The notes under the pieces were generated by a model, which did no database searches, was not told where the DNA came from, and was given only the letters and a program-made list of their open reading frames with translations. Made by a program: the position numbers and the translations under genes. From Alphaproteobacteria bacterium (lineage in GTDB: Bacteria; Pseudomonadota; Alphaproteobacteria; MPNO01), in assembly GCA_964291675.2 (NCBI GenBank), contig OZ219866.1, positions 1,056,001 to 1,120,000 of the forward strand: DNA of 64,000 bases, in the 5' to 3' direction. Shown here in pieces: positions 1 through 64,000 of this stretch (positions are counted from its first letter, which is position 1; every line of letters starts with the position of its first letter).

Positions 1-1020
1 ATGCTGCACTACAATTTCCCGCCCTATTCGGTCGGCGAGGCGAGCTTCCTGCGCGCCCCCGGGCGGCGCGAGATCGGCCACGGCAAGCTCGCCTGGCGCG
101 CGGTGCGGGCGATGATGCCGTCCAAGGACGACTTCCCCTACACCGTCCGCGTGGTCTCGGAGATCACCGAATCCAACGGCTCGTCGTCGATGGCCACCGT
201 CTGCGGCGCCTCGCTGGCGATGATGGATGCGGGCGTGCCCATCAGGGCGCCGGTCGCCGGGATCGCCATGGGCCTGATCAAGGAGGGCGAGCGCTTCGCC
301 GTCCTGTCCGACATTCTCGGCGACGAGGACCATCTGGGCGACATGGACTTCAAGGTCGCGGGTACCCGCGACGGGGTCACCGCGCTCCAGATGGACATCA
401 AGATCACCGGGATCACCGAGGAGATCATGCGCACCGCGCTGGAGCAGGCGCGCGACGGCCGGCTCCACATCCTCGACAACATGGACCGGGCGCTGTCGAG
501 CGCGCGCGAGGGGATCAGCGAGCACGCGCCGCGGATCACCGCGCTGAGCATCCCGCGCGATAAGATCCGCGAGGTCATCGGCACCGGCGGCAAGGTGATC
601 CGCGAGATCTGCGAGGTGACCGGCGCCAAGATCGACATCGAGGACGACGGGACCGTCAAGGTCGCGGCGGTCGATTCCGGGGCCGCGGACAAGGCGATCG
701 AATGGATCCGCGGCATCGTCGCCGAGCCCGAGGTCGGCGTGATCTATGGCGGCAAGGTGGTCAAGGTGGTCGATTTCGGCGCTTTCGTGAACTTCCTCGG
801 CGCGCGCGACGGCCTGGTGCACATCAGCGAGCTCGCGCCGCGCCGCGTCGGCAAGGTGACCGACGTGGTCAACGAGGGCGACGAGGTGAAGGTCAAGGTG
901 CTGGGTATCGACGACCGGGGCAAGGTGCGCCTGTCGATGAAGGTCGTCGACCAGGAGACCGGCGAGGACATCTCCGACAAGCGCGCCCAGCCCAAGGAGG
1001 CGGTGCCCGGCGGCGCCTGA
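1..1020 (+). CDS. pnp: Polyribonucleotide nucleotidyltransferase (PNPase), 3' part; 5' end lies outside the window
   Basis: [27 protein letters not shown] and GDMDFKVAG motifs, followed by KH and S1 domains. Confidence 0.98.
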
Positions 1021-1157
1021 GGGCGCCCGCCGCCGCCCGATCCCGGAGCGGACGCCGCGCCTGCGGCAATAGGCGCGGCGCGGTTTCTGCTGGCCGTCCG
1101 GGATTTCGTTCATATATTGGCTTGACGCGGCGCTTCCGGATCCCGAGGAGGCTGGAG

Positions 1158-2555
1158 CTGAGAGACCTCAAGCCCGTGACGATCTCCGGCAAGGAGGTCC
1201 CGCCGCTCGTGGAAGGCGGCAAGGGCATCGCAGTCTCCAATGGCGAGAGCTGCGGCGCCTGGGCGTCGGCGGGCGGGGTCGGCACCTTCTCCGGCGTCAA
1301 CGCCGATGCCTTCGATGCCGACGGCGCGCTGATCCCGGTCCGCTATGGCGGGCGCACGCGGCGCGACCGCCACGAGGAGCTGCTGGCCTACGCCATCCAG
1401 GGCGGCATCTCCCAGGCCCGCATCGCCCACGAGATGGCCGCCGGCCAGGGCCGCATCCACATGAACGTGCTGTGGGAGATGGCCGGCGCGGAGCGCGTGC
1501 TGCGCGGCGTGCTGACCGGCGCCAGGGGGCTGATCCACGGCGTCACCTGCGGCGCCGGCATGCCCTACCGCATCGCCGAGATCGCCGCCGAGCACAAGGT
1601 CTATTATTATCCGATCGTCTCCTCCGCGCGGGCTTTCCGCGCGCTTTGGAAGCGCGCCTATCACAAGTTCTCGCAGTGGCTGGGCGGGGTGGTCTACGAG
1701 GACCCCTGGCGGGCCGGGGGGCATAACGGGCTGTCCAACAGCGAGGACCCGAACGAGCCGCAGGAGCCCTTGCCGCGGGTCAGCGAGCTGCGTCAGACGA
1801 TGGCGCAGATGGGGCTCGACGAGACCCCGATCTTCATGGCCGGCGGGGTCTGGTATCTGCGCGAATGGGGCGACTGGTTCGACAACCCGGAAATCGGCCC
1901 CGTCGCGTTCCAGTTCGGTACCCGCCCCCTGCTCACCCGGGAGAGCCCGATCTCGCCGCAATGGAAACGCCGGCTGCTCGAGCTCAGGGAAGGCGACGTC
2001 TCGCTCAACAAGTTCAGCCCCACCGGGTTCTATTCCTCGGCGGTGTTCAACACCTTCCTCGACGAGCTGCGGGAGCGCTCGGAGCGCCAGATCAGCTTCG
2101 CCAGCGAGCCGATCGGGGCGCTCGACTGCGAGCTGCTGGTCGGGCCCCGCGCGCGGCGCATCTACGTCACCGCGAACGACAAGGCCTGCGCCGAGGCGTG
2201 GATGGGACAGGGCCACACCGAAGGTCTGCGCACCCCGGACTCGACGATCATCTTCACCACCCCCGAGAAGGCGCGCGAGATCCGCACCGACCAGGCCAAC
2301 TGCATGGGCTGCCTGTCGGCCTGCTTCTTCTCCAACTGGTCGCAGAACGAGTCCGGCACCACCGGGCGCAAGGCCGACCCCAGATCCTACTGCATCCAGA
2401 AGACGCTGCAGGACATCGCCCATGGCGGGCAGGTCGACGAGCAGCTGATGTTCGCCGGCCACAACGCCTATCGGTTCCGCGACGACCCGTTCTATTCCAA
2501 CGGCTTCGTCCCCACCGTCCGGCAGCTGGTCGACCGCCTGCTGACCGGCGACTGA
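1158..2555 (+). CDS. Nitronate monooxygenase/FabK-superfamily flavoprotein with a C-terminal Fe-S motif (FabX/UfaA-like)
   Basis: PLVEGGKG start, GVTCGAGMP, AGGHNG, FMAGGVW and QFGTRPL motifs; CMGCLSAC...YCI cysteine motif. Start placed at CTG 1158, after the GAGGAGG Shine-Dalgarno at 1145-1151. Confidence 0.8.
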   Translation: MRDLKPVTISGKEVPPLVEGGKGIAVSNGESCGAWASAGGVGTFSGVNADAFDADGALIPVRYGGRTRRDRHEELLAYAIQGGISQARIAHEMAAGQGRIHMNVLWEMAGAERVLRGVLTGARGLIHGVTCGAGMPYRIAEIAAEHKVYYYPIVSSARAFRALWKRAYHKFSQWLGGVVYEDPWRAGGHNGLSNSEDPNEPQEPLPRVSELRQTMAQMGLDETPIFMAGGVWYLREWGDWFDNPEIGPVAFQFGTRPLLTRESPISPQWKRRLLELREGDVSLNKFSPTGFYSSAVFNTFLDELRERSERQISFASEPIGALDCELLVGPRARRIYVTANDKACAEAWMGQGHTEGLRTPDSTIIFTTPEKAREIRTDQANCMGCLSACFFSNWSQNESGTTGRKADPRSYCIQKTLQDIAHGGQVDEQLMFAGHNAYRFRDDPFYSNGFVPTVRQLVDRLLTGD

Positions 2556-2572
2556 GCCCTCCCTCCCGGTTA

Positions 2573-2589
2573 TTTGACTTGTTCCAAAC
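2573..2589. promoter_or_regulatory. Weak Irr-box (ICE)-like site upstream of irr
   Basis: ATTTGACTTGTTCCAAA versus consensus TTTRGAAYNRTTCYAAA; the right half is perfect and the left half has three mismatches. Confidence 0.35.
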
Positions 2590-2648
2590 TGCGGCGGTCT
2601 CTATTGTAATTGAAGTGTAATGACCGGCCCGGCATACGAGTTCCGGCG

Positions 2649-3080
2649 ATGCAACGCTCCTATACGCCGCTGATCGAGACGCTGAGGCGCCATGGCCTGC
2701 GCCCGACCCGCCAGCGCCTCGCGCTGGCCAAGCTGCTGTTCACCGGAGCCAACCGCCATGTCAGCGCCGAGCGTTTGCACGAGGAGGCGCTCGGCGCCGG
2801 GGCGAGCGTCTCGCTGGCGACCGTCTACAACACGCTGAACCAGTTCACCGCCGTCGGCCTGCTGCGCGAGGTGATCGTCGATCCCGACCGGTCCTATTTC
2901 GACACCAACACGGCCGATCATCATCACCTGTACTTCCAGGACACCGGCCGCCTCGAGGACATCGAGGCTGCGGAAGTGCGGATCGGCGAGCTGCCCGACC
3001 CACCGGCCGGGACGACGATCGCCAGGGTCGATCTGGTCATCCGCCTGACCGGCCGCCCGGACCGGCCCGGCGGTCGTTAG
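2649..3080 (+). CDS. irr: Iron response regulator Irr (Fur family)
   Basis: GLRPTRQRLALA, VSLATVYNTLNQF and YFDTNTADHHHLYF (His triad) are typical of alphaproteobacterial Irr; in-frame ATG at 2649. Confidence 0.9.
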   Translation: MQRSYTPLIETLRRHGLRPTRQRLALAKLLFTGANRHVSAERLHEEALGAGASVSLATVYNTLNQFTAVGLLREVIVDPDRSYFDTNTADHHHLYFQDTGRLEDIEAAEVRIGELPDPPAGTTIARVDLVIRLTGRPDRPGGR

Positions 3081-3092
3081 AACCATTCCAAC
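3076..3092. promoter_or_regulatory. Irr-binding iron control element (ICE) upstream of katG
   Basis: GTTAGAACCATTCCAAC matches TTTRGAAYNRTTCYAAA at 15 of 17 positions, is dyad symmetric, and lies immediately upstream of a TTGACC -35-like hexamer (3096-3101). Confidence 0.7.
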
Positions 3093-3164
3093 CTATTGAC
3101 CCTCATCGCCGACTCCCTGTAAATGTGCTCATCGGCGCCTGACGGCGGTGGCGCGAACGCATGA

Positions 3165-5432
<2,268 letters not shown>

Positions 5433-5463
5433 TCCCGCAGGCAGGGTACGAAGCTTCCAGTCC

Positions 5464-5499
5464 GCGGCCCGGCCGGCGATCGGCCGGGCCGCATTCTTT
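5464..5499 (+). terminator. Probable intrinsic terminator after katG
   Basis: 12-bp stem GCGGCCCGGCCG / CGGCCGGGCCGC followed by ATTCTTT. Confidence 0.55.
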
Positions 5500-5511
5500 G
5501 GGGGATTGCCG

Positions 5512-5934
5512 ATGGCGTTCAGCGCCTATCTGTTCTTCGACGGCGATTGCCGGGAAGCGTTCGAGCTCTACCGCTCGGTGTTCGGCGGCGAGTTCCAGGT
5601 GTTGCAGACCTTCGCCGACGGGCCGCCGGATCTCGGCGTGCCGGATTCGGAGAAGGACCGGATCATGCACGTCTCCCTCGCGGTCGGATCGGCCGTGCTG
5701 ATGGGCAGCGACCACTGCTCCGCCTTCGGCCCGCCGCCGGTCCGGGGCACCGACTTCGCGATCTCCATCGCCGGCGAGAGCAGGGAACAGTGCGACGAGA
5801 TGTTCGCCAGGCTGTCGCAGGGCGGCGAGGTCAGGATGCCGATGCAGGAGACCTTCTGGGGCGCCTATTTCGGCAACTGGACCGACCGCTACGGCGTCGG
5901 CTGGATGATCAGCTACGAGCTGCCGCGGGAGTAG
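5512..5934 (+). CDS. VOC/PhnB-family (glyoxalase-like) protein
   Basis: AYLFFDGDCREAFELY, IMHVSL, LMGSD and MPMQETFWGAYFG...DRYGVGWMI motifs. Confidence 0.9.
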   Translation: MAFSAYLFFDGDCREAFELYRSVFGGEFQVLQTFADGPPDLGVPDSEKDRIMHVSLAVGSAVLMGSDHCSAFGPPPVRGTDFAISIAGESREQCDEMFARLSQGGEVRMPMQETFWGAYFGNWTDRYGVGWMISYELPRE

Positions 5935-5936
5935 CC

Positions 5937-6050
5937 GGGCGTCCCTCGATACGCCCCCTTCGGAGGCTACTCGGGGTGAGGGGGTTTCTTCCGCCGCACC
6001 AACCCACCCTCATCCTGAGCAGCGGCGAAGCCGCGTATCGCAGGACGGCC
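5937..6050. repeat. Palindromic intergenic repeat family A, copy 1 (REPIN/MITE-like)
   Basis: ~45-bp inverted arms (GGGCGTCCCTCGATACG...GGGGTGAGGG / CCCTCATCCTGAG...CGTATCGCAGGACGGCC), each with an internal hairpin; near-identical to 11028-11144. Confidence 0.85.
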
Positions 6051-6071
6051 GCGTCTGCGGTTTCCCCAAGC

Positions 6072-6091
6072 CGTCATGCCCGGGCATGACG
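6072..6091. repeat. Collapsed CGTC-type palindrome (family B)
   Basis: Perfect 20-bp palindrome CGTCATGCCCGGGCATGACG; its ends match the termini of the element at 10123-10217. Confidence 0.75.
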
Positions 6092-6104
6092 CGGTGAGCG
6101 TGCC

Positions 6105-6437
6105 CTAGCCGAGTATGGCGGCGAGCCGGGCGAGCACGTCGTCGATGACGTGCTCCGGCACCGTGTCGACACGTCTCCCGTTCCTGGCGCCGAGGTCGAG
6201 GGCGCGAGGCTGGTCGCAGCGGATCACGCCCGTGGTGCGCGTGCCCGCGCCTTCCAGGGAAACCGCAAAACCTCGCCTGCGTGCGAAGTTCCCGCCGGTG
6301 GTGATGGGCACGACGACGGGCGTCCCGGTCAGCCGGTTGAACGCCTCGGGCGATACGATCAGTACCGGGCGGGTGCCCTGTTGTTCATGGCCGGCGGTGG
6401 GATCCAGGCTGACGAGCCAGATGTCTCCCCGCTTCAC
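6105..6437 (-). CDS. pemK: PemK/MazF-family endoribonuclease toxin
   Basis: KRGDIWLVSLDPTAGHEQQGTRPVLIVSP and TTGVIRCDQPRALD motifs; GTG start overlaps the antitoxin stop (TAGTG). Confidence 0.95.
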   Translation of the reverse strand: MKRGDIWLVSLDPTAGHEQQGTRPVLIVSPEAFNRLTGTPVVVPITTGGNFARRRGFAVSLEGAGTRTTGVIRCDQPRALDLGARNGRRVDTVPEHVIDDVLARLAAILG

Positions 6438-6691
6438 TACAACAGCTCGTTGCCGACCGGTCTGGCATCCAGCCAGGCCCGGTCGTCGTCGGAAGGAGCG
6501 CCCTCTTCGCACTGCGCCAGAAGCTCGTCGAGCGTGTAGCTCGGACGCGTCCTGGGTTCGACGATCAGGCGACCGTTCTCCACCGCGATATTCACCCTGG
6601 CCCCCACCCCAAGCTCCAGCAGATCGAGCAGCGCCGGGGGCACCGCGAGCATGACGGAACCGCCGACCCTGCGCAGATTCGTCGTATGCAT
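6437..6691 (-). CDS. pemI: PemI/Kis-like AbrB/MazE antitoxin
   Basis: MHTTNLRRVGGSVMLAVPPALL...PSYTLDELLAQC...WLDARPVGNELL; directly upstream of the toxin. Confidence 0.95.
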   Translation of the reverse strand: MHTTNLRRVGGSVMLAVPPALLDLLELGVGARVNIAVENGRLIVEPRTRPSYTLDELLAQCEEGAPSDDDRAWLDARPVGNELL

Positions 6692-6703
6692 GGGCGCCCC
6701 CTT

Positions 6704-6721
6704 GTTTTACAAAAATATAAC
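6704..6721 (-). promoter_or_regulatory. pemIK autorepression operator
   Basis: AT-rich imperfect 18-bp palindrome (GTTATATTTTTGTAAAAC on the minus strand) 12 bp upstream of the pemI ATG; resembles the parD/kis-kid operator repeats as recalled. Confidence 0.7.
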
Positions 6722-6831
6722 CGTGTCCGTCCGGTAAGGCAAATTCCCCCGGGCCATTCCGGGGCGCGGTTCGCCTGGCGGGCGAAATGCGCTAGCTTGC
6801 CGGGCTTCCGATTTCGAGGGGGAAGACGGCG

Positions 6832-7692
6832 ATGGACTGGACGAGGCGGCGCGAGCGCTACCGTGGGGTGCTCGAAGGCGGGGAGTGCATCCACCCGGGC
6901 TCGGTGTACGATCCGATCTCGGCCCGCATCGCCGAGGATCTCGGCTTCGAGGTCGGCATGTTCGCCGGCTCCATCGCCTCGATGACGGTGCTCGGCGCGC
7001 CCGACCTGATCGTCATGACGCTGAGCGAGTTCGCCGGCCAGGCCTACCGCATCTGCCGCGCCGGCGACCTCGCGCTGATGTGCGACGCCGATCACGGCTA
7101 CGGCAACGCGCTCAGCGTGATGCGCACGGTCGAGGAGCTGGAGGCCGCCGGCGTCGCCGCGTTCACCATCGAGGATACCGAGCTCCCCGCGCCCTACGCG
7201 GCCGACGGGCCGCGGCTGCTCACCCTCGACGAGGGTGTGGGCAAGATGAAGGCCGCGCTCGCCGCCCGCAGCGACAAGCGCCTGGCGATCGCCGGGCGCA
7301 CCAGCGCCGCCACCATCGCCGGCATGGACGAGGCGCTCGGCCGCATCGCGGCCTACGAGGCGGCCGGGGTCGACGCGGTGTTTCTCACCGGCATCAGAAC
7401 GAAGGCCCAGGTCGAGGCCGTCGCCGCGACCGTGGACATCCCGGTGATCCTCGGCGCGGCGGGGCCGGAGATCCAGGACCTCGACTATCTGGCGGCCAAC
7501 GGCGTGCGCATCTGCCTGCAGGGGCACCAGCCCTTCATGGCCGCCGTCCGGGCGGTGCATGCGACGCTGAAGGCGCTGCGCGCCGGCACGCCGGCCGCCG
7601 AGCTCGAGGGGGTGGCCTCGCCCGAGCTGATGCGGACCGTCACCCGCGACGGCGACTACCGGCGCTGGATCGAGGACTATCTCGGCGGATGA
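6832..7692 (+). CDS. Isocitrate lyase/PEP mutase superfamily protein, oxaloacetate decarboxylase-like
   Basis: SVYDPISARIAEDLGFE, DADHGYGNALSV and TIEDTELP motifs; lacks the PepM EDKxxxxxNS motif and the ICL/PrpB KKCGH motif. Confidence 0.85.
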   Translation: MDWTRRRERYRGVLEGGECIHPGSVYDPISARIAEDLGFEVGMFAGSIASMTVLGAPDLIVMTLSEFAGQAYRICRAGDLALMCDADHGYGNALSVMRTVEELEAAGVAAFTIEDTELPAPYAADGPRLLTLDEGVGKMKAALAARSDKRLAIAGRTSAATIAGMDEALGRIAAYEAAGVDAVFLTGIRTKAQVEAVAATVDIPVILGAAGPEIQDLDYLAANGVRICLQGHQPFMAAVRAVHATLKALRAGTPAAELEGVASPELMRTVTRDGDYRRWIEDYLGG

Positions 7693-8879
7693 CTTCGCGC
7701 CGCCATGCCGAGATCGCGGGCGCCGGATTCGCCGGGCTGGTCGCCGCCATCGCGCTCGCCGACCGCGGCTGGACCGTCCGGGTGCATGAGCGCGCCGATG
7801 CGCTTCGCGCCTTCGGCGCCGGCATCTTCATCTGGGAGAACGGGCTCCGGGTGCTGAAGGCGATCGGCGCCTATGACGATGTGCTTGCCGGCTCGCATGA
7901 CGGCGAGGTGTACGAGGTCCGCGACCGCGACCGGGTGGTCGTCGAGACCGCGTTCAACCGCGCCATGGGCAGCCGTATGCTGACCATGACCCGCCAGACG
8001 CTGTACGCCGCGATCCTCGGCCAGGCCGAGCGCCGCGGCATCGAGATCCTGACCCGCTCCGAGGTCGTCGGCGCCGAGCCCGCGGGCGTGCTGCTGACCG
8101 CCGGTGGCGGGCGTCACGCGGCCGATCTCGTCATCGGCGCCGACGGCGTGCACTCGCGGGTGCGGGACTCGCTGGGTTTGCAGAAGGAGCGCGACACCGG
8201 CACGCTCGGCCTGGTCCGCGTGCTCGCCCCGCGCTGCCTCGACGAGCTCGGCCCCGGGCGCTGGGACCGGGTGATCGATTTCTGGAACCTGCCGCAGCGC
8301 TCGCTCCGCATCCTCTACGTGCCCTGCAACGCCGACGACCTCTATCTCGCGATGATGGCGCCGGTCGAGGACGCAGAGGCGACCGCAATTCCGGTGCGCG
8401 CCGATATCTGGGTGCCGGCCTTTCCCCAGCTCGAGCCGGCGATCCGCCTTCTGTCGGCCGAGGGGCGCTACGACGCCTACGAGACCGGCAAGCTCACGCG
8501 CTGGTCGCAGGGAAGGGTGGCGATCGTGGGCGATTCCGCGCACGCCATGGTGCCCTCGCTGGGCCAGGGGGCGGGGCTCGCGATGGCCAACGCGCTCGGC
8601 CTCGCCGTCGCGCTCGACGAGGTTCCCGACATCGCCGATGCGCTCGCCCGCTGGGAGGCGCGGGAACGGCCGCGCACCGAGCGCACCCAGGACCTGTCCG
8701 CCAGGATCGCCCGCGACCGGCTGGAGACGGCCGGGCGGATCTGGTCGGACGAGACGACTCGAACCGCTTGCAGCGTGCCGACCGGCACCGAACACCTGCC
8801 GCACGGTGTCGACGGCTTGCCAGATGCCCCACAGTCGCGGCTTGATGGCCGGGACAGGGCGATGCGGACGGGAGGGTGA
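7689..8879 (+). CDS. FAD-dependent oxygenase, 2-methyl-3-hydroxypyridine-5-carboxylate oxygenase (MHPCO)-like
   Basis: AEIAGAGFAGL, LRAFGAGIFIWENGLRVL, GADG, WDRVIDFWN, RILYVPCN, RYDAYET and GDSAHAM.P.LGQGAG resemble recalled MHPCO sequence end to end; ATGA overlap with the upstream gene. Confidence 0.8.
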   Translation: MTSRRHAEIAGAGFAGLVAAIALADRGWTVRVHERADALRAFGAGIFIWENGLRVLKAIGAYDDVLAGSHDGEVYEVRDRDRVVVETAFNRAMGSRMLTMTRQTLYAAILGQAERRGIEILTRSEVVGAEPAGVLLTAGGGRHAADLVIGADGVHSRVRDSLGLQKERDTGTLGLVRVLAPRCLDELGPGRWDRVIDFWNLPQRSLRILYVPCNADDLYLAMMAPVEDAEATAIPVRADIWVPAFPQLEPAIRLLSAEGRYDAYETGKLTRWSQGRVAIVGDSAHAMVPSLGQGAGLAMANALGLAVALDEVPDIADALARWEARERPRTERTQDLSARIARDRLETAGRIWSDETTRTACSVPTGTEHLPHGVDGLPDAPQSRLDGRDRAMRTGG

Positions 8880-8882
8880 ACC

Positions 8883-10049
8883 ATGCGCCGCTACGATGCG
8901 CTGGAGGCGATCGCGCCCAGGGTGGGCGACGCCCTGGTGGTGACCAACCTCGCCAACACGGCGACCGAGTGGCGCACGCTGCGCCCGCATGACGGCAATC
9001 TCTACTTCGTCGGCATGGGGATGGTGACGCCCTACGCGCTGGGGCTCGCGCTCGCCCTGCCGCATCGCCGCGTGCTCGCCTTCGACGGCGATGGCGGCAT
9101 CCTGTTCGAGATGAGCGTGCTGGGGACGCTCGCCCAGTCGGCGCCGAAGAATCTCTGCGTCGTGGTGCTCGACAACGAGGGCTACGTCTCGACCGGCAAG
9201 TGGCAGTCGGTCGCCTCGTTGTCGGCCGGGCCGGTCGACATCGCCGGCGTCGCGCGCGCCTCGGGGCTTGCCAATGTCTCCGAGGTGTCGACGGTCGAGG
9301 CGTTCGAGGCCGAGGTCGCTTCCGGGCTCGCGCGCGAGGACGGGCCGACCGTGATCGTCGCCAAGACCAGCGTCGAGCAGGCCTTCGTCGGCACCTCGCC
9401 CTCGGACGGCAAGGAGAACAAGTACAGCTTCGTCCGCCATGTCGAGGGGCTGGAGGGCAAGGCGATCCTCAAACCGTCGGCGCGCGAGCACGGCGAGCCG
9501 CCGAGGCCCGACCCCGAGTTCAGCCCGGTGGGGGACGACGATGCGTTCGGCGAGGTGCTGTTCGACGGGCTGCGCGAGAATCTCGTCGATTTCGTGATCG
9601 GCCTGCCGTGCAGCGGCTTCGCGCACACGCTGCAGCGCTGCATGGACGACCAGTCGATGCACTACGTCGCCGTCGCCAACGAGGGCACCGGGATCGGCAT
9701 CTGCGCCGGCGCCTGGCTCGGCGGCAAGACGCCGGCTGCGGTGATCGAGAATTTCGGCGTCTTCGCCGCGACCTACCAGCTGATGCGCGGGCACTACACC
9801 TTCGGCATCCCGACGCTGCTGATGACCGAGTACCGGGGCGACGGCGGCGAGACCGAGTTCTTTGGCGATTGCGGCGACATGACCGAGCCGCTGTTGCAGG
9901 CGACGCGGATCAACTACCGCGTGGTGCGCGACATCCACCAGCTCAAGCCGGCGATCCGCGACGGGCTGAGATGGATGAATTTCGGCCTCCGCCCCTACGC
10001 CGTGCTGCCGGGCTACGACCTGTCCCGGCCCCGGCCGCCGAAGGGCTAG
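8883..10049 (+). CDS. TPP-dependent decarboxylase, ComE-ComD (beta-alpha) fusion, sulfo-/phosphonopyruvate decarboxylase-like
   Basis: N-half has GDGG...DN (PP domain, ComE-like); C-half has DFVIGLPCS...ANEGTGIGICAGAWLGGK (PYR domain, ComD-like). Confidence 0.85.
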   Translation: MRRYDALEAIAPRVGDALVVTNLANTATEWRTLRPHDGNLYFVGMGMVTPYALGLALALPHRRVLAFDGDGGILFEMSVLGTLAQSAPKNLCVVVLDNEGYVSTGKWQSVASLSAGPVDIAGVARASGLANVSEVSTVEAFEAEVASGLAREDGPTVIVAKTSVEQAFVGTSPSDGKENKYSFVRHVEGLEGKAILKPSAREHGEPPRPDPEFSPVGDDDAFGEVLFDGLRENLVDFVIGLPCSGFAHTLQRCMDDQSMHYVAVANEGTGIGICAGAWLGGKTPAAVIENFGVFAATYQLMRGHYTFGIPTLLMTEYRGDGGETEFFGDCGDMTEPLLQATRINYRVVRDIHQLKPAIRDGLRWMNFGLRPYAVLPGYDLSRPRPPKG

Positions 10050-10122
10050 GTGTGTTGCGCAAGCTCCTCCGCTCGAGGTCGGCCCAATACGCGATCTCTC
10101 TGGCCACGCCCTTGCCACAACT

Positions 10123-10217
10123 CGTCATGCCCGGACTTGTTCCGGGCATCTCTCTCCGCAAGGCGCGCCCGATGCGGGGCAAGCGCGTGGATGGCCGGAA
10201 CAAGTCCGGCCATGACG
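10123..10217. repeat. CGTC-type palindromic repeat, family B (paired inverted units)
   Basis: 28-bp inverted arms CGTCATGCCCGGACTTGTTCCGGGCATC / GATGGCCGGAACAAGTCCGGCCATGACG. Confidence 0.85.
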
Positions 10218-10278
10218 GGTCAGGGGTCCTCGACGTACGGATCGTGACTTCTCGAACAGGCCTCCAGGGAATGCCCCG

Positions 10279-11001
10279 ATGATCTTCGAATGCCGCCGCT
10301 ATACCCTCCAGCCCGGGCGGATGGGGGATTTCATCGCGCTCCAGCACCGGCGCGGCTTCGACGGGCCGAATGCCGGGTTCATCTCTCGGGTGATCGGCTA
10401 TTTCGAGACCGTCACCGGAACGCCCGAGCAGATCGTCCACCTCTACCGCTACGACAGCCACGCCGACTGGATCGAGAAGCTGCACGGGCTCTATGCCGTC
10501 CCCGAGCTCGCCTTCTACTTCACCGAGGCGCGGGCGATGGTGGACCGCCAGGAGACCAATTTCTTCCAGCCCGCCCCGCTCGCCGAGCTCTGCCCGCTGT
10601 GGCACGGCGAGACCGACTGGCTGCCCGGGCCGGGGCGGGAGCGCTGGGATCTCGGCGACATGCCCGACCTGGTGGTCGAGGAGACCCTGGAGGCGCTTAA
10701 GCCCGGCGGGCTCGTGGCCTACTGGCAGGCGATGGAGGCGTGCGGGCTGGAGGCCACGGCGCCGCTGCGGCGCGACACCTTGGCCACCTGGTGGTCGATG
10801 ACCGGGCGGCTCCACGTGGTCGCCTCGTATCGCCTGTTCGCGTCGCTCGCCGAGCGCGAGCGCTGCCGGCGCGAGGCCGCGGACGGCGCCGCGATGGCGG
10901 CGTTCGACGCGGCGCTGCGGCCGATCCTGCGCGAGCGGACGACCACCCTGCTCCGCCCCGTGCGCGTGCCCCAGATGAGCCCGATGTTCCGCCTCGGCTG
11001 A
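10279..11001 (+). CDS. Tandem NIPSNAP-domain protein
   Basis: MIFECRRYTLQPG...IGYFETVTGTPEQIVHLYRY, and a second unit LKPGG...WWSMTGRLHVV...SLAERERCR. Confidence 0.8.
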   Translation: MIFECRRYTLQPGRMGDFIALQHRRGFDGPNAGFISRVIGYFETVTGTPEQIVHLYRYDSHADWIEKLHGLYAVPELAFYFTEARAMVDRQETNFFQPAPLAELCPLWHGETDWLPGPGRERWDLGDMPDLVVEETLEALKPGGLVAYWQAMEACGLEATAPLRRDTLATWWSMTGRLHVVASYRLFASLAERERCRREAADGAAMAAFDAALRPILRERTTTLLRPVRVPQMSPMFRLG

Positions 11002-11027
11002 GGCGAATTTCCCGGCAGCGCAGCCGA

Positions 11028-11144
11028 GGGCGTCCTTCGATACGCCCCCTTCGGGGGCTACTCAGGATGAGGGAGGGCTATTGCGGCCGTCCGACACCTC
11101 ACCCTCATCCTGAGTAGCGGCGAAGCCGCGTATCGAAGGACGCC
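11028..11144. repeat. Palindromic intergenic repeat family A, copy 2
   Basis: Inverted arms GGGCGTCCTTCGATACGCCCCCTTCGGGGGCTACTCAGGATGAGGG / CCCTCATCCTGAGTAGCGGCGAAGCCGCGTATCGAAGGACGCC. Confidence 0.85.
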
Positions 11145-12502
11145 TACCCCATCGTCCGCGGCAGCCAGAGCACGATGCCGGGGAAGGCGAGCAGCACGCC
11201 GACGGTGATCACGTCGGCGACGAAGAACGGGCCGATGCCGCGGAACACGTCCTGCAGCGGGATGGCGAGCGAGCGGCCCTCGGCGTCGCGCAGCTCGCGC
11301 GAGACCCCCGCGACGACGAAGCAGTTGAGGCCGATCGGCGGGGTGATCAGGCAGATCTCGGCCATCTTGACGACGATGATTCCGAACCAGATCGGGTCGT
11401 AGCCGAGCGCGACGACGGCCGGGAAGACCACCGGCAATGTGAGCACCAGCATGCCGATCGCATCCATGAACATGCCGAGCACGGCATAGGCCAGCAGGAT
11501 GCAGATCATGATCAGGATCGGCGGCATGTCGAGCGTGACCACCCAATCGGCGAAGGCGCTCGGCAGCCCGGCGAAGCCGAGGAAGCGGACGAACAGGAAG
11601 ACGCCCCAGATCAGGGTGAAGATCATCACCGTGAGCTTCGCCGTCTCCATCAGCGCCTCGTGCAGCCGGCCCCGCATCTCGCCCAGCGCGCGCTCGCGCC
11701 AGGCGCGGAGCGCGTAGAAGCAGAACACCACCATGGCGCCGAGCGCGCCCGCCTCGGTCGGGGTCGCGGCGCCGGTATAGAGCGCGCCGAAGATGACGCC
11801 GACGACGATGAAGATGGGGAGCGTCCCGGGCAGGCTCGCGAAGCGCTGCCGCCAGGTGAAGCCGGCGATCGGCCGGCCGAGCTCCGGGCGGAGCCTGCAC
11901 ATGCCGACGATCAGCGCCGCATAGATCAGCGCGGACACGATGCCCGGCAGGAAGCCGGCGAGCAGCAGCCGGCCCACCGATTCCTCGACGATGATGGCAT
12001 AGACGACGAGGATCGCGGACGGAGGGATCAGCGATGCCAGGGTCCCGCCGGCGGCGATCACGCCGGCGGTCAGCCGCCGGTCGTAGGCGTTGCGCAGCAT
12101 GTCCGGGATGGCGACGCGGGAGAACACCGCGGCCGTCGCCGTCGAGGCGCCGGACACCGCGGCGAAGCCGGCGGTGGCGAACACGGTCGCCACCGCGAGC
12201 CCGCCCGGCACCCAGCCGAACCAGCGCCGCGCCGCCTCGAACAGCCGCGAGGTGAGCCCGGCATAGAAAGCGAGGAAGCCGATCAGGATGAACAGCGGCA
12301 GCACCGAGAGCGGGTAGGTGACGGTCTTGGAATGCGGGATGGTGCCGGCGATGGCGCCCGCGATGTCCCAGTTCTTGAGCGCCAGCAGACCCAGGAAACC
12401 GGTCAGCGCGGCGGCGACGAAGACGCGGACCCCGATGACCACCATGACAATCAGCAGGCAGACGCCCAGAATGCCGATGGAGAAGTTGTCGAGGCCGAGC
12501 AT
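11144..12502 (-). CDS. dctM: TRAP transporter large permease DctM
   Basis: Multi-TM protein with AAVSGASTATAA, GTLASLIPPS, TPTEAGALGA and ITPPIGLN motifs. Confidence 0.95.
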   Translation of the reverse strand: MLGLDNFSIGILGVCLLIVMVVIGVRVFVAAALTGFLGLLALKNWDIAGAIAGTIPHSKTVTYPLSVLPLFILIGFLAFYAGLTSRLFEAARRWFGWVPGGLAVATVFATAGFAAVSGASTATAAVFSRVAIPDMLRNAYDRRLTAGVIAAGGTLASLIPPSAILVVYAIIVEESVGRLLLAGFLPGIVSALIYAALIVGMCRLRPELGRPIAGFTWRQRFASLPGTLPIFIVVGVIFGALYTGAATPTEAGALGAMVVFCFYALRAWRERALGEMRGRLHEALMETAKLTVMIFTLIWGVFLFVRFLGFAGLPSAFADWVVTLDMPPILIMICILLAYAVLGMFMDAIGMLVLTLPVVFPAVVALGYDPIWFGIIVVKMAEICLITPPIGLNCFVVAGVSRELRDAEGRSLAIPLQDVFRGIGPFFVADVITVGVLLAFPGIVLWLPRTMG

Positions 12503-12504
12503 CG

Positions 12505-13104
12505 CTAGCGGCCCCCTTCGCGCGCCTGGCCGATCTCCTCGGCCGCCGCCTGCTCCACGTCCTTCAGCAGCGGCACCGCCACCGGCTCGCTACCGGGACG
12601 AGCTGCGAGCCGGAGATAGCCCGCCATCTGTACCGCGAGCCGGACCAGCAATACGGCAAGCGCGACCGGAACCACCAGCTTGGCCGGCCAGGTGACGATC
12701 TCGATGTCGATGGTGGAATCGCCGAAATCGAAGGCGCGTTCGAAATGGCGGTAAGAGTAGGGGATCAGCACCGCGACGATGAACATGGCGAGCGCCGTGC
12801 CCACCGCCTCGGCGATCCAGAGCGCGCGTCCCCGGAAGCGGGCGACGACGAGCTCCATGCGCACATGACCGCCGACCCGCTGGACGAAGGCGATGGCGAG
12901 CACGGCGAAACCCACCATCGACACCTCGACGATGTCGATATAGCCGAAGATCGGGCTGCGGAAGACGGTGCGCAGCACGATCTGCGCGACGCCGAGCAGC
13001 ATCAGCGCGAAGATCAGCAGCCCGGCCAGCAGGTTGAGCCGGTTCTCCACCCGGCCGAGCCACAGATCGGCCCGCGCGAGGGCGCGGCCAAGGGCATCGC
13101 TCAT
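12505..13104 (-). CDS. dctQ: TRAP transporter small permease DctQ
   Basis: Four TM segments and GGHVRMELV motif; lies between dctP and dctM. Confidence 0.92.
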   Translation of the reverse strand: MSDALGRALARADLWLGRVENRLNLLAGLLIFALMLLGVAQIVLRTVFRSPIFGYIDIVEVSMVGFAVLAIAFVQRVGGHVRMELVVARFRGRALWIAEAVGTALAMFIVAVLIPYSYRHFERAFDFGDSTIDIEIVTWPAKLVVPVALAVLLVRLAVQMAGYLRLAARPGSEPVAVPLLKDVEQAAAEEIGQAREGGR

Positions 13105-13162
13105 GACACGGATCCGCTCGGGGCCCCGGGCCCGGTGCCGGACCCGGGGTCTTCGCGAGCGT

Positions 13163-14194
13163 CTAGTAGGTCTTGCCTACCGCCTTGAAGATGGTCTGGA
13201 TCACGCCCCGGGCGTCGAACTTGCCCTGGTTGTCCTCGATCCAGGCCTCGATCACCGGCTTGCCCCCGGCGGCGCGGAACCTGGCGAGCTGATCCTCGGA
13301 GTAGCGGACTTCCTTTAGCTTCTTCTTCAGCATCGGCAGGTTCTTCTTGTCCATCGTGACATAGGCCCGGATCTGGGTCTCGATCACGTCCTCCTTCGCG
13401 TCGTCCAGCAGCTTCCTGTACTGCGCGGGCAGCGCTTCATAGGCCTTGATCGAAAACGCCAGCGGGCAGTCCGACGTGCCGGGCGAGAGGTTGGCGGTGT
13501 ACCAGTCGGCCACCTCGTGGATCTTGTAGGCGACATGCGCGTAGGTGAAGGGAAAGGATGCGGCGTCCATCGTCCCCTGCTGCACGCCGGTATAGACCTC
13601 GGTGGCGGTCGAGGTCGTCGGCGTTGCGCCGAGCACCTTCATCGCGCGGGCGACGCCGCCGCCGGCGCGCACCGTCAGCCCCTTCCAGTCGGCGAGCGTC
13701 GCCGGCGGCTTGCCCTTGCCCAGGAACTCGTATTGCGGCAGGTAGGACGACACGTAGGTCATCGCGTTCCACCTGGCGAGCTCCTTCTTCACCGCCGGGT
13801 GGGCGTAGACCGCGTCGCGGATCTTGCGGTTGTTGCCCCAGTCGCCCATCGGCAGGAACGGCATGGTGAGCGACATCAGCGCCGGGTTCTTCTTCGGGTG
13901 GTAGAAGTTGCAGAACATCGCCGCCTGGAACGCATCCACCGAGAGCCCGTCGAGGTTCTCGCGCGATTTCGACAGCGCCCCGCCATAGTGCAGCTTGATG
14001 GTCCAGTTGCCGCCGGTCTTCTCGGCGACCAGCGCGGACAGCCGCTCGACGCCGGCCGTGAACGCGCGCTTCTTGCCCCAGAGCGAGACATCCCAGTTGA
14101 GCTTCGGCCCGTCCACCTCGGCCGCCTTGGCTCCGGCCGCGGCGAAGCCGATCGCGGCGAGCAAAGCGAGCCCCGTTGCACCGATTCTCCTCAT
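13163..14194 (-). CDS. dctP: TRAP substrate-binding protein DctP
   Basis: Signal peptide MRRIGATGLALLAA..., DWKGLTVRA and EVYTGVQQGTMDAA motifs. Confidence 0.93.
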   Translation of the reverse strand: MRRIGATGLALLAAIGFAAAGAKAAEVDGPKLNWDVSLWGKKRAFTAGVERLSALVAEKTGGNWTIKLHYGGALSKSRENLDGLSVDAFQAAMFCNFYHPKKNPALMSLTMPFLPMGDWGNNRKIRDAVYAHPAVKKELARWNAMTYVSSYLPQYEFLGKGKPPATLADWKGLTVRAGGGVARAMKVLGATPTTSTATEVYTGVQQGTMDAASFPFTYAHVAYKIHEVADWYTANLSPGTSDCPLAFSIKAYEALPAQYRKLLDDAKEDVIETQIRAYVTMDKKNLPMLKKKLKEVRYSEDQLARFRAAGGKPVIEAWIEDNQGKFDARGVIQTIFKAVGKTY

Positions 14195-14317
14195 GGCACC
14201 TGATCTCCCTTGTCCATTGACCCCCAATTTAGACCGTTTCACCGGGAAGTCGACTGCCAGCCCGCATTGTCGGCCGGACAGCGCCGCGCAGGCCATGACA
14301 GTGGCGGGAAATGCGGG

Positions 14318-15325
14318 CTAGGCGAGCGCCGGCATCACGTGGCGGGCGAACAGCTCGACCGAGCGCGTGGTCTCCTCGCGCGTCAGGTCGCCGAACGCCA
14401 TCTGGCCCACCATGTAGTTGGCCTCGGCGACCGCCATGCGCTCGGCGAGGACGGCGGCGACGGTATCCGGGCTTCCCGCCACCGCGCGGCCCTGGCCCGC
14501 CATCTCGTCGAAGCTCGGCGGGCGCCGGTGTTTGGGCAGCGGCGCGTCGTGAAGCACGAACAGATAGTTGAAGCTGCGGTGCCAGACCGGATAGGCGCGG
14601 CGCGCGGACGCCAACGCTTCCGCATCGCTCTCGCCCACCACCACGAACATGCCGAGCCCGACGAGGCCGGGCGCGCTGTCCGCGCCATGCGCCTCGGCCC
14701 AGGTCGACCGGTAGCTGCGCGCGAAGGCGCCGGTCTCCTCGGCGGTATCCAGGCTCACGATATGGCTCCCCATGCGCGCCGCCCGCGCCGCGCTGTCGGT
14801 GGCATGCACGCCGTACCAGAGCGGCGGGTGGGGCTTCTGGTAGGGCTCGACGAAGAGCGGGGTGTCGTCGAAGCTCGCGTATTTTCCGCGGTGGTGGAGC
14901 CTGCCGTTGGCGAGCCCGTCGAGCACGATGTCGAGATACTCGCGGTAGATCGGCTCGGCCTCCGCGTGGTCGTTGCCGAAATAGGACGCCTCGATGGGTG
15001 ATGCGCCGCGGCCGAAGCCGATCTCCAGCCTTCCGCCGCTCATCTGGTCGAGCATGCAGATCTCCTGCACCAGGCGGAGCGGGTGGTAGAGCGGCAGCGC
15101 GTAGACCAGCGGGCCGAAGCGGAGCCGCTCGGTGCGCATCGCCACCGCGCTGAGGAACAGATTGGGCGACGGCGCCATGCCGAGCGGCGTCGAGTGGTGC
15201 TCGGCCACGTGGTAGCTGCGGAAGCCCGAGCGCTCGAACAGCCCGATCAGCGCCAGACGGTCGGCGTAGTATTCGTCGAGCGGCTGGCCGGTCGCGTCGA
15301 GATGGTCGAAGATGCCGAATTCCAC
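14318..15325 (-). CDS. LLM-class flavin-dependent oxidoreductase
   Basis: EFGIFDHLD, VAEHHSTPLGMAPSP, LDQMSGGRLEIGFGRG and PYQKPHPPLW motifs; GTG start. Confidence 0.92.
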   Translation of the reverse strand: MEFGIFDHLDATGQPLDEYYADRLALIGLFERSGFRSYHVAEHHSTPLGMAPSPNLFLSAVAMRTERLRFGPLVYALPLYHPLRLVQEICMLDQMSGGRLEIGFGRGASPIEASYFGNDHAEAEPIYREYLDIVLDGLANGRLHHRGKYASFDDTPLFVEPYQKPHPPLWYGVHATDSAARAARMGSHIVSLDTAEETGAFARSYRSTWAEAHGADSAPGLVGLGMFVVVGESDAEALASARRAYPVWHRSFNYLFVLHDAPLPKHRRPPSFDEMAGQGRAVAGSPDTVAAVLAERMAVAEANYMVGQMAFGDLTREETTRSVELFARHVMPALA

Positions 15326-15412
15326 GCGTTTTCCCTTCCCGCCCCCGCAGCCGCCGGGGATTGTTGCAGGCGGCCGCGCAACCATCAATCATGGCGCGAC
15401 GGAGGATCCGAC

Positions 15413-15922
15413 ATGGCACCCGCACCGAGCATACGCCGCATCGTCACCGGCCACGGCGAGGACCGCATCGCCCGGGCGATGCTGGACAGCCCGGCGACCA
15501 ACGCCAAGCAGGCCGGCAACGGCGCCGTCTCGACGCTGATCTGGTCGACCGACCGGATGCCGGCCGACATCGCCATCGGCGCCGGCTTCGAGGACATGGG
15601 CGCGCGCATCCTCGGCACCCAGCCGCCGCCCTCGGGCACCCGCTTCGCGGTGATCGAGTTTCCGCCCGGCGCGCCGACCGCGATGCACCGGACCGAATCG
15701 ATCGACTATGTGATTTGCATCGCCGGCGAGATCGACATGGACATGGACGACTCGACCGTCACCATGCGGGCGGGCGACGTGATGGTCCAGCGCGGCACCA
15801 ACCACGCATGGGTCAACCGCTCGGCCGATCCGGCCCGGCTCGCCTTCGTGCTGATCGACGCCGAGCCGCTCGGCATCGGCGAGCCCGTGGCGCATGGGCA
15901 GAGCGTGGGAGGCAAAGAATGA
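15413..15922 (+). CDS. Cupin-domain protein
   Basis: IRRIVTGH, MHRTESIDY and GDVMVQRGTNHAWVN motifs. Confidence 0.9.
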   Translation: MAPAPSIRRIVTGHGEDRIARAMLDSPATNAKQAGNGAVSTLIWSTDRMPADIAIGAGFEDMGARILGTQPPPSGTRFAVIEFPPGAPTAMHRTESIDYVICIAGEIDMDMDDSTVTMRAGDVMVQRGTNHAWVNRSADPARLAFVLIDAEPLGIGEPVAHGQSVGGKE

Positions 15923-16473
15923 AACCGCAGAGAATCCCCGATCTCACCCCCGACGAGATGGACCGGCGCCAGCGCGCGCTGTTCGAGGCCATCGCCGGGC
16001 CGCGCGGCGGCGTGGTGCGGGGCCCGTTCGCGATCTGGTTGCGCCACCCGGACCTGGTGGAGAAGGCGAACGCGCTCGGCAACCATCTGCGCGACGCGAC
16101 GTCGCTGGCCACGCACCTCTCCGAGCTTGCGATCCTGGTCACCGCGCGGTTCTGGGGCGCGAGCTACGAATGGTACGCGCATGAAGGCCTCGCCGCCGCC
16201 GCGGGCGTCGACCGGGCGGTCATCGAGGCGATCCGCGACGACCGCGAGCCCGACTTCGACGACCCCGAGTCCGCCATCGTCTACCGGGTCAGCCGCGCGC
16301 TCTACCGGGTCAAGGAGATCCCCGACGAGACCTACCGCGAGGCGATCGGGATCCTCGGCCAGGAACGGACCGTCGACCTGGTTGCGGTGCTCGGCTTCTA
16401 CACCATGGTGGCGATGACGCTGAACGCCTTCAACGCGCCGCTGCCCGAGGGCGCGGCCGACCCCTTCGCGTGA
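15919..16473 (+). CDS. Carboxymuconolactone decarboxylase/AhpD-like protein
   Basis: GPFAIWLRHP, ELAILVTARFW..YEWYAH and DLVAVLGFYTMVA motifs; ATGA coupling. Confidence 0.88.
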   Translation: MKPQRIPDLTPDEMDRRQRALFEAIAGPRGGVVRGPFAIWLRHPDLVEKANALGNHLRDATSLATHLSELAILVTARFWGASYEWYAHEGLAAAAGVDRAVIEAIRDDREPDFDDPESAIVYRVSRALYRVKEIPDETYREAIGILGQERTVDLVAVLGFYTMVAMTLNAFNAPLPEGAADPFA

Positions 16474-16482
16474 GGCCGGTGG

Positions 16483-17847
16483 ATGACAGGCTACGACCCG
16501 AAGACACATTCCCTTATCACCTTCCACGACCGCGTGGCCGCGTTCCGCGACGGCGCGGACACGCCGCGCGACCTGCTTGAGCGCTGCATCGCCGCCATCG
16601 AGGCGCGCGAGGACGAGATCATGGCCTGGGCCCATCTCGATCTCGACGGTGCGCGCAGGGCGGCGGATGCGGCGGGCGCGCGCTACCGGGAAGGCAGGCC
16701 GCTGTCGCCCGTCGACGGGCTGCCCATCGGCATCAAGGATTTGATCGACACCGTCGACATGCCGACCGAGTACGGCTCGACCCTGTTCGCCGGCCACCGC
16801 CCGAAGCAGGATGCGGCGGCCGTGCTCGCGCTAAAGCAGGGTGGGGCAGTCATTCTCGGCAAGACGGTGACGATCGCCTTCGGCGGCGGCGACCCGGCCA
16901 GGACCCGCAACCCGCACGACACGCGCCGCACGCCGGGCGGCTCGTCGAGCGGGTCCGCCGCCGCGGTCGGCGCGGCCACCGTCCCGGCCGCCATCGGCAC
17001 CCACGCGCGCGGCTCGACCGTCCGGCCTGCGAGCTTCTGCGGCGCCTTCGCGCTCAAGCCGAGCTTCGGGGCGATCAACCGCCAGGGCGTGTTCTCCGCC
17101 GCCGACAGCATGGACCATCTCGGCACCTTCGCAGGCTCGCTCCGCGATGTCTGGATCGTCGCCCGCCACATGGCGCGGCTCGCCGGCGGCGACCCCGGCC
17201 ATCCCGGGCTCTACGGCGGCGCCGCGCCGCCCGCGCCGCAGAAGCCGATGCGCCTGGTGCGGCTGGGGATGGCGGGCTGGGCCGAGACCGACGATGCGAC
17301 CAAGACGGCCTTCGAGGAGATCGTGGCGGGCCTCGCCGCGTCGGGGGTCGAGATCTTCGCCAAGGGCGACGATCCGGCGATCGACGACTACGAGGCCCGG
17401 CTCGCGGCGATGCCGGAGCTGTGGCGCGACCTCTACCGCTTCGAGATGCGCTGGCCGATGCTGCAATATCTCGCGCTCTACCCCGACGACGTGCCGCCCA
17501 GGCTCAAGCGCGGGCTGGAGGAGGGGGCGGGGCTCACCCAGGAGACCTACCGCGCGGCGCTAGTGCAACGGGCCCATGTCAGGAACCTGCACGGCGAGCT
17601 CGCCAACCGGGCCGACGGCTTCGTGACGCTCGCCTCGCCCGGCCCCGGCCCGGTCGGGATGGACCAGGGCAGCGCGGTGTTCAACGAGCCGTCCTCGGTG
17701 CTCGGCGCCCCGGCCGTGTCGCTCCCCTTGATGGCGGTCGACGGCGCGCCGGTCGGGCTCCAGCTCATGGGCCGCATCGGCGGCGACGAGGCGCTCGCCG
17801 CCTGCGGCCTGTGGGTGGCCGAGCGGGTGCTCGGGCGGGGGGTCTAG
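16483..17847 (+). CDS. Amidase-signature family enzyme
   Basis: GIKDLID, TPGGSSSGSAAAV and GSTVRPASFCG (Ser-cisSer-Lys triad). Confidence 0.92.
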   Translation: MTGYDPKTHSLITFHDRVAAFRDGADTPRDLLERCIAAIEAREDEIMAWAHLDLDGARRAADAAGARYREGRPLSPVDGLPIGIKDLIDTVDMPTEYGSTLFAGHRPKQDAAAVLALKQGGAVILGKTVTIAFGGGDPARTRNPHDTRRTPGGSSSGSAAAVGAATVPAAIGTHARGSTVRPASFCGAFALKPSFGAINRQGVFSAADSMDHLGTFAGSLRDVWIVARHMARLAGGDPGHPGLYGGAAPPAPQKPMRLVRLGMAGWAETDDATKTAFEEIVAGLAASGVEIFAKGDDPAIDDYEARLAAMPELWRDLYRFEMRWPMLQYLALYPDDVPPRLKRGLEEGAGLTQETYRAALVQRAHVRNLHGELANRADGFVTLASPGPGPVGMDQGSAVFNEPSSVLGAPAVSLPLMAVDGAPVGLQLMGRIGGDEALAACGLWVAERVLGRGV

Positions 17848-18062
17848 GGCGCGTTCGTCCCCCACCTCGTCATATAGACGGAGCCGGCAGGAGGCCCGCG
17901 AAGCTGAGATGTCAGGAGCCCATACCCCATTTGCCGATAACGAAGAGGCGTGGACTACAGGGCGAAGTTCGGTCGACCGGGCCGCCCAAATCCTCGCTGC
18001 CGGGCTTGTCATGCCAAAGCCGAGCCACCACTATATCTAGCTGGATAGGGGAGGACTGTCCC

Positions 18063-18395
18063 GTGCAGTTCCATGTACCCACGGTCCTGGGTTTCTTCGG
18101 CGCCTGGGCGTCTGTTGTCGCGCCGCTTGGGGGGCTCAGCCTGTGGTTGGCCGATCGAGAGCAACATTCGACGCTGGCTGCGGAGCGCCGTCTGCAAGAA
18201 CAGATAAAGCAAGTCGAGGGGCAGCTACGGCAAGTCGAGGGTCGCTTGCAGGCAGAGGTGCGGGACGCACAAGAAAGCGTTACCTCGCTCAGCTTTCGTC
18301 TCTCTGGCGTCGCCGAAGACGCCGCCTTCATCAAGGGCTATCTGCGGATGACCCGGGCTCCGGATGCTCCCGCCGCTACAAAAGACGATCGCTAA
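18063..18395 (+). CDS. Small hypothetical protein: N-terminal TM helix plus heptad coiled coil
   Basis: GGAGG RBS before GTG 18063; hydrophobic N-terminus, then KQVEGQL-RQVEGRL heptad repeat. Confidence 0.6.
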   Translation: MQFHVPTVLGFFGAWASVVAPLGGLSLWLADREQHSTLAAERRLQEQIKQVEGQLRQVEGRLQAEVRDAQESVTSLSFRLSGVAEDAAFIKGYLRMTRAPDAPAATKDDR

Positions 18396-18439
18396 CCTCT
18401 CCCCGCACCGTCCTATAGCGGCTCGGCTGCGGGCGCGGC

Positions 18440-18973
18440 TCAGGTAATGGTCGGCGCGATCTCGGCGCGCCATTCCTCGACCGGGCAGAACGACTCTTCG
18501 GCGCCGAACCGGGCCCTGGTGGTCGCGTGGATCTCCTCGTCCGACAACGAGAAGTCGAGCACCTCGCGCTGCGGCTGCTGCACGTACCACGGCGTGTCCA
18601 TGAACACTTCGAGCCGGTTGCCCTCGGGGTCGCGGAAGTAGATCGACCAGGCGTTGCCGTGATCGGTCGGGTCGAAGCCGTCCACGCCTTCCGCCACAAG
18701 CGCGTCGTGATAGACCCGGAGGTCGGCGAGCGAGGCGACCTTGAACGAGATCTGGTTGATCACATTGTAGGATTCCTCGGGCCGGCCGGTGATGAACACG
18801 ATCTGATGGTGGTGCCCGGCGTCGCGGCTGAGGAACGCCATCCGGGCCTTCCCGAACGCGCCGCCGTCGGTGATCCTGAAGCCGAGCACCCGGCGGTAGA
18901 AATCGGTCATCCTGTCGATGTCGGTGACGTAGACGCCGATATGGCCCATCTCGAATCTGGGGGCATCCGTCAT
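18440..18973 (-). CDS. VOC/glyoxalase-family protein (CatE-like)
   Basis: GHIGVYV, HHQI and DHGNAWSIYFRDPEGNRLE motifs. Confidence 0.88.
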   Translation of the reverse strand: MTDAPRFEMGHIGVYVTDIDRMTDFYRRVLGFRITDGGAFGKARMAFLSRDAGHHHQIVFITGRPEESYNVINQISFKVASLADLRVYHDALVAEGVDGFDPTDHGNAWSIYFRDPEGNRLEVFMDTPWYVQQPQREVLDFSLSDEEIHATTRARFGAEESFCPVEEWRAEIAPTIT

Positions 18974-19101
18974 CCCGGTCTCCTCCCTGTCGCGCCGACG
19001 GTCCACGAGCTTGTCTTAACCGACCGCGGCACAAAAGACAAAGGCGTTGGGCGGGCTCCGCGCGCCGGTTCGCGGCATCTCCGGCCGTACGACGACAACC
19101 C

Positions 19102-19944
19102 CTACGCCCCCGGGCTGGTGGCGGTCAGGCCGCCGTCGACGACGAGGCACTGGCCGGTGATGTAGGCGGCGTCGTCGCTGGCGAGGAACAGCGCCGCCCT
19201 GGCGACGTCCCAGGCATCGCCCATGCGGCGCATCGGCACGGTCGCCGAGCGGGCCGCGTGGTAGTCCTCGGGCGTCGCGTAGCCCTTGCGGATGTGGTTG
19301 GGCACGCCGTCCTTCTCGCGCAGGATGAACGGGGTCTTCATCAGCCCGGGCGCTATGCAGTTGGCGCGGATGTTCCTCGCCGCGTACTGGATGGCGATGT
19401 TCTTCGTCAGCTCGTTGAGCGCCCCCTTGGCCGCCGAGTAGGATGTGGACGGCACGCCGATATGGGTGAGGCCGGCGATCGAGGAGATGTTGACGATCGC
19501 CCCGCCGCCGTGGGCCTCCATGTGCGGGATGGCGGCCTTCATGGCGAGGAAGGCGCCGGTGACGTTGCGCGCGAGCGTGTCGTTCCAGTCCTCCAGCGCC
19601 ACGTCCATCAGCGCCGCGCCGGGGCCGGAGCCGCCGACATTGTTGTGCAATATGTCGATCCGCCCGAACGCGTCCACGCAGGCCGCGACCATGGCGGCGA
19701 TGTCGCGCTCGCCGGTCACGTCCGCCCGCCATGCGAGCGCGGTTCCGCCCTCCGATAGGACGATGTCGCGGGTCTCTTCGGCGGCGTCGAGACGGCGGTC
19801 GACGCAGAGCACCTTCGCCCCCTCGCGCGCGTAGAGCACCGCGGCGGCCTTGCCGTTGCCCCAGCCGGGTCCGATCGAGCCCGCACCGGTGACCAGCGCG
19901 ACCCTGCCGGCGACGCGTCCGGGCGCGGTGCCTTCTTCCGTCAC
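19102..19944 (-). CDS. SDR-family oxidoreductase
   Basis: VTGAGSIGPGWGNG, HNNVG, YSAAK and ITGQCLVVDGG motifs; GTGA overlap with the upstream gene. Confidence 0.93.
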   Translation of the reverse strand: MTEEGTAPGRVAGRVALVTGAGSIGPGWGNGKAAAVLYAREGAKVLCVDRRLDAAEETRDIVLSEGGTALAWRADVTGERDIAAMVAACVDAFGRIDILHNNVGGSGPGAALMDVALEDWNDTLARNVTGAFLAMKAAIPHMEAHGGGAIVNISSIAGLTHIGVPSTSYSAAKGALNELTKNIAIQYAARNIRANCIAPGLMKTPFILREKDGVPNHIRKGYATPEDYHAARSATVPMRRMGDAWDVARAALFLASDDAAYITGQCLVVDGGLTATSPGA

Positions 19945-21194
19945 GCGGCGGCGGCGAGCTCGGGAAGCAGCGGCGAGTCCGCGTCGTAGCGGACGCCGTC
20001 CTTGAGCGCGAAGCGGGGCACGATCGCCTGTTCCGCCCGCATTGTCTCGCCCGAATTGTCGCGCAGCTCCCAGGGCCCGGGCACCATATCGACCACGCTG
20101 ACATCGGCCGCGCGGCCCTTGGCAAGCGAGCCGATCTCGTCCGCCATGCCGATCGCCTCGGCGGCGTTCGACGTGACTGTCGCGACCACGTCCTCCAGCG
20201 CCATGCCGAGCGCCAGCAGCTCGGTCATCGCGTGGCACAGCCCGAAGGGGGCGCGGTCGTTGGCCGGCAGCCCGAGCTCGCCCGCCCGCGCCTCGGGCAC
20301 GGCGATCGAGTAGCCGTGCAGATCGGCGCCGAGTGAGAACGGCCGGATGCCCTGCTCCAGCGCGGCGCGCGCCATTTTGAAGCTGAAATGGGCGCCGTGC
20401 CCGACATCGACGCGCACGCCGCGCGCGACCGCCTTCTTCACCGCGGGGTGGAGCCTGCCGGTCTTCTCCGAGATGAAGCCGCCCGGATGGCGGGTGAAGG
20501 GGTGGGCGAGGATGTCGCCCTTGCGCATCAAGGGCACCATCTCGCGCACCACCGCGTCGGGGTCGACATCCACCCCCTCGGTGGGCCAGAGCTGGCCGAG
20601 ATGGACATAGACCGGGATTCTGGCCTTGCTCGCGATCTCGCGCGCCCGCTCCAGCACCTGGCAGCCCCAGCGCGAGGCGCCGCCGATCTCGGCATGCGCC
20701 TTGATGCCCTTGACGATGTCGCGGTTGGCGATGGCGATCTCGGCGGTGCGCTTCACATCGACCTGCTCGGGGCCGTAGAGCGAGGGGTAGCGATGGCCCT
20801 CCAGCCCGCCGACCATGTAGGTCGACAGGAAGCACAGCACCCGGGTCTTCGCCGGCTCGGCGATGAACTCGCGGAACCCGGGCAGCGTCATCAGGCTCGG
20901 CCCGCCCTGGTCGACCACGGTGGTGACGCCCGAGCGCACGCCGCAGAGATCGGCATCCAGCCCGAACGCGCCGGTGACGTGGCGATAGACATGGGCGTGG
21001 GTGTCGATCAGCCCGGGCAGCACCAGCGCCCCGCTCACGTCGATGACCCGTTTGGTTCCCTTGATCCCCGCCTTGACCGCCGCGATGCGCCCGTCGGCGA
21101 TCCCGACATCGGCCTTGCGGTTGCGTCCCGAGGCGGGGTCGATCACCCGGCCGCCGCGGAGGATCAGGTCGTAGCGCTTGGTCCGGCTCGCCAT
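19941..21194 (-). CDS. Amidohydrolase/deacetylase-family metallohydrolase (dihydroorotase-like)
   Basis: PGLIDTHAH, GIKAHAEIGG, YVHLG, DVGHG and GADLH motifs. Confidence 0.9.
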   Translation of the reverse strand: MASRTKRYDLILRGGRVIDPASGRNRKADVGIADGRIAAVKAGIKGTKRVIDVSGALVLPGLIDTHAHVYRHVTGAFGLDADLCGVRSGVTTVVDQGGPSLMTLPGFREFIAEPAKTRVLCFLSTYMVGGLEGHRYPSLYGPEQVDVKRTAEIAIANRDIVKGIKAHAEIGGASRWGCQVLERAREIASKARIPVYVHLGQLWPTEGVDVDPDAVVREMVPLMRKGDILAHPFTRHPGGFISEKTGRLHPAVKKAVARGVRVDVGHGAHFSFKMARAALEQGIRPFSLGADLHGYSIAVPEARAGELGLPANDRAPFGLCHAMTELLALGMALEDVVATVTSNAAEAIGMADEIGSLAKGRAADVSVVDMVPGPWELRDNSGETMRAEQAIVPRFALKDGVRYDADSPLLPELAAAA

Positions 21195-21207
21195 TGCCGC
21201 CTCCCGT

Positions 21208-22439
21208 TCAGCGCCGCGCGTAGTGGGACTCCACATACTCGTCGACCAGCTTCTGGAACTCCCGCGCGATGCCCTTGCCGCGCAGGGTAACCGCCTTCTT
21301 GCCGTCGATGAAGACCGGGGCGGCGGGCTCCTCGCCGGTGCCGGGCAGGCTGATCCCGATATTGGCGTGCTTGCTCTCGCCCGGTCCGTTGACGATGCAG
21401 CCCATCACCGCGACGTTCATCGTCTCGACCCCGACATGGGACTTGCTCCAATCCGGCATGCGCCCGCGCACATAGTCCTGGATCTCCTCGGCGAGCTCCT
21501 GGAAGACGGTGCTGGTGGTCCGCCGCAGCCCGGGCAGGCCGCGACCAGCGGCACGAAGGCGCGCAGCCCCATGGTCTGCAAAATCTCCTGCGCGACGACC
21601 ACCTCGCGGGTGCGGTCGCCGCCGGGCTCCGGCGTCAGCGAGATGCGGATGGTATCGCCGATCCCCTCCTGCAGCAGCACCGCCAGCGCCGCCGTGGAAG
21701 CGACGATTCCCTTCGAGCCCATCCCCGCCTCGGTGAGGCCGAGATGGAGCGCGTAGTCGCATTGCCGGGCGAGCTCGCGGTAGACCGCGATCAGGTCCTG
21801 CACCGCCGAGACCTTGCAGGAGAGCACGATCTTGTCGGCGCCGAGACCGAGCTCGCGGGCGCGTTCGGCGCTGCCGATCGCCGATGCCACCAGCGCGTCC
21901 CGCGTGACCGCGGCGGCGTCCTTGGGCTCTTCGCGGCGCGCGTTCTCGTCCATCATCCCGGACAGCAGCTCCTGGTCGAGGCTGCCCCAGTTGACCCCGA
22001 TGCGGACCGGGCGGTCGTATTTCAGCGCGACCTCGATCATGGTCGCGAACTGGGTGTCGCGCTTGGCGCGGAAGCCGACATTGCCCGGGTTGATGCGGTA
22101 CTTGGCGAGCGCCTCGGCGCAGGCCGGGTGGTCGGTCAGCAGCTTGTGGCCGATATAGTGGAAGTCGCCGACCAGCGGCACGCCGACGCCTTGCGCATCC
22201 AGCGCATCCCGGATGCGCGGCACCGCGGCTGCGGCCTCTTCGCGGTCGACGGTGATGCGGACGATCTCCGACCCGGCGCGGGCGAGCGCCGCGGCCTGGG
22301 CCGTCGTCCCCTCCACGTCGGCGGTGTCGGTGTTGGTCATCGACTGGACGACGATCGGGCGAGCGCCGCCGATCGGCACCTCGCCCACATATACGGGGAC
22401 CGACTTGCGGCGCGGCGCCGGCAGGTCTGCTCGGGACAT
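21208..22439 (-). CDS. ispG: 4-hydroxy-3-methylbut-2-en-1-yl diphosphate synthase, with a 1-bp frameshift near 21522
   Basis: [33 protein letters not shown] and ACPGCG in one frame; [11 protein letters not shown]...[12 protein letters not shown] continues in another frame. Confidence 0.93.
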
Positions 22440-22577
22440 CGACTGGCCTCGCGGCGGTTGAGCGGCACGCCTAAGGTTGTCGCCGCGCGGCTCCGGGTCA
22501 AGCGCACAGGCACGGGGCTGGGCGCGGCGCAGCGTTTCGGCTACCAACGGGTTCCGAACCGCAGGAAGGCGCAGCGC

Positions 22578-24659
22578 ATGTCCGACAGAGACCCTCCCGA
22601 GGCCGCGCGAAAACCCGTCGCGTCCACCCTGCACGGCATAACCCGGCGGGACGAATACGCCTGGCTCAAGGACCCGGGCTGGCAGCGGGTGATGCGCGAC
22701 CCCGTCGTGCTCGACCCCGCGATCCGCGCCTATCTGGAGGCGGAGAACGCCTACAAGGACGCCTTCCTCGCGCCTCATGCCGGGCTGCGCCGGGCGCTCT
22801 ACGACGAGATGCGCGGACGCATCGAGGAGGACGACAGCACCGTGCCTGCGCCCGACGGGGGCTGGCTCTACTTCGTCCGCCATGTCGAGGGCGGCGAGCA
22901 CCCGGTCTGGTGCCGCGCCAGGCGAAGCACGGAAGAGGCCGCGGAAGTGCTGCTCGACGGCAACCGGGAGTCGGCGGGCGAGAGCTATTTCCGCATCGCC
23001 GCCTGCCGGCACAGCCCGGACCACCGCCGCCTGGCTTACGCGAGCGACGTCAACGGCTCGGAGCGCTACCGCATCTTCGTCCGCGACATCGCGACCGGGG
23101 AGACCGTCGACGGGCCGATCGGCGATGCCCGCGGCGACCTGGTCTGGGCCAATGACGGCGAGACCCTGTTCTACACCGCGATCGACGACAGCCACCGGCC
23201 CTTCCAGGTGCGCCGCCACCGCATCGGCGACGGCCGCGCCGACCCGGTGGTCTACGAGGAGTCCGATCCCGGCTTCTTCGTCGGCATCGGCAAGTCGGAG
23301 AGCGGGCGCTTCGCGATCGTCTCGGCGCACGACCACACGACCTCGGAGGTGCGGCTGATCGACGCGGACGCGCCGGAGACCCCGCCCCGCCTGGTCGCCG
23401 CGCGCGCGGCGGGGGTCGAGTACGACGTCGCCGATCGCGGCGAGAGGCTGTACATCCGCACCAATGACGGCGGCGCGGTCGATTTCAAGATCGTCACCGC
23501 GCCGCTCGATGCGCCCGAGCGGGCGGGCTGGAGCGACTGGCTCGCCCAACGGCCCGGGGTCTATGTGCGCGGCCAGCACCTGTTCGCCGGCCACCACGTC
23601 CGGCTCGAGCGCGCCGGCGGGCTGCCCCGCATCGTGGTCACCGATCTGGCGAGCGGGGAGGCGCACGCGATCGAATTCGACGAGGAGGCCTACGACCTCG
23701 CGCTGCTGCCGGGCTACGAATTCGACACCGCGACGCTCCGCTTCGCCTACAGCTCGATGACCACGCCGGCGCAGACCTTCGACTACGACATGCACACCCG
23801 AGAGCGGCGCCTGCGCAAGACCCAGGAGGTGCCGAGCGGGCACGACCCGGCCGACTACGTCACCCGCCGGCTCGTGGCAACCGGCCATGACGGGGCGCAA
23901 ATTCCGGTCTCCGTGCTCTACCGCCGGACCACCCCGCTCGACGGCGCCGCGCCGCTGCTGCTCTACGGCTACGGCGCCTACGGCCATGCGATCCCAGCCG
24001 CGTTCTCGACCAACCGGCTGAGCCTGGTCGACCGCGGCTTCGTCTACGCCATCGCGCATATCAGGGGCGGCGCCGATCTCGGCTATGGCTGGTATCTGGA
24101 CGGCAAGCGCGAGAACAAGCCCAACAGCTTCGCCGACTTCATCGCCGCGGCGGAGCGCCTGATCGCCGGCGGCTACACGGCGAAGGGGCGGATCGCCGCC
24201 CATGGCGGCAGCGCCGGCGGGATGCTGATGGGCGCGGTCGCCAATCTCAGGCCCGACCTGTTCGCCGCCATCCTCGCCGAGGTGCCGTTCGTCGACGTGC
24301 TCAACACCATGTGCGACGCCGATTTGCCGCTGACCCCGCCGGAATGGCCGGAATGGGGCAACCCGATCGAGGACGCGGCGGCCTACCGGCTGATCGCGTC
24401 GTATTCGCCCTACGACAACGTGGCGGCGCAGGACTACCCGGCGATCTTCGCGACCGGCGGGCTGACCGATCCCAGGGTGACCTATTGGGAGCCCGCCAAG
24501 TGGGTGGCGCGGCTCCGCCGGCGCAACACGGGCGACAGCCCGGTGCTGCTGCACACCAACATGGAGGCCGGGCATGGCGGCGCGTCGGGCCGGTTCGACC
24601 GGCTGGTCGAGGTCGCGATGGTCTATGCCTTCGCCATCGCTGTCGCCGGGCTCGCCTGA
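22578..24659 (+). CDS. ptrB: S9 family peptidase, oligopeptidase B
   Basis: [31 protein letters not shown] and AGHGGASGR motifs. Confidence 0.95.
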
Positions 24660-25352
24660 TCAGCGCGACGCGACGACCGCGAGCAGCGCCAGCAGCTCGG
24701 CGAGCGCGAGCACGGCGGGAAGCGCCGCCGTCCCGGCGCCGGGGCGGCGCGCGGCGTAAACGATGCCGCCGGTCACCGCGCCGGCGAGGATGACCGCGGC
24801 GAGCCAGCCCTCGGCCATGACGATCAGGGAGATCGCCGCGGCGACGCCGAGCGCGATTCCGACCGGGCCGAGCGTGGGCTTGGCGTCCCCGTCCCCGTCG
24901 GGCGCGCCGTGCAGCGCGGCGATCTGGCAGGCATAGGCGATCGCGGAGCTGCCGATCAGGATGCCGCCCACCGGGCCGGCATCGGCCGCCTGCGCGATCG
25001 CGGCGGCCTCGAGCACGACGACCAAGGCGAGAACGATGGCGCTCCACTCGGCGGCGGAGGCCGGAGCCAGCGACCCGGCGGCGCGGGCGAGCGCGCGCTC
25101 GGGCGCGGCGCCGGTGATGGCGAACGAGGCGGCGAGCGCGACCACCGCCGCCACCGCGGGCGCCAGCCCCAGCTCCTCCGCCGCCAGAAAGGCGACCGCC
25201 GCCGCCCCGCCGATCCCCGCGCCCACCAGCGAATACGCCCAGCACGACTCGGCGAAGGGGCGGCCCTCCTCCGCCGCGTCTTGCGGCAGCTTCAGCCAGG
25301 TCAGCCGCCTCAGGCAGATGGCGATGTCGACGAGATATTGCGCGAACGGCAT
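24660..25352 (-). CDS. Divergent CobS-like membrane protein
   Basis: CobS-like topology (DIAICLRRLTWLKLP, YSLVGAGIG, ALAELLALL), but the LHxDG and GD motifs are absent. Confidence 0.55.
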   Translation of the reverse strand: MPFAQYLVDIAICLRRLTWLKLPQDAAEEGRPFAESCWAYSLVGAGIGGAAAVAFLAAEELGLAPAVAAVVALAASFAITGAAPERALARAAGSLAPASAAEWSAIVLALVVVLEAAAIAQAADAGPVGGILIGSSAIAYACQIAALHGAPDGDGDAKPTLGPVGIALGVAAAISLIVMAEGWLAAVILAGAVTGGIVYAARRPGAGTAALPAVLALAELLALLAVVASR

Positions 25353-25474
25353 GTCGCTTCGAGCCCCGGCTGACACGCCCGGATGATAGTTCGATCGGAG
25401 CGGGCGCGACAGATTCATGCGAAATCGTGAAGCCGTCGCTTCGCCCGGGCGCGCCAATGCACTAGCTTCCGGCG

Positions 25475-26128
25475 GTGACACGGAACATCGATCTCGTACT
25501 CGACGGCGCCGTGGCGACCGTCCAGCTCGACCGGCCGCGGCGCTTCAACGCGCTGGCGCGGGCGGACTGGGAGGTGCTGGAGGCGCGGATCGCCGAGATC
25601 GAGGCGGTGCCCGGGATCGGCTGCGTGATCGTCCGCGGCGCGGGCGGGCGCGCCTTCTCGACCGGTCTCGACATGTCGCGCTTCGCCGACGAGCGCCGTG
25701 ACCCGCGATCCGCCAGGGCCTATAGCGAGGCGACCGAACGGGCGTGCGCGCGCCTCGGCGCGCTCCCGATGCCGACGATCGCGATGATCGAGGGGTTCTG
25801 CATGGGGAGCGGGGTCGACATCGCCTGCCGCTGCGATCTCAGGATCGCCGCTTCCGACGCCCGGTTCCGGGTCTCGCCGCGCAGCATCGGGCTGTTCCTG
25901 GATACCGGCTTCGTCGCCGCCATGCTGGCGGTGATCGGCCGCGCGCGCACCCTGGAGCTGGTGCTCGAAGGCCGCACCTACGATGCCGGGGCGGCGCTGG
26001 CGATGGGGCTGGTGGGGCGCGTCGTGGCGGCCGATGCGCTGGAGGACGAGACCCGCGCGCTCGGCCAACGCCTGGCCGAGACCTACGCCGCGATCAGCTC
26101 GAACCGGTCGACATCGACCAGCCCGTGA
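25475..26128 (+). CDS. Enoyl-CoA hydratase/isomerase family protein, C-terminally short
   Basis: LDRPRRFNAL, AFSTGLD and PTIAMIEGFCMGSG motifs; last residues overlap the ade 3' end. Confidence 0.75.
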   Translation: MTRNIDLVLDGAVATVQLDRPRRFNALARADWEVLEARIAEIEAVPGIGCVIVRGAGGRAFSTGLDMSRFADERRDPRSARAYSEATERACARLGALPMPTIAMIEGFCMGSGVDIACRCDLRIAASDARFRVSPRSIGLFLDTGFVAAMLAVIGRARTLELVLEGRTYDAGAALAMGLVGRVVAADALEDETRALGQRLAETYAAISSNRSTSTSP

Positions 26129-27795
26129 TCGGTGATCTTGAGATGCGGGATCACCGGCAGCGGCAGGAAGGCGAGCTGTAGCAACGGCTCCGCCAGCGGG
26201 CATCCGAGCGCCCTGACCCCCCGGCGCAGCGTCCGCAGCCCGTCCCGCACCTCCTCGAAGGGCCGGTCGCTCATCAGGCCTGCCACCGGCAGCGGCAGCT
26301 CGGCCACCACGCCCCCGTCGGCGACGGCGACGAACCCGCCCTGGATCTCGATCAGCCGGTTGACCGCCGCCGCCATGTCGGCGTCGCTGCAGCCGACGGC
26401 GATCACGTTGTGGCTGTCATGGCCGACGCTGGAGGCGAGCGCGCCGCGCCCGAGCCCGAAACCCTGCACGAAGCCGCGCCCGACATTGCGGTTCTTGCCG
26501 TGCCGCGAGAACACGCAGACCTTGAGCACGTCGGCGTCGAGGTCGCGCTCGCGCAGCCCCGCCGCGTAGGGCAGGGTGAGGGTGAGATGCTCGGTCAGCA
26601 CGGTGCCGGGGACGAGGCCGATCACCGGGCCGGTGGGGCCGGACGAGGGAATGGCGAAGACGCTCTCGTCGACCGGATCGAGCTTCACCGAGCCGTAACC
26701 TACGGGGCTGGGCACTCGCGCCCGGTCCGGGAACGTGTTCCCGGTGACCGGCGCGCCCGAGCGGATCACGCTCCTGACCGCGCAGGTTTCCAGGTCGTCG
26801 AGCAGGACGAGGTCGGCGCGGTAGCCCGGCGCGACGAGGCCGCGGTCGTTCAGCCCGAACCCCTTCGCGGCCGACCAGGTGGCCGCGCGGTAGGCAGCGG
26901 CGACCGGCGCGCCGGCGGCGATCGCGGCGCGGATCACATGGTCGAGATGGCCCTCCTCGGCGATGTCGAGCGGGTTGCGGTCATCGGTGCAGAACGCGAT
27001 GAACGGCGCGCTCGCGTCGTCGAGCAGCGGCGCCAGCGTGGCCACGTCCTTGCACGCGCTGCCGTCGCGGATCAGCACCTGAAAACCCTTCTTCAGCTTC
27101 TCCGCCGCCTCGGCGACGTTGGTGCTCTCGTGGCAGTTGTGGATGCCGCAGGCGGCGTAGGCGTTGAGCCGGTAGCCCGAGAGCAGCGGCGCGTGGCCGT
27201 CGATATGGGCGCCCTCGAAGGCGATCAGCTTGTCCAGCGTCGGGCCGTCATGGGCGAAGATGTCGCCGAAGCTCATGAACTCGGCGAGGCCGATCACCGG
27301 TTCGCGGTCGCGGTAGCGGACGAGGTCGGCGGCCTCCAGCCGGGCGCCCGCGGTCTCCAGCCCCGTCGAGGGCACGCAGCTCGAAAGCTGGACCCTGAGG
27401 TCCATCGCCAGCTCGCCCGCAGAGTCGAGGAAGTATTCGAGACCCTGCGTGCCGAGCACGTTGACGATCTCGTGCGGATCGCAGATCGCGGTCGTGGTGC
27501 CCCGGGGCAGCACGCAGCGGTCGAACTCGGCCGGGGTGACGACGCTGCTCTCGACATGGACGTGGGTGTCGATGAAGCCCGGCACCGCCACGGCGCCCCG
27601 CCCGTCGACGACCACCGCGCCGTCATAGGCTTCGTGGGTGCCGACGATCGTCTCGCCGGCGATCGCCACATCGCCGTCTTCCAGCGCGCCGGTCGCCAGG
27701 TTGAGGATGCGCGCGCCCTTGATCACCAGGTCGGCCGGCCGGCGGCCGAGCGCCTGGTCGATGCGCGCGGCGAGCGATTCCCTGGTCAGAGTCAT
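26083..27795 (-). CDS. ade: Adenine deaminase
   Basis: PGFIDTHVHVESS, DPHEI, IDGHAP, CTDDR, SVGHDSHN and LPVIPHLKITD motifs. Confidence 0.96.
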   Translation of the reverse strand: MTLTRESLAARIDQALGRRPADLVIKGARILNLATGALEDGDVAIAGETIVGTHEAYDGAVVVDGRGAVAVPGFIDTHVHVESSVVTPAEFDRCVLPRGTTTAICDPHEIVNVLGTQGLEYFLDSAGELAMDLRVQLSSCVPSTGLETAGARLEAADLVRYRDREPVIGLAEFMSFGDIFAHDGPTLDKLIAFEGAHIDGHAPLLSGYRLNAYAACGIHNCHESTNVAEAAEKLKKGFQVLIRDGSACKDVATLAPLLDDASAPFIAFCTDDRNPLDIAEEGHLDHVIRAAIAAGAPVAAAYRAATWSAAKGFGLNDRGLVAPGYRADLVLLDDLETCAVRSVIRSGAPVTGNTFPDRARVPSPVGYGSVKLDPVDESVFAIPSSGPTGPVIGLVPGTVLTEHLTLTLPYAAGLRERDLDADVLKVCVFSRHGKNRNVGRGFVQGFGLGRGALASSVGHDSHNVIAVGCSDADMAAAVNRLIEIQGGFVAVADGGVVAELPLPVAGLMSDRPFEEVRDGLRTLRRGVRALGCPLAEPLLQLAFLPLPVIPHLKITDHGLVDVDRFELIAA

Positions 27796-27808
27796 GCGCG
27801 GTCCCCGT

Positions 27809-28279
27809 TTAGTAGCGCAGCTTGTCGGGCTTTTCCTCCCATTCGCGGAACGCCGCCGCCGCCGGCTCGGCCAGCATCCGGGTCATCGGCACCGAACGGC
27901 GGTCGGGCGGAAGCGCGATCTCGCGGTAGATGTGATCGTCGTCGAAGCCGATGCGGGCGGCGTCCTCGCGGGTATTGGCATAGAAGATCCGCCCGATCCG
28001 CGCCCAGTAGATCGCGGCCAGGCACATCGGGCAGGGCTCGCAGGAGGTGTAGATGTCGCAGCCTTCGAGCGAGAAGCTGCCGAGCGCGGCGCAGGCCGCG
28101 CGGATCGCGGTGATCTCGGCATGGGCGGTCGGGTCGTTGTCCGAGGTGACCCGGTTGAAGCCCTCGGCGACGACCTCCCCGTGCTTGACGATCACCGCGC
28201 CGAACGGCCCGCCCCGGTTGGCCCGCATCATGGCGACGGAGAGCGCGATGGCGCGCCGCATGTGGTCTTCGCCGGCCAA
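27809..28279 (-). CDS. Zinc-dependent nucleoside/guanine deaminase (CDA family, GuaD-like)
   Basis: GGPFGAVIV, DPTAHAE, SCEPCPMC and GFDD motifs. Confidence 0.92.
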   Translation of the reverse strand: MAGEDHMRRAIALSVAMMRANRGGPFGAVIVKHGEVVAEGFNRVTSDNDPTAHAEITAIRAACAALGSFSLEGCDIYTSCEPCPMCLAAIYWARIGRIFYANTREDAARIGFDDDHIYREIALPPDRRSVPMTRMLAEPAAAAFREWEEKPDKLRY

Positions 28280-28302
28280 CCCCCGACCTTTCGCGGCGCT
28301 GG

Positions 28303-28962
28303 CTAGCGCGGCTGCGGCACGATGCGGAGATAGGGTCTCGGCGCCTCCCAGCCGCCGGGGAACTTCTCCCTGGCGTCCTCGTCCGAGACCGCCGGCAGGA
28401 TGATGCAGTCATCGCCGTCCTTCCAGTTGACCGGCGTCGCCACCGCGTGCTTCGCGGTAAGCTGGATCGAATCCAGCAGGCGCAGCACCTCGTCGAAATT
28501 GCGCCCCGTGCTCATCGGATAGGTCAGCATCGCCTTGATCTTCTTGTCGGGGCCGATCACGAAGACCGACCGGACGGTCGCGTTGTCCGCCGCGGTGCGG
28601 CCCTCGGAGGTGTCGCCCGCGCCCTCCGGCAGCATGTCGTAGAGCTTGGCGACGTCGAGCCCGGGATCGCCGACCAGCGGATAGGTCACGGCGTGGCCCT
28701 GGGTCTCCTCGATGTCCTTGAACCACTCGCGGTGGCTGCCGACCGGATCGACGCTGAGCCCGAGGATCTTGGTGTTGCGCGCGGCGAAATCCGACGCCAG
28801 CCCGGCCATGTAGCCCAGCTCGGTCGTGCACACCGGGGTGAAGTCCTTGGGGTGCGAGAACAGGATCGCCCAGCCGTCGCCGATCCAGTCGTGGAAATCG
28901 ATCCTGCCCTCGGTGGTCTCGGCCGTGAAATTCGGGGCCTCGGCATTGATTCGCAGCGTCAT
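28303..28962 (-). CDS. 1-Cys peroxiredoxin (Prx6)
   Basis: FSHPKDFTPVCTTE, YPMSTGRNFDE and ATPVNW motifs. Confidence 0.96.
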   Translation of the reverse strand: MTLRINAEAPNFTAETTEGRIDFHDWIGDGWAILFSHPKDFTPVCTTELGYMAGLASDFAARNTKILGLSVDPVGSHREWFKDIEETQGHAVTYPLVGDPGLDVAKLYDMLPEGAGDTSEGRTAADNATVRSVFVIGPDKKIKAMLTYPMSTGRNFDEVLRLLDSIQLTAKHAVATPVNWKDGDDCIILPAVSDEDAREKFPGGWEAPRPYLRIVPQPR

Positions 28963-29217
28963 GAATTCCTCCTTCGATCCGGTCCGGGCGGCGCGGCCTT
29001 CCCCGCTGGCCGCCCGGCCTTGCAAACGCTCGTGCTCTACTTAGTACGCCGGGCCGCCGGGGACCATATCCGCCCGCGCGATCGGGCGAAGTTCTACCCG
29101 GCGCCGGGACGGCCCGGACAATCAAGAAAACGTGCGCGCCAAGACAATCTAGATTTATTGGCTATAGTGGGCGGGACATCGCCTCACTACATACCCTGCA
29201 GGAAGCGTCCTAGGGAC

Positions 29218-30177
29218 ATGACGGCAGAGCCCGCCACGATCGAAGCCGCCGCGCTCGCCGGCGGCAAGTTCCGCGACCCGGACCTCACCGCGGACGGCGG
29301 ACGGCGCGCCGCGGTGGCGCTGGCCGCGCTCAGGACGCTTTGGTTCAACACCGGCACGCTGTGCAACCTCACCTGCCGCAACTGCTACATCGAATCGAGC
29401 CCGACCAACGACCGCCTGGTCTACATGCCGCTCGCCGACGTGACGCGCTTCCTCGACGAGATCGCAGACGCCGGGCTGCCGACGCGGGAAATCGGCCTCA
29501 CCGGCGGCGAGCCCTTCATGAACCCGGAGATCGCGCCGATCGTCGGGACCTGCCTCGAGCGCGGGTTCTCGGTCCTGGTGCTGACCAACGCGATGCGCCC
29601 GATGATGAAACGGGCCGGGGATCTGCTGCGGCTGAAGGAGGTCCATGGCGACCGGCTCGCGATCCGGATCTCGCTCGACCATTACGGCCAGGCGCTGCAC
29701 GAGATGGAGCGCGGCGAACGGACCTGGAAGCCCGCCCTCGCCGGCTTCGCCTGGCTGGTGGAGAACGGCTTCAACGTCCATGTCTGCGGCCGCACCTGCT
29801 GGGACGAGCCGGAGGACTCGCTCCGCGCCGGGTTCGCGCGGCTGTTCGCCCGCCACGGCATCGACTTCGACGCCGCGGATCCGGTCAGGCTCACCCTGCT
29901 GCCCGAGATGGACGAGGCCGTCGACGTGCCGGAGATCACCGAGCAGTGCTGGGACATTCTCGGCGTCTCGCCGGATACGATGATGTGCGCGAGCCAGCGC
30001 ATGGTGGTCAAGCGCAAGGGCGAGCCGGCCAGCGTGGTCTCCTGCACGCTGCTGCCCTACGACATGCAGTTCGATCTCGGCCGCAGCCTCGCCGAGGCGG
30101 CCGGCGAGGTGAAGCTCAACCACCCCCACTGCGCGCGCTTCTGCGTGCTCGGCGGCGGGGCCTGCAGCCGCGGCTGA
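29218..30177 (+). CDS. Radical SAM protein with Cys-rich C-terminus
   Basis: CNLTCRNC motif, TGGEPF and C-terminal HPHCARFCVLGGGACS. Confidence 0.92.
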   Translation: MTAEPATIEAAALAGGKFRDPDLTADGGRRAAVALAALRTLWFNTGTLCNLTCRNCYIESSPTNDRLVYMPLADVTRFLDEIADAGLPTREIGLTGGEPFMNPEIAPIVGTCLERGFSVLVLTNAMRPMMKRAGDLLRLKEVHGDRLAIRISLDHYGQALHEMERGERTWKPALAGFAWLVENGFNVHVCGRTCWDEPEDSLRAGFARLFARHGIDFDAADPVRLTLLPEMDEAVDVPEITEQCWDILGVSPDTMMCASQRMVVKRKGEPASVVSCTLLPYDMQFDLGRSLAEAAGEVKLNHPHCARFCVLGGGACSRG

Positions 30178-30240
30178 CTCCTTGCGGCCCCGCCCGGGGC
30201 GTGATTTGCTTGCGCGTCCGCCCGCGGGAGGGAAGCCGCC

Positions 30241-30549
30241 ATGCCGATCGCCGACGTCGACCGAACCCTGCCGTCGAACCGCATGATCTTCGAGGTTCGC
30301 CGCGACATGCGGCTGTTCCGCCGCTTCCGCCAGGACATGGAGACCGTGTTCGAGGAGTACGGGCTGAGCGAGACCGAGAAGGACGCGTTCCGCAATATCG
30401 ACATCCGCAAGCTCGCCGAGCTCGGCGTCCACCCCTATTTCCTGCCCCAGGTGAGCCGCTTCTTCCACGGCGGCGCCTATAACCACAACGACAGCGAAGC
30501 GGCCCGGACCTACGCCCGCAACATGGTGCCGGGCGCGCAAGGCGGCTGA
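30241..30549 (+). CDS. LigA-like (extradiol dioxygenase small subunit) protein
   Basis: RFRQDMETVFEEYGLSETEK...DIRKLAELGVHPYFL pattern is typical of LigA-family helical domains. Confidence 0.7.
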   Translation: MPIADVDRTLPSNRMIFEVRRDMRLFRRFRQDMETVFEEYGLSETEKDAFRNIDIRKLAELGVHPYFLPQVSRFFHGGAYNHNDSEAARTYARNMVPGAQGG

Positions 30550-30563
30550 CCCGGCCGGCGCTC

Positions 30564-31436
30564 ATGCCGACCGACTACTCGATCTGGGCCTTCGCCTATA
30601 CGCGCTCCAACATGCCGCGCGATTTCTTCGGCGGCACGCTGGTGGAGAGCAACCGGGGCACGATCCGCAACCCGATGGTCTACACCGCGCTCCATGGCGG
30701 GGAGGACGGCGGCAAGCCGCGCCTCGCTTTGGTCGATACCGGGATGAAGGGCGGCTGGTCGCCGAGCGGCAAGAGCTACGAGGGGGTCGAGCACCCGGAG
30801 ACCACGCTGGCCAAGATCGGTTTCGCGCCGGAGGAGGTGGAGGACGTCATCCTGACCCACCTCCATTTCGACCACGCCGGCAATCTCGACCGCTTCCCCA
30901 ACGCCCGCTTCCACGTCCAGCGCGCCGAATACGATGGCTGGAAGCGGGTCTTTGCGATGCCCGACGGTCTCGGATCGGACACGCGGAAATGGCCGCTGTC
31001 GTCGATCGACCCGCGCGACTTCGACCTGCTCGACGGGCTGATCGCCGACGGGCGGGTGCGGTTCCAGGACGGCGACGGCGAGGTCCTGCCCGGCGTGTCC
31101 GCCCATCTCGCGCGCGACTCGCACACCTTCGGCTCGCAGTGGCTGGAGGTCGCGACGCGGTCCGGCCCCTATGTGGTGGCGGGGGACTGCGTCTACTGGT
31201 ACGCCAATGTCGAGCGCATGTGGCCGCCCGCCTATGTCCAGGGCGATTCGTGGAACCTGATCGAGTGCTACCGCCGCATCCGCGCGGCGGTGGGCGGCGA
31301 CCTCGACCGCATCGTCCCGGGCCACGACCCGCTGCTGTTCGAGCGCCACCGGAGCTGGACCGCGGGGATCAACCCGACCGCCGAGATCCACCTCGCCGCG
31401 GGCGAGCGGTCGCGCGCCGGAGACGGCGGATGCTGA
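30564..31436 (+). CDS. Metallo-beta-lactamase fold, N-acyl-homoserine lactonase family hydrolase
   Basis: LVDTG, THLHFDHAGN, HTFGSQ, AGDC and PGHDP motifs. Confidence 0.9.
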   Translation: MPTDYSIWAFAYTRSNMPRDFFGGTLVESNRGTIRNPMVYTALHGGEDGGKPRLALVDTGMKGGWSPSGKSYEGVEHPETTLAKIGFAPEEVEDVILTHLHFDHAGNLDRFPNARFHVQRAEYDGWKRVFAMPDGLGSDTRKWPLSSIDPRDFDLLDGLIADGRVRFQDGDGEVLPGVSAHLARDSHTFGSQWLEVATRSGPYVVAGDCVYWYANVERMWPPAYVQGDSWNLIECYRRIRAAVGGDLDRIVPGHDPLLFERHRSWTAGINPTAEIHLAAGERSRAGDGGC

Positions 31437-33019
31437 GGGCGGCCGACGGCGCGCGCGGGATGGTCGTGGCGCCGCACGGCCTCGCGTCGCAGGCCGGGCT
31501 CGCGGTGCTGCGCGAAGGCGGCAACGCGATCGAGGCGACGGTCGCCGCCGCCGCCGCCGTCGCCGTGGTCTACCCGCACATGAACGGGCTCGGCGGGGAC
31601 GGTTTCTGGCTGATCGCCGCGCCGGGGGCGGAGCCCGTCGGGATCGACGCCTGCGGCGCGACCGGAGCGGCTGCGACTCCGGCCCTGTATTCCGGAGCGG
31701 CGGCGATCCCGGCGCGCGGGCCGCTCGCCGCCAATACGGTGGCGGGCACCGTCTCGGGATGGGGCGAGGCGCTGCAACTGGCCGCCGAATGGGGCGGGCG
31801 GATGAAGCTCGCGCGACTGCTGGAGGATGCCATATGGCTCGCCGATAACGGGTTCCCGGCGAGCGACAACCAGGCCGCGACCACGGCGGCCAAGGCGGCC
31901 GAGCTCGCCCCGGTTCCGGGTTTTTCGGCGACCTTCCTGTCGGACGGCGCCGCGCCCGCGCCGGGCAGCGCGTTCCGCAACGCTGCGCTCGCCGAAACCC
32001 TGCGCTCGCTCGCCCGCGACGGGCTCGACGATTTCTACCGGGGAGCCCTCGCGCGGCGCATCGCGGCCGACCTCGGCCGGCTCGGCGCGCCGCTGGACGC
32101 GGACGATCTCGCCCGCCACCGGGCGCGGCGCGTCGACCCGCTCTCGGTCGATCTCGCCGCCGGCACGGTCTACAACATGCCGCCGCCGACGCAGGGCGCG
32201 ACCGCGCTGATGATCCTCGGGCTGATCGACCGGCTCGGGCTGGAGGACGCGGGGCCGGACGGTTTCGCCCATATTCACCTGATCGTCGAGGCGACCAAGC
32301 GCGCTTTCATGCTGCGCAACGCGCATCTCGGCGACCCGGCGACGATGGAGGTCGACGCCGCGGACTGGCTCGCACCCGGGTCGCTCGACGAGACGGCGCG
32401 CGGGATCGACCGCAAGACCGCCGCGCCCTGGCCGCAGGCGGGGCCGGACGGCGACACCATCTGGATGGGCGCGGTCGATGACGCCGGGCGGGCGGTCAGT
32501 TTCATCCAGAGCCTGTATTGGGAGTTCGGCTCCGGCCTGGTGCTGCCGGAGACCGGGCTGTTGTGGCAGAACCGCGGCTCCGGCATGCGGCTCGCCGGGA
32601 GCGGACCCAACCGCCTTGCCCCCCTGCGCAAGCCGTTCCATACCCTGAACCCGCCGCTCGCGCGTCTCGCCGACGGGCGGGTGATGGTCTTCGGCACGAT
32701 GGGCGGGGAAGGCCAGCCGCAGACCCAGGCCGCGCTCTACAGCCGCATCGTGACCTTCGACCGGGACCCGCAGGCGGCGGTCAGCGCGCCGCGCTGGCTG
32801 CTCGGGCGCGCCTGGGGCGAGGAGACCACGTCGCTCAGGATCGAGGAGGGCTTCGAGCCGGAGACGGTGGGCGCGCTCGTCGAGGCCGGGCACGAGGTCG
32901 AGCCGGTCCCCGCCCACAGCGACGTGATGGGCCACGCCGGCGTGGCGATCCGCCACCCGGACGGGAGCCTGTCCGGCGCCAGCGACCCGCGCAGCAACGG
33001 CGCGGTCGCCGCCTGGTGA
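31430..33019 (+). CDS. Gamma-glutamyltransferase-family Ntn hydrolase, oxamate amidohydrolase HpxW-like
   Basis: GMVVAPH, VVYPHMNGLGGDGFW, GDTIWMG (Thr nucleophile), PFHTLNP, MGGEGQPQTQ and DPRSNG resemble recalled HpxW sequence. Confidence 0.88.
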   Translation: MLRAADGARGMVVAPHGLASQAGLAVLREGGNAIEATVAAAAAVAVVYPHMNGLGGDGFWLIAAPGAEPVGIDACGATGAAATPALYSGAAAIPARGPLAANTVAGTVSGWGEALQLAAEWGGRMKLARLLEDAIWLADNGFPASDNQAATTAAKAAELAPVPGFSATFLSDGAAPAPGSAFRNAALAETLRSLARDGLDDFYRGALARRIAADLGRLGAPLDADDLARHRARRVDPLSVDLAAGTVYNMPPPTQGATALMILGLIDRLGLEDAGPDGFAHIHLIVEATKRAFMLRNAHLGDPATMEVDAADWLAPGSLDETARGIDRKTAAPWPQAGPDGDTIWMGAVDDAGRAVSFIQSLYWEFGSGLVLPETGLLWQNRGSGMRLAGSGPNRLAPLRKPFHTLNPPLARLADGRVMVFGTMGGEGQPQTQAALYSRIVTFDRDPQAAVSAPRWLLGRAWGEETTSLRIEEGFEPETVGALVEAGHEVEPVPAHSDVMGHAGVAIRHPDGSLSGASDPRSNGAVAAW

Positions 33020-33023
33020 GGCC

Positions 33024-33866
33024 TCAGCCCGCGTTGACGCGGCGCAGGAAGTCGAGCACCTGGGCGTTGAACCGCTCGGCGTGCTCGATATTGGGGCAGT
33101 GCCCGCAATTCTCGTAGACGTGGACCTCCGCGCCCGCGATGCGCGCGGCGAGCTTCGGCGCATAGCCCGGCTCGCGCAGCGGATCGTTGGCGCCGGCGAC
33201 GATTAGGGTGGGCACCGCGATGTTCTCGTAGGGCGTCGCGTCCGGGGTGCCGAAGCCGGAGCCCGCGCCGCCCTCCGCCGGCGGGCGCAGGCGCGGCGCC
33301 GACTGGCACTCCCAGGCGCCCTTCATGCGGGCGAACTCCTGGCGCCGGGCCACATGGTCGTCGTCGTCGCCCCATTTCGGGTCGTGCAGCATCGCCTTGA
33401 CCAGCGCCCGCATCGCGTCCTCGCTGCCGTCATAGGCGAGCAGGGTCTTGCGCTCCTCGGTCTCCGGGGTGAACCCGCCGCCGCTGCACAGCACGATCGA
33501 GCGCAGCGGCAGGAGGTCGGGCTCGGTGGCGGCGATGCGCGCGAGATTGCTGCCGCCCATCGAGTTGCCGATGAAGTCGGCCTCGGCGATCCCCATCGCC
33601 TCGACGAAGCGCTGCATGTGGCGGTAGACGCGGCTTCGCGCATCGCCGAAGTCGAACACCTTGTCGGTGCGCCCGAAGCCGAGCCAGTCGGGCGCGACGA
33701 CGCGGAACTCGGGCGCCAGCGCCGGCATGGTGAACTGCCAGCTTATCTCCGCCGCGCCGCCGTACTCGCCGGAATGCAGCAGCACCACCGTCGGCCCCTC
33801 CCCGGCCTCCAGGTAGTGGGTGCGGATGCCGTCGATGTCGACGAACCTGCTGGCGATCTCGGTCAT
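33024..33866 (-). CDS. Alpha/beta hydrolase (meta-cleavage product hydrolase-like)
   Basis: GNSMGG nucleophile elbow; GAND and CGHCPNIE. Confidence 0.9.
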   Translation of the reverse strand: MTEIASRFVDIDGIRTHYLEAGEGPTVVLLHSGEYGGAAEISWQFTMPALAPEFRVVAPDWLGFGRTDKVFDFGDARSRVYRHMQRFVEAMGIAEADFIGNSMGGSNLARIAATEPDLLPLRSIVLCSGGGFTPETEERKTLLAYDGSEDAMRALVKAMLHDPKWGDDDDHVARRQEFARMKGAWECQSAPRLRPPAEGGAGSGFGTPDATPYENIAVPTLIVAGANDPLREPGYAPKLAARIAGAEVHVYENCGHCPNIEHAERFNAQVLDFLRRVNAG

Positions 33867-33871
33867 CGGAC

Positions 33872-35104
33872 CTACCGCACGAAGGCGAAGCCGAGATCGC
33901 CGAGCGAGGTCGCCTCGACGTCGGGCAGCGAGTTGCGCAGATAGGTCATGCGGTCGGGATCGTAGGATTCGGTGAGCTCGCGCAGCCGCGGATAGACTTC
34001 GTCGTTGAACAGCTGCATCGAGCTCAGCGTGTCGCCGTAGCTGAGGAACCCGGCCTGGCCCATCATCAGCAGATGGCCGAAGCCGCCGGAATACTCCCAG
34101 AACGCCTTGATCTGCTCGAACACCTTGTCCGGCGTGCCGGCGAACACGTTGCCGCGCGCCATCTGGTCGTCGAGCTGCGGGTTGAGCGGCACCCCGGCGC
34201 CGCCGCGCGCGCCCTTCATGATCATCGCCGCGACATGCGGCGGGTGGTAGCCGGGCGGGTTGTTCCACTGCGCCGCGACCTTGTTGGAGGTCATGTACCA
34301 GAGGATCTTTTCCGCCCCCTCGCGCGCCCGGCTCTCGTTCTCGCCGACATGGATCAGCGCGCAATAGGCGAGCCGGTCGAGCGGCGCCTCGGTGCCATGC
34401 GCCTCGCGGTAGCCGCCGCGGTAGCCGTCGAAGATCGTGCGGATGCCGTTATAGCCGGCGAGGAAGACCGCCCCGACATGCTTGTGCTTCGAAACCTGGA
34501 CGCCGCTGCCGGCGCTGCCGATGGTCACCCAGACCGGCGGGTGGGGCTGCTGGTAGGGGCGCGGCCAGATATTGACCTGGCGCATGTGGTAGAAACGGCC
34601 CTCGAAGTTGAACGGACCCTCGTGGTGGGTCCACGCCTTCATGATCAAATCGTGCGCCTCCCACAGCCGTTCGGTGCCGCGGAACGCGATCACGTTGGCG
34701 GGCGCGGACTCGTAGGGCACCCCGCGCACGAAGCCGCATTCGAGCCGGCCGCGCGACAGCACGTCGACCATCGCCATCTCCTCGGCGACGCGCACCGGGG
34801 TGTTCCGGTTGGATATCGGGTTGCCGAGGATCAAGAGCCGCGCGCGCTTGGTCTCGCGCGCCAGGATCGCCAGCATCAGCGGCGCCGCCGGCACCACGCA
34901 GGTGGCGGTCTGGTGATGCTCGTTGAGCATGATCTCCAGGCCGATCTCGTCGGCCGCGTTCCACATGTCGAGATAGCGGTGGTAGAGGTCGGCGCCGATA
35001 TCGGGATCGTAGTGCTTGTTGGGCAGGTTGACCCGGATCGACTCGTAGGTGTCCGGGTCGGGCAAATACGGGTAGGCGTCTTCGGTAAAGAACCAGGTCT
35101 TCAA
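33872..35104 (-). CDS. LLM-class flavin-dependent monooxygenase
   Basis: NEHHQT, RVAEEMAMVDVLSRGRLECGFVRG and PRPYQQPHPPVW motifs; TTG start. Confidence 0.92.
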   Translation of the reverse strand: MKTWFFTEDAYPYLPDPDTYESIRVNLPNKHYDPDIGADLYHRYLDMWNAADEIGLEIMLNEHHQTATCVVPAAPLMLAILARETKRARLLILGNPISNRNTPVRVAEEMAMVDVLSRGRLECGFVRGVPYESAPANVIAFRGTERLWEAHDLIMKAWTHHEGPFNFEGRFYHMRQVNIWPRPYQQPHPPVWVTIGSAGSGVQVSKHKHVGAVFLAGYNGIRTIFDGYRGGYREAHGTEAPLDRLAYCALIHVGENESRAREGAEKILWYMTSNKVAAQWNNPPGYHPPHVAAMIMKGARGGAGVPLNPQLDDQMARGNVFAGTPDKVFEQIKAFWEYSGGFGHLLMMGQAGFLSYGDTLSSMQLFNDEVYPRLRELTESYDPDRMTYLRNSLPDVEATSLGDLGFAFVR

Positions 35105-35119
35105 GGTCGGGCTCCTCGA

Positions 35120-35896
35120 TCAGGACGCGAAGGCGAGAAATTCGGCGAGGAAGGCCTCGGGCTGCTCGGCCTGCGGCGCGTGCCCGGCCTCGGGGATCAC
35201 CGCCAGCCGGGCGCCGGGGATCATGTCGCGGAAGGCCGCCCCGTATTCCGGGGTGACCAGGCGATCGCTCTCGCCCCAGATCAGCAGCGTCGGGATGTCG
35301 ATGCGGTGCAACAGCCCGGGAAGCTTCGGGTTGTGCATGTAGGGATCGAAGGTATAGAGCGCGAGCGCGACCCTGTTGCCGGCCATCGCGGCCAGCGCCT
35401 CGTCGTCCATCTCGGCGATATTGGGCGCCTTGGAGGTGTCGTGCCAGGTGATCTTCACCAGCTCCGCCGGGGGCAGCGCGAACACGTCGGCGACGTCCCG
35501 CGTGTCGCGGTCGCCGGGCTTGATGCCGACGGAATCGACCAGCACCAGTTTGGAGAAGCGGGCCGTCGTCATCACCGCGAGCTCGGCCGCCGTCCAGCCG
35601 CCCATCGAGAACCCCATCACCACGGCGTCCTCGATGTCGAGCGCGTCGATGAAGTCGAGATAGAGGAATTTGAGGTCGTGGATGTCGTCGAAGCGATCGG
35701 GGATGCGGGTGCCCGCGAAGCCGGGATGGATCGGGGCGATCACGTCGAACCGCTCCATCAACCTGGCCGCGAAGGGCATCGGCGCGACCGGCCCGCCGCC
35801 GCCATGCAGCATGAGCAGCGTCTGCCCGCTGCCCCGGCGCATATAGGGCAGCTCGATCCCCTGCAGCGTTATCGATTCCATCTTGCCGTCAGACAC
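35120..35896 (-). CDS. Alpha/beta hydrolase
   Basis: LHGGGG, GFSMGG, WGESD and AGHAP motifs. Confidence 0.9.
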   Translation of the reverse strand: MSDGKMESITLQGIELPYMRRGSGQTLLMLHGGGGPVAPMPFAARLMERFDVIAPIHPGFAGTRIPDRFDDIHDLKFLYLDFIDALDIEDAVVMGFSMGGWTAAELAVMTTARFSKLVLVDSVGIKPGDRDTRDVADVFALPPAELVKITWHDTSKAPNIAEMDDEALAAMAGNRVALALYTFDPYMHNPKLPGLLHRIDIPTLLIWGESDRLVTPEYGAAFRDMIPGARLAVIPEAGHAPQAEQPEAFLAEFLAFAS

Positions 35897-36066
35897 TATC
35901 CTCGTCCGCTTCCTGTTCGTCCGTCATGCGTGATGCGGCCGGTCCGGCGCGGCGCGCCGACCGTTAGCTGGCCACGGAACACTACGCACCGGCCCGGCGG
36001 TTGGCAACGCGGCTTTGACCGGAGACTCGCCCGCCGCTATCGTCCGCCGAAGCTGGGAGGCGCGCG

Positions 36067-36654
36067 ATGGAACGGACCGGAATGCTGCCCGCGGTGGAGG
36101 ATTTCGTGGCGGCGCTGCGCGCGGCCTGCGCCGCCGGTCTGGAGGGCGAGGCGCGCTGGCGGCGCTGCGGCGAGTTGCTGGGGCCGCTGCTCGCCGACCC
36201 GGCGCTCAAGGCGCATGCAAGGGGCTGGCCGGTCGGCGGCTTCGACGGCAGGAAGGTCGAGAACCTGCTGTTCTATGTCGACCCGGATTACGGCTTCGCG
36301 CTCAACGGGCTGATCAAGCGGCCAGGCGGGCGGGCGCAGATCCACGATCACGGCCCGGCCTGGACGGTCTACGGCCTGCTCGAAGGGCGCGAGCGGATCG
36401 TCCGCTTCGGCGTGGTGACCGGCGAGGGCGGCGCGAGACGGCTCGAAGAGACGGCGTCGATCGAGTGCGGCCCGGGCGATGTCGACATCGTGCCGCCGCA
36501 CGAGATCCATTCCGAGTATGCCGGCGACAGCAGGACGGTCGCCTTCATCGTGCGCAGCCAGCGCACCGGCACCTTCAGGCAGAAGGGCTACGAGACCGGC
36601 GTCGACGGCGAGCCCATCCCCGGCCCCAACCAGGTGCCCTACGCGCTGGGCTGA
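36067..36654 (+). CDS. Cysteine-dioxygenase-like cupin protein
   Basis: IHDHGPAWTVYGLLEGRE and PHEIH (three-His cupin metal site). Confidence 0.75.
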   Translation: MERTGMLPAVEDFVAALRAACAAGLEGEARWRRCGELLGPLLADPALKAHARGWPVGGFDGRKVENLLFYVDPDYGFALNGLIKRPGGRAQIHDHGPAWTVYGLLEGRERIVRFGVVTGEGGARRLEETASIECGPGDVDIVPPHEIHSEYAGDSRTVAFIVRSQRTGTFRQKGYETGVDGEPIPGPNQVPYALG

Positions 36655-36657
36655 GCC

Positions 36658-37707
36658 CTATTCCGGGACCGCCGCGCCGGCGCCGCTTGCAACGCCTTCC
36701 CCCCAGACATCCGGCAGGGTGAAGCCCGCGGCGAAGGGGTCCGACGGGTCGGCGCCGAGCGTGCCGCGGCCGAATATCCAGGCGCGGCCGGATATCTCGG
36801 GGACGATCGCGGCATGCCGCCCGACCCGCGCCGGGCGGGCGATGCGGGCGGTGAACGCGCTGTCGACGATCGAGCGCGTCTCCAGCGACCCGCCGACGCC
36901 GAGCTCGCCGCGCGCATGCAGCGCGGCCAGCAGGGCGGCGCTGCCGGTGCCGCAGGGAGAGCGGTCGAGGCGCCCGGGATACATCACGTTGCCGGTCCGC
37001 ACGGTGTCGCCCCGGCGGCGATGGAAGAGCGCGTATTCCACCGCCTCGAACCCGTCGAGCAGGGGATGGCGCAGGGCGATCTGTTCGCGTGCGGCGGCGC
37101 GGATCCGGCTGCCCAGCGAGACCAGCTCGCGCGCCTCGGCGGGGGCGATGTCGAAGCCGAGCGCGGCCGCATCGACCAGCACGAACCAGCACCCGCTGAA
37201 GGCCGTATCGACGGCGAGCGTCCCGAGCCCTTCGACCTCGAGCGGATGGTCGAGAGCGGCCGCAAAGCTCGGGACGAACTCGAGCGTCACGCGCTCGCAC
37301 CGCCCTGCGGCGCAGGACGCCACGGCGCGCACCAGCCCCGCCGCGGTCTCCAGCACGACCGGGGTTCGCGGGCCGGCGATCGGCAGCATGCCGGTCTCCA
37401 GCAGCACCGTGACCACGCACATGGCGTTGGATCCGGACATCGCATGCACCCCGTCGGGCTGCAGGATCACGAAGCCGGCATCGGCCGCCGCGTCGCTCGC
37501 CGGCAGCACCAGGTTGGCCGACATCTGCGGCTTGCCGCGCGGCTCGAACAGGGCGAGGCCGAACAGGGGATGGTCGCCCGGGGCGAGATGCGCCAGCTTG
37601 TCGGCGACGGTGCGGCCCGGGATCTCCGGCGCGCCGCCGGTGATCACCAGCCCCACCTCGCCCTCGGCGTGGGCCCAGACCACGTCGAGGCTGGGAGACA
37701 GGCTCAT
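36658..37707 (-). CDS. Proline racemase family protein (Ser/Cys type)
   Basis: HAEGEVG, EPRG, MSGSN and DRSPCGTG motifs. Confidence 0.92.
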   Translation of the reverse strand: MSLSPSLDVVWAHAEGEVGLVITGGAPEIPGRTVADKLAHLAPGDHPLFGLALFEPRGKPQMSANLVLPASDAAADAGFVILQPDGVHAMSGSNAMCVVTVLLETGMLPIAGPRTPVVLETAAGLVRAVASCAAGRCERVTLEFVPSFAAALDHPLEVEGLGTLAVDTAFSGCWFVLVDAAALGFDIAPAEARELVSLGSRIRAAAREQIALRHPLLDGFEAVEYALFHRRRGDTVRTGNVMYPGRLDRSPCGTGSAALLAALHARGELGVGGSLETRSIVDSAFTARIARPARVGRHAAIVPEISGRAWIFGRGTLGADPSDPFAAGFTLPDVWGEGVASGAGAAVPE

Positions 37708-37738
37708 CGCGGCATTTCCCGAGGGCAGGAAAAAGCAA

Positions 37739-37747
37739 TGATATAAT
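37739..37747 (+). promoter_or_regulatory. Extended -10 promoter TGnTATAAT
   Basis: TGATATAAT is a perfect match, in an AT-rich patch of a very GC-rich genome. Confidence 0.55.
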
Positions 37748-37753
37748 GTTGCA

Positions 37754-37860
37754 ATATTCCGCAGGGCGGCTTATCGTCGGTTCCGCGCCCGGCCATTGCC
37801 CGGTGCACCTTCGTTCTAACTGCCCCCGGATGTCGTGCCGTCATCCGGGGGTTTTTCTTT
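37754..37860 (+). ncRNA. Candidate small RNA (~105 nt)
   Basis: Bounded by the extended -10 and a + strand Rho-independent terminator; no credible ORF; both flanking genes are on the minus strand. Confidence 0.45.
37823..37860 (+). terminator. Rho-independent terminator (+ strand)
   Basis: 10-bp stem CCCCCGGATG / CATCCGGGGG followed by TTTTTCTTT. Confidence 0.8.
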
Positions 37861-37923
37861 CTGCCGGCGCCCCGCGGCCAAGACCGACAGGGGCCCGGCC
37901 GTTTCCGGCCGGGCCCCCGCTAC

Positions 37924-37999
<76 letters not shown>

Positions 38000-38024
38000 C
38001 TCTCTCGTCGACCCGCCGGCGGAC

Positions 38025-38405
38025 CTACCGCCCGCCGTCCATGACGCCGGGAAGGTCGTCGTCCTCCTCGTCGTCCTCGTCCAGCTCGGACGTGTCCTTG
38101 ATCATACCGTCATCGTCTTGCGTGTCGATAACCTCGTCGTCGATATCGCCGTCCTCGACCTCGACGATGCCGGCCGCCTGCTCCTCTTCGCCCTCGATCC
38201 CGGGGGTTTCCCGCTTGGCCGCCGGCTTCGCCGCGGCGGGCGGGGCGGCCACCGCGGATGGGCGGGCGCGACGCGGCCTCAGCATCGCCAGCGGATCGAA
38301 CACCGCCTGGCAACCGGGGCAGACGATGGGATCGCGGCGAAAGTCGTAAAACCGTTTGCCGCAATCCCGACAGCTCCGCTTCAGTCCCCATTCGGGCTTC
38401 GCCAA
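38025..38405 (-). CDS. TIGR02300 / FYDLN-acid family protein
   Basis: AKPEWGLKRSC..CGKRFYDF...IVCP.C followed by an acidic tail; usual position between tRNA-Ala and aroA. Confidence 0.92.
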   Translation of the reverse strand: MAKPEWGLKRSCRDCGKRFYDFRRDPIVCPGCQAVFDPLAMLRPRRARPSAVAAPPAAAKPAAKRETPGIEGEEEQAAGIVEVEDGDIDDEVIDTQDDDGMIKDTSELDEDDEEDDDLPGVMDGGR

Positions 38406-38576
38406 CTCGTCCTCCGTCGACATCGAAACGGGGAGCCATTGCCACGAACGAAACGTTCTGTCAAAGCCAAGTTGCACCCGCCGCGCGCGCCCGATTGGCG
38501 CATCGCGGCGGCGGCTCTGGCGGTGCCCGCCGGCGCTGTGCTACACCCGGCGCGCCCAATTCAAACCCGTTCCAAG

Positions 38577-39923
38577 ATGGCGATGCTGGATTCGGGAACC
38601 GCCGGCACGCTGTGCGGCACCGTGCGGGTCCCAGGCGACAAGTCGATCTCTCACCGCGCCCTGATCGTGAGCGCGCTCGCGGTCGGGGAGTCGCGTATCG
38701 ACGGGCTGCTGGAAGGCGACGACGTGCTCGCCACGGCGGCGGCGCTCGGCGCGCTCGGCGCGTCGGTCGAGCGTGTCGGGCCCGGACGGTGGTCGGTTCG
38801 CGGCGCCGGGATCGGCGGGCTGGCCGAGCCGGACACGGTTCTCGACCTCGGCAATTCGGGAACCTCGGCGAGACTCCTGCTTGGCGTGCTCGGCACCCAC
38901 AACCTGACCGCGTTCCTGACCGGCGACGCCTCGCTGCGGTCCCGGCCGATGGGCCGGGTCTCGGAGCCGCTGCGCGGCATGGGTGCGACGGTCGCGGCGC
39001 GCGATGGCGACAGGCTGCCGCTGATGGTGACCGGCGCGCGGGACCCGGTGCCGATCGAGTACACGCTTCCCGTCCCCTCGGCCCAGGTCAAGTCGGCGAT
39101 CCTGCTCGCCGCGCTCAACACGCCGGGCGAGACCACGGTCATCGAGCCGCGCGCGACGCGCGACCACAGCGAATTGATGCTGCGCCATTTCGGGGTCGAT
39201 ATCGCCGTCGCCGAGACCGGCGCACGCCGCGCGATCACGCTCCGCGGCCAGCCGGAGATCGAGGGCCGCGCGGTGTCGGTCCCGGCCGACATCTCCTCGG
39301 CGGCGTTCCCCGGCGTGGCCGCCCTGCTGGTGCCGGGCTCGGAGGTCGAGATCCCGGATGTCGGGCTCAACCCGACGCGCACGGGCCTGCTCGAATGCCT
39401 CGACGAGATGGGCGCCCGGATCGCCATCGCCGGCGCCGCGCCGGACCGCGCCGAGCCGGTCGGCGGGCTCTGCTTCCGCCATCCCGGGCCGGGCGGGCTG
39501 CGGGCGATCGAGGTGCCGGCGGAGCGCGCGCCGCGGATGATCGACGAGTACCCGATCCTCGCCGTCGCCGCGGCCTTCGCGCAGGGCACGACGCGGATGC
39601 ACGGGCTCGGCGAGCTCAGGGTCAAGGAGAGCGACCGGCTGGCGGCGATCGCCGGCGGGCTGCAAGCCGCTGGCGTCGCCGCGGCGGCGCGGGGCGACAC
39701 GCTGACCGTCGAGGGCGCCGCCGGCCGGCCGCCGGGCGGGGTGACGATCGATGCCGGGCACGACCACCGGATCGCGATGGCCTTCCTGGTGCTCGGCCTG
39801 GCCTGCGAGCGGCCCATCCGGGTGACCGGCAGCGAGACCATCGACACCAGTTTTCCCGGTTTCGTCGCGGCGATGAACGGGCTCGGCGCGGCGATCGCGG
39901 CGCCGGACGCGGCGGATGGCTGA
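38577..39923 (+). CDS. aroA: 3-phosphoshikimate 1-carboxyvinyltransferase (EPSP synthase)
   Basis: PGDKSISHR, GNSGT, SAQVKSA, RDHSE, ELRVKESDR and DHRIAM motifs. Confidence 0.98.
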   Translation: MAMLDSGTAGTLCGTVRVPGDKSISHRALIVSALAVGESRIDGLLEGDDVLATAAALGALGASVERVGPGRWSVRGAGIGGLAEPDTVLDLGNSGTSARLLLGVLGTHNLTAFLTGDASLRSRPMGRVSEPLRGMGATVAARDGDRLPLMVTGARDPVPIEYTLPVPSAQVKSAILLAALNTPGETTVIEPRATRDHSELMLRHFGVDIAVAETGARRAITLRGQPEIEGRAVSVPADISSAAFPGVAALLVPGSEVEIPDVGLNPTRTGLLECLDEMGARIAIAGAAPDRAEPVGGLCFRHPGPGGLRAIEVPAERAPRMIDEYPILAVAAAFAQGTTRMHGLGELRVKESDRLAAIAGGLQAAGVAAAARGDTLTVEGAAGRPPGGVTIDAGHDHRIAMAFLVLGLACERPIRVTGSETIDTSFPGFVAAMNGLGAAIAAPDAADG

Positions 39924-40575
39924 GGCGCCGGTCGTCGTCGCCATCGACGGCCCGGCGGCGAGCGGCAAGGGCACGCTGGCGCGGCGCCTTGCCGCGCAGC
40001 TAGGCCTCGCCCATCTCGACACCGGGCTGCTCTACCGGGCGACGGCGAGACGGGTGATGGAGGCCGGCGGCGATGCGGCGGACGGCGCCGCGGCGCTGCG
40101 CGCTGCGCGGTCGTTGACGGCCGCCGATCTCCAGGGCGACGGGCTGCGGGATGAGACGGTGACGGCGGCGGCCAGCGTCGTCGCCGCCGATGCGGCGGTG
40201 CGCGCGGCCCTGCTCGACTACCAGCGCGGCTTTGCCGCCGCCCCGCCGGACGGCGCGCCCGGCGCGGTGCTGGAGGGGCGCGACATCGGCACCGTGGTCT
40301 GCCCGGACGCGCGGGTCAAGATCTTCCTCGACGCACACGAAGACGTGCGCGCCGGGCGGCGCCTGCGGGAGTTGTTGCAACGCGGCGCAAAAGGTATACA
40401 TGCAGAGGTTCTGCGTGACTTGAGAGCGCGCGACGCCCGGGATCGGGGTCGCGCCGCGGCGCCGCTGGCACCCGCCGAAGACGCCTTCGTGATCGATAGC
40501 TCGACCATGGATGCGGACGAGGTGTTCCGTCGGGCGCTCGCGCTTATCGACACGCGGACGACGATCCGAAAGTAG
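39916..40575 (+). CDS. cmk: Cytidylate kinase
   Basis: AIDGPAASGKGT, LDTGLLYR and EGRDIGTVVCPDA motifs. Confidence 0.97.
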   Translation: MAEAPVVVAIDGPAASGKGTLARRLAAQLGLAHLDTGLLYRATARRVMEAGGDAADGAAALRAARSLTAADLQGDGLRDETVTAAASVVAADAAVRAALLDYQRGFAAAPPDGAPGAVLEGRDIGTVVCPDARVKIFLDAHEDVRAGRRLRELLQRGAKGIHAEVLRDLRARDARDRGRAAAPLAPAEDAFVIDSSTMDADEVFRRALALIDTRTTIRK

Positions 40576-40669
40576 TGTCGCCCGGAAAACCTGCGATGCG
40601 CACGGTCTTCCGGACGGCGCCGGTTTCGGGCCCGACAGGCAGGAAAACAGAGGCCAGGCAGGAACGCCG

Positions 40670-42526
40670 ATGTCGAACGAAGCAGCCGCCGACCAGCAGG
40701 TGGCGGAGATCTCCCCCGCAGCGGTCGGGGGAGAGAATTTCGCGAGCATGCTCGAGGAGAGCTTCGCGGAGCGCGAGCCCGCCGAGGGCTCGGTGGTCAA
40801 GGGGATCGTGATCAGCATCGAGAACGACTCGGCGCTCGTCGATGTCGGGCTCAAATCCGAGGGGCGGGTGGCGCTCAAGGAGTTCGCCGCGCCGGGCCAG
40901 GAGCCGGAGCTCAAGGTCGGCGACTCGGTGGATGTCTATCTGGAGCGCATGGAGGACCGCAACGGCGAGGCGGTGCTGTCGCGCGAGAGGGCGCGCCGCG
41001 AGGAGGCGTGGACCTTGCTGGAGAAGGCGTTCAACGCCGGCGAGCGGGTCAGCGGTACGATCTTCGGCCGGGTCAAGGGCGGCTTCACCGTCGACCTGTC
41101 GGGCGCGGTCGCGTTCCTGCCGGGCAGCCAGGTCGATGTCCGCCCGGTGCGCGACGTCTCGCCGCTGATGGGCACGCCGCAGCCCTTCCAGATCCTCAAG
41201 ATGGACCGGCGCCGCGGCAATATCGTGGTGTCGCGCCGCGCGGTGCTCGAGGAATCGCGCGCCGAGGCGCGCAACGAGCTGCTCGCCAATCTCAAGGAGC
41301 GCCAGATCCTCGAAGGGATCGTCAAGAACATCACCGATTACGGCGCCTTCGTCGATCTCGGCGGGGTCGACGGGCTGCTGCACGTCACCGATATCGCCTG
41401 GCGGCGCATCAACCATCCGAGCGACGCGCTCTCCATCGGCCAGACCGTCAAGGTGCAGGTCATCCGCTACAACCCGGAGACCCAGCGCATCTCGCTCGGC
41501 ATGAAGCAGCTCGAGGCCGATCCCTGGGACGGCGTCGAGCACAAATATCCGGTCGGCGTCAAGTTCACCGGACGGGTCAGCAACATCACCGATTACGGCG
41601 CCTTCGTCGAGCTGGAGCCCGGCGTCGAGGGGCTGGTGCATGTCTCGGAGATGAGCTGGACCAAGAAGAACGTCCATCCCGGCAAGATCGTCTCGACCAG
41701 CCAGGAGGTCGAGGTGATGGTGCTGGAGGTCGATCCCAACAAGCGCCGCGTCTCGCTCGGCATCAAGCAGTGCCGCGAGAACCCGTGGGACCATTTCCTG
41801 GAGCACCACCCGGTGGGGTCGGTGATCGACGGCGAGGTCAAGAACATCACCGAGTTCGGCCTGTTCATCGGCCTCGACAGCGAGATCGACGGCATGGTGC
41901 ACCTCTCCGACATCGACTGGTCCAGGCCCGGCGAAGAGGCGTTGCGCGGCTACAAGAAGGGCGATCTGGTGAAGGCCCGGGTGCTCGACGTCGATCCCGA
42001 GCGGGAACGCATCTCGCTCGGCATCAAGCAGCTCGAGGAAGACAAGTTCGAGGTCGCGCTGGAGAACGTCAAGCGGGGCGACGTGCTCACCTGCACGGTC
42101 TCGCAGATCGTGGACAATGGCGTCGAGGTCACGGTGGCGGGCGGGCTGCCCGGCTTCATCCGCCGGGCGGAGCTGGCGCGCGACCGCGCCGATCAGCGCC
42201 CCGACCGCTTCGCGCCGGGCGACCGGGTCGATGCCCGGGTCACCAATATCGACCGCCGCGACCGCAAGCTCACGCTGTCGATCAAGGCGCAGGAGGTGGC
42301 CGAGGAGAAGCAGGCGATGGCCGAGTTCGGCTCGTCCGATTCCGGCGCCAGCCTGGGCGACATCCTGGGTGCGGCGATCAGCCGCGCCAACCGCGAGCGC
42401 GCCGAGCGCGAGGCCGCCGAGGCGGAAACCGGGGGCGACGACGCGCCGGAGGCCGAAATCGAAGCCGCCGCTCCGGAAGAGGAAGCAGCTGCCGAGGGCG
42501 GCGCGGCGGCGGACAAGGACGGCTGA
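40670..42526 (+). CDS. rpsA: 30S ribosomal protein S1
   Basis: Six S1 repeats (ITDYGAFV), GLKSEG and SGASLGDIL motifs. Confidence 0.98.
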   Translation: MSNEAAADQQVAEISPAAVGGENFASMLEESFAEREPAEGSVVKGIVISIENDSALVDVGLKSEGRVALKEFAAPGQEPELKVGDSVDVYLERMEDRNGEAVLSRERARREEAWTLLEKAFNAGERVSGTIFGRVKGGFTVDLSGAVAFLPGSQVDVRPVRDVSPLMGTPQPFQILKMDRRRGNIVVSRRAVLEESRAEARNELLANLKERQILEGIVKNITDYGAFVDLGGVDGLLHVTDIAWRRINHPSDALSIGQTVKVQVIRYNPETQRISLGMKQLEADPWDGVEHKYPVGVKFTGRVSNITDYGAFVELEPGVEGLVHVSEMSWTKKNVHPGKIVSTSQEVEVMVLEVDPNKRRVSLGIKQCRENPWDHFLEHHPVGSVIDGEVKNITEFGLFIGLDSEIDGMVHLSDIDWSRPGEEALRGYKKGDLVKARVLDVDPERERISLGIKQLEEDKFEVALENVKRGDVLTCTVSQIVDNGVEVTVAGGLPGFIRRAELARDRADQRPDRFAPGDRVDARVTNIDRRDRKLTLSIKAQEVAEEKQAMAEFGSSDSGASLGDILGAAISRANRERAEREAAEAETGGDDAPEAEIEAAAPEEEAAAEGGAAADKDG

Positions 42527-42566
42527 GCCGCGGAGCGGCGGCTGAGCCCCGCAAGGCGGGCGAGGC

Positions 42567-43481
42567 ATGGCGCTCGACGCGGACTACCTCATCGACCGGC
42601 GGCGCCTGAAGCGGCGGCTGTCGTTCTGGCGCGGGCTCGGCATCCTCGCCGTCCTGCTCGCCGCGCTCGCTGCGTTCGGCCGCTTCTCGGATTTCGGCAG
42701 CCGCGACTATGTCGCCCGCCACAGCGTCAGCGGGCTGATTACCGACGACCCGAGGCGCCACCGCAGCCTCGCCGCGATCGCCGGCGACGACGACGCGCGG
42801 GCGCTGATCGTGCGCATCGACAGCCCGGGCGGCACGCTCGCCGGGGGCGAGGCGCTGTACCGTTCGCTGCGCGCCGTAGCCGGGAAGAAGCCGGTGGTCG
42901 CCGTCCTCGGCGGGGTCGCGACATCGGCCGGCTACATGGCGGCGATCGCGGCGGACCGGCTGGTCGCGCGGCGCAGCACGATTACCGGCTCGATCGGCGT
43001 GGTCATGCACATGACCGAGATCTCCGGCCTGCTGGAGACCCTCGGGGTCGGCGCCGAGACCATCCGCAGCGGCCCGCTCAAGGCGATGCCGTCGGGCTTC
43101 GAGAAGCTGAGCGACGACGGCCGGCGGGTCTTGCAGGCGCTGATCGCCGACGGCCACGCGATGTTCCTCGATCTGGTCGCCGAGCGGCGCGCGCTCGACG
43201 ATGCAGCGCTGACCAGCGTCGCCGACGGCCGCGTGCTGACCGGGCGGCAGGCGCTGGAGGCCGGGCTGGTCGACGCGATCGGCGGCGAGACGGAGGCCCT
43301 CGCCTGGCTGGAGAGCGAGAAGGGAGTCGCCCGCGGCCTGCCGGTTCGCGATGTCGGCGGCGGCGGCGGCCGGCTCGCCAGGATGCTCGACCGGGCGGCG
43401 GCGCTGGGCGAAAGAACGATTTTCTCTGAACGACTTACGCTTGACGGTCTGGTGTCGGTCTGGCACGCTCAACTCCGCTGA
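42567..43481 (+). CDS. sppA: Signal peptide peptidase SppA (S49)
   Basis: RIDSPGG, ATSAGY, ITGSIGV and DGRVLTG motifs. Confidence 0.95.
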   Translation: MALDADYLIDRRRLKRRLSFWRGLGILAVLLAALAAFGRFSDFGSRDYVARHSVSGLITDDPRRHRSLAAIAGDDDARALIVRIDSPGGTLAGGEALYRSLRAVAGKKPVVAVLGGVATSAGYMAAIAADRLVARRSTITGSIGVVMHMTEISGLLETLGVGAETIRSGPLKAMPSGFEKLSDDGRRVLQALIADGHAMFLDLVAERRALDDAALTSVADGRVLTGRQALEAGLVDAIGGETEALAWLESEKGVARGLPVRDVGGGGGRLARMLDRAAALGERTIFSERLTLDGLVSVWHAQLR

Positions 43482-43568
43482 CGGGTCTCGATGATCGCCG
43501 TCGGCCGCCCGCCCCGGGGGGTCGCTTGAAGGCGGCAGGGGGCGGAAGGAGTCGGGGAACGGCGGCGG

Positions 43569-43853
43569 ATGACCAAGTCCGAGTTGATCCAGCGTCTGGC
43601 TGACCAGAATCCGAACCTGTTCCGGCGCGACATCGAGCGCATCGTTACCACCATCTTCGACGAGATTTCCTACGCGCTGTATCGCGGCGGGCGGGTCGAG
43701 CTGCGCGGCTTCGGCGCGTTCTCCGTCAAGGAGCGGGCGGAGCGGGTGGGGCGCAATCCGCGCACCGGCAAATCGGTCAATGTCGAGAAGAAATACGTGC
43801 CGTTCTTCAAGGCCGGCAAGGATTTGCGCGACCGGCTGAACGCGGACTCCTGA
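43569..43853 (+). CDS. ihfB: Integration host factor subunit beta
   Basis: MTKSELI...[13 protein letters not shown]...GRNPRTG...PFFKAGK. Confidence 0.97.
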
Positions 43854-43896
43854 GAAGCGGCGCCGGCGTCGCGGCGGGTCGCGGGCGAGACCGCGG

Positions 43897-44271
43897 ATGA
43901 AACTGATCTCAAGGCTGCTGTTTATTCCCGTCGCGGCGGCGTTCGTCGTGTTCGCCGTCGCCAACCGCCACGCGGTGACGCTGAACCTTTGGCCGCTGCC
44001 GCTGGAGGTGGATCTTCCGGTCTATATCGCGGTGCTCGGCGCGCTCGCCGCCGGCATGGCCATCGGCGGCTCCGCGCAATGGATCTCCGACGGCAGGTGG
44101 CGCCGCCGCGCGCGCGCCGGCAGGCGCAAGGCGAGCGCGCTGGAGCGCCGGCTCACTTTGGTCGAGGCGGCGCGCGAGGCCGGCCACGAGGCGGGCGCAG
44201 CCGCCCCGGAGGCGCCGCCGAAGCGCCCGCGCCTGCCCCGGTTCCGCCTGAAGCCGCGGGATCCGGCATGA
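43897..44271 (+). CDS. LapA/DUF1049-family membrane protein
   Basis: FVVFAVANRH.V.L.LWP plus a second TM; conserved position after ihfB. Confidence 0.85.
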   Translation: MKLISRLLFIPVAAAFVVFAVANRHAVTLNLWPLPLEVDLPVYIAVLGALAAGMAIGGSAQWISDGRWRRRARAGRRKASALERRLTLVEAAREAGHEAGAAAPEAPPKRPRLPRFRLKPRDPA

Positions 44272-44915
44272 CGGTGCGGGTCAAGATCTGCGGCGTGAGC
44301 ACGCCGGACATCCTCGCCGCCGCGGTCGCCGGCGGCGCCGGCGATGTCGGGCTGGTGTTCTTCCCGCGCTCGCCGCGCAACGTGTCGGCGGACGAGGCCG
44401 CTTCGCTTGCCGCCGCCGCGCCGGCGCATGTCACCGTGGTCGGGCTGTTCGTCGACCCGCCGGACGAGGCGCTGGACGAGGTGCTGTCGGTCGCCCGGCT
44501 CGACCTCCTGCAACTGCACGGCAGCGAGCCGCCCGACCGGGTCGCCGCCATCAAGCGGCGCACCGGCAAGCCGGTGATGAAGGCGATCAAGGTCGCCGAG
44601 CGCGCCGATCTCGACGCCGCACTGCGCTATGGCGGGATCGCCGACCGGCTGCTGTTCGACGCCAAGGCGCCGTCGACCGAGGGACGGTTCATGCCGGGCG
44701 GCAACGCGCTCAGCTTCGACTGGCGCATGCTGGCCGGGCGGTCCTGGCCCTGCCCGTGGATGCTCTCGGGCGGGCTCACGCCGGAGACCGTGGCCGAGGC
44801 GATCCGGACGAGCGGCGCGCCGGGCGTTGATGTATCTTCCGGCGTCGAGACCGCGCCCGGCGTCAAGGACGCTTCACGTATCGCCGCCTTCATCGCGGCG
44901 GCGTCGGGCGCCTGA
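44268..44915 (+). CDS. trpF: Phosphoribosylanthranilate isomerase
   Basis: VKICG, QLHGSE, LFDAK, LSGGL and DVSSGVE motifs. Confidence 0.96.
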   Translation: MTVRVKICGVSTPDILAAAVAGGAGDVGLVFFPRSPRNVSADEAASLAAAAPAHVTVVGLFVDPPDEALDEVLSVARLDLLQLHGSEPPDRVAAIKRRTGKPVMKAIKVAERADLDAALRYGGIADRLLFDAKAPSTEGRFMPGGNALSFDWRMLAGRSWPCPWMLSGGLTPETVAEAIRTSGAPGVDVSSGVETAPGVKDASRIAAFIAAASGA

Positions 44916-44927
44916 GGGGCAGTGGTC

Positions 44928-46135
<1,208 letters not shown>

Positions 46136-46139
<4 letters not shown>

Positions 46140-46993
46140 GCGGCGGGCGCGCGCGCATCGCCCGGCGTTTCCGGGCGCTCGCGGCGGAGCGGCGGTCGGC
46201 CTTCATCCCGTTCATCTCCGCCGGCGACCCGGACCGCGAGACCTCGCAGGCCATCCTCTCCCGCCTGCCCGGGCTCGGCGCCGATCTGATCGAGCTCGGC
46301 ATGCCGTTCAGCGACCCGATGGCCGACGGCCCGTCGATCCAGGCGGCCGGGGAGCGCGCGCTTGCGGCCGGCCAGACCATGGCCGACACGCTCGCCATGG
46401 CGGCGTCCTTCCGCGCCGCCGACGCCGGGACGCCGCTGGTGCTGATGGGCTATTTCAACCCGATCTACCGCTACGGCGCCGAGGCGTTCGCGGCCGATGC
46501 CAGCGCCGCCGGGGTGGACGGGCTGATCGTGGTCGACCTGCCGCCCGAGGAGGACGCGGAACTGCGCATCCCGGCCGAGGCGGCGGGGCTCGCCCTGATC
46601 CGCCTGGTCGCGCCGACCACCGACGACGCCAGGCTCGGGCGCATCCTCGCCGGCTGCGACGGCTTCGTCTACTACGTCTCGGTGACCGGGATCACCGGCA
46701 CCAAGTCGGCGATGACCGACGAGGTGGCGGCGGGGCTTGAAAGGGTCCGCAGGGCGACCGATCTTCCAGTCGCGGTCGGGTTCGGCGTGCGCAATGCCGG
46801 CCAGGCGGCGGAGATCGCCGGCTTCGCCGATGCCGTGGTGGTCGGCTCGGCGATCGTGCAGCGGATCGAGGCGAGCCTGGCCGACGGGAAGGCGGCGAGC
46901 GGCACGATCCCGGCGGTCGAGGCGCTGGTCCGCGAGCTGGCCGGCGGGGTGCGCGACGGAAGGCGGGGCAACGGCGGAGGCGCCGACGGATGA
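46136..46993 (+). CDS. trpA: Tryptophan synthase alpha chain
   Basis: [35 protein letters not shown] and VGFG motifs. Confidence 0.97.
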
Positions 46994-47907
46994 ACTGGCT
47001 CACCAACATCCCGCCCAAGATCCGCGCTTTGGTGGGCGGCACGCGGCAGGAGGTTCCCGAGCATCTGTGGGAGAAATGCCCGCAATGCGAGCAGATGATC
47101 TTCCACCGCGAGCTCGAAGCCGCCCTGCATGTGTGCTCGCATTGCGGCCATCACATGCGGCTCGATGCGGCAAAGCGCATCGCCTCGATCCTCGATCCCG
47201 ACGGCCGCGAGACGCTCGACCTCGCGCCCTGCGTGTCCGACCCGCTCAGGTTCCGCGACCGCAAGCGCTACTCCGAGCGCCTGCGCGAGAACCGCGGCGC
47301 GACCGGCGGCGAGGACGCGATCGCGGTCGCCGCCGGCACGCTCGGCGGCACGCCCGCGGTGGTGGCGGCGTTCGATTTCCGCTTCATGGGCGGCTCGATG
47401 GGGATCGCCGTCGGCAACGGCATCCTGGCCGCCGCCGACCGCGCGGTGGCCGACCGGGCGGCGCTGATCGTGTTCCCCTCCTCGGGCGGCGCGCGCATGC
47501 AGGAGGGCATATTGTCGCTGGTGCAGATGCCGCGCACCGCCATCGCCATCGAGCGGGTCAAAGGGGCCGGGCTGCCCTATATCGTCGTGCTGACCGACCC
47601 CACCACCGGCGGCGTCTCGGCCTCGTTTGCGATGCTGGGCGACATCGCCATCGCCGAGCCGGGGGCGGTGATCGGCTTCGCCGGGCGGCGGGTGATCGAG
47701 GAGACCATCCGCGAGACCCTGCCGGAGAACTTTCAGCGCGCCGAGTATCTGCTGGAACACGGCATGGTCGACATGGTGGTGCCGCGCGGCGAGCTGCGCG
47801 AGACCCTCGCCGATCTGATCGACATGACGATGAACCCGCTCGCCCCGGCGAATGGCGGGGACGACGGGGAGCTCGCCGCGCCGGCGGTCGCCGCCCTTGC
47901 CGAGTGA
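46990..47907 (+). CDS. accD: Acetyl-CoA carboxylase carboxyltransferase beta subunit
   Basis: CPQC...CSHC zinc finger, FMGGSMG, SGGARMQEG and PTTGGVSAS motifs. Confidence 0.98.
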   Translation: MNWLTNIPPKIRALVGGTRQEVPEHLWEKCPQCEQMIFHRELEAALHVCSHCGHHMRLDAAKRIASILDPDGRETLDLAPCVSDPLRFRDRKRYSERLRENRGATGGEDAIAVAAGTLGGTPAVVAAFDFRFMGGSMGIAVGNGILAAADRAVADRAALIVFPSSGGARMQEGILSLVQMPRTAIAIERVKGAGLPYIVVLTDPTTGGVSASFAMLGDIAIAEPGAVIGFAGRRVIEETIRETLPENFQRAEYLLEHGMVDMVVPRGELRETLADLIDMTMNPLAPANGGDDGELAAPAVAALAE

Positions 47908-49174
47908 CGCCGTTCTCGAACGGCTGACCCGCCTCCACCCCAAGCTCATCGACCTCGGCCTCGACCGGATCGAGCGTCTGCTCGCCGCGCTCGGCAACCC
48001 GGAGCGCCGCCTGCCCCCGGTCGTGCATGTCGCCGGCACCAACGGCAAGGGCTCGGCGATCGCCTTTCTCAAGGCGATCTGCGAGGCGGCCGGGTTGACC
48101 GCGCATGTCTATGTCTCGCCGCATCTGATCCGCTTCGCCGAGCGCATCGCGCTCTGCGGCCGGCCGATCGGCGAGGCGCCGCTGGAGGACGCGCTCGCCG
48201 CCTGCGAGACCGCCAATGGCGGCGCCCCGATCACCTTCTTCGAGATCACCACGGCGGCGGCCTTCCTCGCCTTCTCCCGGGTGCCGGCCGACATCGCGCT
48301 GATCGAGACCGGGCTCGGCGGACGCTTCGACGCGACCAACGTGCTCGCCCGCCCGGCGCTCACGGTGATCACCCCGATCTCCCGCGACCACGTCCACTTC
48401 CTCGGCGAAACGATCCCGGAGATCGCCTTCGAGAAGGCCGGCATCCTGAAGCCGGGCGTCCCCGCCGTGATCGGGAAGCAGCTCCCGGAGGCATCCGCCA
48501 CCATCGCCGCCCGCGCCGGCGAGATCGGCGCGCCGCTCCGGCGCCACGGCGCGGAATGGGAATGCGACGGCCGGTCCTATCGCGACGCGGAGGGCGAGTT
48601 GCGGATCCCGCCGCCCGGACTCGCCGGCGCGCACCAGCTCGACAACGCGGGCATCGCCGTCGCGGCGGCACGCGCCCTGGGCTGGCCGGCGCTCGACGAG
48701 CAGGCAATCCGGGCCGGCATCGCCGCCGCGAGCTGGCCCGGCCGGTTGCAGCGCCTCCAGGGCGGCGCGCTCTCCGCCCGCCTCGGTCCGGGCTGGGAGC
48801 TCTGGGTCGACGGCGGCCACAACCCCGCCGCCGCCGAGGCGCTCGCCCGGGTCGCCGCGAGCTGGGCGGACCGCAAGCTGCATCTGGTGATGGGGCATCT
48901 GGCGGTGCGCCCGGCGGCGGACTTCCTCGCCCCGCTGGCACCCCGGATCGCGAGCTTCCGCGGCGTGCCGGTGCCGGGCGCCTATGCCTGCCACGACGCG
49001 GAAGCGCTCGCCGAGGCGGCGCGCGGCATGGGGCTCGCGGCATCGGCATCGGGCGACGTGGCCCACGCCCTCGACGCCATCGCCGCCGCCGCCCCCGCCC
49101 CGGCGCGGGTGCTCGTCTGCGGCTCGCTCTACCTCGCCGGCAGCGTGCTGGCCGAGGAGGGGGTAGGGGCGTGA
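47897..49174 (+). CDS. folC: Dihydrofolate/folylpolyglutamate synthase
   Basis: HVAGTNGKGS, SPHL, ETGLGGRFDATN, DGGHN and CGSLYL motifs. Confidence 0.97.
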   Translation: MPSDAVLERLTRLHPKLIDLGLDRIERLLAALGNPERRLPPVVHVAGTNGKGSAIAFLKAICEAAGLTAHVYVSPHLIRFAERIALCGRPIGEAPLEDALAACETANGGAPITFFEITTAAAFLAFSRVPADIALIETGLGGRFDATNVLARPALTVITPISRDHVHFLGETIPEIAFEKAGILKPGVPAVIGKQLPEASATIAARAGEIGAPLRRHGAEWECDGRSYRDAEGELRIPPPGLAGAHQLDNAGIAVAAARALGWPALDEQAIRAGIAAASWPGRLQRLQGGALSARLGPGWELWVDGGHNPAAAEALARVAASWADRKLHLVMGHLAVRPAADFLAPLAPRIASFRGVPVPGAYACHDAEALAEAARGMGLAASASGDVAHALDAIAAAAPAPARVLVCGSLYLAGSVLAEEGVGA

Positions 49175-49176
49175 TC

Positions 49177-49274
49177 CGTCCGTCGATACGCCGCGCCGCA
49201 AATGCCAGGACCGCCCCCGCCCCTCACCGTCACGCCCGGCCCCCGGATCGAGTCCGGGGGTGATCCGGGCATCC
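49177..49274. repeat. Degenerate family A and family B repeat remnants between folC and polA
   Basis: CGTCCGTCGATACGCC (A-like arm start) and CGTCACGCCCGG...CCGGGCATCC (B-like arm with an inserted hairpin). Confidence 0.55.
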
Positions 49275-49345
49275 ATGGGCCGGACGCGCGCTCGACAAGG
49301 GCGGCGCCGTTTTGCATCCTGCATCCGGGCCGGATGGAGGGGAAT

Positions 49346-52111
49346 ATGGCGGAGACCGCAGGACAGGGCGCCGAGCCGGTCTATCTGGTCGACGGCTCGG
49401 GATACATCTTCCGCGCCTTCTACGGCCTGCCGCCGATGACCAACCCCGAGGGGGTGCCGGTCAACGCGGTGTTCGGCTTCTCCAAGATGCTGGCGAAGCT
49501 CCTGAGCGATGCCGGGACCCGGCGCTTCGCGGTGATCTTCGATACCGCCCGGGTCTCGTTCCGCAACGACATCTTCCCCGAATACAAGGCGAACCGGAGC
49601 GACCCGCCGGAAGAGCTGGTGCCGCAGTTCGCGCTGATCCGCGAGGCGACGCGCGCCTTCAACGTCCCCTGCATCGAGCTTGCGGGGTTCGAGGCCGACG
49701 ACCTGATCGCCACCTTCGCCCGCAAGGCGCGCGAGGAGGGCCACGAGGTGGTGATCGTGTCCTCGGACAAGGATCTGATGCAGCTCGTGGGCGACGGCGT
49801 CTCGATGCTCGATCCCGCCAAGAACCTGACCATCGGGCGCGAGGAAGTGATCGAGCGCTTCGGCGTCGGGCCGGAGAACGTGATCGACGTGCAGGCGCTC
49901 GCCGGCGATTCGACGGACAACGTCCCGGGCGTGCCGGGGATCGGGGTCAAGACCGCCGCCGAGCTGATCCGCAGCTACGGCGACCTCGACACGCTGCTCG
50001 AACGGGCCGGCGAGATCAAGCAGCCCAAGCGGCGCGAGAACCTGATCGGCCACGCCGGGATGGCGCGCATCTCGCGCGATTTGGTGACGCTCAGGATCGA
50101 CGCGCCGGTCGAGCACGCGGTGGACGATTTGATCGCCGTCCCGCCGGACCCCGCGACGCTCGGAGAGTTTTTGCGCACCCACGGCTTCAAGTCGATGCTG
50201 GCCCAGATGGGCGATTTGGTCGGCGCCCCGGGTGGAGCCGCCGCGGAAGCGGCGGAAGCGCCGCCGGCGGAGCGGGACTACACGCTGGTGACCGACGCGG
50301 CGGCGCTGGATCGCTGGATCGCCGAGGCGGTGCGCGCCGGCGCGGTCGCGGTCGACACCGAGACCACGTCGCTCGATTCCATGCGGGCGGAGCTGGTCGG
50401 CGTCTCGCTCTCGGTCGAGCCGGGGCGGGCGTGCTACGTCCCGCTCGCCCATGTGGCGCCGGGCGCGGCGGCGCCGGACCTGATCGAGGGCGCGCCCGAG
50501 GCGCCGCCGCAGATCCCGCTCGACGACGCGGTCCGTGCGCTGAAGCCGCTGCTAGAAGACCCGGGCGTGCTCAAGATCGGCCACAACATCAAGTACGACG
50601 CCGAGGTGCTGGCGCGCTACGGCATCGAGGTGGCGCCGGTCGACGACACGATGCTGCTGTCCTACGTGCTGGAGGCCGGGCTGCACGGCCACGGGCTGGA
50701 CGAGCTCTGCAAGCTCCATTTCGAGCACGTCAACATCAAGTTCTCCGACGTCGCGGGGTCGGGGCGGAACGCGGTGACCTTCGCCGAGGTGCCGCTGGAC
50801 GCGGCGCGCGACTACGCGGCCGAGGACGCCGACATGACGCTCCGGCTGCACCGACGGCTAAAACCCCGGCTGGTCGCCGACCGCATGGCGACCGTCTACG
50901 AGACCCTGGAGCGTCCGCTGGTCGGCGTGCTGGCCGGGATGGAGCGCGCCGGAATCCGGGTCGACGCCTCGGTGCTGGCGGCGCTCTCGCGCGACTTCGA
51001 GGAGCGCGGCGCGGCGCTCGCCGAACGGATCTGGCGCGAAGCCGGGCACGACTTCAATATCGGCTCGCCCAAACAGCTCGGCTCCGTGCTGTTCGAGGAG
51101 ATGGGGCTCGAAGGCGGCAAGAAGACCAAGCAGGGCGCCTACGGCACCGGCGCCGATGTGCTCGAAGGGCTCGCCGCCCAGGGCCACGCGCTCCCCCGCC
51201 TGGTGCTCGACTGGCGCCAGCTCGCCAAGCTGCGCAGCACCTATACCGAGGCGCTCGCCGAGGCGGTCAACCCGGCGACCGGGCGGGTGCACACCTCGTT
51301 CGGCCAGGCGATCGCCTCGACCGGGCGGCTGAGCTCGAACGACCCCAATCTGCAGAACATCCCGGTCCGCACCGGGGACGGGCGCAGGATCCGCGAGGCC
51401 TTCGTCGCCGCAGACGGCCGCACCCTGCTGTCGGCCGACTACTCGCAGATCGAGCTCCGCCTGCTCGCCCATGTCGCCGACATCGCGCCGCTGAAGCAGG
51501 CCTTCCACGAGGGCGCGGACATCCACGCGCGCACCGCGGGCGAGGTGTTCGGACTGCCCGTGGAAGGCATGGACCCGGCGGTCCGCAACCGCGCCAAGGC
51601 GATCAATTTCGGCATCATCTACGGCATCAGCCCGTTCGGCCTCGCCCGCCAGCTCGGCATCCCGCAGGGCGAGGCGAAGCGCTATATCGAGGCCTATTTC
51701 GAGCACTACCCCGGCATCCGCGACTACATGGAGGAGACCAAGGCGTTCGCGCGGGCCCACGGCTATGTGAGGACGGCGTTCGGGCGGCGCTGCCACACGC
51801 CGGCGATCGCCGACAAGAACCCGGCCAGGCGCAATTTCTCCGAACGCGCGGCGATCAACGCGCCGCTCCAGGGGGCGGCGGCGGACATCATCAAGCGCGC
51901 CATGATCCGCCTGCCGGGGGCGATCGAAGACGCCGGGCTCGGCGCCACCATGCTGCTCCAGGTGCATGACGAGCTGCTGTTCGAGGTGCCCGACGCGGAG
52001 CTCGCGGAGACCGCCGCCCTGGTGAGCCGCGTGATGGAGAGCGCCGCCCGCCTCAGCGTCCCGCTCACCGTCGAGACGGGGTCGGGCGGGAGCTGGGCCG
52101 CGGCGCATTAG
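49346..52111 (+). CDS. polA: DNA polymerase I
   Basis: LVDGSGYIFRAF, AVDTETT, TGRLSS.DPNLQNIP, DYSQIELR, KAINFGIIYG and LQVHDEL motifs. Confidence 0.99.
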   Translation: MAETAGQGAEPVYLVDGSGYIFRAFYGLPPMTNPEGVPVNAVFGFSKMLAKLLSDAGTRRFAVIFDTARVSFRNDIFPEYKANRSDPPEELVPQFALIREATRAFNVPCIELAGFEADDLIATFARKAREEGHEVVIVSSDKDLMQLVGDGVSMLDPAKNLTIGREEVIERFGVGPENVIDVQALAGDSTDNVPGVPGIGVKTAAELIRSYGDLDTLLERAGEIKQPKRRENLIGHAGMARISRDLVTLRIDAPVEHAVDDLIAVPPDPATLGEFLRTHGFKSMLAQMGDLVGAPGGAAAEAAEAPPAERDYTLVTDAAALDRWIAEAVRAGAVAVDTETTSLDSMRAELVGVSLSVEPGRACYVPLAHVAPGAAAPDLIEGAPEAPPQIPLDDAVRALKPLLEDPGVLKIGHNIKYDAEVLARYGIEVAPVDDTMLLSYVLEAGLHGHGLDELCKLHFEHVNIKFSDVAGSGRNAVTFAEVPLDAARDYAAEDADMTLRLHRRLKPRLVADRMATVYETLERPLVGVLAGMERAGIRVDASVLAALSRDFEERGAALAERIWREAGHDFNIGSPKQLGSVLFEEMGLEGGKKTKQGAYGTGADVLEGLAAQGHALPRLVLDWRQLAKLRSTYTEALAEAVNPATGRVHTSFGQAIASTGRLSSNDPNLQNIPVRTGDGRRIREAFVAADGRTLLSADYSQIELRLLAHVADIAPLKQAFHEGADIHARTAGEVFGLPVEGMDPAVRNRAKAINFGIIYGISPFGLARQLGIPQGEAKRYIEAYFEHYPGIRDYMEETKAFARAHGYVRTAFGRRCHTPAIADKNPARRNFSERAAINAPLQGAAADIIKRAMIRLPGAIEDAGLGATMLLQVHDELLFEVPDAELAETAALVSRVMESAARLSVPLTVETGSGGSWAAAH

Positions 52112-52149
52112 CGCGCGCCGGGAAGGCGTCGATCGACGTCCGGTTTCCG

Positions 52150-52645
52150 CGGGCGCGAGCAGGGTCGCGTTGCCCCCGGCCGCCGTCCTGTCCACGCATA
52201 GATGGCGTTCGACGACGTGGCGCTCCGGCGCGGACGAGTCCGCGATCGGGGGCGGGATCGGCCCCGCGCGCCGGGCCGGCGCGACGCGGATCGCGGCGAG
52301 GACATCCGGGTCGGCGCCGCAGGCGACGGCGGCGACACCCTCCGGCGTGGCGAGCATTTGCGGAAAAACCTGCCCGTCGAGGATCGCCGCATGCGGGTCC
52401 GGGGCGCGGCCGGCGAGGGCCGCCTCGATACCGTCGGCGACCGCGACCGCGGCATTGCCCGCGTCCCGGGCCGCCGCGCGCTGCCCGTCCGCCGCCTCCG
52501 CGCCCGGACCGAGGCAGAGGACCGCCCCCCGCGGCGCATAGGAGAGCAGGTTCGACTCGCCGGTCGCCTGGTGCGCGTATAAGCGGGCGAAATCGCACGC
52601 CTCGCGCAGCTCCGCCACGCAGCCCGCCCGGGTCTTGCCGGCCTC
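52150..52645 (-). pseudogene. putA: putA remnant (fragments of the P5C-dehydrogenase and C-terminal domains)
   Basis: EAGKT...VAELREACDFARLYA fused to TGESNLL...PRGAVLCLGP...ERHLCVDRTAAGGNATLL; no PRODH domain and no stop at the natural end. Confidence 0.8.
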
Positions 52646-52748
52646 GCCGGGTTGCGAATTTCCCTGCCCCCGTCCGGGCGGCGGCATCGAACGGCTCTCC
52701 GAACGGGCCCGGATTGGCGGTTCGCGAGATATTGTTGAAGGAATGTCG

Positions 52749-52760
52749 ATTGTCTACAAT
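52749..52760. promoter_or_regulatory. Putative GntR/FadR-type operator
   Basis: ATTGTCTACAAT (TTGT-N2-ACAA dyad) 40 bp upstream of an operon that ends in a GntR gene. Confidence 0.5.
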
Positions 52761-52800
52761 CCTAATATCGCCACGGTGTGTCGTTGCAAGGGAGGTAGAC

Positions 52801-53640
52801 GTGCTGAAACGGATTCTCGGGACGGCGGCGGCATTCGCGCTTGCCCTGTCCATCCTGTTCCCGGCAGCCGAAGGCGCTCGGGCGCAGTCGGCATCGACCT
52901 GGCAGGCGATCAAGGAACGCGGCAGCCTGCGGGTCGGCGTGACCCAGGCGCCGCCCTGGTTCTTCAAGCAGCCGGGCGGCAGCGAATGGACCGGGCTCGG
53001 ATCGGCGGTCGGAAAGGCCATGGCCAAGGAGATCGGCGTCGAGTTCGAGCCCGTCGAAGTGACCTGGGGCACCGCCGTCGCGGCGCTCCAGGCCAACAAG
53101 ATCGACATCATGTTCGTGCTCGACGCAACGCCCAAGCGTGCGCTCGCGATCGACTTCCCGGCGCAGCCGCTGCTGTACTACGCGCTGGCGGTCCTGGCCG
53201 ACGACAAGCTGGCCGTGAAGAGCTGGTCCGACCTCAACAAGCCGGGAATCAAGATCGCGGTGACCCAGGGAACGACCATGGACCGCTATGTCAGCGCCCG
53301 GTTGACCGAGGCGACCATCCTGCGCTTCCCGACCAACGGGGAATCGGTGGCGGCGTTCCAGTCGCGCCGGGTGAACGCGGTGTCCCTGTTCCATCCGCCG
53401 CTCATCGCCATGCGCAAGAAGATCGGCCGCGGCAAGATCGTCCTGCCGGTCCCGATACGGCAGTCGGCCTCCTCGGCCGGTGTCAGGCGCGAGGCCGACA
53501 AGACGTTCCGGGACTGGGTGAACACCGCGATCGCCTACTACTACGCGACCGGCCAGACGCAGGTCTGGTACCAGGACTTCCTGGAGTCCTTCGGCGTCGA
53601 TCCGGCGACGGTTCCGGCCATCCGCCGCGAAGACTGGTAG
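52801..53640 (+). CDS. Polar amino-acid ABC transporter substrate-binding protein
   Basis: Signal peptide, IKERGSLRVG, WGTAVAALQANKID and QGTT motifs; GGAGG RBS. Confidence 0.92.
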   Translation: MLKRILGTAAAFALALSILFPAAEGARAQSASTWQAIKERGSLRVGVTQAPPWFFKQPGGSEWTGLGSAVGKAMAKEIGVEFEPVEVTWGTAVAALQANKIDIMFVLDATPKRALAIDFPAQPLLYYALAVLADDKLAVKSWSDLNKPGIKIAVTQGTTMDRYVSARLTEATILRFPTNGESVAAFQSRRVNAVSLFHPPLIAMRKKIGRGKIVLPVPIRQSASSAGVRREADKTFRDWVNTAIAYYYATGQTQVWYQDFLESFGVDPATVPAIRREDW

Positions 53641-53706
53641 CCGGTCGGGACCGGGCGGGGCGCGCGCCCCGCCCGGACGGCGCGCCCGGCGGACGGGGGC
53701 ACGGCG

Positions 53707-54387
53707 TTGGGCTACGAATGGGACTTCGCGATCGTCTTCCGCGAATGGGGCCTGCTGTTCCAGGGTCTCGTCAACACCCTCAAGGTCACCGGCCTGGCGC
53801 TCGCGTTCGGGGTGCCGCTGGGCCTGGCGCTCTCGCTTTGCCGCCTGTTCGGCCCCGCGGTCGTGCGGGTTCCGGTCGGTGTCGTCATCGAGTTCCTGCG
53901 CACCACCCCGCCCATCGCCCAGCTGTTCTGGTTCTTCTTCGCGCTGCCGATCCTGATCGGGGTGGAGATCGACCCGTTCGCGGCGTCGGTGCTGACATTC
54001 TCGCTCCAGTCGTCGGCCTTCTTCGCCGAGGTCTTCCGCGGCGGCATCCTCTCGGTCGAGCAGGGCCAGTGGGAGGCCGCCAAGGCGCTGGGCATGGGCC
54101 GCAACCCGGCGCTGCGCCGGATAATCCTGCCGCAGGCGGTGAAGCGGATGATCCCGGCGTTTCTGGAGCGCGCCATCGAACTGATGAAGACGACCACCCT
54201 GGTCAGCACCATCTCCTACGCCGACCTGCTCTATCAGGCGAACAACATCGCGCAGTCGACCTACCGGGCCCTCGAAGTCTTCACCGTCGCCGCCGGCATG
54301 TACTTCATCGTGATATTCGCCTGCTCGCTGGGCGTGCGCGTGCTGGAGAGGCATCTCGGGCGAACCGGCGAGCTGACCGTGGGCTAG
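53707..54387 (+). CDS. Amino-acid ABC transporter permease
   Basis: EFLRTTPP and AEVFRGGI.SV..GQWEAA.ALG (EAA loop). Confidence 0.93.
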   Translation: MGYEWDFAIVFREWGLLFQGLVNTLKVTGLALAFGVPLGLALSLCRLFGPAVVRVPVGVVIEFLRTTPPIAQLFWFFFALPILIGVEIDPFAASVLTFSLQSSAFFAEVFRGGILSVEQGQWEAAKALGMGRNPALRRIILPQAVKRMIPAFLERAIELMKTTTLVSTISYADLLYQANNIAQSTYRALEVFTVAAGMYFIVIFACSLGVRVLERHLGRTGELTVG

Positions 54388-54392
54388 GCCGG

Positions 54393-55061
54393 ATGTTCGA
54401 GCACAGCTGGGATTTTTCCGCGGTCTACGGCAATTGGCCGGTCCTGCTTCTGGGGCTCCGCAATACGGTGATTCTCGCCGTCACCTGCCTGTCGGCGGGG
54501 CTGTTCCTCGGCCTGTTCGTCGGCATGGCCCGCTATTCGAGCCGGCCGCTGCTGAACTGGCCGGCGACGGCCTTCGTCGAGGTGTTCCGCAACACGCCGG
54601 TCCTCGTCCAGATCATGTGGTTCTTCTTCGCGTTTCCGATCGTTTCGCCCTTCGACATCGATGCCTTCACGGCGGCGACGCTCGGCCTCACCCTGAACAC
54701 GGTCGCGTTCTCTTCGGAAATCTATCGCGCCGGCATCCAGTCGATCCACCGCGGCCAATGGGAGGCGGCCAGGGCGCTGGGCATGCGGTATGCCGACCAG
54801 ATGCGGCGGATCATACTGCCCCAGGCGGTGCGCAGAATGATCCCGGCCTTCATGAACCGGGTCGTGGAGCTGGTGAAGATGACGTCGCTCGCGTCGGTGA
54901 TCGCCTATGGCGAGCTGATGCACCAGGCAAAGACGATTTCGACCATCTCGTTCAATCCGATCGAGACCTATACCGCCATCGCGATCGTATTCTTTGTGCT
55001 GATCTATCCGTTGACGATCGCCGTGGGCAGGCTGGAACTGCGATCGAGGCACGGGAACTGA
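54393..55061 (+). CDS. Amino-acid ABC transporter permease
   Basis: EVFRNTPVLVQ and SEIYRAGIQSI..GQWEAARALG. Confidence 0.93.
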   Translation: MFEHSWDFSAVYGNWPVLLLGLRNTVILAVTCLSAGLFLGLFVGMARYSSRPLLNWPATAFVEVFRNTPVLVQIMWFFFAFPIVSPFDIDAFTAATLGLTLNTVAFSSEIYRAGIQSIHRGQWEAARALGMRYADQMRRIILPQAVRRMIPAFMNRVVELVKMTSLASVIAYGELMHQAKTISTISFNPIETYTAIAIVFFVLIYPLTIAVGRLELRSRHGN

Positions 55062-55065
55062 CGGC

Positions 55066-55851
55066 ATGACGGCGGTCCTCGAAATTCGCAACCTGAGCAA
55101 GTCGTTCGGGAACCTGACCGTCCTGGACGGCATCGACCTGAAGATCGGCAAGGGCGAGACGGTGGTCGTCCTGGGCGCCTCCGGTTCCGGGAAATCCACC
55201 CTGCTTCGTTGCGTCAACTTCCTGGAGATCCCGACCGGGGGCCGGATCGTTCTCGGCGGCGAGACGGTCGGCCGGACGGCGGGGGAGAGGACGGTCTACG
55301 CCGAGAAGGAGCTCTCCGCGCTGCGCGCCCGGGTCGGCATGGTGTTCCAGCACTTCCACCTGTTTCCGCACATGACGGTCCAGCAGAACGTGATGGAGGG
55401 GCCGCGCACCGTGCTCAGGCGCCGGCACGAGGAATGCGAGGCGAGGGCCCTGCGCTATCTGGACAAGGTGGGGCTGGGCTGGAAGAAGGACGCCTTTCCC
55501 TCGGAGCTGTCCGGCGGGCAGCAGCAGCGCGTCGCCATCGCCCGGGCGCTGGCGATGGAACCCGAGATCATGCTCTTCGACGAGGCGACCAGCGCGCTCG
55601 ACCCCGAGCTGGTCGGGGAGGTGCTCCAGACCATGAAGGAGCTCGCCGAGGAAGGCATGACCATGATGGTCGTCACCCACGAGCTGGGCTTCGCCTACAC
55701 CGTCGCCGACCGGGTGCTGTTTCTCCAGGACGGCAAGATTCTCGAACAGGGCGATCCGGCCTCGGTGCTGCTCGACCCCAGCGAGGAGGGAACGCGGAAC
55801 TTCCTGCGCGGTCACAGCTCGTTCCGGCTGCCCACGCCGGCGGCGGAGTAG
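55066..55851 (+). CDS. Amino-acid ABC transporter ATP-binding protein
   Basis: GASGSGKS, LSGGQQQR, LFDEATSALDPE and VVTHE motifs. Confidence 0.96.
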   Translation: MTAVLEIRNLSKSFGNLTVLDGIDLKIGKGETVVVLGASGSGKSTLLRCVNFLEIPTGGRIVLGGETVGRTAGERTVYAEKELSALRARVGMVFQHFHLFPHMTVQQNVMEGPRTVLRRRHEECEARALRYLDKVGLGWKKDAFPSELSGGQQQRVAIARALAMEPEIMLFDEATSALDPELVGEVLQTMKELAEEGMTMMVVTHELGFAYTVADRVLFLQDGKILEQGDPASVLLDPSEEGTRNFLRGHSSFRLPTPAAE

Positions 55852-55862
55852 GCGGGATCGCG

Positions 55863-56786
55863 ATGGAAGCCCTTCTGCCCGGCACCGCGCACGACGCCGA
55901 AGACGATATCCGCAACCGCGATATCGGGATCTATGTGAACGGCGAGATCGTCCACCGGGACGATGCGAAGGTGTCGGTCTACGATTCCGGCTTCATGCTG
56001 GGCGACGGCATGTGGGAGGGCATGCGGCTGCACAACGGCAAGTGGGCGTTCTTCGACGAACACATGGACCGGCTGTTCGACAGCTGCAGGGCGGTGTCCA
56101 TCGACATCGGCATGAACCGTCGGGAGATCGCCGAAGCCTTGCGCCGGACGGCCGAGGCCAACGGGATGTCGACCGACGTCCATTGCCGGTTGATGGTCAC
56201 CAGAGGGGTCAAGTCGAGGCCCTTCCAGCATCCCGGCCTCTCGCGTTCCGGACCGACGGTCGTCATCATCATGGAACATTCCAGACCGGTCGAGCGGTTC
56301 GCCAAGCGCGGAATCCGGCTGGCGACGGTGCCGCAGGTGCGCGGACTGCCGCATTCGCAGGACCCCAAGCTCAACTCGCACTCGAAGCTCAACTGCGTCA
56401 TCGCCAGCCTTCAGGCCCGGGCCGCGGGCGCCGACGAGGCGCTGATGCTCGACCCCCACGGATTCGTAAACACCACGAATTCGTGCAATTTCTTTATCGT
56501 CCGGCGCGGCGAGGTCTGGACCTCCACCGGCGATTATTGCATGAACGGCATCACACGCCGGAAAGTCATCGAAATCTGCCGCTCCCACGAAATACCGGTC
56601 TTCGAGAAGAACTTTTCGCTCTTCGATGCCTACAATGCCGAAGAGGCATTTCTTACCGGGACCTTCGGCGCGCAGACGCCTGTCGGCGATATCGACGGCA
56701 CCGAGATCGGCACCGGTTCGGCCGGACCCGTCACCGGCCGGATCCGCGACCTCTATGCGGAACTGGTAAGGGCCAATACGGGCTGA
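55863..56786 (+). CDS. PLP fold-type IV aminotransferase (BCAT/D-amino-acid aminotransferase-like)
   Basis: SVYDSGFMLGDG.WEG, LNSHSKLNC, GITR and EAFLTGTFG motifs. Confidence 0.92.
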   Translation: MEALLPGTAHDAEDDIRNRDIGIYVNGEIVHRDDAKVSVYDSGFMLGDGMWEGMRLHNGKWAFFDEHMDRLFDSCRAVSIDIGMNRREIAEALRRTAEANGMSTDVHCRLMVTRGVKSRPFQHPGLSRSGPTVVIIMEHSRPVERFAKRGIRLATVPQVRGLPHSQDPKLNSHSKLNCVIASLQARAAGADEALMLDPHGFVNTTNSCNFFIVRRGEVWTSTGDYCMNGITRRKVIEICRSHEIPVFEKNFSLFDAYNAEEAFLTGTFGAQTPVGDIDGTEIGTGSAGPVTGRIRDLYAELVRANTG

Positions 56787-56789
56787 GCG

Positions 56790-57521
56790 ATGAATACCGC
56801 GCTGTCCGCCCTGGAGCCGCTCGCGCCCGCGACACGACGGGGGCAGATCGTCCAGAAGCTGCGGATGCTGATCGCCGAGGGCAACGTATCGCCGGGCGAA
56901 CGGCTGACCGAGATCGAGCTGGCAAGCCGGCTCGGCGTGAGCCGCGCCCCGCTGCGCGAAGCCATACGCGAGCTGGTCGAGAGCGGCCTCGTCGAGAGCG
57001 TCCCCTACAAGGGGCTATACGTCCGCCGGGTGACGCGCAGGGATCTCGAAGAGCTCTACTCGATCCGTACCGCGCTGGAGCAGTTCGCGTTCCGGGAGTG
57101 CTGGCCGAAACGCACGCGCGAGCGGCTCGACGATCTGGCCGGCCGCCATCGCCTGCTGGTTGGCGAGGTGGACGCGAACCGGAATCCCGCCCGGGCGATC
57201 GAGCTCGAGATTCAGCTCCATTCCTGGTGCTACGAAATCTCGGGCCATGCGATTCTTCAGAAAATGTGGGACCGGCTGAAGCCCAACCTTCAATTCTACT
57301 TCACCTTGCACCAGAAGGCGCACAACCGGCTGGGTCCGCTGCGGGACGCGCACGACGTCTATGTCGCCTGCGCGACCGGCGACAGTCTCGAAGCGATGCT
57401 CGCGCATCTCGAGGAGCACATGCGCCAGGGGCTGGAAACGACCATGCAGGACCTGGTGTTCGAGCAGGACGGCGAGCGGCCGGAACCGAGCGACCGGTCG
57501 AGCGACCCGCTGCCGGGCTGA
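56790..57521 (+). CDS. GntR-family regulator (FCD domain)
   Basis: PGERLTE.ELA..LGVSRAPLREA and ELYSIRTALE motifs. Confidence 0.95.
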   Translation: MNTALSALEPLAPATRRGQIVQKLRMLIAEGNVSPGERLTEIELASRLGVSRAPLREAIRELVESGLVESVPYKGLYVRRVTRRDLEELYSIRTALEQFAFRECWPKRTRERLDDLAGRHRLLVGEVDANRNPARAIELEIQLHSWCYEISGHAILQKMWDRLKPNLQFYFTLHQKAHNRLGPLRDAHDVYVACATGDSLEAMLAHLEEHMRQGLETTMQDLVFEQDGERPEPSDRSSDPLPG

Positions 57522-57658
57522 CGCCGCGGCCGCCCGTCGCACCCCGTCATTCCCGAACCGGTTTGCCAAGACCTGCCGGCAAGCCCCTGGCGCGGGGAAG
57601 CCGGCCCCGCCGCGGCGGCCGCTTCCGTCCCCGGGGGACAGCGTTCCCCGCGAAAACA

Positions 57659-57675
57659 GGTCAACAATGTTGACC
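57659..57675. promoter_or_regulatory. Perfect dyad of unknown function next to parS
   Basis: GGTCAACA-A-TGTTGACC (8-bp arms). Confidence 0.4.
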
Positions 57676-57677
57676 AT

Positions 57678-57693
57678 TGTTTCACGTGAAACA
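57678..57693. other. parS: parS centromere-like ParB-binding site
   Basis: Exact 16-bp consensus TGTTTCACGTGAAACA. Confidence 0.9.
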
Positions 57694-57879
57694 TTAGCCG
57701 CGCCTGAACAGCCCCTCGACGCCCGCGCGGTGGCGCTGCTTCCTGTCGATGTCGGCGCGCACGCGGCGGATCTCGGCCTCCAGCTCTGCGATGTACTCTT
57801 CCAGCTCCTCGATCGACAACGAGTCGAGCTCGCGCAGCCTGGCGGGCGCCTTTTGCGGCGTCAGATCCTCTTCTTCCAC
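57694..57879 (-). CDS. DUF1192-family small protein
   Basis: LDSLSIEELEEYIAELEAEIRR...KQRHRAGVEGLF; GTG start. Confidence 0.85.
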   Translation of the reverse strand: MEEEDLTPQKAPARLRELDSLSIEELEEYIAELEAEIRRVRADIDRKQRHRAGVEGLFRRG

Positions 57880-57964
57880 CCTGGCCGTCCCCCCTGATCC
57901 GCCTTGCCAGTGTGTCGCCCAGCGGCTAGACAGGCAACCCGTTCCAACCAGCCGAATCCCAGCC

Positions 57965-58966
57965 ATGCCAGAGGCCGTTCCCGCCTCGATGAAGGCGATC
58001 GAGATCACCGAGCCCGGCGGGCCCGAGATGCTGCGCCCGTGCACCCGCGCGGTGCCGCGGCCGGGCGAGGGCGAGGTGCTGGTCCGGGTGGCGGCGGCGG
58101 GCGTCAACTTCCCCGACATAGCCCAGCGCCGCGGCAGCTACCCGCCGCCGCCCGGGGCGAGCGACCTGCCGGGGCTGGAGCTCGCGGGCGTCGTGGTGGC
58201 TCAGGGGAAGGGCGTCGCCGCGCCGGCCTTGGGCGAGGCGGTGTGCGCGCTGGTCTCGGGCGGCGGGTATGCCGGGTACTGCGCGGTGCCGGTGCCGCAA
58301 TGCCTGCCGGTGCCGGACGGGCTCGGCATGGTCGAGGCGGCCGCCCTGCCGGAGACCTTCTTCACCGTCTGGACCAATTTGTTCGACGGCGGGCGGCTTC
58401 AGGCCGGCGAGACGGTGCTGATCCATGGCGGCTCGGGCGGCATCGGGACCGCCGCCATCCAGATCGCGCACGCCTTCGGCGCCCGCGTGTTCGCCACCGC
58501 CCGCACGGCCGAGAAGTGCGCCTTCTGCGAGCGTCTCGGCGCCGAGCGCGCGATCGCCTACCCCGACGAGGACTTCGTCGCCGTGGTGCGGGAGCTGACC
58601 GACAAGCGCGGGGTCGATCTGATCCTCGACATGGTGGGCGGCGAGTATCTCGCGCGCAATATCCGGGCGCTCGCCGTCGAGGGGAGGCTGGTGCAGATCG
58701 CGGTCATGGCGGGCGCCGAGGCGGCGATCCCGCTCGGTCTCCTGATGGTCAAACGGCTGACCCTCACCGGCTCGACGCTGCGGCCGCGCAGCGTGGCCCA
58801 GAAGGGCGCCATCGCGGATGCGCTGAAGGAGCGGGTCTGGCCGCTGCTCGCCGACGGGCGGCTGCGCCCCATCGTGCATGCGACATTCGGTCTCGACCGG
58901 GCCGCCGAGGCGCACGCGCTGATGGAATCGAGCGCCCATATCGGTAAGATCGTGCTCACCAATTGA
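57965..58966 (+). CDS. NAD(P)H-quinone oxidoreductase, PIG3 family
   Basis: YPPPPGASDLPGLE, LPETFFTVW, HGGSGGIG and GSTLRPR motifs. Confidence 0.95.
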   Translation: MPEAVPASMKAIEITEPGGPEMLRPCTRAVPRPGEGEVLVRVAAAGVNFPDIAQRRGSYPPPPGASDLPGLELAGVVVAQGKGVAAPALGEAVCALVSGGGYAGYCAVPVPQCLPVPDGLGMVEAAALPETFFTVWTNLFDGGRLQAGETVLIHGGSGGIGTAAIQIAHAFGARVFATARTAEKCAFCERLGAERAIAYPDEDFVAVVRELTDKRGVDLILDMVGGEYLARNIRALAVEGRLVQIAVMAGAEAAIPLGLLMVKRLTLTGSTLRPRSVAQKGAIADALKERVWPLLADGRLRPIVHATFGLDRAAEAHALMESSAHIGKIVLTN

Positions 58967-59005
58967 ACCCGCCCCGGGCCCGCCGGGCGCGATGAAAGAG
59001 AACGC

Positions 59006-59623
59006 ATGAACCAGCCCCTGATGCCCAAGGCCACCGCGGTGTGGCTGATCGAGAACACCGCGCTCACCTTCGAGCAGATCGCCGCGTTCTGCGGCCTGCA
59101 CGAGCTCGAGGTGCAAAGCATCGCCGACGAGGAGGTGGCGATCGGCATCATCGGCTTCGACCCGATCGCCAACGGCCAGCTCGCCCGCGCGGAGATCGAG
59201 CGCTGCGCGGCCGATCCGGGCGCGAGGCTGGAGATGGCGACGCAGGACATCCCGCGCCCCTCGCCGCGCACCAAGGGGCCGCGCTACACCCCGGTCGCGC
59301 GCCGCCAGGACAAGCCGGACGCGATCGCCTGGCTGGTGCGCCACTGCCCGGCGCTCACCGACGGCCAGATCTCCAAGCTGATCGGCACCACCAAGCCGAC
59401 CATCGTGGCGATCCGCGAGCGCACCCACTGGAACATGGCCAATATCAAGCCGCGCGAGCCGGTCGGGCTCGGGCTGTGCTCGCGCACCGACCTCGACGCG
59501 GCGCTGGAGAAGGCGGGCTACGTCCCCGAGCCGCCGCTGGAGGACAGCGACGCCTTCCCGGTCGAGCAGCTCGCGCGCACCGAGCCGGACCCGCCGCCCG
59601 ACCCCGATCCTCAGCTCGGATAG
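59006..59623 (+). CDS. trcR: DUF1013 / TrcR cell-cycle transcriptional regulator
   Basis: PLMPKATAVWLIENTALTF.QIA.FC.LH.LEV and RYTPV..RQDKPDAI.W motifs. Confidence 0.9.
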   Translation: MNQPLMPKATAVWLIENTALTFEQIAAFCGLHELEVQSIADEEVAIGIIGFDPIANGQLARAEIERCAADPGARLEMATQDIPRPSPRTKGPRYTPVARRQDKPDAIAWLVRHCPALTDGQISKLIGTTKPTIVAIRERTHWNMANIKPREPVGLGLCSRTDLDAALEKAGYVPEPPLEDSDAFPVEQLARTEPDPPPDPDPQLG

Positions 59624-61506
59624 CCGGCGTCGCCGAGCGAGTCGGCGATCTCGTCGAGCGCCGCCGGGTCCTCGATGGTCGCCGGCATGGTCCACTCCTC
59701 GCCGTCGGCGATCCTGCGCATCGTGCCGCGCAGGATCTTGCCCGAGCGGGTCTTGGGCAGGCGGGCGACCACCGAGGCCGCCTTGAAGGCCGCCACCGGG
59801 CCGATCCGCCCGCGCACCATGCCGACCACCTCGCCGACGATGTCGCCAACCTCCCGCTCCACCCCGTCCTTGAGCACCAGGAAGCCGAACGGGATCTGGC
59901 CCTTGAGCGAATCGGCGACGCCGATCACCGCGCATTCCGCCACGTCGGGGTGCTCGGCGAGCACCTCCTCCATCGCGCCGGTCGACAGGCGGTGGCCGGC
60001 GACGTTGATGATGTCGTCGGTCCGGGCCATCACGAACACATAGCCGTCCGCGTCGATATAGCCGGCATCGGCGGTCGCGTAGTGGCCGGGGAACTCGCTG
60101 AGATAGGCCTCGCGGAAGCGTTCGTCCGCGTTCCACAGCGTCGGCGCGCAGCCGGGCGGCATCGGCAGCCTGGCGACCAGCGCGCCGATCTCGCCCGGCT
60201 TGCGCTCCTTGCCCGCCTCGTCGAGCACGCGCAGATCCCAGCCCGGCACGGCGCGCGTCGGCGAGCCGTGCTTGACCGGCGCGCGGCCGAGCCCGACGCA
60301 GTTGGCGGCGATCGCCCAGCCGGTCTCGGTCTGCCACCAGTGGTCGATCACCGGCACGCCGAGATGGGTCTCGGCCCATTTGACGGTATCGGGATCGGCC
60401 CGCTCGCCGGCGAGGAACAGGGTCTCGAAGCCGGACAGGTCGTAAGACGCCCGGAGCGCGCAGTCGGGGTCCTCCTTCTTGATCGCGCGGAACGCGGTCG
60501 GCGCGGTGAACAGCGCCTTGACCCCGTGCTCGGCGATCACCCGCCAGTAGACCCCGGCATCGGGCGTGCCGATCGGCTTGCCCTCGAACAGGATGCTGGT
60601 CGAGCCGTTGAGCAGCGGCGCGTAGACGATATAGGAATGCCCCACCACCCATCCCACGTCGGAGGCGGCCCAGAACGTCTCGCCCGGCTCGATGTCGTAG
60701 ATGTTGGGCATCGACCATCTCAGCGCCACCGCATGGCCGCCATTGTCGCGCACGATCCCCTTGGGCTGGCCGGTGGTGCCGGAGGTATAGAGGATGTAGA
60801 GCGGATCGGTGGCGGCGACCGGGACGCAGTCGGCCGGCGACGCGCCGGCGAGGGCCTCGTTCCAGTCGACGTCGCGCCCGGGGATCAGCGCCGCCGGGCC
60901 CGCCTCGCGCTGCAGCACGATGCAGAATTCCGGCTTGTGCCGGGCCAGCTCGATCGCCCGGTCGAGCAGCGGCTTGTAGGCGACGATCCGCCCGGGCTCG
61001 ATGCCGCAGGAGCCGGCGACGATGGCCTTGGGGGTGGAGTCGTCGATCCGCACGGCGAGCTCGTTGGCCGCGAAGCCGCCGAACACCACCGAGTGGACCG
61101 CGCCGATCCGCGCGCAGGCGAGCATGGCGATCGCCGCCTCGGGCACCATCGGCATGTAGATCACCACCCGGTCGCCATGGCCGATGCCGCGGGCGGCGAG
61201 CGCGCCGGCGAACTGCGCCACGCGGTCGCGCAGCCCGGCATAGGTGAAGCGGCTCTGCGTGCCGGTGATCGGGCTGTCGTAGATCAGCGCCACCCGTTCG
61301 CCGTTGCCGGCTTCCACATGGCGGTCGAGCGCGTTGTGGCAGGTGTTGAGCTCGCCGCCGGCGAACCAGCGCGAGGCCGGCATCGCGCGGTCGTCGAGCA
61401 CGCGGTCCCACGGGCGGTGCCAGTCGATGGCTTCGGCGGCCTCGGCCCAGAAGCCCGCGGGATCGTCGATGGATTGGCGGTAGGCTCGGTCGTAGCGCTT
61501 GCTCAC
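59611..61506 (-). CDS. prpE: Propionyl-CoA synthetase
   Basis: YILYTSGTTGQPKG, DHWWQTETG, INVAGHRLSTG and PKTRSGKILR motifs. Confidence 0.9.
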   Translation of the reverse strand: MSKRYDRAYRQSIDDPAGFWAEAAEAIDWHRPWDRVLDDRAMPASRWFAGGELNTCHNALDRHVEAGNGERVALIYDSPITGTQSRFTYAGLRDRVAQFAGALAARGIGHGDRVVIYMPMVPEAAIAMLACARIGAVHSVVFGGFAANELAVRIDDSTPKAIVAGSCGIEPGRIVAYKPLLDRAIELARHKPEFCIVLQREAGPAALIPGRDVDWNEALAGASPADCVPVAATDPLYILYTSGTTGQPKGIVRDNGGHAVALRWSMPNIYDIEPGETFWAASDVGWVVGHSYIVYAPLLNGSTSILFEGKPIGTPDAGVYWRVIAEHGVKALFTAPTAFRAIKKEDPDCALRASYDLSGFETLFLAGERADPDTVKWAETHLGVPVIDHWWQTETGWAIAANCVGLGRAPVKHGSPTRAVPGWDLRVLDEAGKERKPGEIGALVARLPMPPGCAPTLWNADERFREAYLSEFPGHYATADAGYIDADGYVFVMARTDDIINVAGHRLSTGAMEEVLAEHPDVAECAVIGVADSLKGQIPFGFLVLKDGVEREVGDIVGEVVGMVRGRIGPVAAFKAASVVARLPKTRSGKILRGTMRRIADGEEWTMPATIEDPAALDEIADSLGDAGYPS

Positions 61507-61558
61507 GGCACTTCCTCCTTACTCGGGGTGACGGCCGCGCGACCGTTCTCCGCGAAAT

Positions 61559-61732
61559 CTACCCGGTCGGCACCGTCAGCTTGGCGAGTTCGTCCTTGAT
61601 CCTGAGTTTGCGTTTCTTGAGATCGGCGATCGTCGCGGCGTCGGGCAGCGGCCGCGCGTTTTCCTGGGTCAGCGCCTCCTCGAGCTCGGCGTGGCGAGCC
61701 TTCAAGGAGGCGACCTGCTCTTCGACATTCAT
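61559..61732 (-). CDS. DUF465 (YdcH-family) small protein; not in the ORF track
   Basis: Hand-translated as MNVEEQVASLKARHAELEEALTQENARPLPDAATIADLKKRKLRIKDELAKLTVPTG; GGAGG RBS. Confidence 0.9.
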   Translation of the reverse strand: MNVEEQVASLKARHAELEEALTQENARPLPDAATIADLKKRKLRIKDELAKLTVPTG

Positions 61733-61822
61733 CGCCTGTCCTCCTTTTGCGGTCGGCGGGCTGGAATCAGGATACCGCGACCGGCGTTGGATGCAATCGG
61801 AACTCCGGCGCGGCGCGGGGAA

Positions 61823-62392
61823 TCAGGCGACCAGCCGGGACCGCGCCGCCCGGGCGACGGCCTCGCCGCCGAGCCCGGCGAAGGCGGGGCCCAGCACGAC
61901 CGCCGTCTCCGCCGCGTCGGCCTCGTCGGGGGCGATCCCGGCGGCGGCGAAATAGGCGCCGACATTGGCCAGCGCATCGGCCAGGCGGCGCGCCTCGTCC
62001 AGCCCCTCGTCGGGCTCGCGGGCGAGCGATCCCGCCAGCATGAGCTGCTCGACATGCTCCAGATCGACCTCGATCTTGGCGATCCGCCGGCGCAGCGGCT
62101 CGCTGAGCGCGAGCGGCGCGGCGCCGAGCCCGCCCTTCAGCCTCTGGCGGACGGCGCGCACGCCGCGCACGATGTCGCGGTGCCAGTCCCCGACGGTCTC
62201 GCACACCAGGGCGATCTCGCCCCCGCCGAGCGCGCCGCGGCCGCTCGCCCCGAGCCAGCAGCAATAGAGCATCACGTTCACGTCGATTTGATACCGCTCC
62301 TGGAGCGCCAGGCAGGCCTCGGGCACGCCGTCGCTGCCATAGACGCGGAGCGAGAAGTCCCAGAACGGGTGATCGGGAAAGTCGGCCGCCAC
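61823..62392 (-). CDS. TIGR02444 (DUF2390) family protein
   Basis: FWDFSLRVY...ACLALQ...DVNVMLYCCW...W...VR.VR..LK...E.VEQ pattern. Confidence 0.9.
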   Translation of the reverse strand: MAADFPDHPFWDFSLRVYGSDGVPEACLALQERYQIDVNVMLYCCWLGASGRGALGGGEIALVCETVGDWHRDIVRGVRAVRQRLKGGLGAAPLALSEPLRRRIAKIEVDLEHVEQLMLAGSLAREPDEGLDEARRLADALANVGAYFAAAGIAPDEADAAETAVVLGPAFAGLGGEAVARAARSRLVA

Positions 62393-62492
62393 TTTTCTGC
62401 CTCCCTGCGGGCATCTCCGTCCAGCCAGTGATAACGGTTCCGGCCGCACTCTGCTATCCTGCCGGCGGACCGTCAGGACTGTTGTCGGTGCC

Positions 62493-62693
62493 ATGGGAGA
62501 CCAGGACATCCTGCGGCGGCGCCTCGCCGAGCTCGAGACCGAACATCGCGACCTCGACGATGTGATCGCCCGCGTTATGGATGCCGTGACCTACGACCAG
62601 CTGCAGGTGCAGCGCCTGAAGAAGCGCAAGCTCCGGTTGAAGGACGAGATCGCGCGCATCCGCGCCCTTCTCGTGCCCGACATCATCGCCTGA
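62493..62693 (+). CDS. DUF465 (YdcH-family) protein
   Basis: EHRDLDDVI...[14 protein letters not shown]...PDIIA. Confidence 0.92.
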
Positions 62694-62719
62694 AGCGCCG
62701 CGAAAGGGAGGCGTCGATC

Positions 62720-63235
62720 TTGCCCGCAGAGAGCGAACGGGAGGGTGCGCCCCGGGTCGGGGTGATCATGGGCAGCCGCTCGGACTGGCCGACCATGCGC
62801 CATGCGGTCGACGTGCTGGAGGAGCTCGGGGTCGCGGTCGAGACCCGCGTGGTCTCCGCCCACCGCACGCCGGACCGGCTCTACGCCTATGCCAGCGAGG
62901 CGCGCGGGCGCGGCTTGCAAGTGATCGTCGCGGGCGCCGGCGGGGCCGCCCATCTGCCGGGCATGGCGGCGTCGATGACCGCGCTGCCGGTGTTCGGCGT
63001 CCCCGTCCGCTCGGAGGCGCTGTCGGGTCTCGACAGCCTGCTGTCGATCGTCCAGATGCCGGGCGGGGTGCCGGTCGGGACGCTGGCGATCGGCAGGGCC
63101 GGCGCGCTCAATGCCGGGCTGCTGGCGGCCGCGGTCCTCGCCCTCTCCGATCCGGCGCTGGCGGACCGGCTCGACGACTGGCGCCGCCGGCGCACCGCCG
63201 AGGTGCCCGTCGAGCCGGTCGACCCGGCGGGCTGA
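62720..63235 (+). CDS. purE: N5-CAIR mutase
   Basis: [24 protein letters not shown] and SIVQMP.GVPV motifs. Confidence 0.98.
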
Positions 63236-63236
63236 C

Positions 63237-64000
63237 ATGGCCGATGCGCCGCCCGGCCTCGAGCCGGGCTCGACGATCGGCATTCTGGGCGGCGGGCAGC
63301 TCGGCCGGATGATCGCGCTGGCCGCCGCGGCGCTCGGCTATCGCTGCCACGTCTACTGCCCCGAGCGCGACGCGCCGGCCGCCGAGATCGCGGCGCGGGC
63401 GACCTGCGCCGGCTACGACGATACCGCGGCGCTCGATGCCTTCGCCGCCGCGGTCGACGTGGCGACGCTCGAATTCGAGAACGTGCCCGCCCGGGCGGTC
63501 GAGCGGATCGCCCGCGCGACCCCGGTGCGGCCCGGCGCGCGGGCGCTCGCGATCGCCCAGGACCGCATCGCCGAGAAAAAATTCCTCAACGCCGTCGGGG
63601 TGGCGACGACGCGCTTCGCCGCCATCGCGTCCGCCGGCGAGCTTGCCCGCGCGATGGCCGGCATCGGCGCGCCCGCGATCCTCAAGACCGCGCGCCTCGG
63701 CTATGACGGCAAGGGCCAGCTTGCGCTCGGGCCGGGCTGCGACCCTCAGGCGGTCTGGCGGGCGCTCGGCGGGCGCCCGGCGATCCTCGAGGCGAAGGTC
63801 GATTTCGAGCGCGAGATCTCGGTGGTGCTGGCGCGCGGCCTCGACGGTGCGACCGCCGTCTTCGACACGGTGGAGAACCGCCACGAGAACGGCATCCTCA
63901 GGACCTCGCTTGTGCCGGCGCGCGTGCCGGGCGAGGTCGACGCCAGGGCGCGCGGAGCCGCGCTCGCCGTCGCCCGGGCGCTCGGCTATGTCGGCGTGCT
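63237..64000 (+). CDS. purK: N5-CAIR synthase, 5' part (runs off the window)
   Basis: IGILGGGQLGRM, EFENVP, QDRIAEK and GYDGKGQ motifs. Confidence 0.96.
   Translation, partial: MADAPPGLEPGSTIGILGGGQLGRMIALAAAALGYRCHVYCPERDAPAAEIAARATCAGYDDTAALDAFAAAVDVATLEFENVPARAVERIARATPVRPGARALAIAQDRIAEKKFLNAVGVATTRFAAIASAGELARAMAGIGAPAILKTARLGYDGKGQLALGPGCDPQAVWRALGGRPAILEAKVDFEREISVVLARGLDGATAVFDTVENRHENGILRTSLVPARVPGEVDARARGAALAVARALGYVGV

Follow-up and report, generated by a model that had tools for sequence, protein, structure and literature searches.

A four-gene operon with an MHPCO-type oxygenase and a permuted ThDP enzyme as a candidate catabolic module in Defluviicoccus-like Alphaproteobacteria

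A 64,000-nucleotide stretch of alphaproteobacterial DNA (the window) carries what we predict to be a four-gene operon, in which genes for an ICL-family enzyme, an MHPCO-family oxygenase, a ThDP-dependent decarboxylase and a tandem NIPSNAP protein follow one another. Our tentative reading, to which we assign a probability of about 45%, is that this operon, fixed in its genus, would be a derived catabolic module for an imported compound resembling a 3-hydroxypyridine carboxylate. The analysis shows which genes are present, how closely they are coupled, that they are conserved, to which families they belong, that catalytic residues are kept and that the trio holds a derived place in the tree; the substrate, the ring opening, the order of the steps and the placement of all four proteins in one pathway are inferred.

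Gene content and coupling of the operon

The first three genes are co-directional on the plus strand, with open frames and strong family matches throughout. P0001 (6832..7692, 286 aa; PF13714, PDB 3b8i) is a PA4872-like enzyme of the ICL/PEP-mutase superfamily, of the oxaloacetate-decarboxylase type. P0002 (7689..8879, 396 aa; PF01494, PDB 3alj) is a group-A FAD monooxygenase of the MHPCO family, and P0003 (8883..10049, 388 aa; Pfam, NCBIfam, PDB 9iz3) is a ThDP-dependent enzyme of the sulfo-/phosphonopyruvate-decarboxylase family, in a fused form whose two domains have changed places. The same three identities had been given in the initial annotation and are borne out by these Pfam, NCBIfam and PDB matches, as is the tight coupling that it described, which can be read directly in the sequence. 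Indeed, the TGA stop of P0001 (7690-7692) and the ATG of P0002 (7689-7691) form a 4-nt ATGA overlap, while the TGA stop of P0002 (8877-8879) and the ATG of P0003 at 8883, which has GGGAGGG a short way upstream, are separated by a 3-nt gap. The overlap and the gap imply that translation of the trio would be coupled.

The operon had been described as these three genes only. We extend it by a predicted fourth gene, which encodes a 240-aa protein with tandem NIPSNAP domains (10279..11001, plus strand; PF07978, 72.8 bits in two stretches) and follows the ThDP gene in all ten trio loci that reach that far, as well as in one further locus (L020). Its PDB matches are uncharacterised NIPSNAP proteins only. 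The 229-bp spacer in front of it (10050..10278) holds a dispersed repeat element with 160 blastn matches in the genome (core ~10121-10219), which sits between the ThDP and NIPSNAP genes in this genome only; relatives have 0 to ~36 bp between the aligned ends, and in contigs from three runs position 10037/10042 continues straight into 10275. RNA-library contigs span the operon stretch, a coverage that is not proof of transcription.

P0001 scores 124.9 bits against PF13714 and 239.5 bits against the PA4872 oxaloacetate decarboxylase of Pseudomonas aeruginosa (PDB 3b8i, residues 7-284), compared with at most 99.7 bits against every other solved superfamily member. By these PDB scores it is closer over its full length to PA4872 than to the other branches of the PEP mutase/ICL superfamily. 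All NCBIfam equivalogs stay far under their cut-offs, among them prpB (133.2 versus 354.4) and PEP mutase (TIGR02320, 73.4 bits versus 319.55). P0001 and PA4872 have in common the DADHGYGN and IEDT motifs and a His that aligns with His235, whereas Tyr212 of PA4872 is replaced by Ala in the alignment to 3b8i; both His235 and Tyr212 were reportedly named as catalytic residues in a 2008 paper on PA4872. A further difference is that the P0001 gene is translationally coupled to a flavin oxygenase. To our knowledge the physiological role of PA4872-type enzymes was never settled.

P0002 gives 82 bits with PF01494 and 346.2 bits with the M. loti MHPCO (EC 1.14.13.242; PDB 3alj) over residues 4-354. 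The two proteins share family, length, the FAD motifs (GAGFAG, GADG and GDSAH in the P0002 translation) and the residues Tyr82, Arg211, Tyr223, Tyr270 and Pro295, which align with Y75, R207, Y219, Y264 and P289 of P0002. Among 96 alignment rows Y219 is invariant and Y75 is Tyr in 79; the corresponding Tyr82 and Tyr223 of MHPCO are named for substrate deprotonation in PMC6180312. P0002 differs from the M. loti enzyme by a Val in place of Cys294, by an extra, poorly conserved C-terminal tail of ~20-40 aa (its relatives outside the genus are ~375 aa long, versus 396 aa) and by the lack of B6-pathway neighbours. Oxidative opening of a pyridine ring, the reaction of MHPCO with MHPC or 5-hydroxynicotinate, is a predicted activity of P0002.

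The initial annotation overlooked the swapped domain order of P0003. PF02775 matches residues 39-159 (70.3 bits) and PF02776 residues 222-296 (25.3 bits), giving a layout of PP domain (1-186), conserved connector (~175-204) and PYR domain (225-375). The best NCBIfam match is phosphonopyruvate decarboxylase (TIGR03297), whose best stretch places profile positions 171-359 on residues 1-186, followed by the sulfopyruvate decarboxylase subunits. Both assignments fall short of the equivalog cut-offs: phosphonopyruvate decarboxylase reaches 144.7 bits against a cut-off of 312.5, and sulfopyruvate decarboxylase ComDE reaches 115.4 versus 221.5 for the beta subunit (TIGR03846) and 74.8 versus 147.95 for the alpha subunit (TIGR03845). 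The beta-like part covers residues 3-186 and the alpha-like part 225-375, so the alpha-then-beta order is reversed; likewise, the beta subunit 9iz3_B matches residues 1-114 and the alpha subunit 9iz3_A residues 223-375. P0003 and its best domain-level matches in sequence and fold, ComDE and phosphonopyruvate decarboxylase (for example RhiEF, PDB 9IZ3), are built from the same pair of ThDP-binding domains and have the ThDP motif as well as the catalytic Glu in common. Unlike these enzymes, in which PYR (alpha) precedes PP (beta), it carries PP before PYR in one chain, has a conserved connector of ~30 residues and scores at about half the NCBIfam cut-offs.

Across 38 aligned members of the family GDGG (69-72), D97, N98 and E267 never vary, and neither do many connector residues. 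We take the GDG-X(n)-N pattern of the PP domain to be the ThDP/Mg motif and the Glu of the PYR domain to be catalytic. The AlphaFold model is of good quality (mean pLDDT 88.8, pTM 0.92), and the top Foldseek match of its PYR domain is AzcB/AzcC (TM 0.87-0.89 on target, 23-24% identity), an alpha-imino acid decarboxylase (PDB 9U8Q-9U8S) that also matches in sequence, at the domain level only and without discriminating between substrates. AzcB/AzcC is divided into two subunits and belongs to a biosynthetic setting in Streptomyces, whereas P0003 is fused. The title of entry 9u8q, a ThDP alpha-imino acid decarboxylase and split member of the ThDP family of P0003, indicates that the chemistry of this family extends to N-containing acids; our literature search found no paper on AzcB/AzcC. 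The 120 relatives of P0003 listed share 58-94% identity, and the few names given by their sources ("hypothetical", "thiamine pyrophosphate-dependent enzyme", "sulfopyruvate decarboxylase TPP-binding subunit") are generic or borrowed. P0003 belongs to a conserved and distinct permuted-fusion family without a characterised member.

Downstream of the operon and convergent with it lie the TRAP transporter genes dctM, dctQ and dctP (11144..14296, minus strand; Pfam DctM, DctQ, DctP), then a gene for a luciferase-like monooxygenase as a possible associate (14318..15388, minus strand; PF00296, 159.1 bits) and one for an amidase-signature amidase (16483..17847, plus strand; PF01425, 206.1 bits). The TRAP transporter is a variable neighbour. 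It is adjacent in the window, in 3 of 10 assessable genome loci and in one metagenome contig (among relatives in L007, L012, L013 and L054 only); in the other seven assessable trio loci its place is taken by a 35-38% identical paralogue of the amidase, directly after the NIPSNAP gene on the opposite strand. A role of the transporter as feeder of the operon is possible, and the amidase is a candidate hydrolase for an N-acyl ring-fission product. In one genome of the same family (G407) the MHPCO orthologue (L047) and the ThDP orthologue (L052) each have other TRAP genes in their operon; luciferase-like monooxygenase genes occur in or near the operon of L052 and near the MHPCO orthologues of L046 and L048.

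Conservation in the genus and beyond

The trio is present in all 12 genomes of the window's genus, Defluviicoccus-like Alphaproteobacteria, and in 2 of 80 metagenome loci. Among 25 loci that hold a P0003 relative, 11 show the order ICL-MHPCO-TPP with the ICL end coinciding with the MHPCO start, a set that largely overlaps with the 12 genomes and is not independent of them; in 11 loci the gene immediately before the oxygenase is a P0001 orthologue with 77-93% identity. Because the same order recurs in this way, the arrangement is beyond chance. The trio was not found beside 15 of the 18 MHPCO-like genes examined in 400 other alphaproteobacterial genomes, and outside one family none of the 15 MHPCO-like places examined there had all three genes together. 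It was equally missing from 78 non-Defluviicoccus metagenome loci (many with short flanks), from 12 TPP-only loci and from 14 more distant P0003 loci, one of which (L016) has an MHPCO+TPP pair. The expectation of the initial annotation that the trio should co-occur in other genomes is therefore borne out within one genus, with pairs in two sister genera, but not beyond that in the loci covered here.

Could the operon be a mosaic, in which four genes co-transcribed in the genus belong to different pathways, for instance the oxygenase acting on a heteroaromatic acid and the ThDP and NIPSNAP proteins on an unrelated imported 2-oxo acid, with adjacency as a lineage accident kept by descent? We consider this unlikely. 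All 12 trio genomes are close kin, with ThDP proteins 89-98% identical, so the shared gene order may be simple descent. The phyletic pattern differs from gene to gene, and in sister genera each of them stands with other partners. Within the family, two genomes have the oxygenase alone (G404, G403), another has it with VOC and hydrolase genes, the ICL gene elsewhere and no ThDP gene (G406), and in G407 a distance of 1.3 Mb separates the oxygenase gene from the ThDP gene, and both sit in separate TRAP operons. The P0001-type ICL gene is accessory and patchy across the family, and L020 has the ThDP and NIPSNAP genes without the other two. In other lineages the ThDP gene stands mostly alone beside a solute-binding protein; at 14 loci elsewhere the neighbours include TctC (6/14), TauD (2) and NMT1 or phosphonate-type binding proteins (4).

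Against the mosaic reading, the 4-nt overlap and the 3-nt gap imply coupled translation, and the block is unbroken in 12/12 genomes although both flanks are rearranged: mazEF is present, absent or inverted, and either the TRAP genes or an amidase gene lies downstream. Moreover, pairs in the same order occur in two sister genera of the family, with MHPCO and ThDP adjacent in G408, and with 1.2 kb between MHPCO and an ICL gene that is in two pieces in G405. The ThDP orthologue is found in 15 of 20 family genomes, and all those 15 have the MHPCO orthologue.

Relatives of the oxygenase and other assignments

Outside the trio genomes the oxygenase keeps different company. Of 21 metagenome loci with oxygenases of 63-75% identity, 15 have a two-domain VOC gene next to the oxygenase, 12 an Mlr6791-like gene (178.4 bits to PDB 2z7b) and 8 an alpha/beta hydrolase gene; the best PDB matches of these hydrolases are meta-cleavage-product hydrolases. 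In the tree, the 11 trio rows form a clade (SH-aLRT 99) within a larger one of 32 rows (SH-aLRT 99) to which the VOC/Mlr6791 loci belong. By this topology the trio arrangement is derived, with ICL-type and ThDP-type genes in place of the VOC, Mlr6791-type and hydrolase partners.

This company is one argument for P0002 being only a hydroxylase of a hydroxypyridine or phenolic acid, with ring fission, if any, elsewhere: VOC plus hydrolase is the pattern of a hydroxylase/extradiol dioxygenase/hydrolase pathway, and MHPCO shares 45-55% identity with KnmB1 and CaeB6, both of them plain pyridine hydroxylases according to PMC9838390. We nevertheless hold this alternative to be rather improbable. The MHPCO catalytic residues are kept in P0002 but, according to the same paper, could not be identified in KnmB1 and KnmB2, and the VOC partner is missing, as the two-domain VOC gave no match at E <= 1e-10 in the window's genome.

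The lower vitamin B6 degradation pathway I of M. loti comprises the Mlr6791 decarboxylase, MHPCO and AAMS hydrolase. A decarboxylase beside an MHPCO-type oxygenase is a logic that this pathway shares with the operon, and the outside relatives of P0002 retain its Mlr6791-like and alpha/beta hydrolase genes; the decarboxylases of the operon, by contrast, come from the ICL/PEPM and ThDP superfamilies, and the operon itself encodes no hydrolase. That P0002 is a plain MHPCO at the end of ordinary B6 degradation, with the other genes elsewhere, is very improbable, although the M. loti enzyme is its strongest characterised relative and the active-site residues are kept. The initial annotation had seen no recognisable B6-pathway partners beside the oxygenase, correctly so: among 27 chosen ORFs of the window (1-21236) Pfam finds no alpha/beta hydrolase or class II aldolase gene, the latter being the Mlr6791 type. 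The only Mlr6791-like gene of the genome is 40% identical and lies in an unrelated operon that also encodes a LysR regulator, a split ThDP enzyme and a member of the enolase family, and neither of two further P0002 paralogues is in a B6-like cluster. Additionally, a member of the VOC/AldII clade and P0002 score alike against M. loti MHPCO (354 and 346 bits), which suggests that MHPCO branches outside their clade.

Just as poor are the prospects of a role in organosulfonate or phosphonate metabolism, with P0003 as a true sulfopyruvate or phosphonopyruvate decarboxylase and P0001 as its PEP-mutase-type partner, for which speak the best NCBIfam matches of P0003, the JGI label "sulfopyruvate decarboxylase TPP-binding subunit" on its relatives, a true xsc in the genome (946.5 bits, above cut-off) and the TauD and SsuA/NMT1-type binding proteins beside some family members, but against which stand scores at about half the curated cut-offs, the reversed domain order, a P0001 far nearer PA4872 than PEP mutase, the 1.2 Mb between xsc and the operon, and five ordinary split alpha/beta ThDP pairs in the genome that could do the job.

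Proposed chemistry and its meaning

In the catabolic module that we favour, P0002 would, like MHPCO, add a hydroxyl group to an already hydroxylated ring with the help of NAD(P)H and O2 and probably also open this ring. The resulting 2-oxo or 2-imino acids would then be decarboxylated by P0001 and P0003, of which the Mg-dependent P0001 would act on an oxaloacetate-like beta-keto acid and P0003 on a 3-substituted pyruvate-like alpha-keto or alpha-imino acid; the nearby amidase could free an N-acyl group. The initial annotation had likewise imagined a hydroxy-heteroaromatic ring being opened and its products decarboxylated. Its gene identities, the coupling and the missing B6 neighbours stand, while the trio was found in one genus only, and the fourth gene and the domain swap had escaped it.

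One may speculate further, though we think it doubtful, that the operon encodes a route not described so far, which would start from a hydroxypyridine with two or three carboxyl groups, such as a compound of the 5-hydroxy-pyridine-2,3-dicarboxylate type. MHPCO-type opening and deacylation would furnish a 2-imino or 2-oxo acid that is a 3-substituted oxaloacetate, from which the PA4872-type enzyme would take the beta-carboxyl and the permuted-fusion ThDP enzyme the alpha-carboxyl group, replacing the chemistry of a class II aldolase-type decarboxylase and an alpha/beta hydrolase on which related clusters rely. If so, the 2-oxo/2-imino acid decarboxylases would gain a new functional class in the permuted ThDP family.

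The analysis also exposes a far more widespread cluster in soil and other metagenomes, composed of genes for an MHPCO-like oxygenase, a two-domain VOC, an Mlr6791-like decarboxylase, an alpha/beta hydrolase and an NMT1-type binding protein, of which our MHPCO-centred literature search found no description. Should the catabolic-module model fail, the operon would be a lineage-specific mosaic from known enzyme families. If it is true, genes of an N-heterocycle catabolic module would have been replaced here by non-orthologous ones, and two poorly understood groups, the permuted ThDP decarboxylases and the PA4872-type enzymes, would receive a first clue to their function.

Layout and recurrence of the operon

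The window (G000:C2:1056001-1120000) holds a real operon of four genes from known enzyme families, a derived arrangement that is fixed in the genus. From family chemistry we tentatively read it, at a probability of roughly 45%, as a module for the catabolism of some 3-hydroxypyridine-carboxylate-like acid. All four genes are co-directional and three are tightly coupled. Reading the sequence, we recovered the three open frames of the initial annotation, head to tail on the + strand: an ICL/PEP-mutase-family gene (P0001, 6832-7692), an MHPCO-family oxygenase gene (P0002, 7689-8879) and a ThDP decarboxylase gene (P0003, 8883-10049). The proposed ATGA overlap is indeed there, with the TGA stop of P0001 (7690-7692) overlapping the ATG of P0002 (7689-7691), and so is the 3-nt gap between the stop of P0002 (8877-8879) and the ATG of P0003 at 8883, immediately 5' of which lies GGGAGGG. 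The fourth, a tandem-NIPSNAP gene (10279-11001), follows a 229-bp spacer (10050-10278). Inverted-repeat arms mark this spacer, a dispersed repeat (core ~10121-10219) that gave 160 blastn matches across the window's genome, and the read depth over it is 30-100x that of the flanks. It is almost missing in relatives; contigs of three public runs link 10037/10042 straight to 10275.

Upstream, in a window of ~68-72% G+C, the stretch 2610-5934 holds genes for a fur-family regulator, KatG and a small YjdN-like protein of the VOC family, and directly before the operon 6105-6691 carries, on the minus strand, a toxin-antitoxin pair of mazF/pemK-like (PF02452, 108.4 bits) and mazE-like genes. Downstream, dctMQP and then a luciferase-like monooxygenase gene converge on the operon, and further on come genes for an amidase, a VOC fragment, an SDR and an amidohydrolase. 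No regulator gene was seen around the operon. A promoter and terminator scan of 6400-11300 gave one promoter-like site, facing mazE, and within the P0001 gene one site weakly resembling a terminator, neither of them informative.

For recurrence we took one genome per species and sorted the 25 loci with a P0003 relative by tblastn. The trio, whose co-occurrence elsewhere the initial annotation had left to such a neighbourhood check, does recur, always among close kin: 11 of the 25 loci share the gene order ICL-MHPCO-ThDP, the ICL gene ending where the MHPCO gene starts, and their ThDP proteins are 89-98% identical. One further locus (L016) has MHPCO and ThDP, one (L020) has ThDP and NIPSNAP, and 12 have the ThDP gene alone. 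In a search of 20 family genomes the three genes were adjacent in all 12 from the window's genus, which are largely the same as the 11 trio loci and not a separate evidence set. NIPSNAP comes next in all ten trio loci that reach far enough; beyond it, TRAP genes follow in three and an opposite-strand amidase paralogue in seven. On the other side, katG lies upstream in 8 of 11 trio loci, and the mazEF pair is found in some relatives only, reversed in L006. The block was thus kept throughout the genus while its flanks changed.

Outside the genus, a search of 400 other alphaproteobacterial genomes gave MHPCO-like genes in 10 (18 matches), and the 14 stretches covering 15 of these matches showed no PA4872-like or permuted ThDP gene alongside. 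At L033 an MHPCO-like gene has one ICL match and one ThDP alpha-domain match, each of ~30% identity, at a distance of 7-9 kb; we took them as unrelated. Two of 80 metagenome loci with P0002 relatives, 86-91% identical and clearly from the same genus, carry ICL and ThDP genes, and the trio was not found in the other 78, many of which have short flanks. Pieces of 6700-11100, 85-99% alike, also occur in several public "sponge metagenome" runs (X3, X20 and others), one of them metatranscriptomic. One run held 0.61 of the sampled words, the others ≤0.31. Contigs from the RNA library X20, 85-99% alike, span all 30 bins, coverage that alone does not show transcription.

The trio genes are separated in the eight family genomes of other genera. 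In G408 MHPCO (74%) adjoins ThDP (78%), and there is no ICL orthologue. G405 has a two-piece ICL gene, an opposite-strand binding-protein gene and then MHPCO (72%), with ThDP and NIPSNAP on a second contig beside cyclase-family and acyl-CoA-synthetase-type genes. G407 has two operons 1.3 Mb apart: in the first, MHPCO (71%) comes after TRAP genes; the second, dctP-dctQ-dctM-ThDP-cyclase-LLM, holds ThDP (74%). G406 keeps an MHPCO gene (71%) with one internal stop, next to VOC and alpha/beta hydrolase genes; it has no ThDP gene, and its ICL orthologue (66%) is at a separate site with a GMC oxidoreductase and another hydrolase, for which no PDB match was found. Of the three genes, G404 and G403 have just that for the oxygenase, G402 has just the ICL gene, and G401 has none. 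This separability in sister genera favors a mosaic operon whose genes serve unrelated functions, an explanation that we consider rather unlikely for a block so uniformly kept.

The oxygenase and its relatives

P0002 is a group A flavoprotein monooxygenase of 396 aa. Its top solved relative is the vitamin B6 ring-cleaving oxygenase MHPCO of M. loti (PDB 3alj; 346.2 bits, residues 4-354), with 6-hydroxynicotinate 3-monooxygenase as the runner-up family (93.5 bits). The chemistry of MHPCO combines hydroxylation with ring cleavage. In the alignment, Tyr82, Arg211, Tyr223, Tyr270 and Pro295 of the M. loti enzyme are identical in P0002, whereas Cys294 is replaced by Val; the catalytic motifs of the oxygenase, like those of the ThDP enzyme, are intact. 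One study (PMC6180312) gives Tyr223 and Tyr82 an important role in deprotonating the substrate of MHPCO. Residues ~355-396 form an Arg/Gly/Asp-rich, weakly conserved C-terminal tail that is absent from relatives of ~375 aa; within the genus the oxygenase measures 383-396 aa.

We also surveyed the neighbors of related oxygenases (63-75% identical) in 21 metagenome loci, of which L062 and L063 are near-identical contigs, scanning 51 of 90 called ORFs. The oxygenase is adjoined by a two-domain VOC gene in 15 of these loci, by a class II aldolase-family gene (178.4 bits to the M. loti B6-pathway decarboxylase Mlr6791, PDB 2z7b) in 12 and by an alpha/beta hydrolase gene in eight; NMT1-type binding proteins, ABC transporters and LysR regulators are also frequent. 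Such a cluster is widespread and conserved around the nearest outside relatives of P0002 (L058, L062-L077, L127, L132 and L048 of G406): the two-domain VOC gene is divergent, and with it come genes for an Mlr6791-like decarboxylase, an alpha/beta hydrolase of the meta-cleavage type, an NMT1-type binder with ABC transporter and a LysR regulator. It looks like a separate, uncharacterised hydroxypyridine-carboxylate pathway. We considered the hydrolases beside MHPCO relatives as AAMS hydrolases and rejected the idea: their best matches are meta-cleavage-product hydrolases (79.5 and 78.5 bits), and AAMS hydrolase is absent among the PDB matches listed for them.

In the window's genus this partner set has been replaced. 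The window's genome gave no match to the two-domain VOC partner at E≤1e-10, and its sole Mlr6791-like gene, 40% identical, lies 50 kb past the window in an operon (G000:C2:1168386-1172592; L134 8387-12593) of class II aldolase-family, split ThDP alpha and beta and mandelate-racemase/enolase-family genes, with a divergent LysR gene. The partnership of P0002 relatives with VOC and meta-cleavage-type hydrolases, together with the precedent of the pyridine hydroxylases KnmB1 and CaeB6 (PMC9838390), would suit a P0002 that acts as a hydroxylase only. With the MHPCO residues so largely retained, we regard this as improbable.

P0002 has 2343 relatives at E≤1e-40. For the oxygenase tree we used a quick maximum-likelihood analysis of 96 rows with SH-aLRT support only; rows with a match of <300 residues or with a stop were dropped, and L009, L011, L048 and L055 are absent. 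The 11 trio rows form one clade (SH-aLRT 99) nested within the family's other members, all inside a 32-row clade (99) that includes the VOC/aldolase-associated loci. Therefore the trio arrangement is a single, derived state. M. loti MHPCO matches P0002 with 346 bits and a VOC-clade member with 354 bits; judged by these scores it probably lies outside the 32-row clade, so that P0002 is not best described as "plain MHPCO". Ordinary vitamin B6 degradation is very unlikely: MHPCO is the nearest characterised relative of P0002, but no B6 gene context was found, the genome search covering the Mlr6791-type gene of that pathway.

The window's genome has two P0002 paralogues (L004, C2:1642010-1643011, and L005, C2:1728717-1729712; 49% and 42% identical), both kept across the genus. 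One is surrounded by genes for a molybdenum hydroxylase, a 2OG oxygenase, amidohydrolases, a maleate-isomerase-like protein and RidA proteins; the second has a cupin gene on one side and a Rieske/VanA-type oxygenase gene on the other.

The two decarboxylase-like enzymes

P0001 (286 aa) belongs to the superfamily of PEP mutase and isocitrate lyase (PF13714, 124.9 bits), with no NCBIfam equivalog near its cut-off. Among solved structures PA4872 of P. aeruginosa, deposited as oxaloacetate decarboxylase, is by far the nearest (239.5 bits, residues 7-284); all other branches score ≤99.7 bits. PA4872 beta-decarboxylates oxaloacetate and 3-methyloxaloacetate in a Mg-dependent reaction.

The labels first given to the three genes are correct at family level, and what had gone unnoticed is the fused, domain-swapped form of the ThDP enzyme. 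In P0003 (388 aa) the ThDP-binding PP domain (PF02775, 39-159) precedes the PYR domain (PF02776, 222-296), the reverse of the order in ComDE/Ppd. NCBIfam likewise reads residues 3-186 as the beta and 225-375 as the alpha subunit of sulfopyruvate decarboxylase; all such scores, phosphonopyruvate decarboxylase included, are about half the curated cut-offs. The match to RhiEF, a split enzyme of solved structure, shows the same swap. The model of P0003 is confident (pLDDT 88.8, pTM 0.92), and its best fold matches are single domains of RhiEF and of AzcBC, a split enzyme that decarboxylates alpha-imino acids; in whole-chain alignments transketolases, likewise PP-then-PYR, are best. With ThDP as cofactor, ComDE, Ppd and AzcBC remove the alpha-carboxyl group from 3-substituted pyruvates or from alpha-imino acids.

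P0003 has 228 relatives at E≤1e-10. The 120 matches listed are all 58-94% identical and mostly of ~385 aa, a compact, conserved family. In a 38-member alignment the ThDP motif (GDGG 69-72, D97, N98), Glu267 of the PYR domain and much of the connector are invariant, the ~30 connector residues (175-204) nearly so throughout. Among the matches listed this permuted family has no characterised member, and its names are generic or borrowed: only "sulfopyruvate decarboxylase TPP-binding subunit", "hypothetical" or "thiamine pyrophosphate-dependent enzyme". For P0003 a protein atlas gave its own "hypothetical protein" cluster, along with generic ThDP or phosphonopyruvate decarboxylase clusters. The sulfopyruvate-decarboxylase-like ThDP family is markedly expanded in the window's genome, with five ordinary split alpha/beta pairs on G000:C2 (e.g., 3400470-3401571 and 1170374-1171446), two lone beta-like genes and a true xsc (sulfoacetaldehyde acetyltransferase; 946.5 bits, C2:2279284-2281008). 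A sulfonate or phosphonate role of the ThDP and ICL genes is highly improbable, since by NCBIfam scores they fall outside PEP mutase and ComDE/Ppd.

At the 14 non-trio loci (60 ORFs nearest the gene scanned, of 106 called) the neighbors of the ThDP gene are varied, usually with a solute-binding protein: TctC in six, NMT1/phosphonate-type binders in four, metallo-beta-lactamase-fold proteins in three, and TauD and DUF1989 in two each. At two loci the orthologue is accompanied by a cyclase/kynurenine-formamidase-family gene (PF04199): in L052 of G407 (7719-13823), ordered dctPQM-ThDP-cyclase-LLM, and in L020 of G405 (6120-10489), where the cyclase gene diverges from the genes ThDP-NIPSNAP-AMP-binding enzyme. 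If ring fission yields an N-formyl product, a formamidase-type partner would be suited to process it.

A possible catabolic route

In the catabolic module that we tentatively favor, the flavoenzyme P0002 would attack the ring, and P0001 and P0003 would decarboxylate 2-oxo or 2-imino acid intermediates. One may speculate that a 5-hydroxy-pyridine-2,3-dicarboxylate-type substrate is ring-opened and then deacylated, perhaps via the nearby amidase, to an oxalosuccinate-like 3-substituted oxaloacetate, which P0001 and P0003 could decarboxylate. Equally open is that P0001 stands in place of an Mlr6791-type decarboxylase and makes the substrate of the oxygenase.

We did not find the arrangement described in the literature on MHPCO and hydroxypyridine degradation clusters, PA4872, or sulfopyruvate and oxaloacetate decarboxylase clusters, judged partly by title and start of abstract; searches on Defluviicoccus with pyridoxine and on thiamine-dependent imino acid decarboxylase gave nothing. 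The operon combines known enzyme families and includes a permuted ThDP decarboxylase family without a characterised member.
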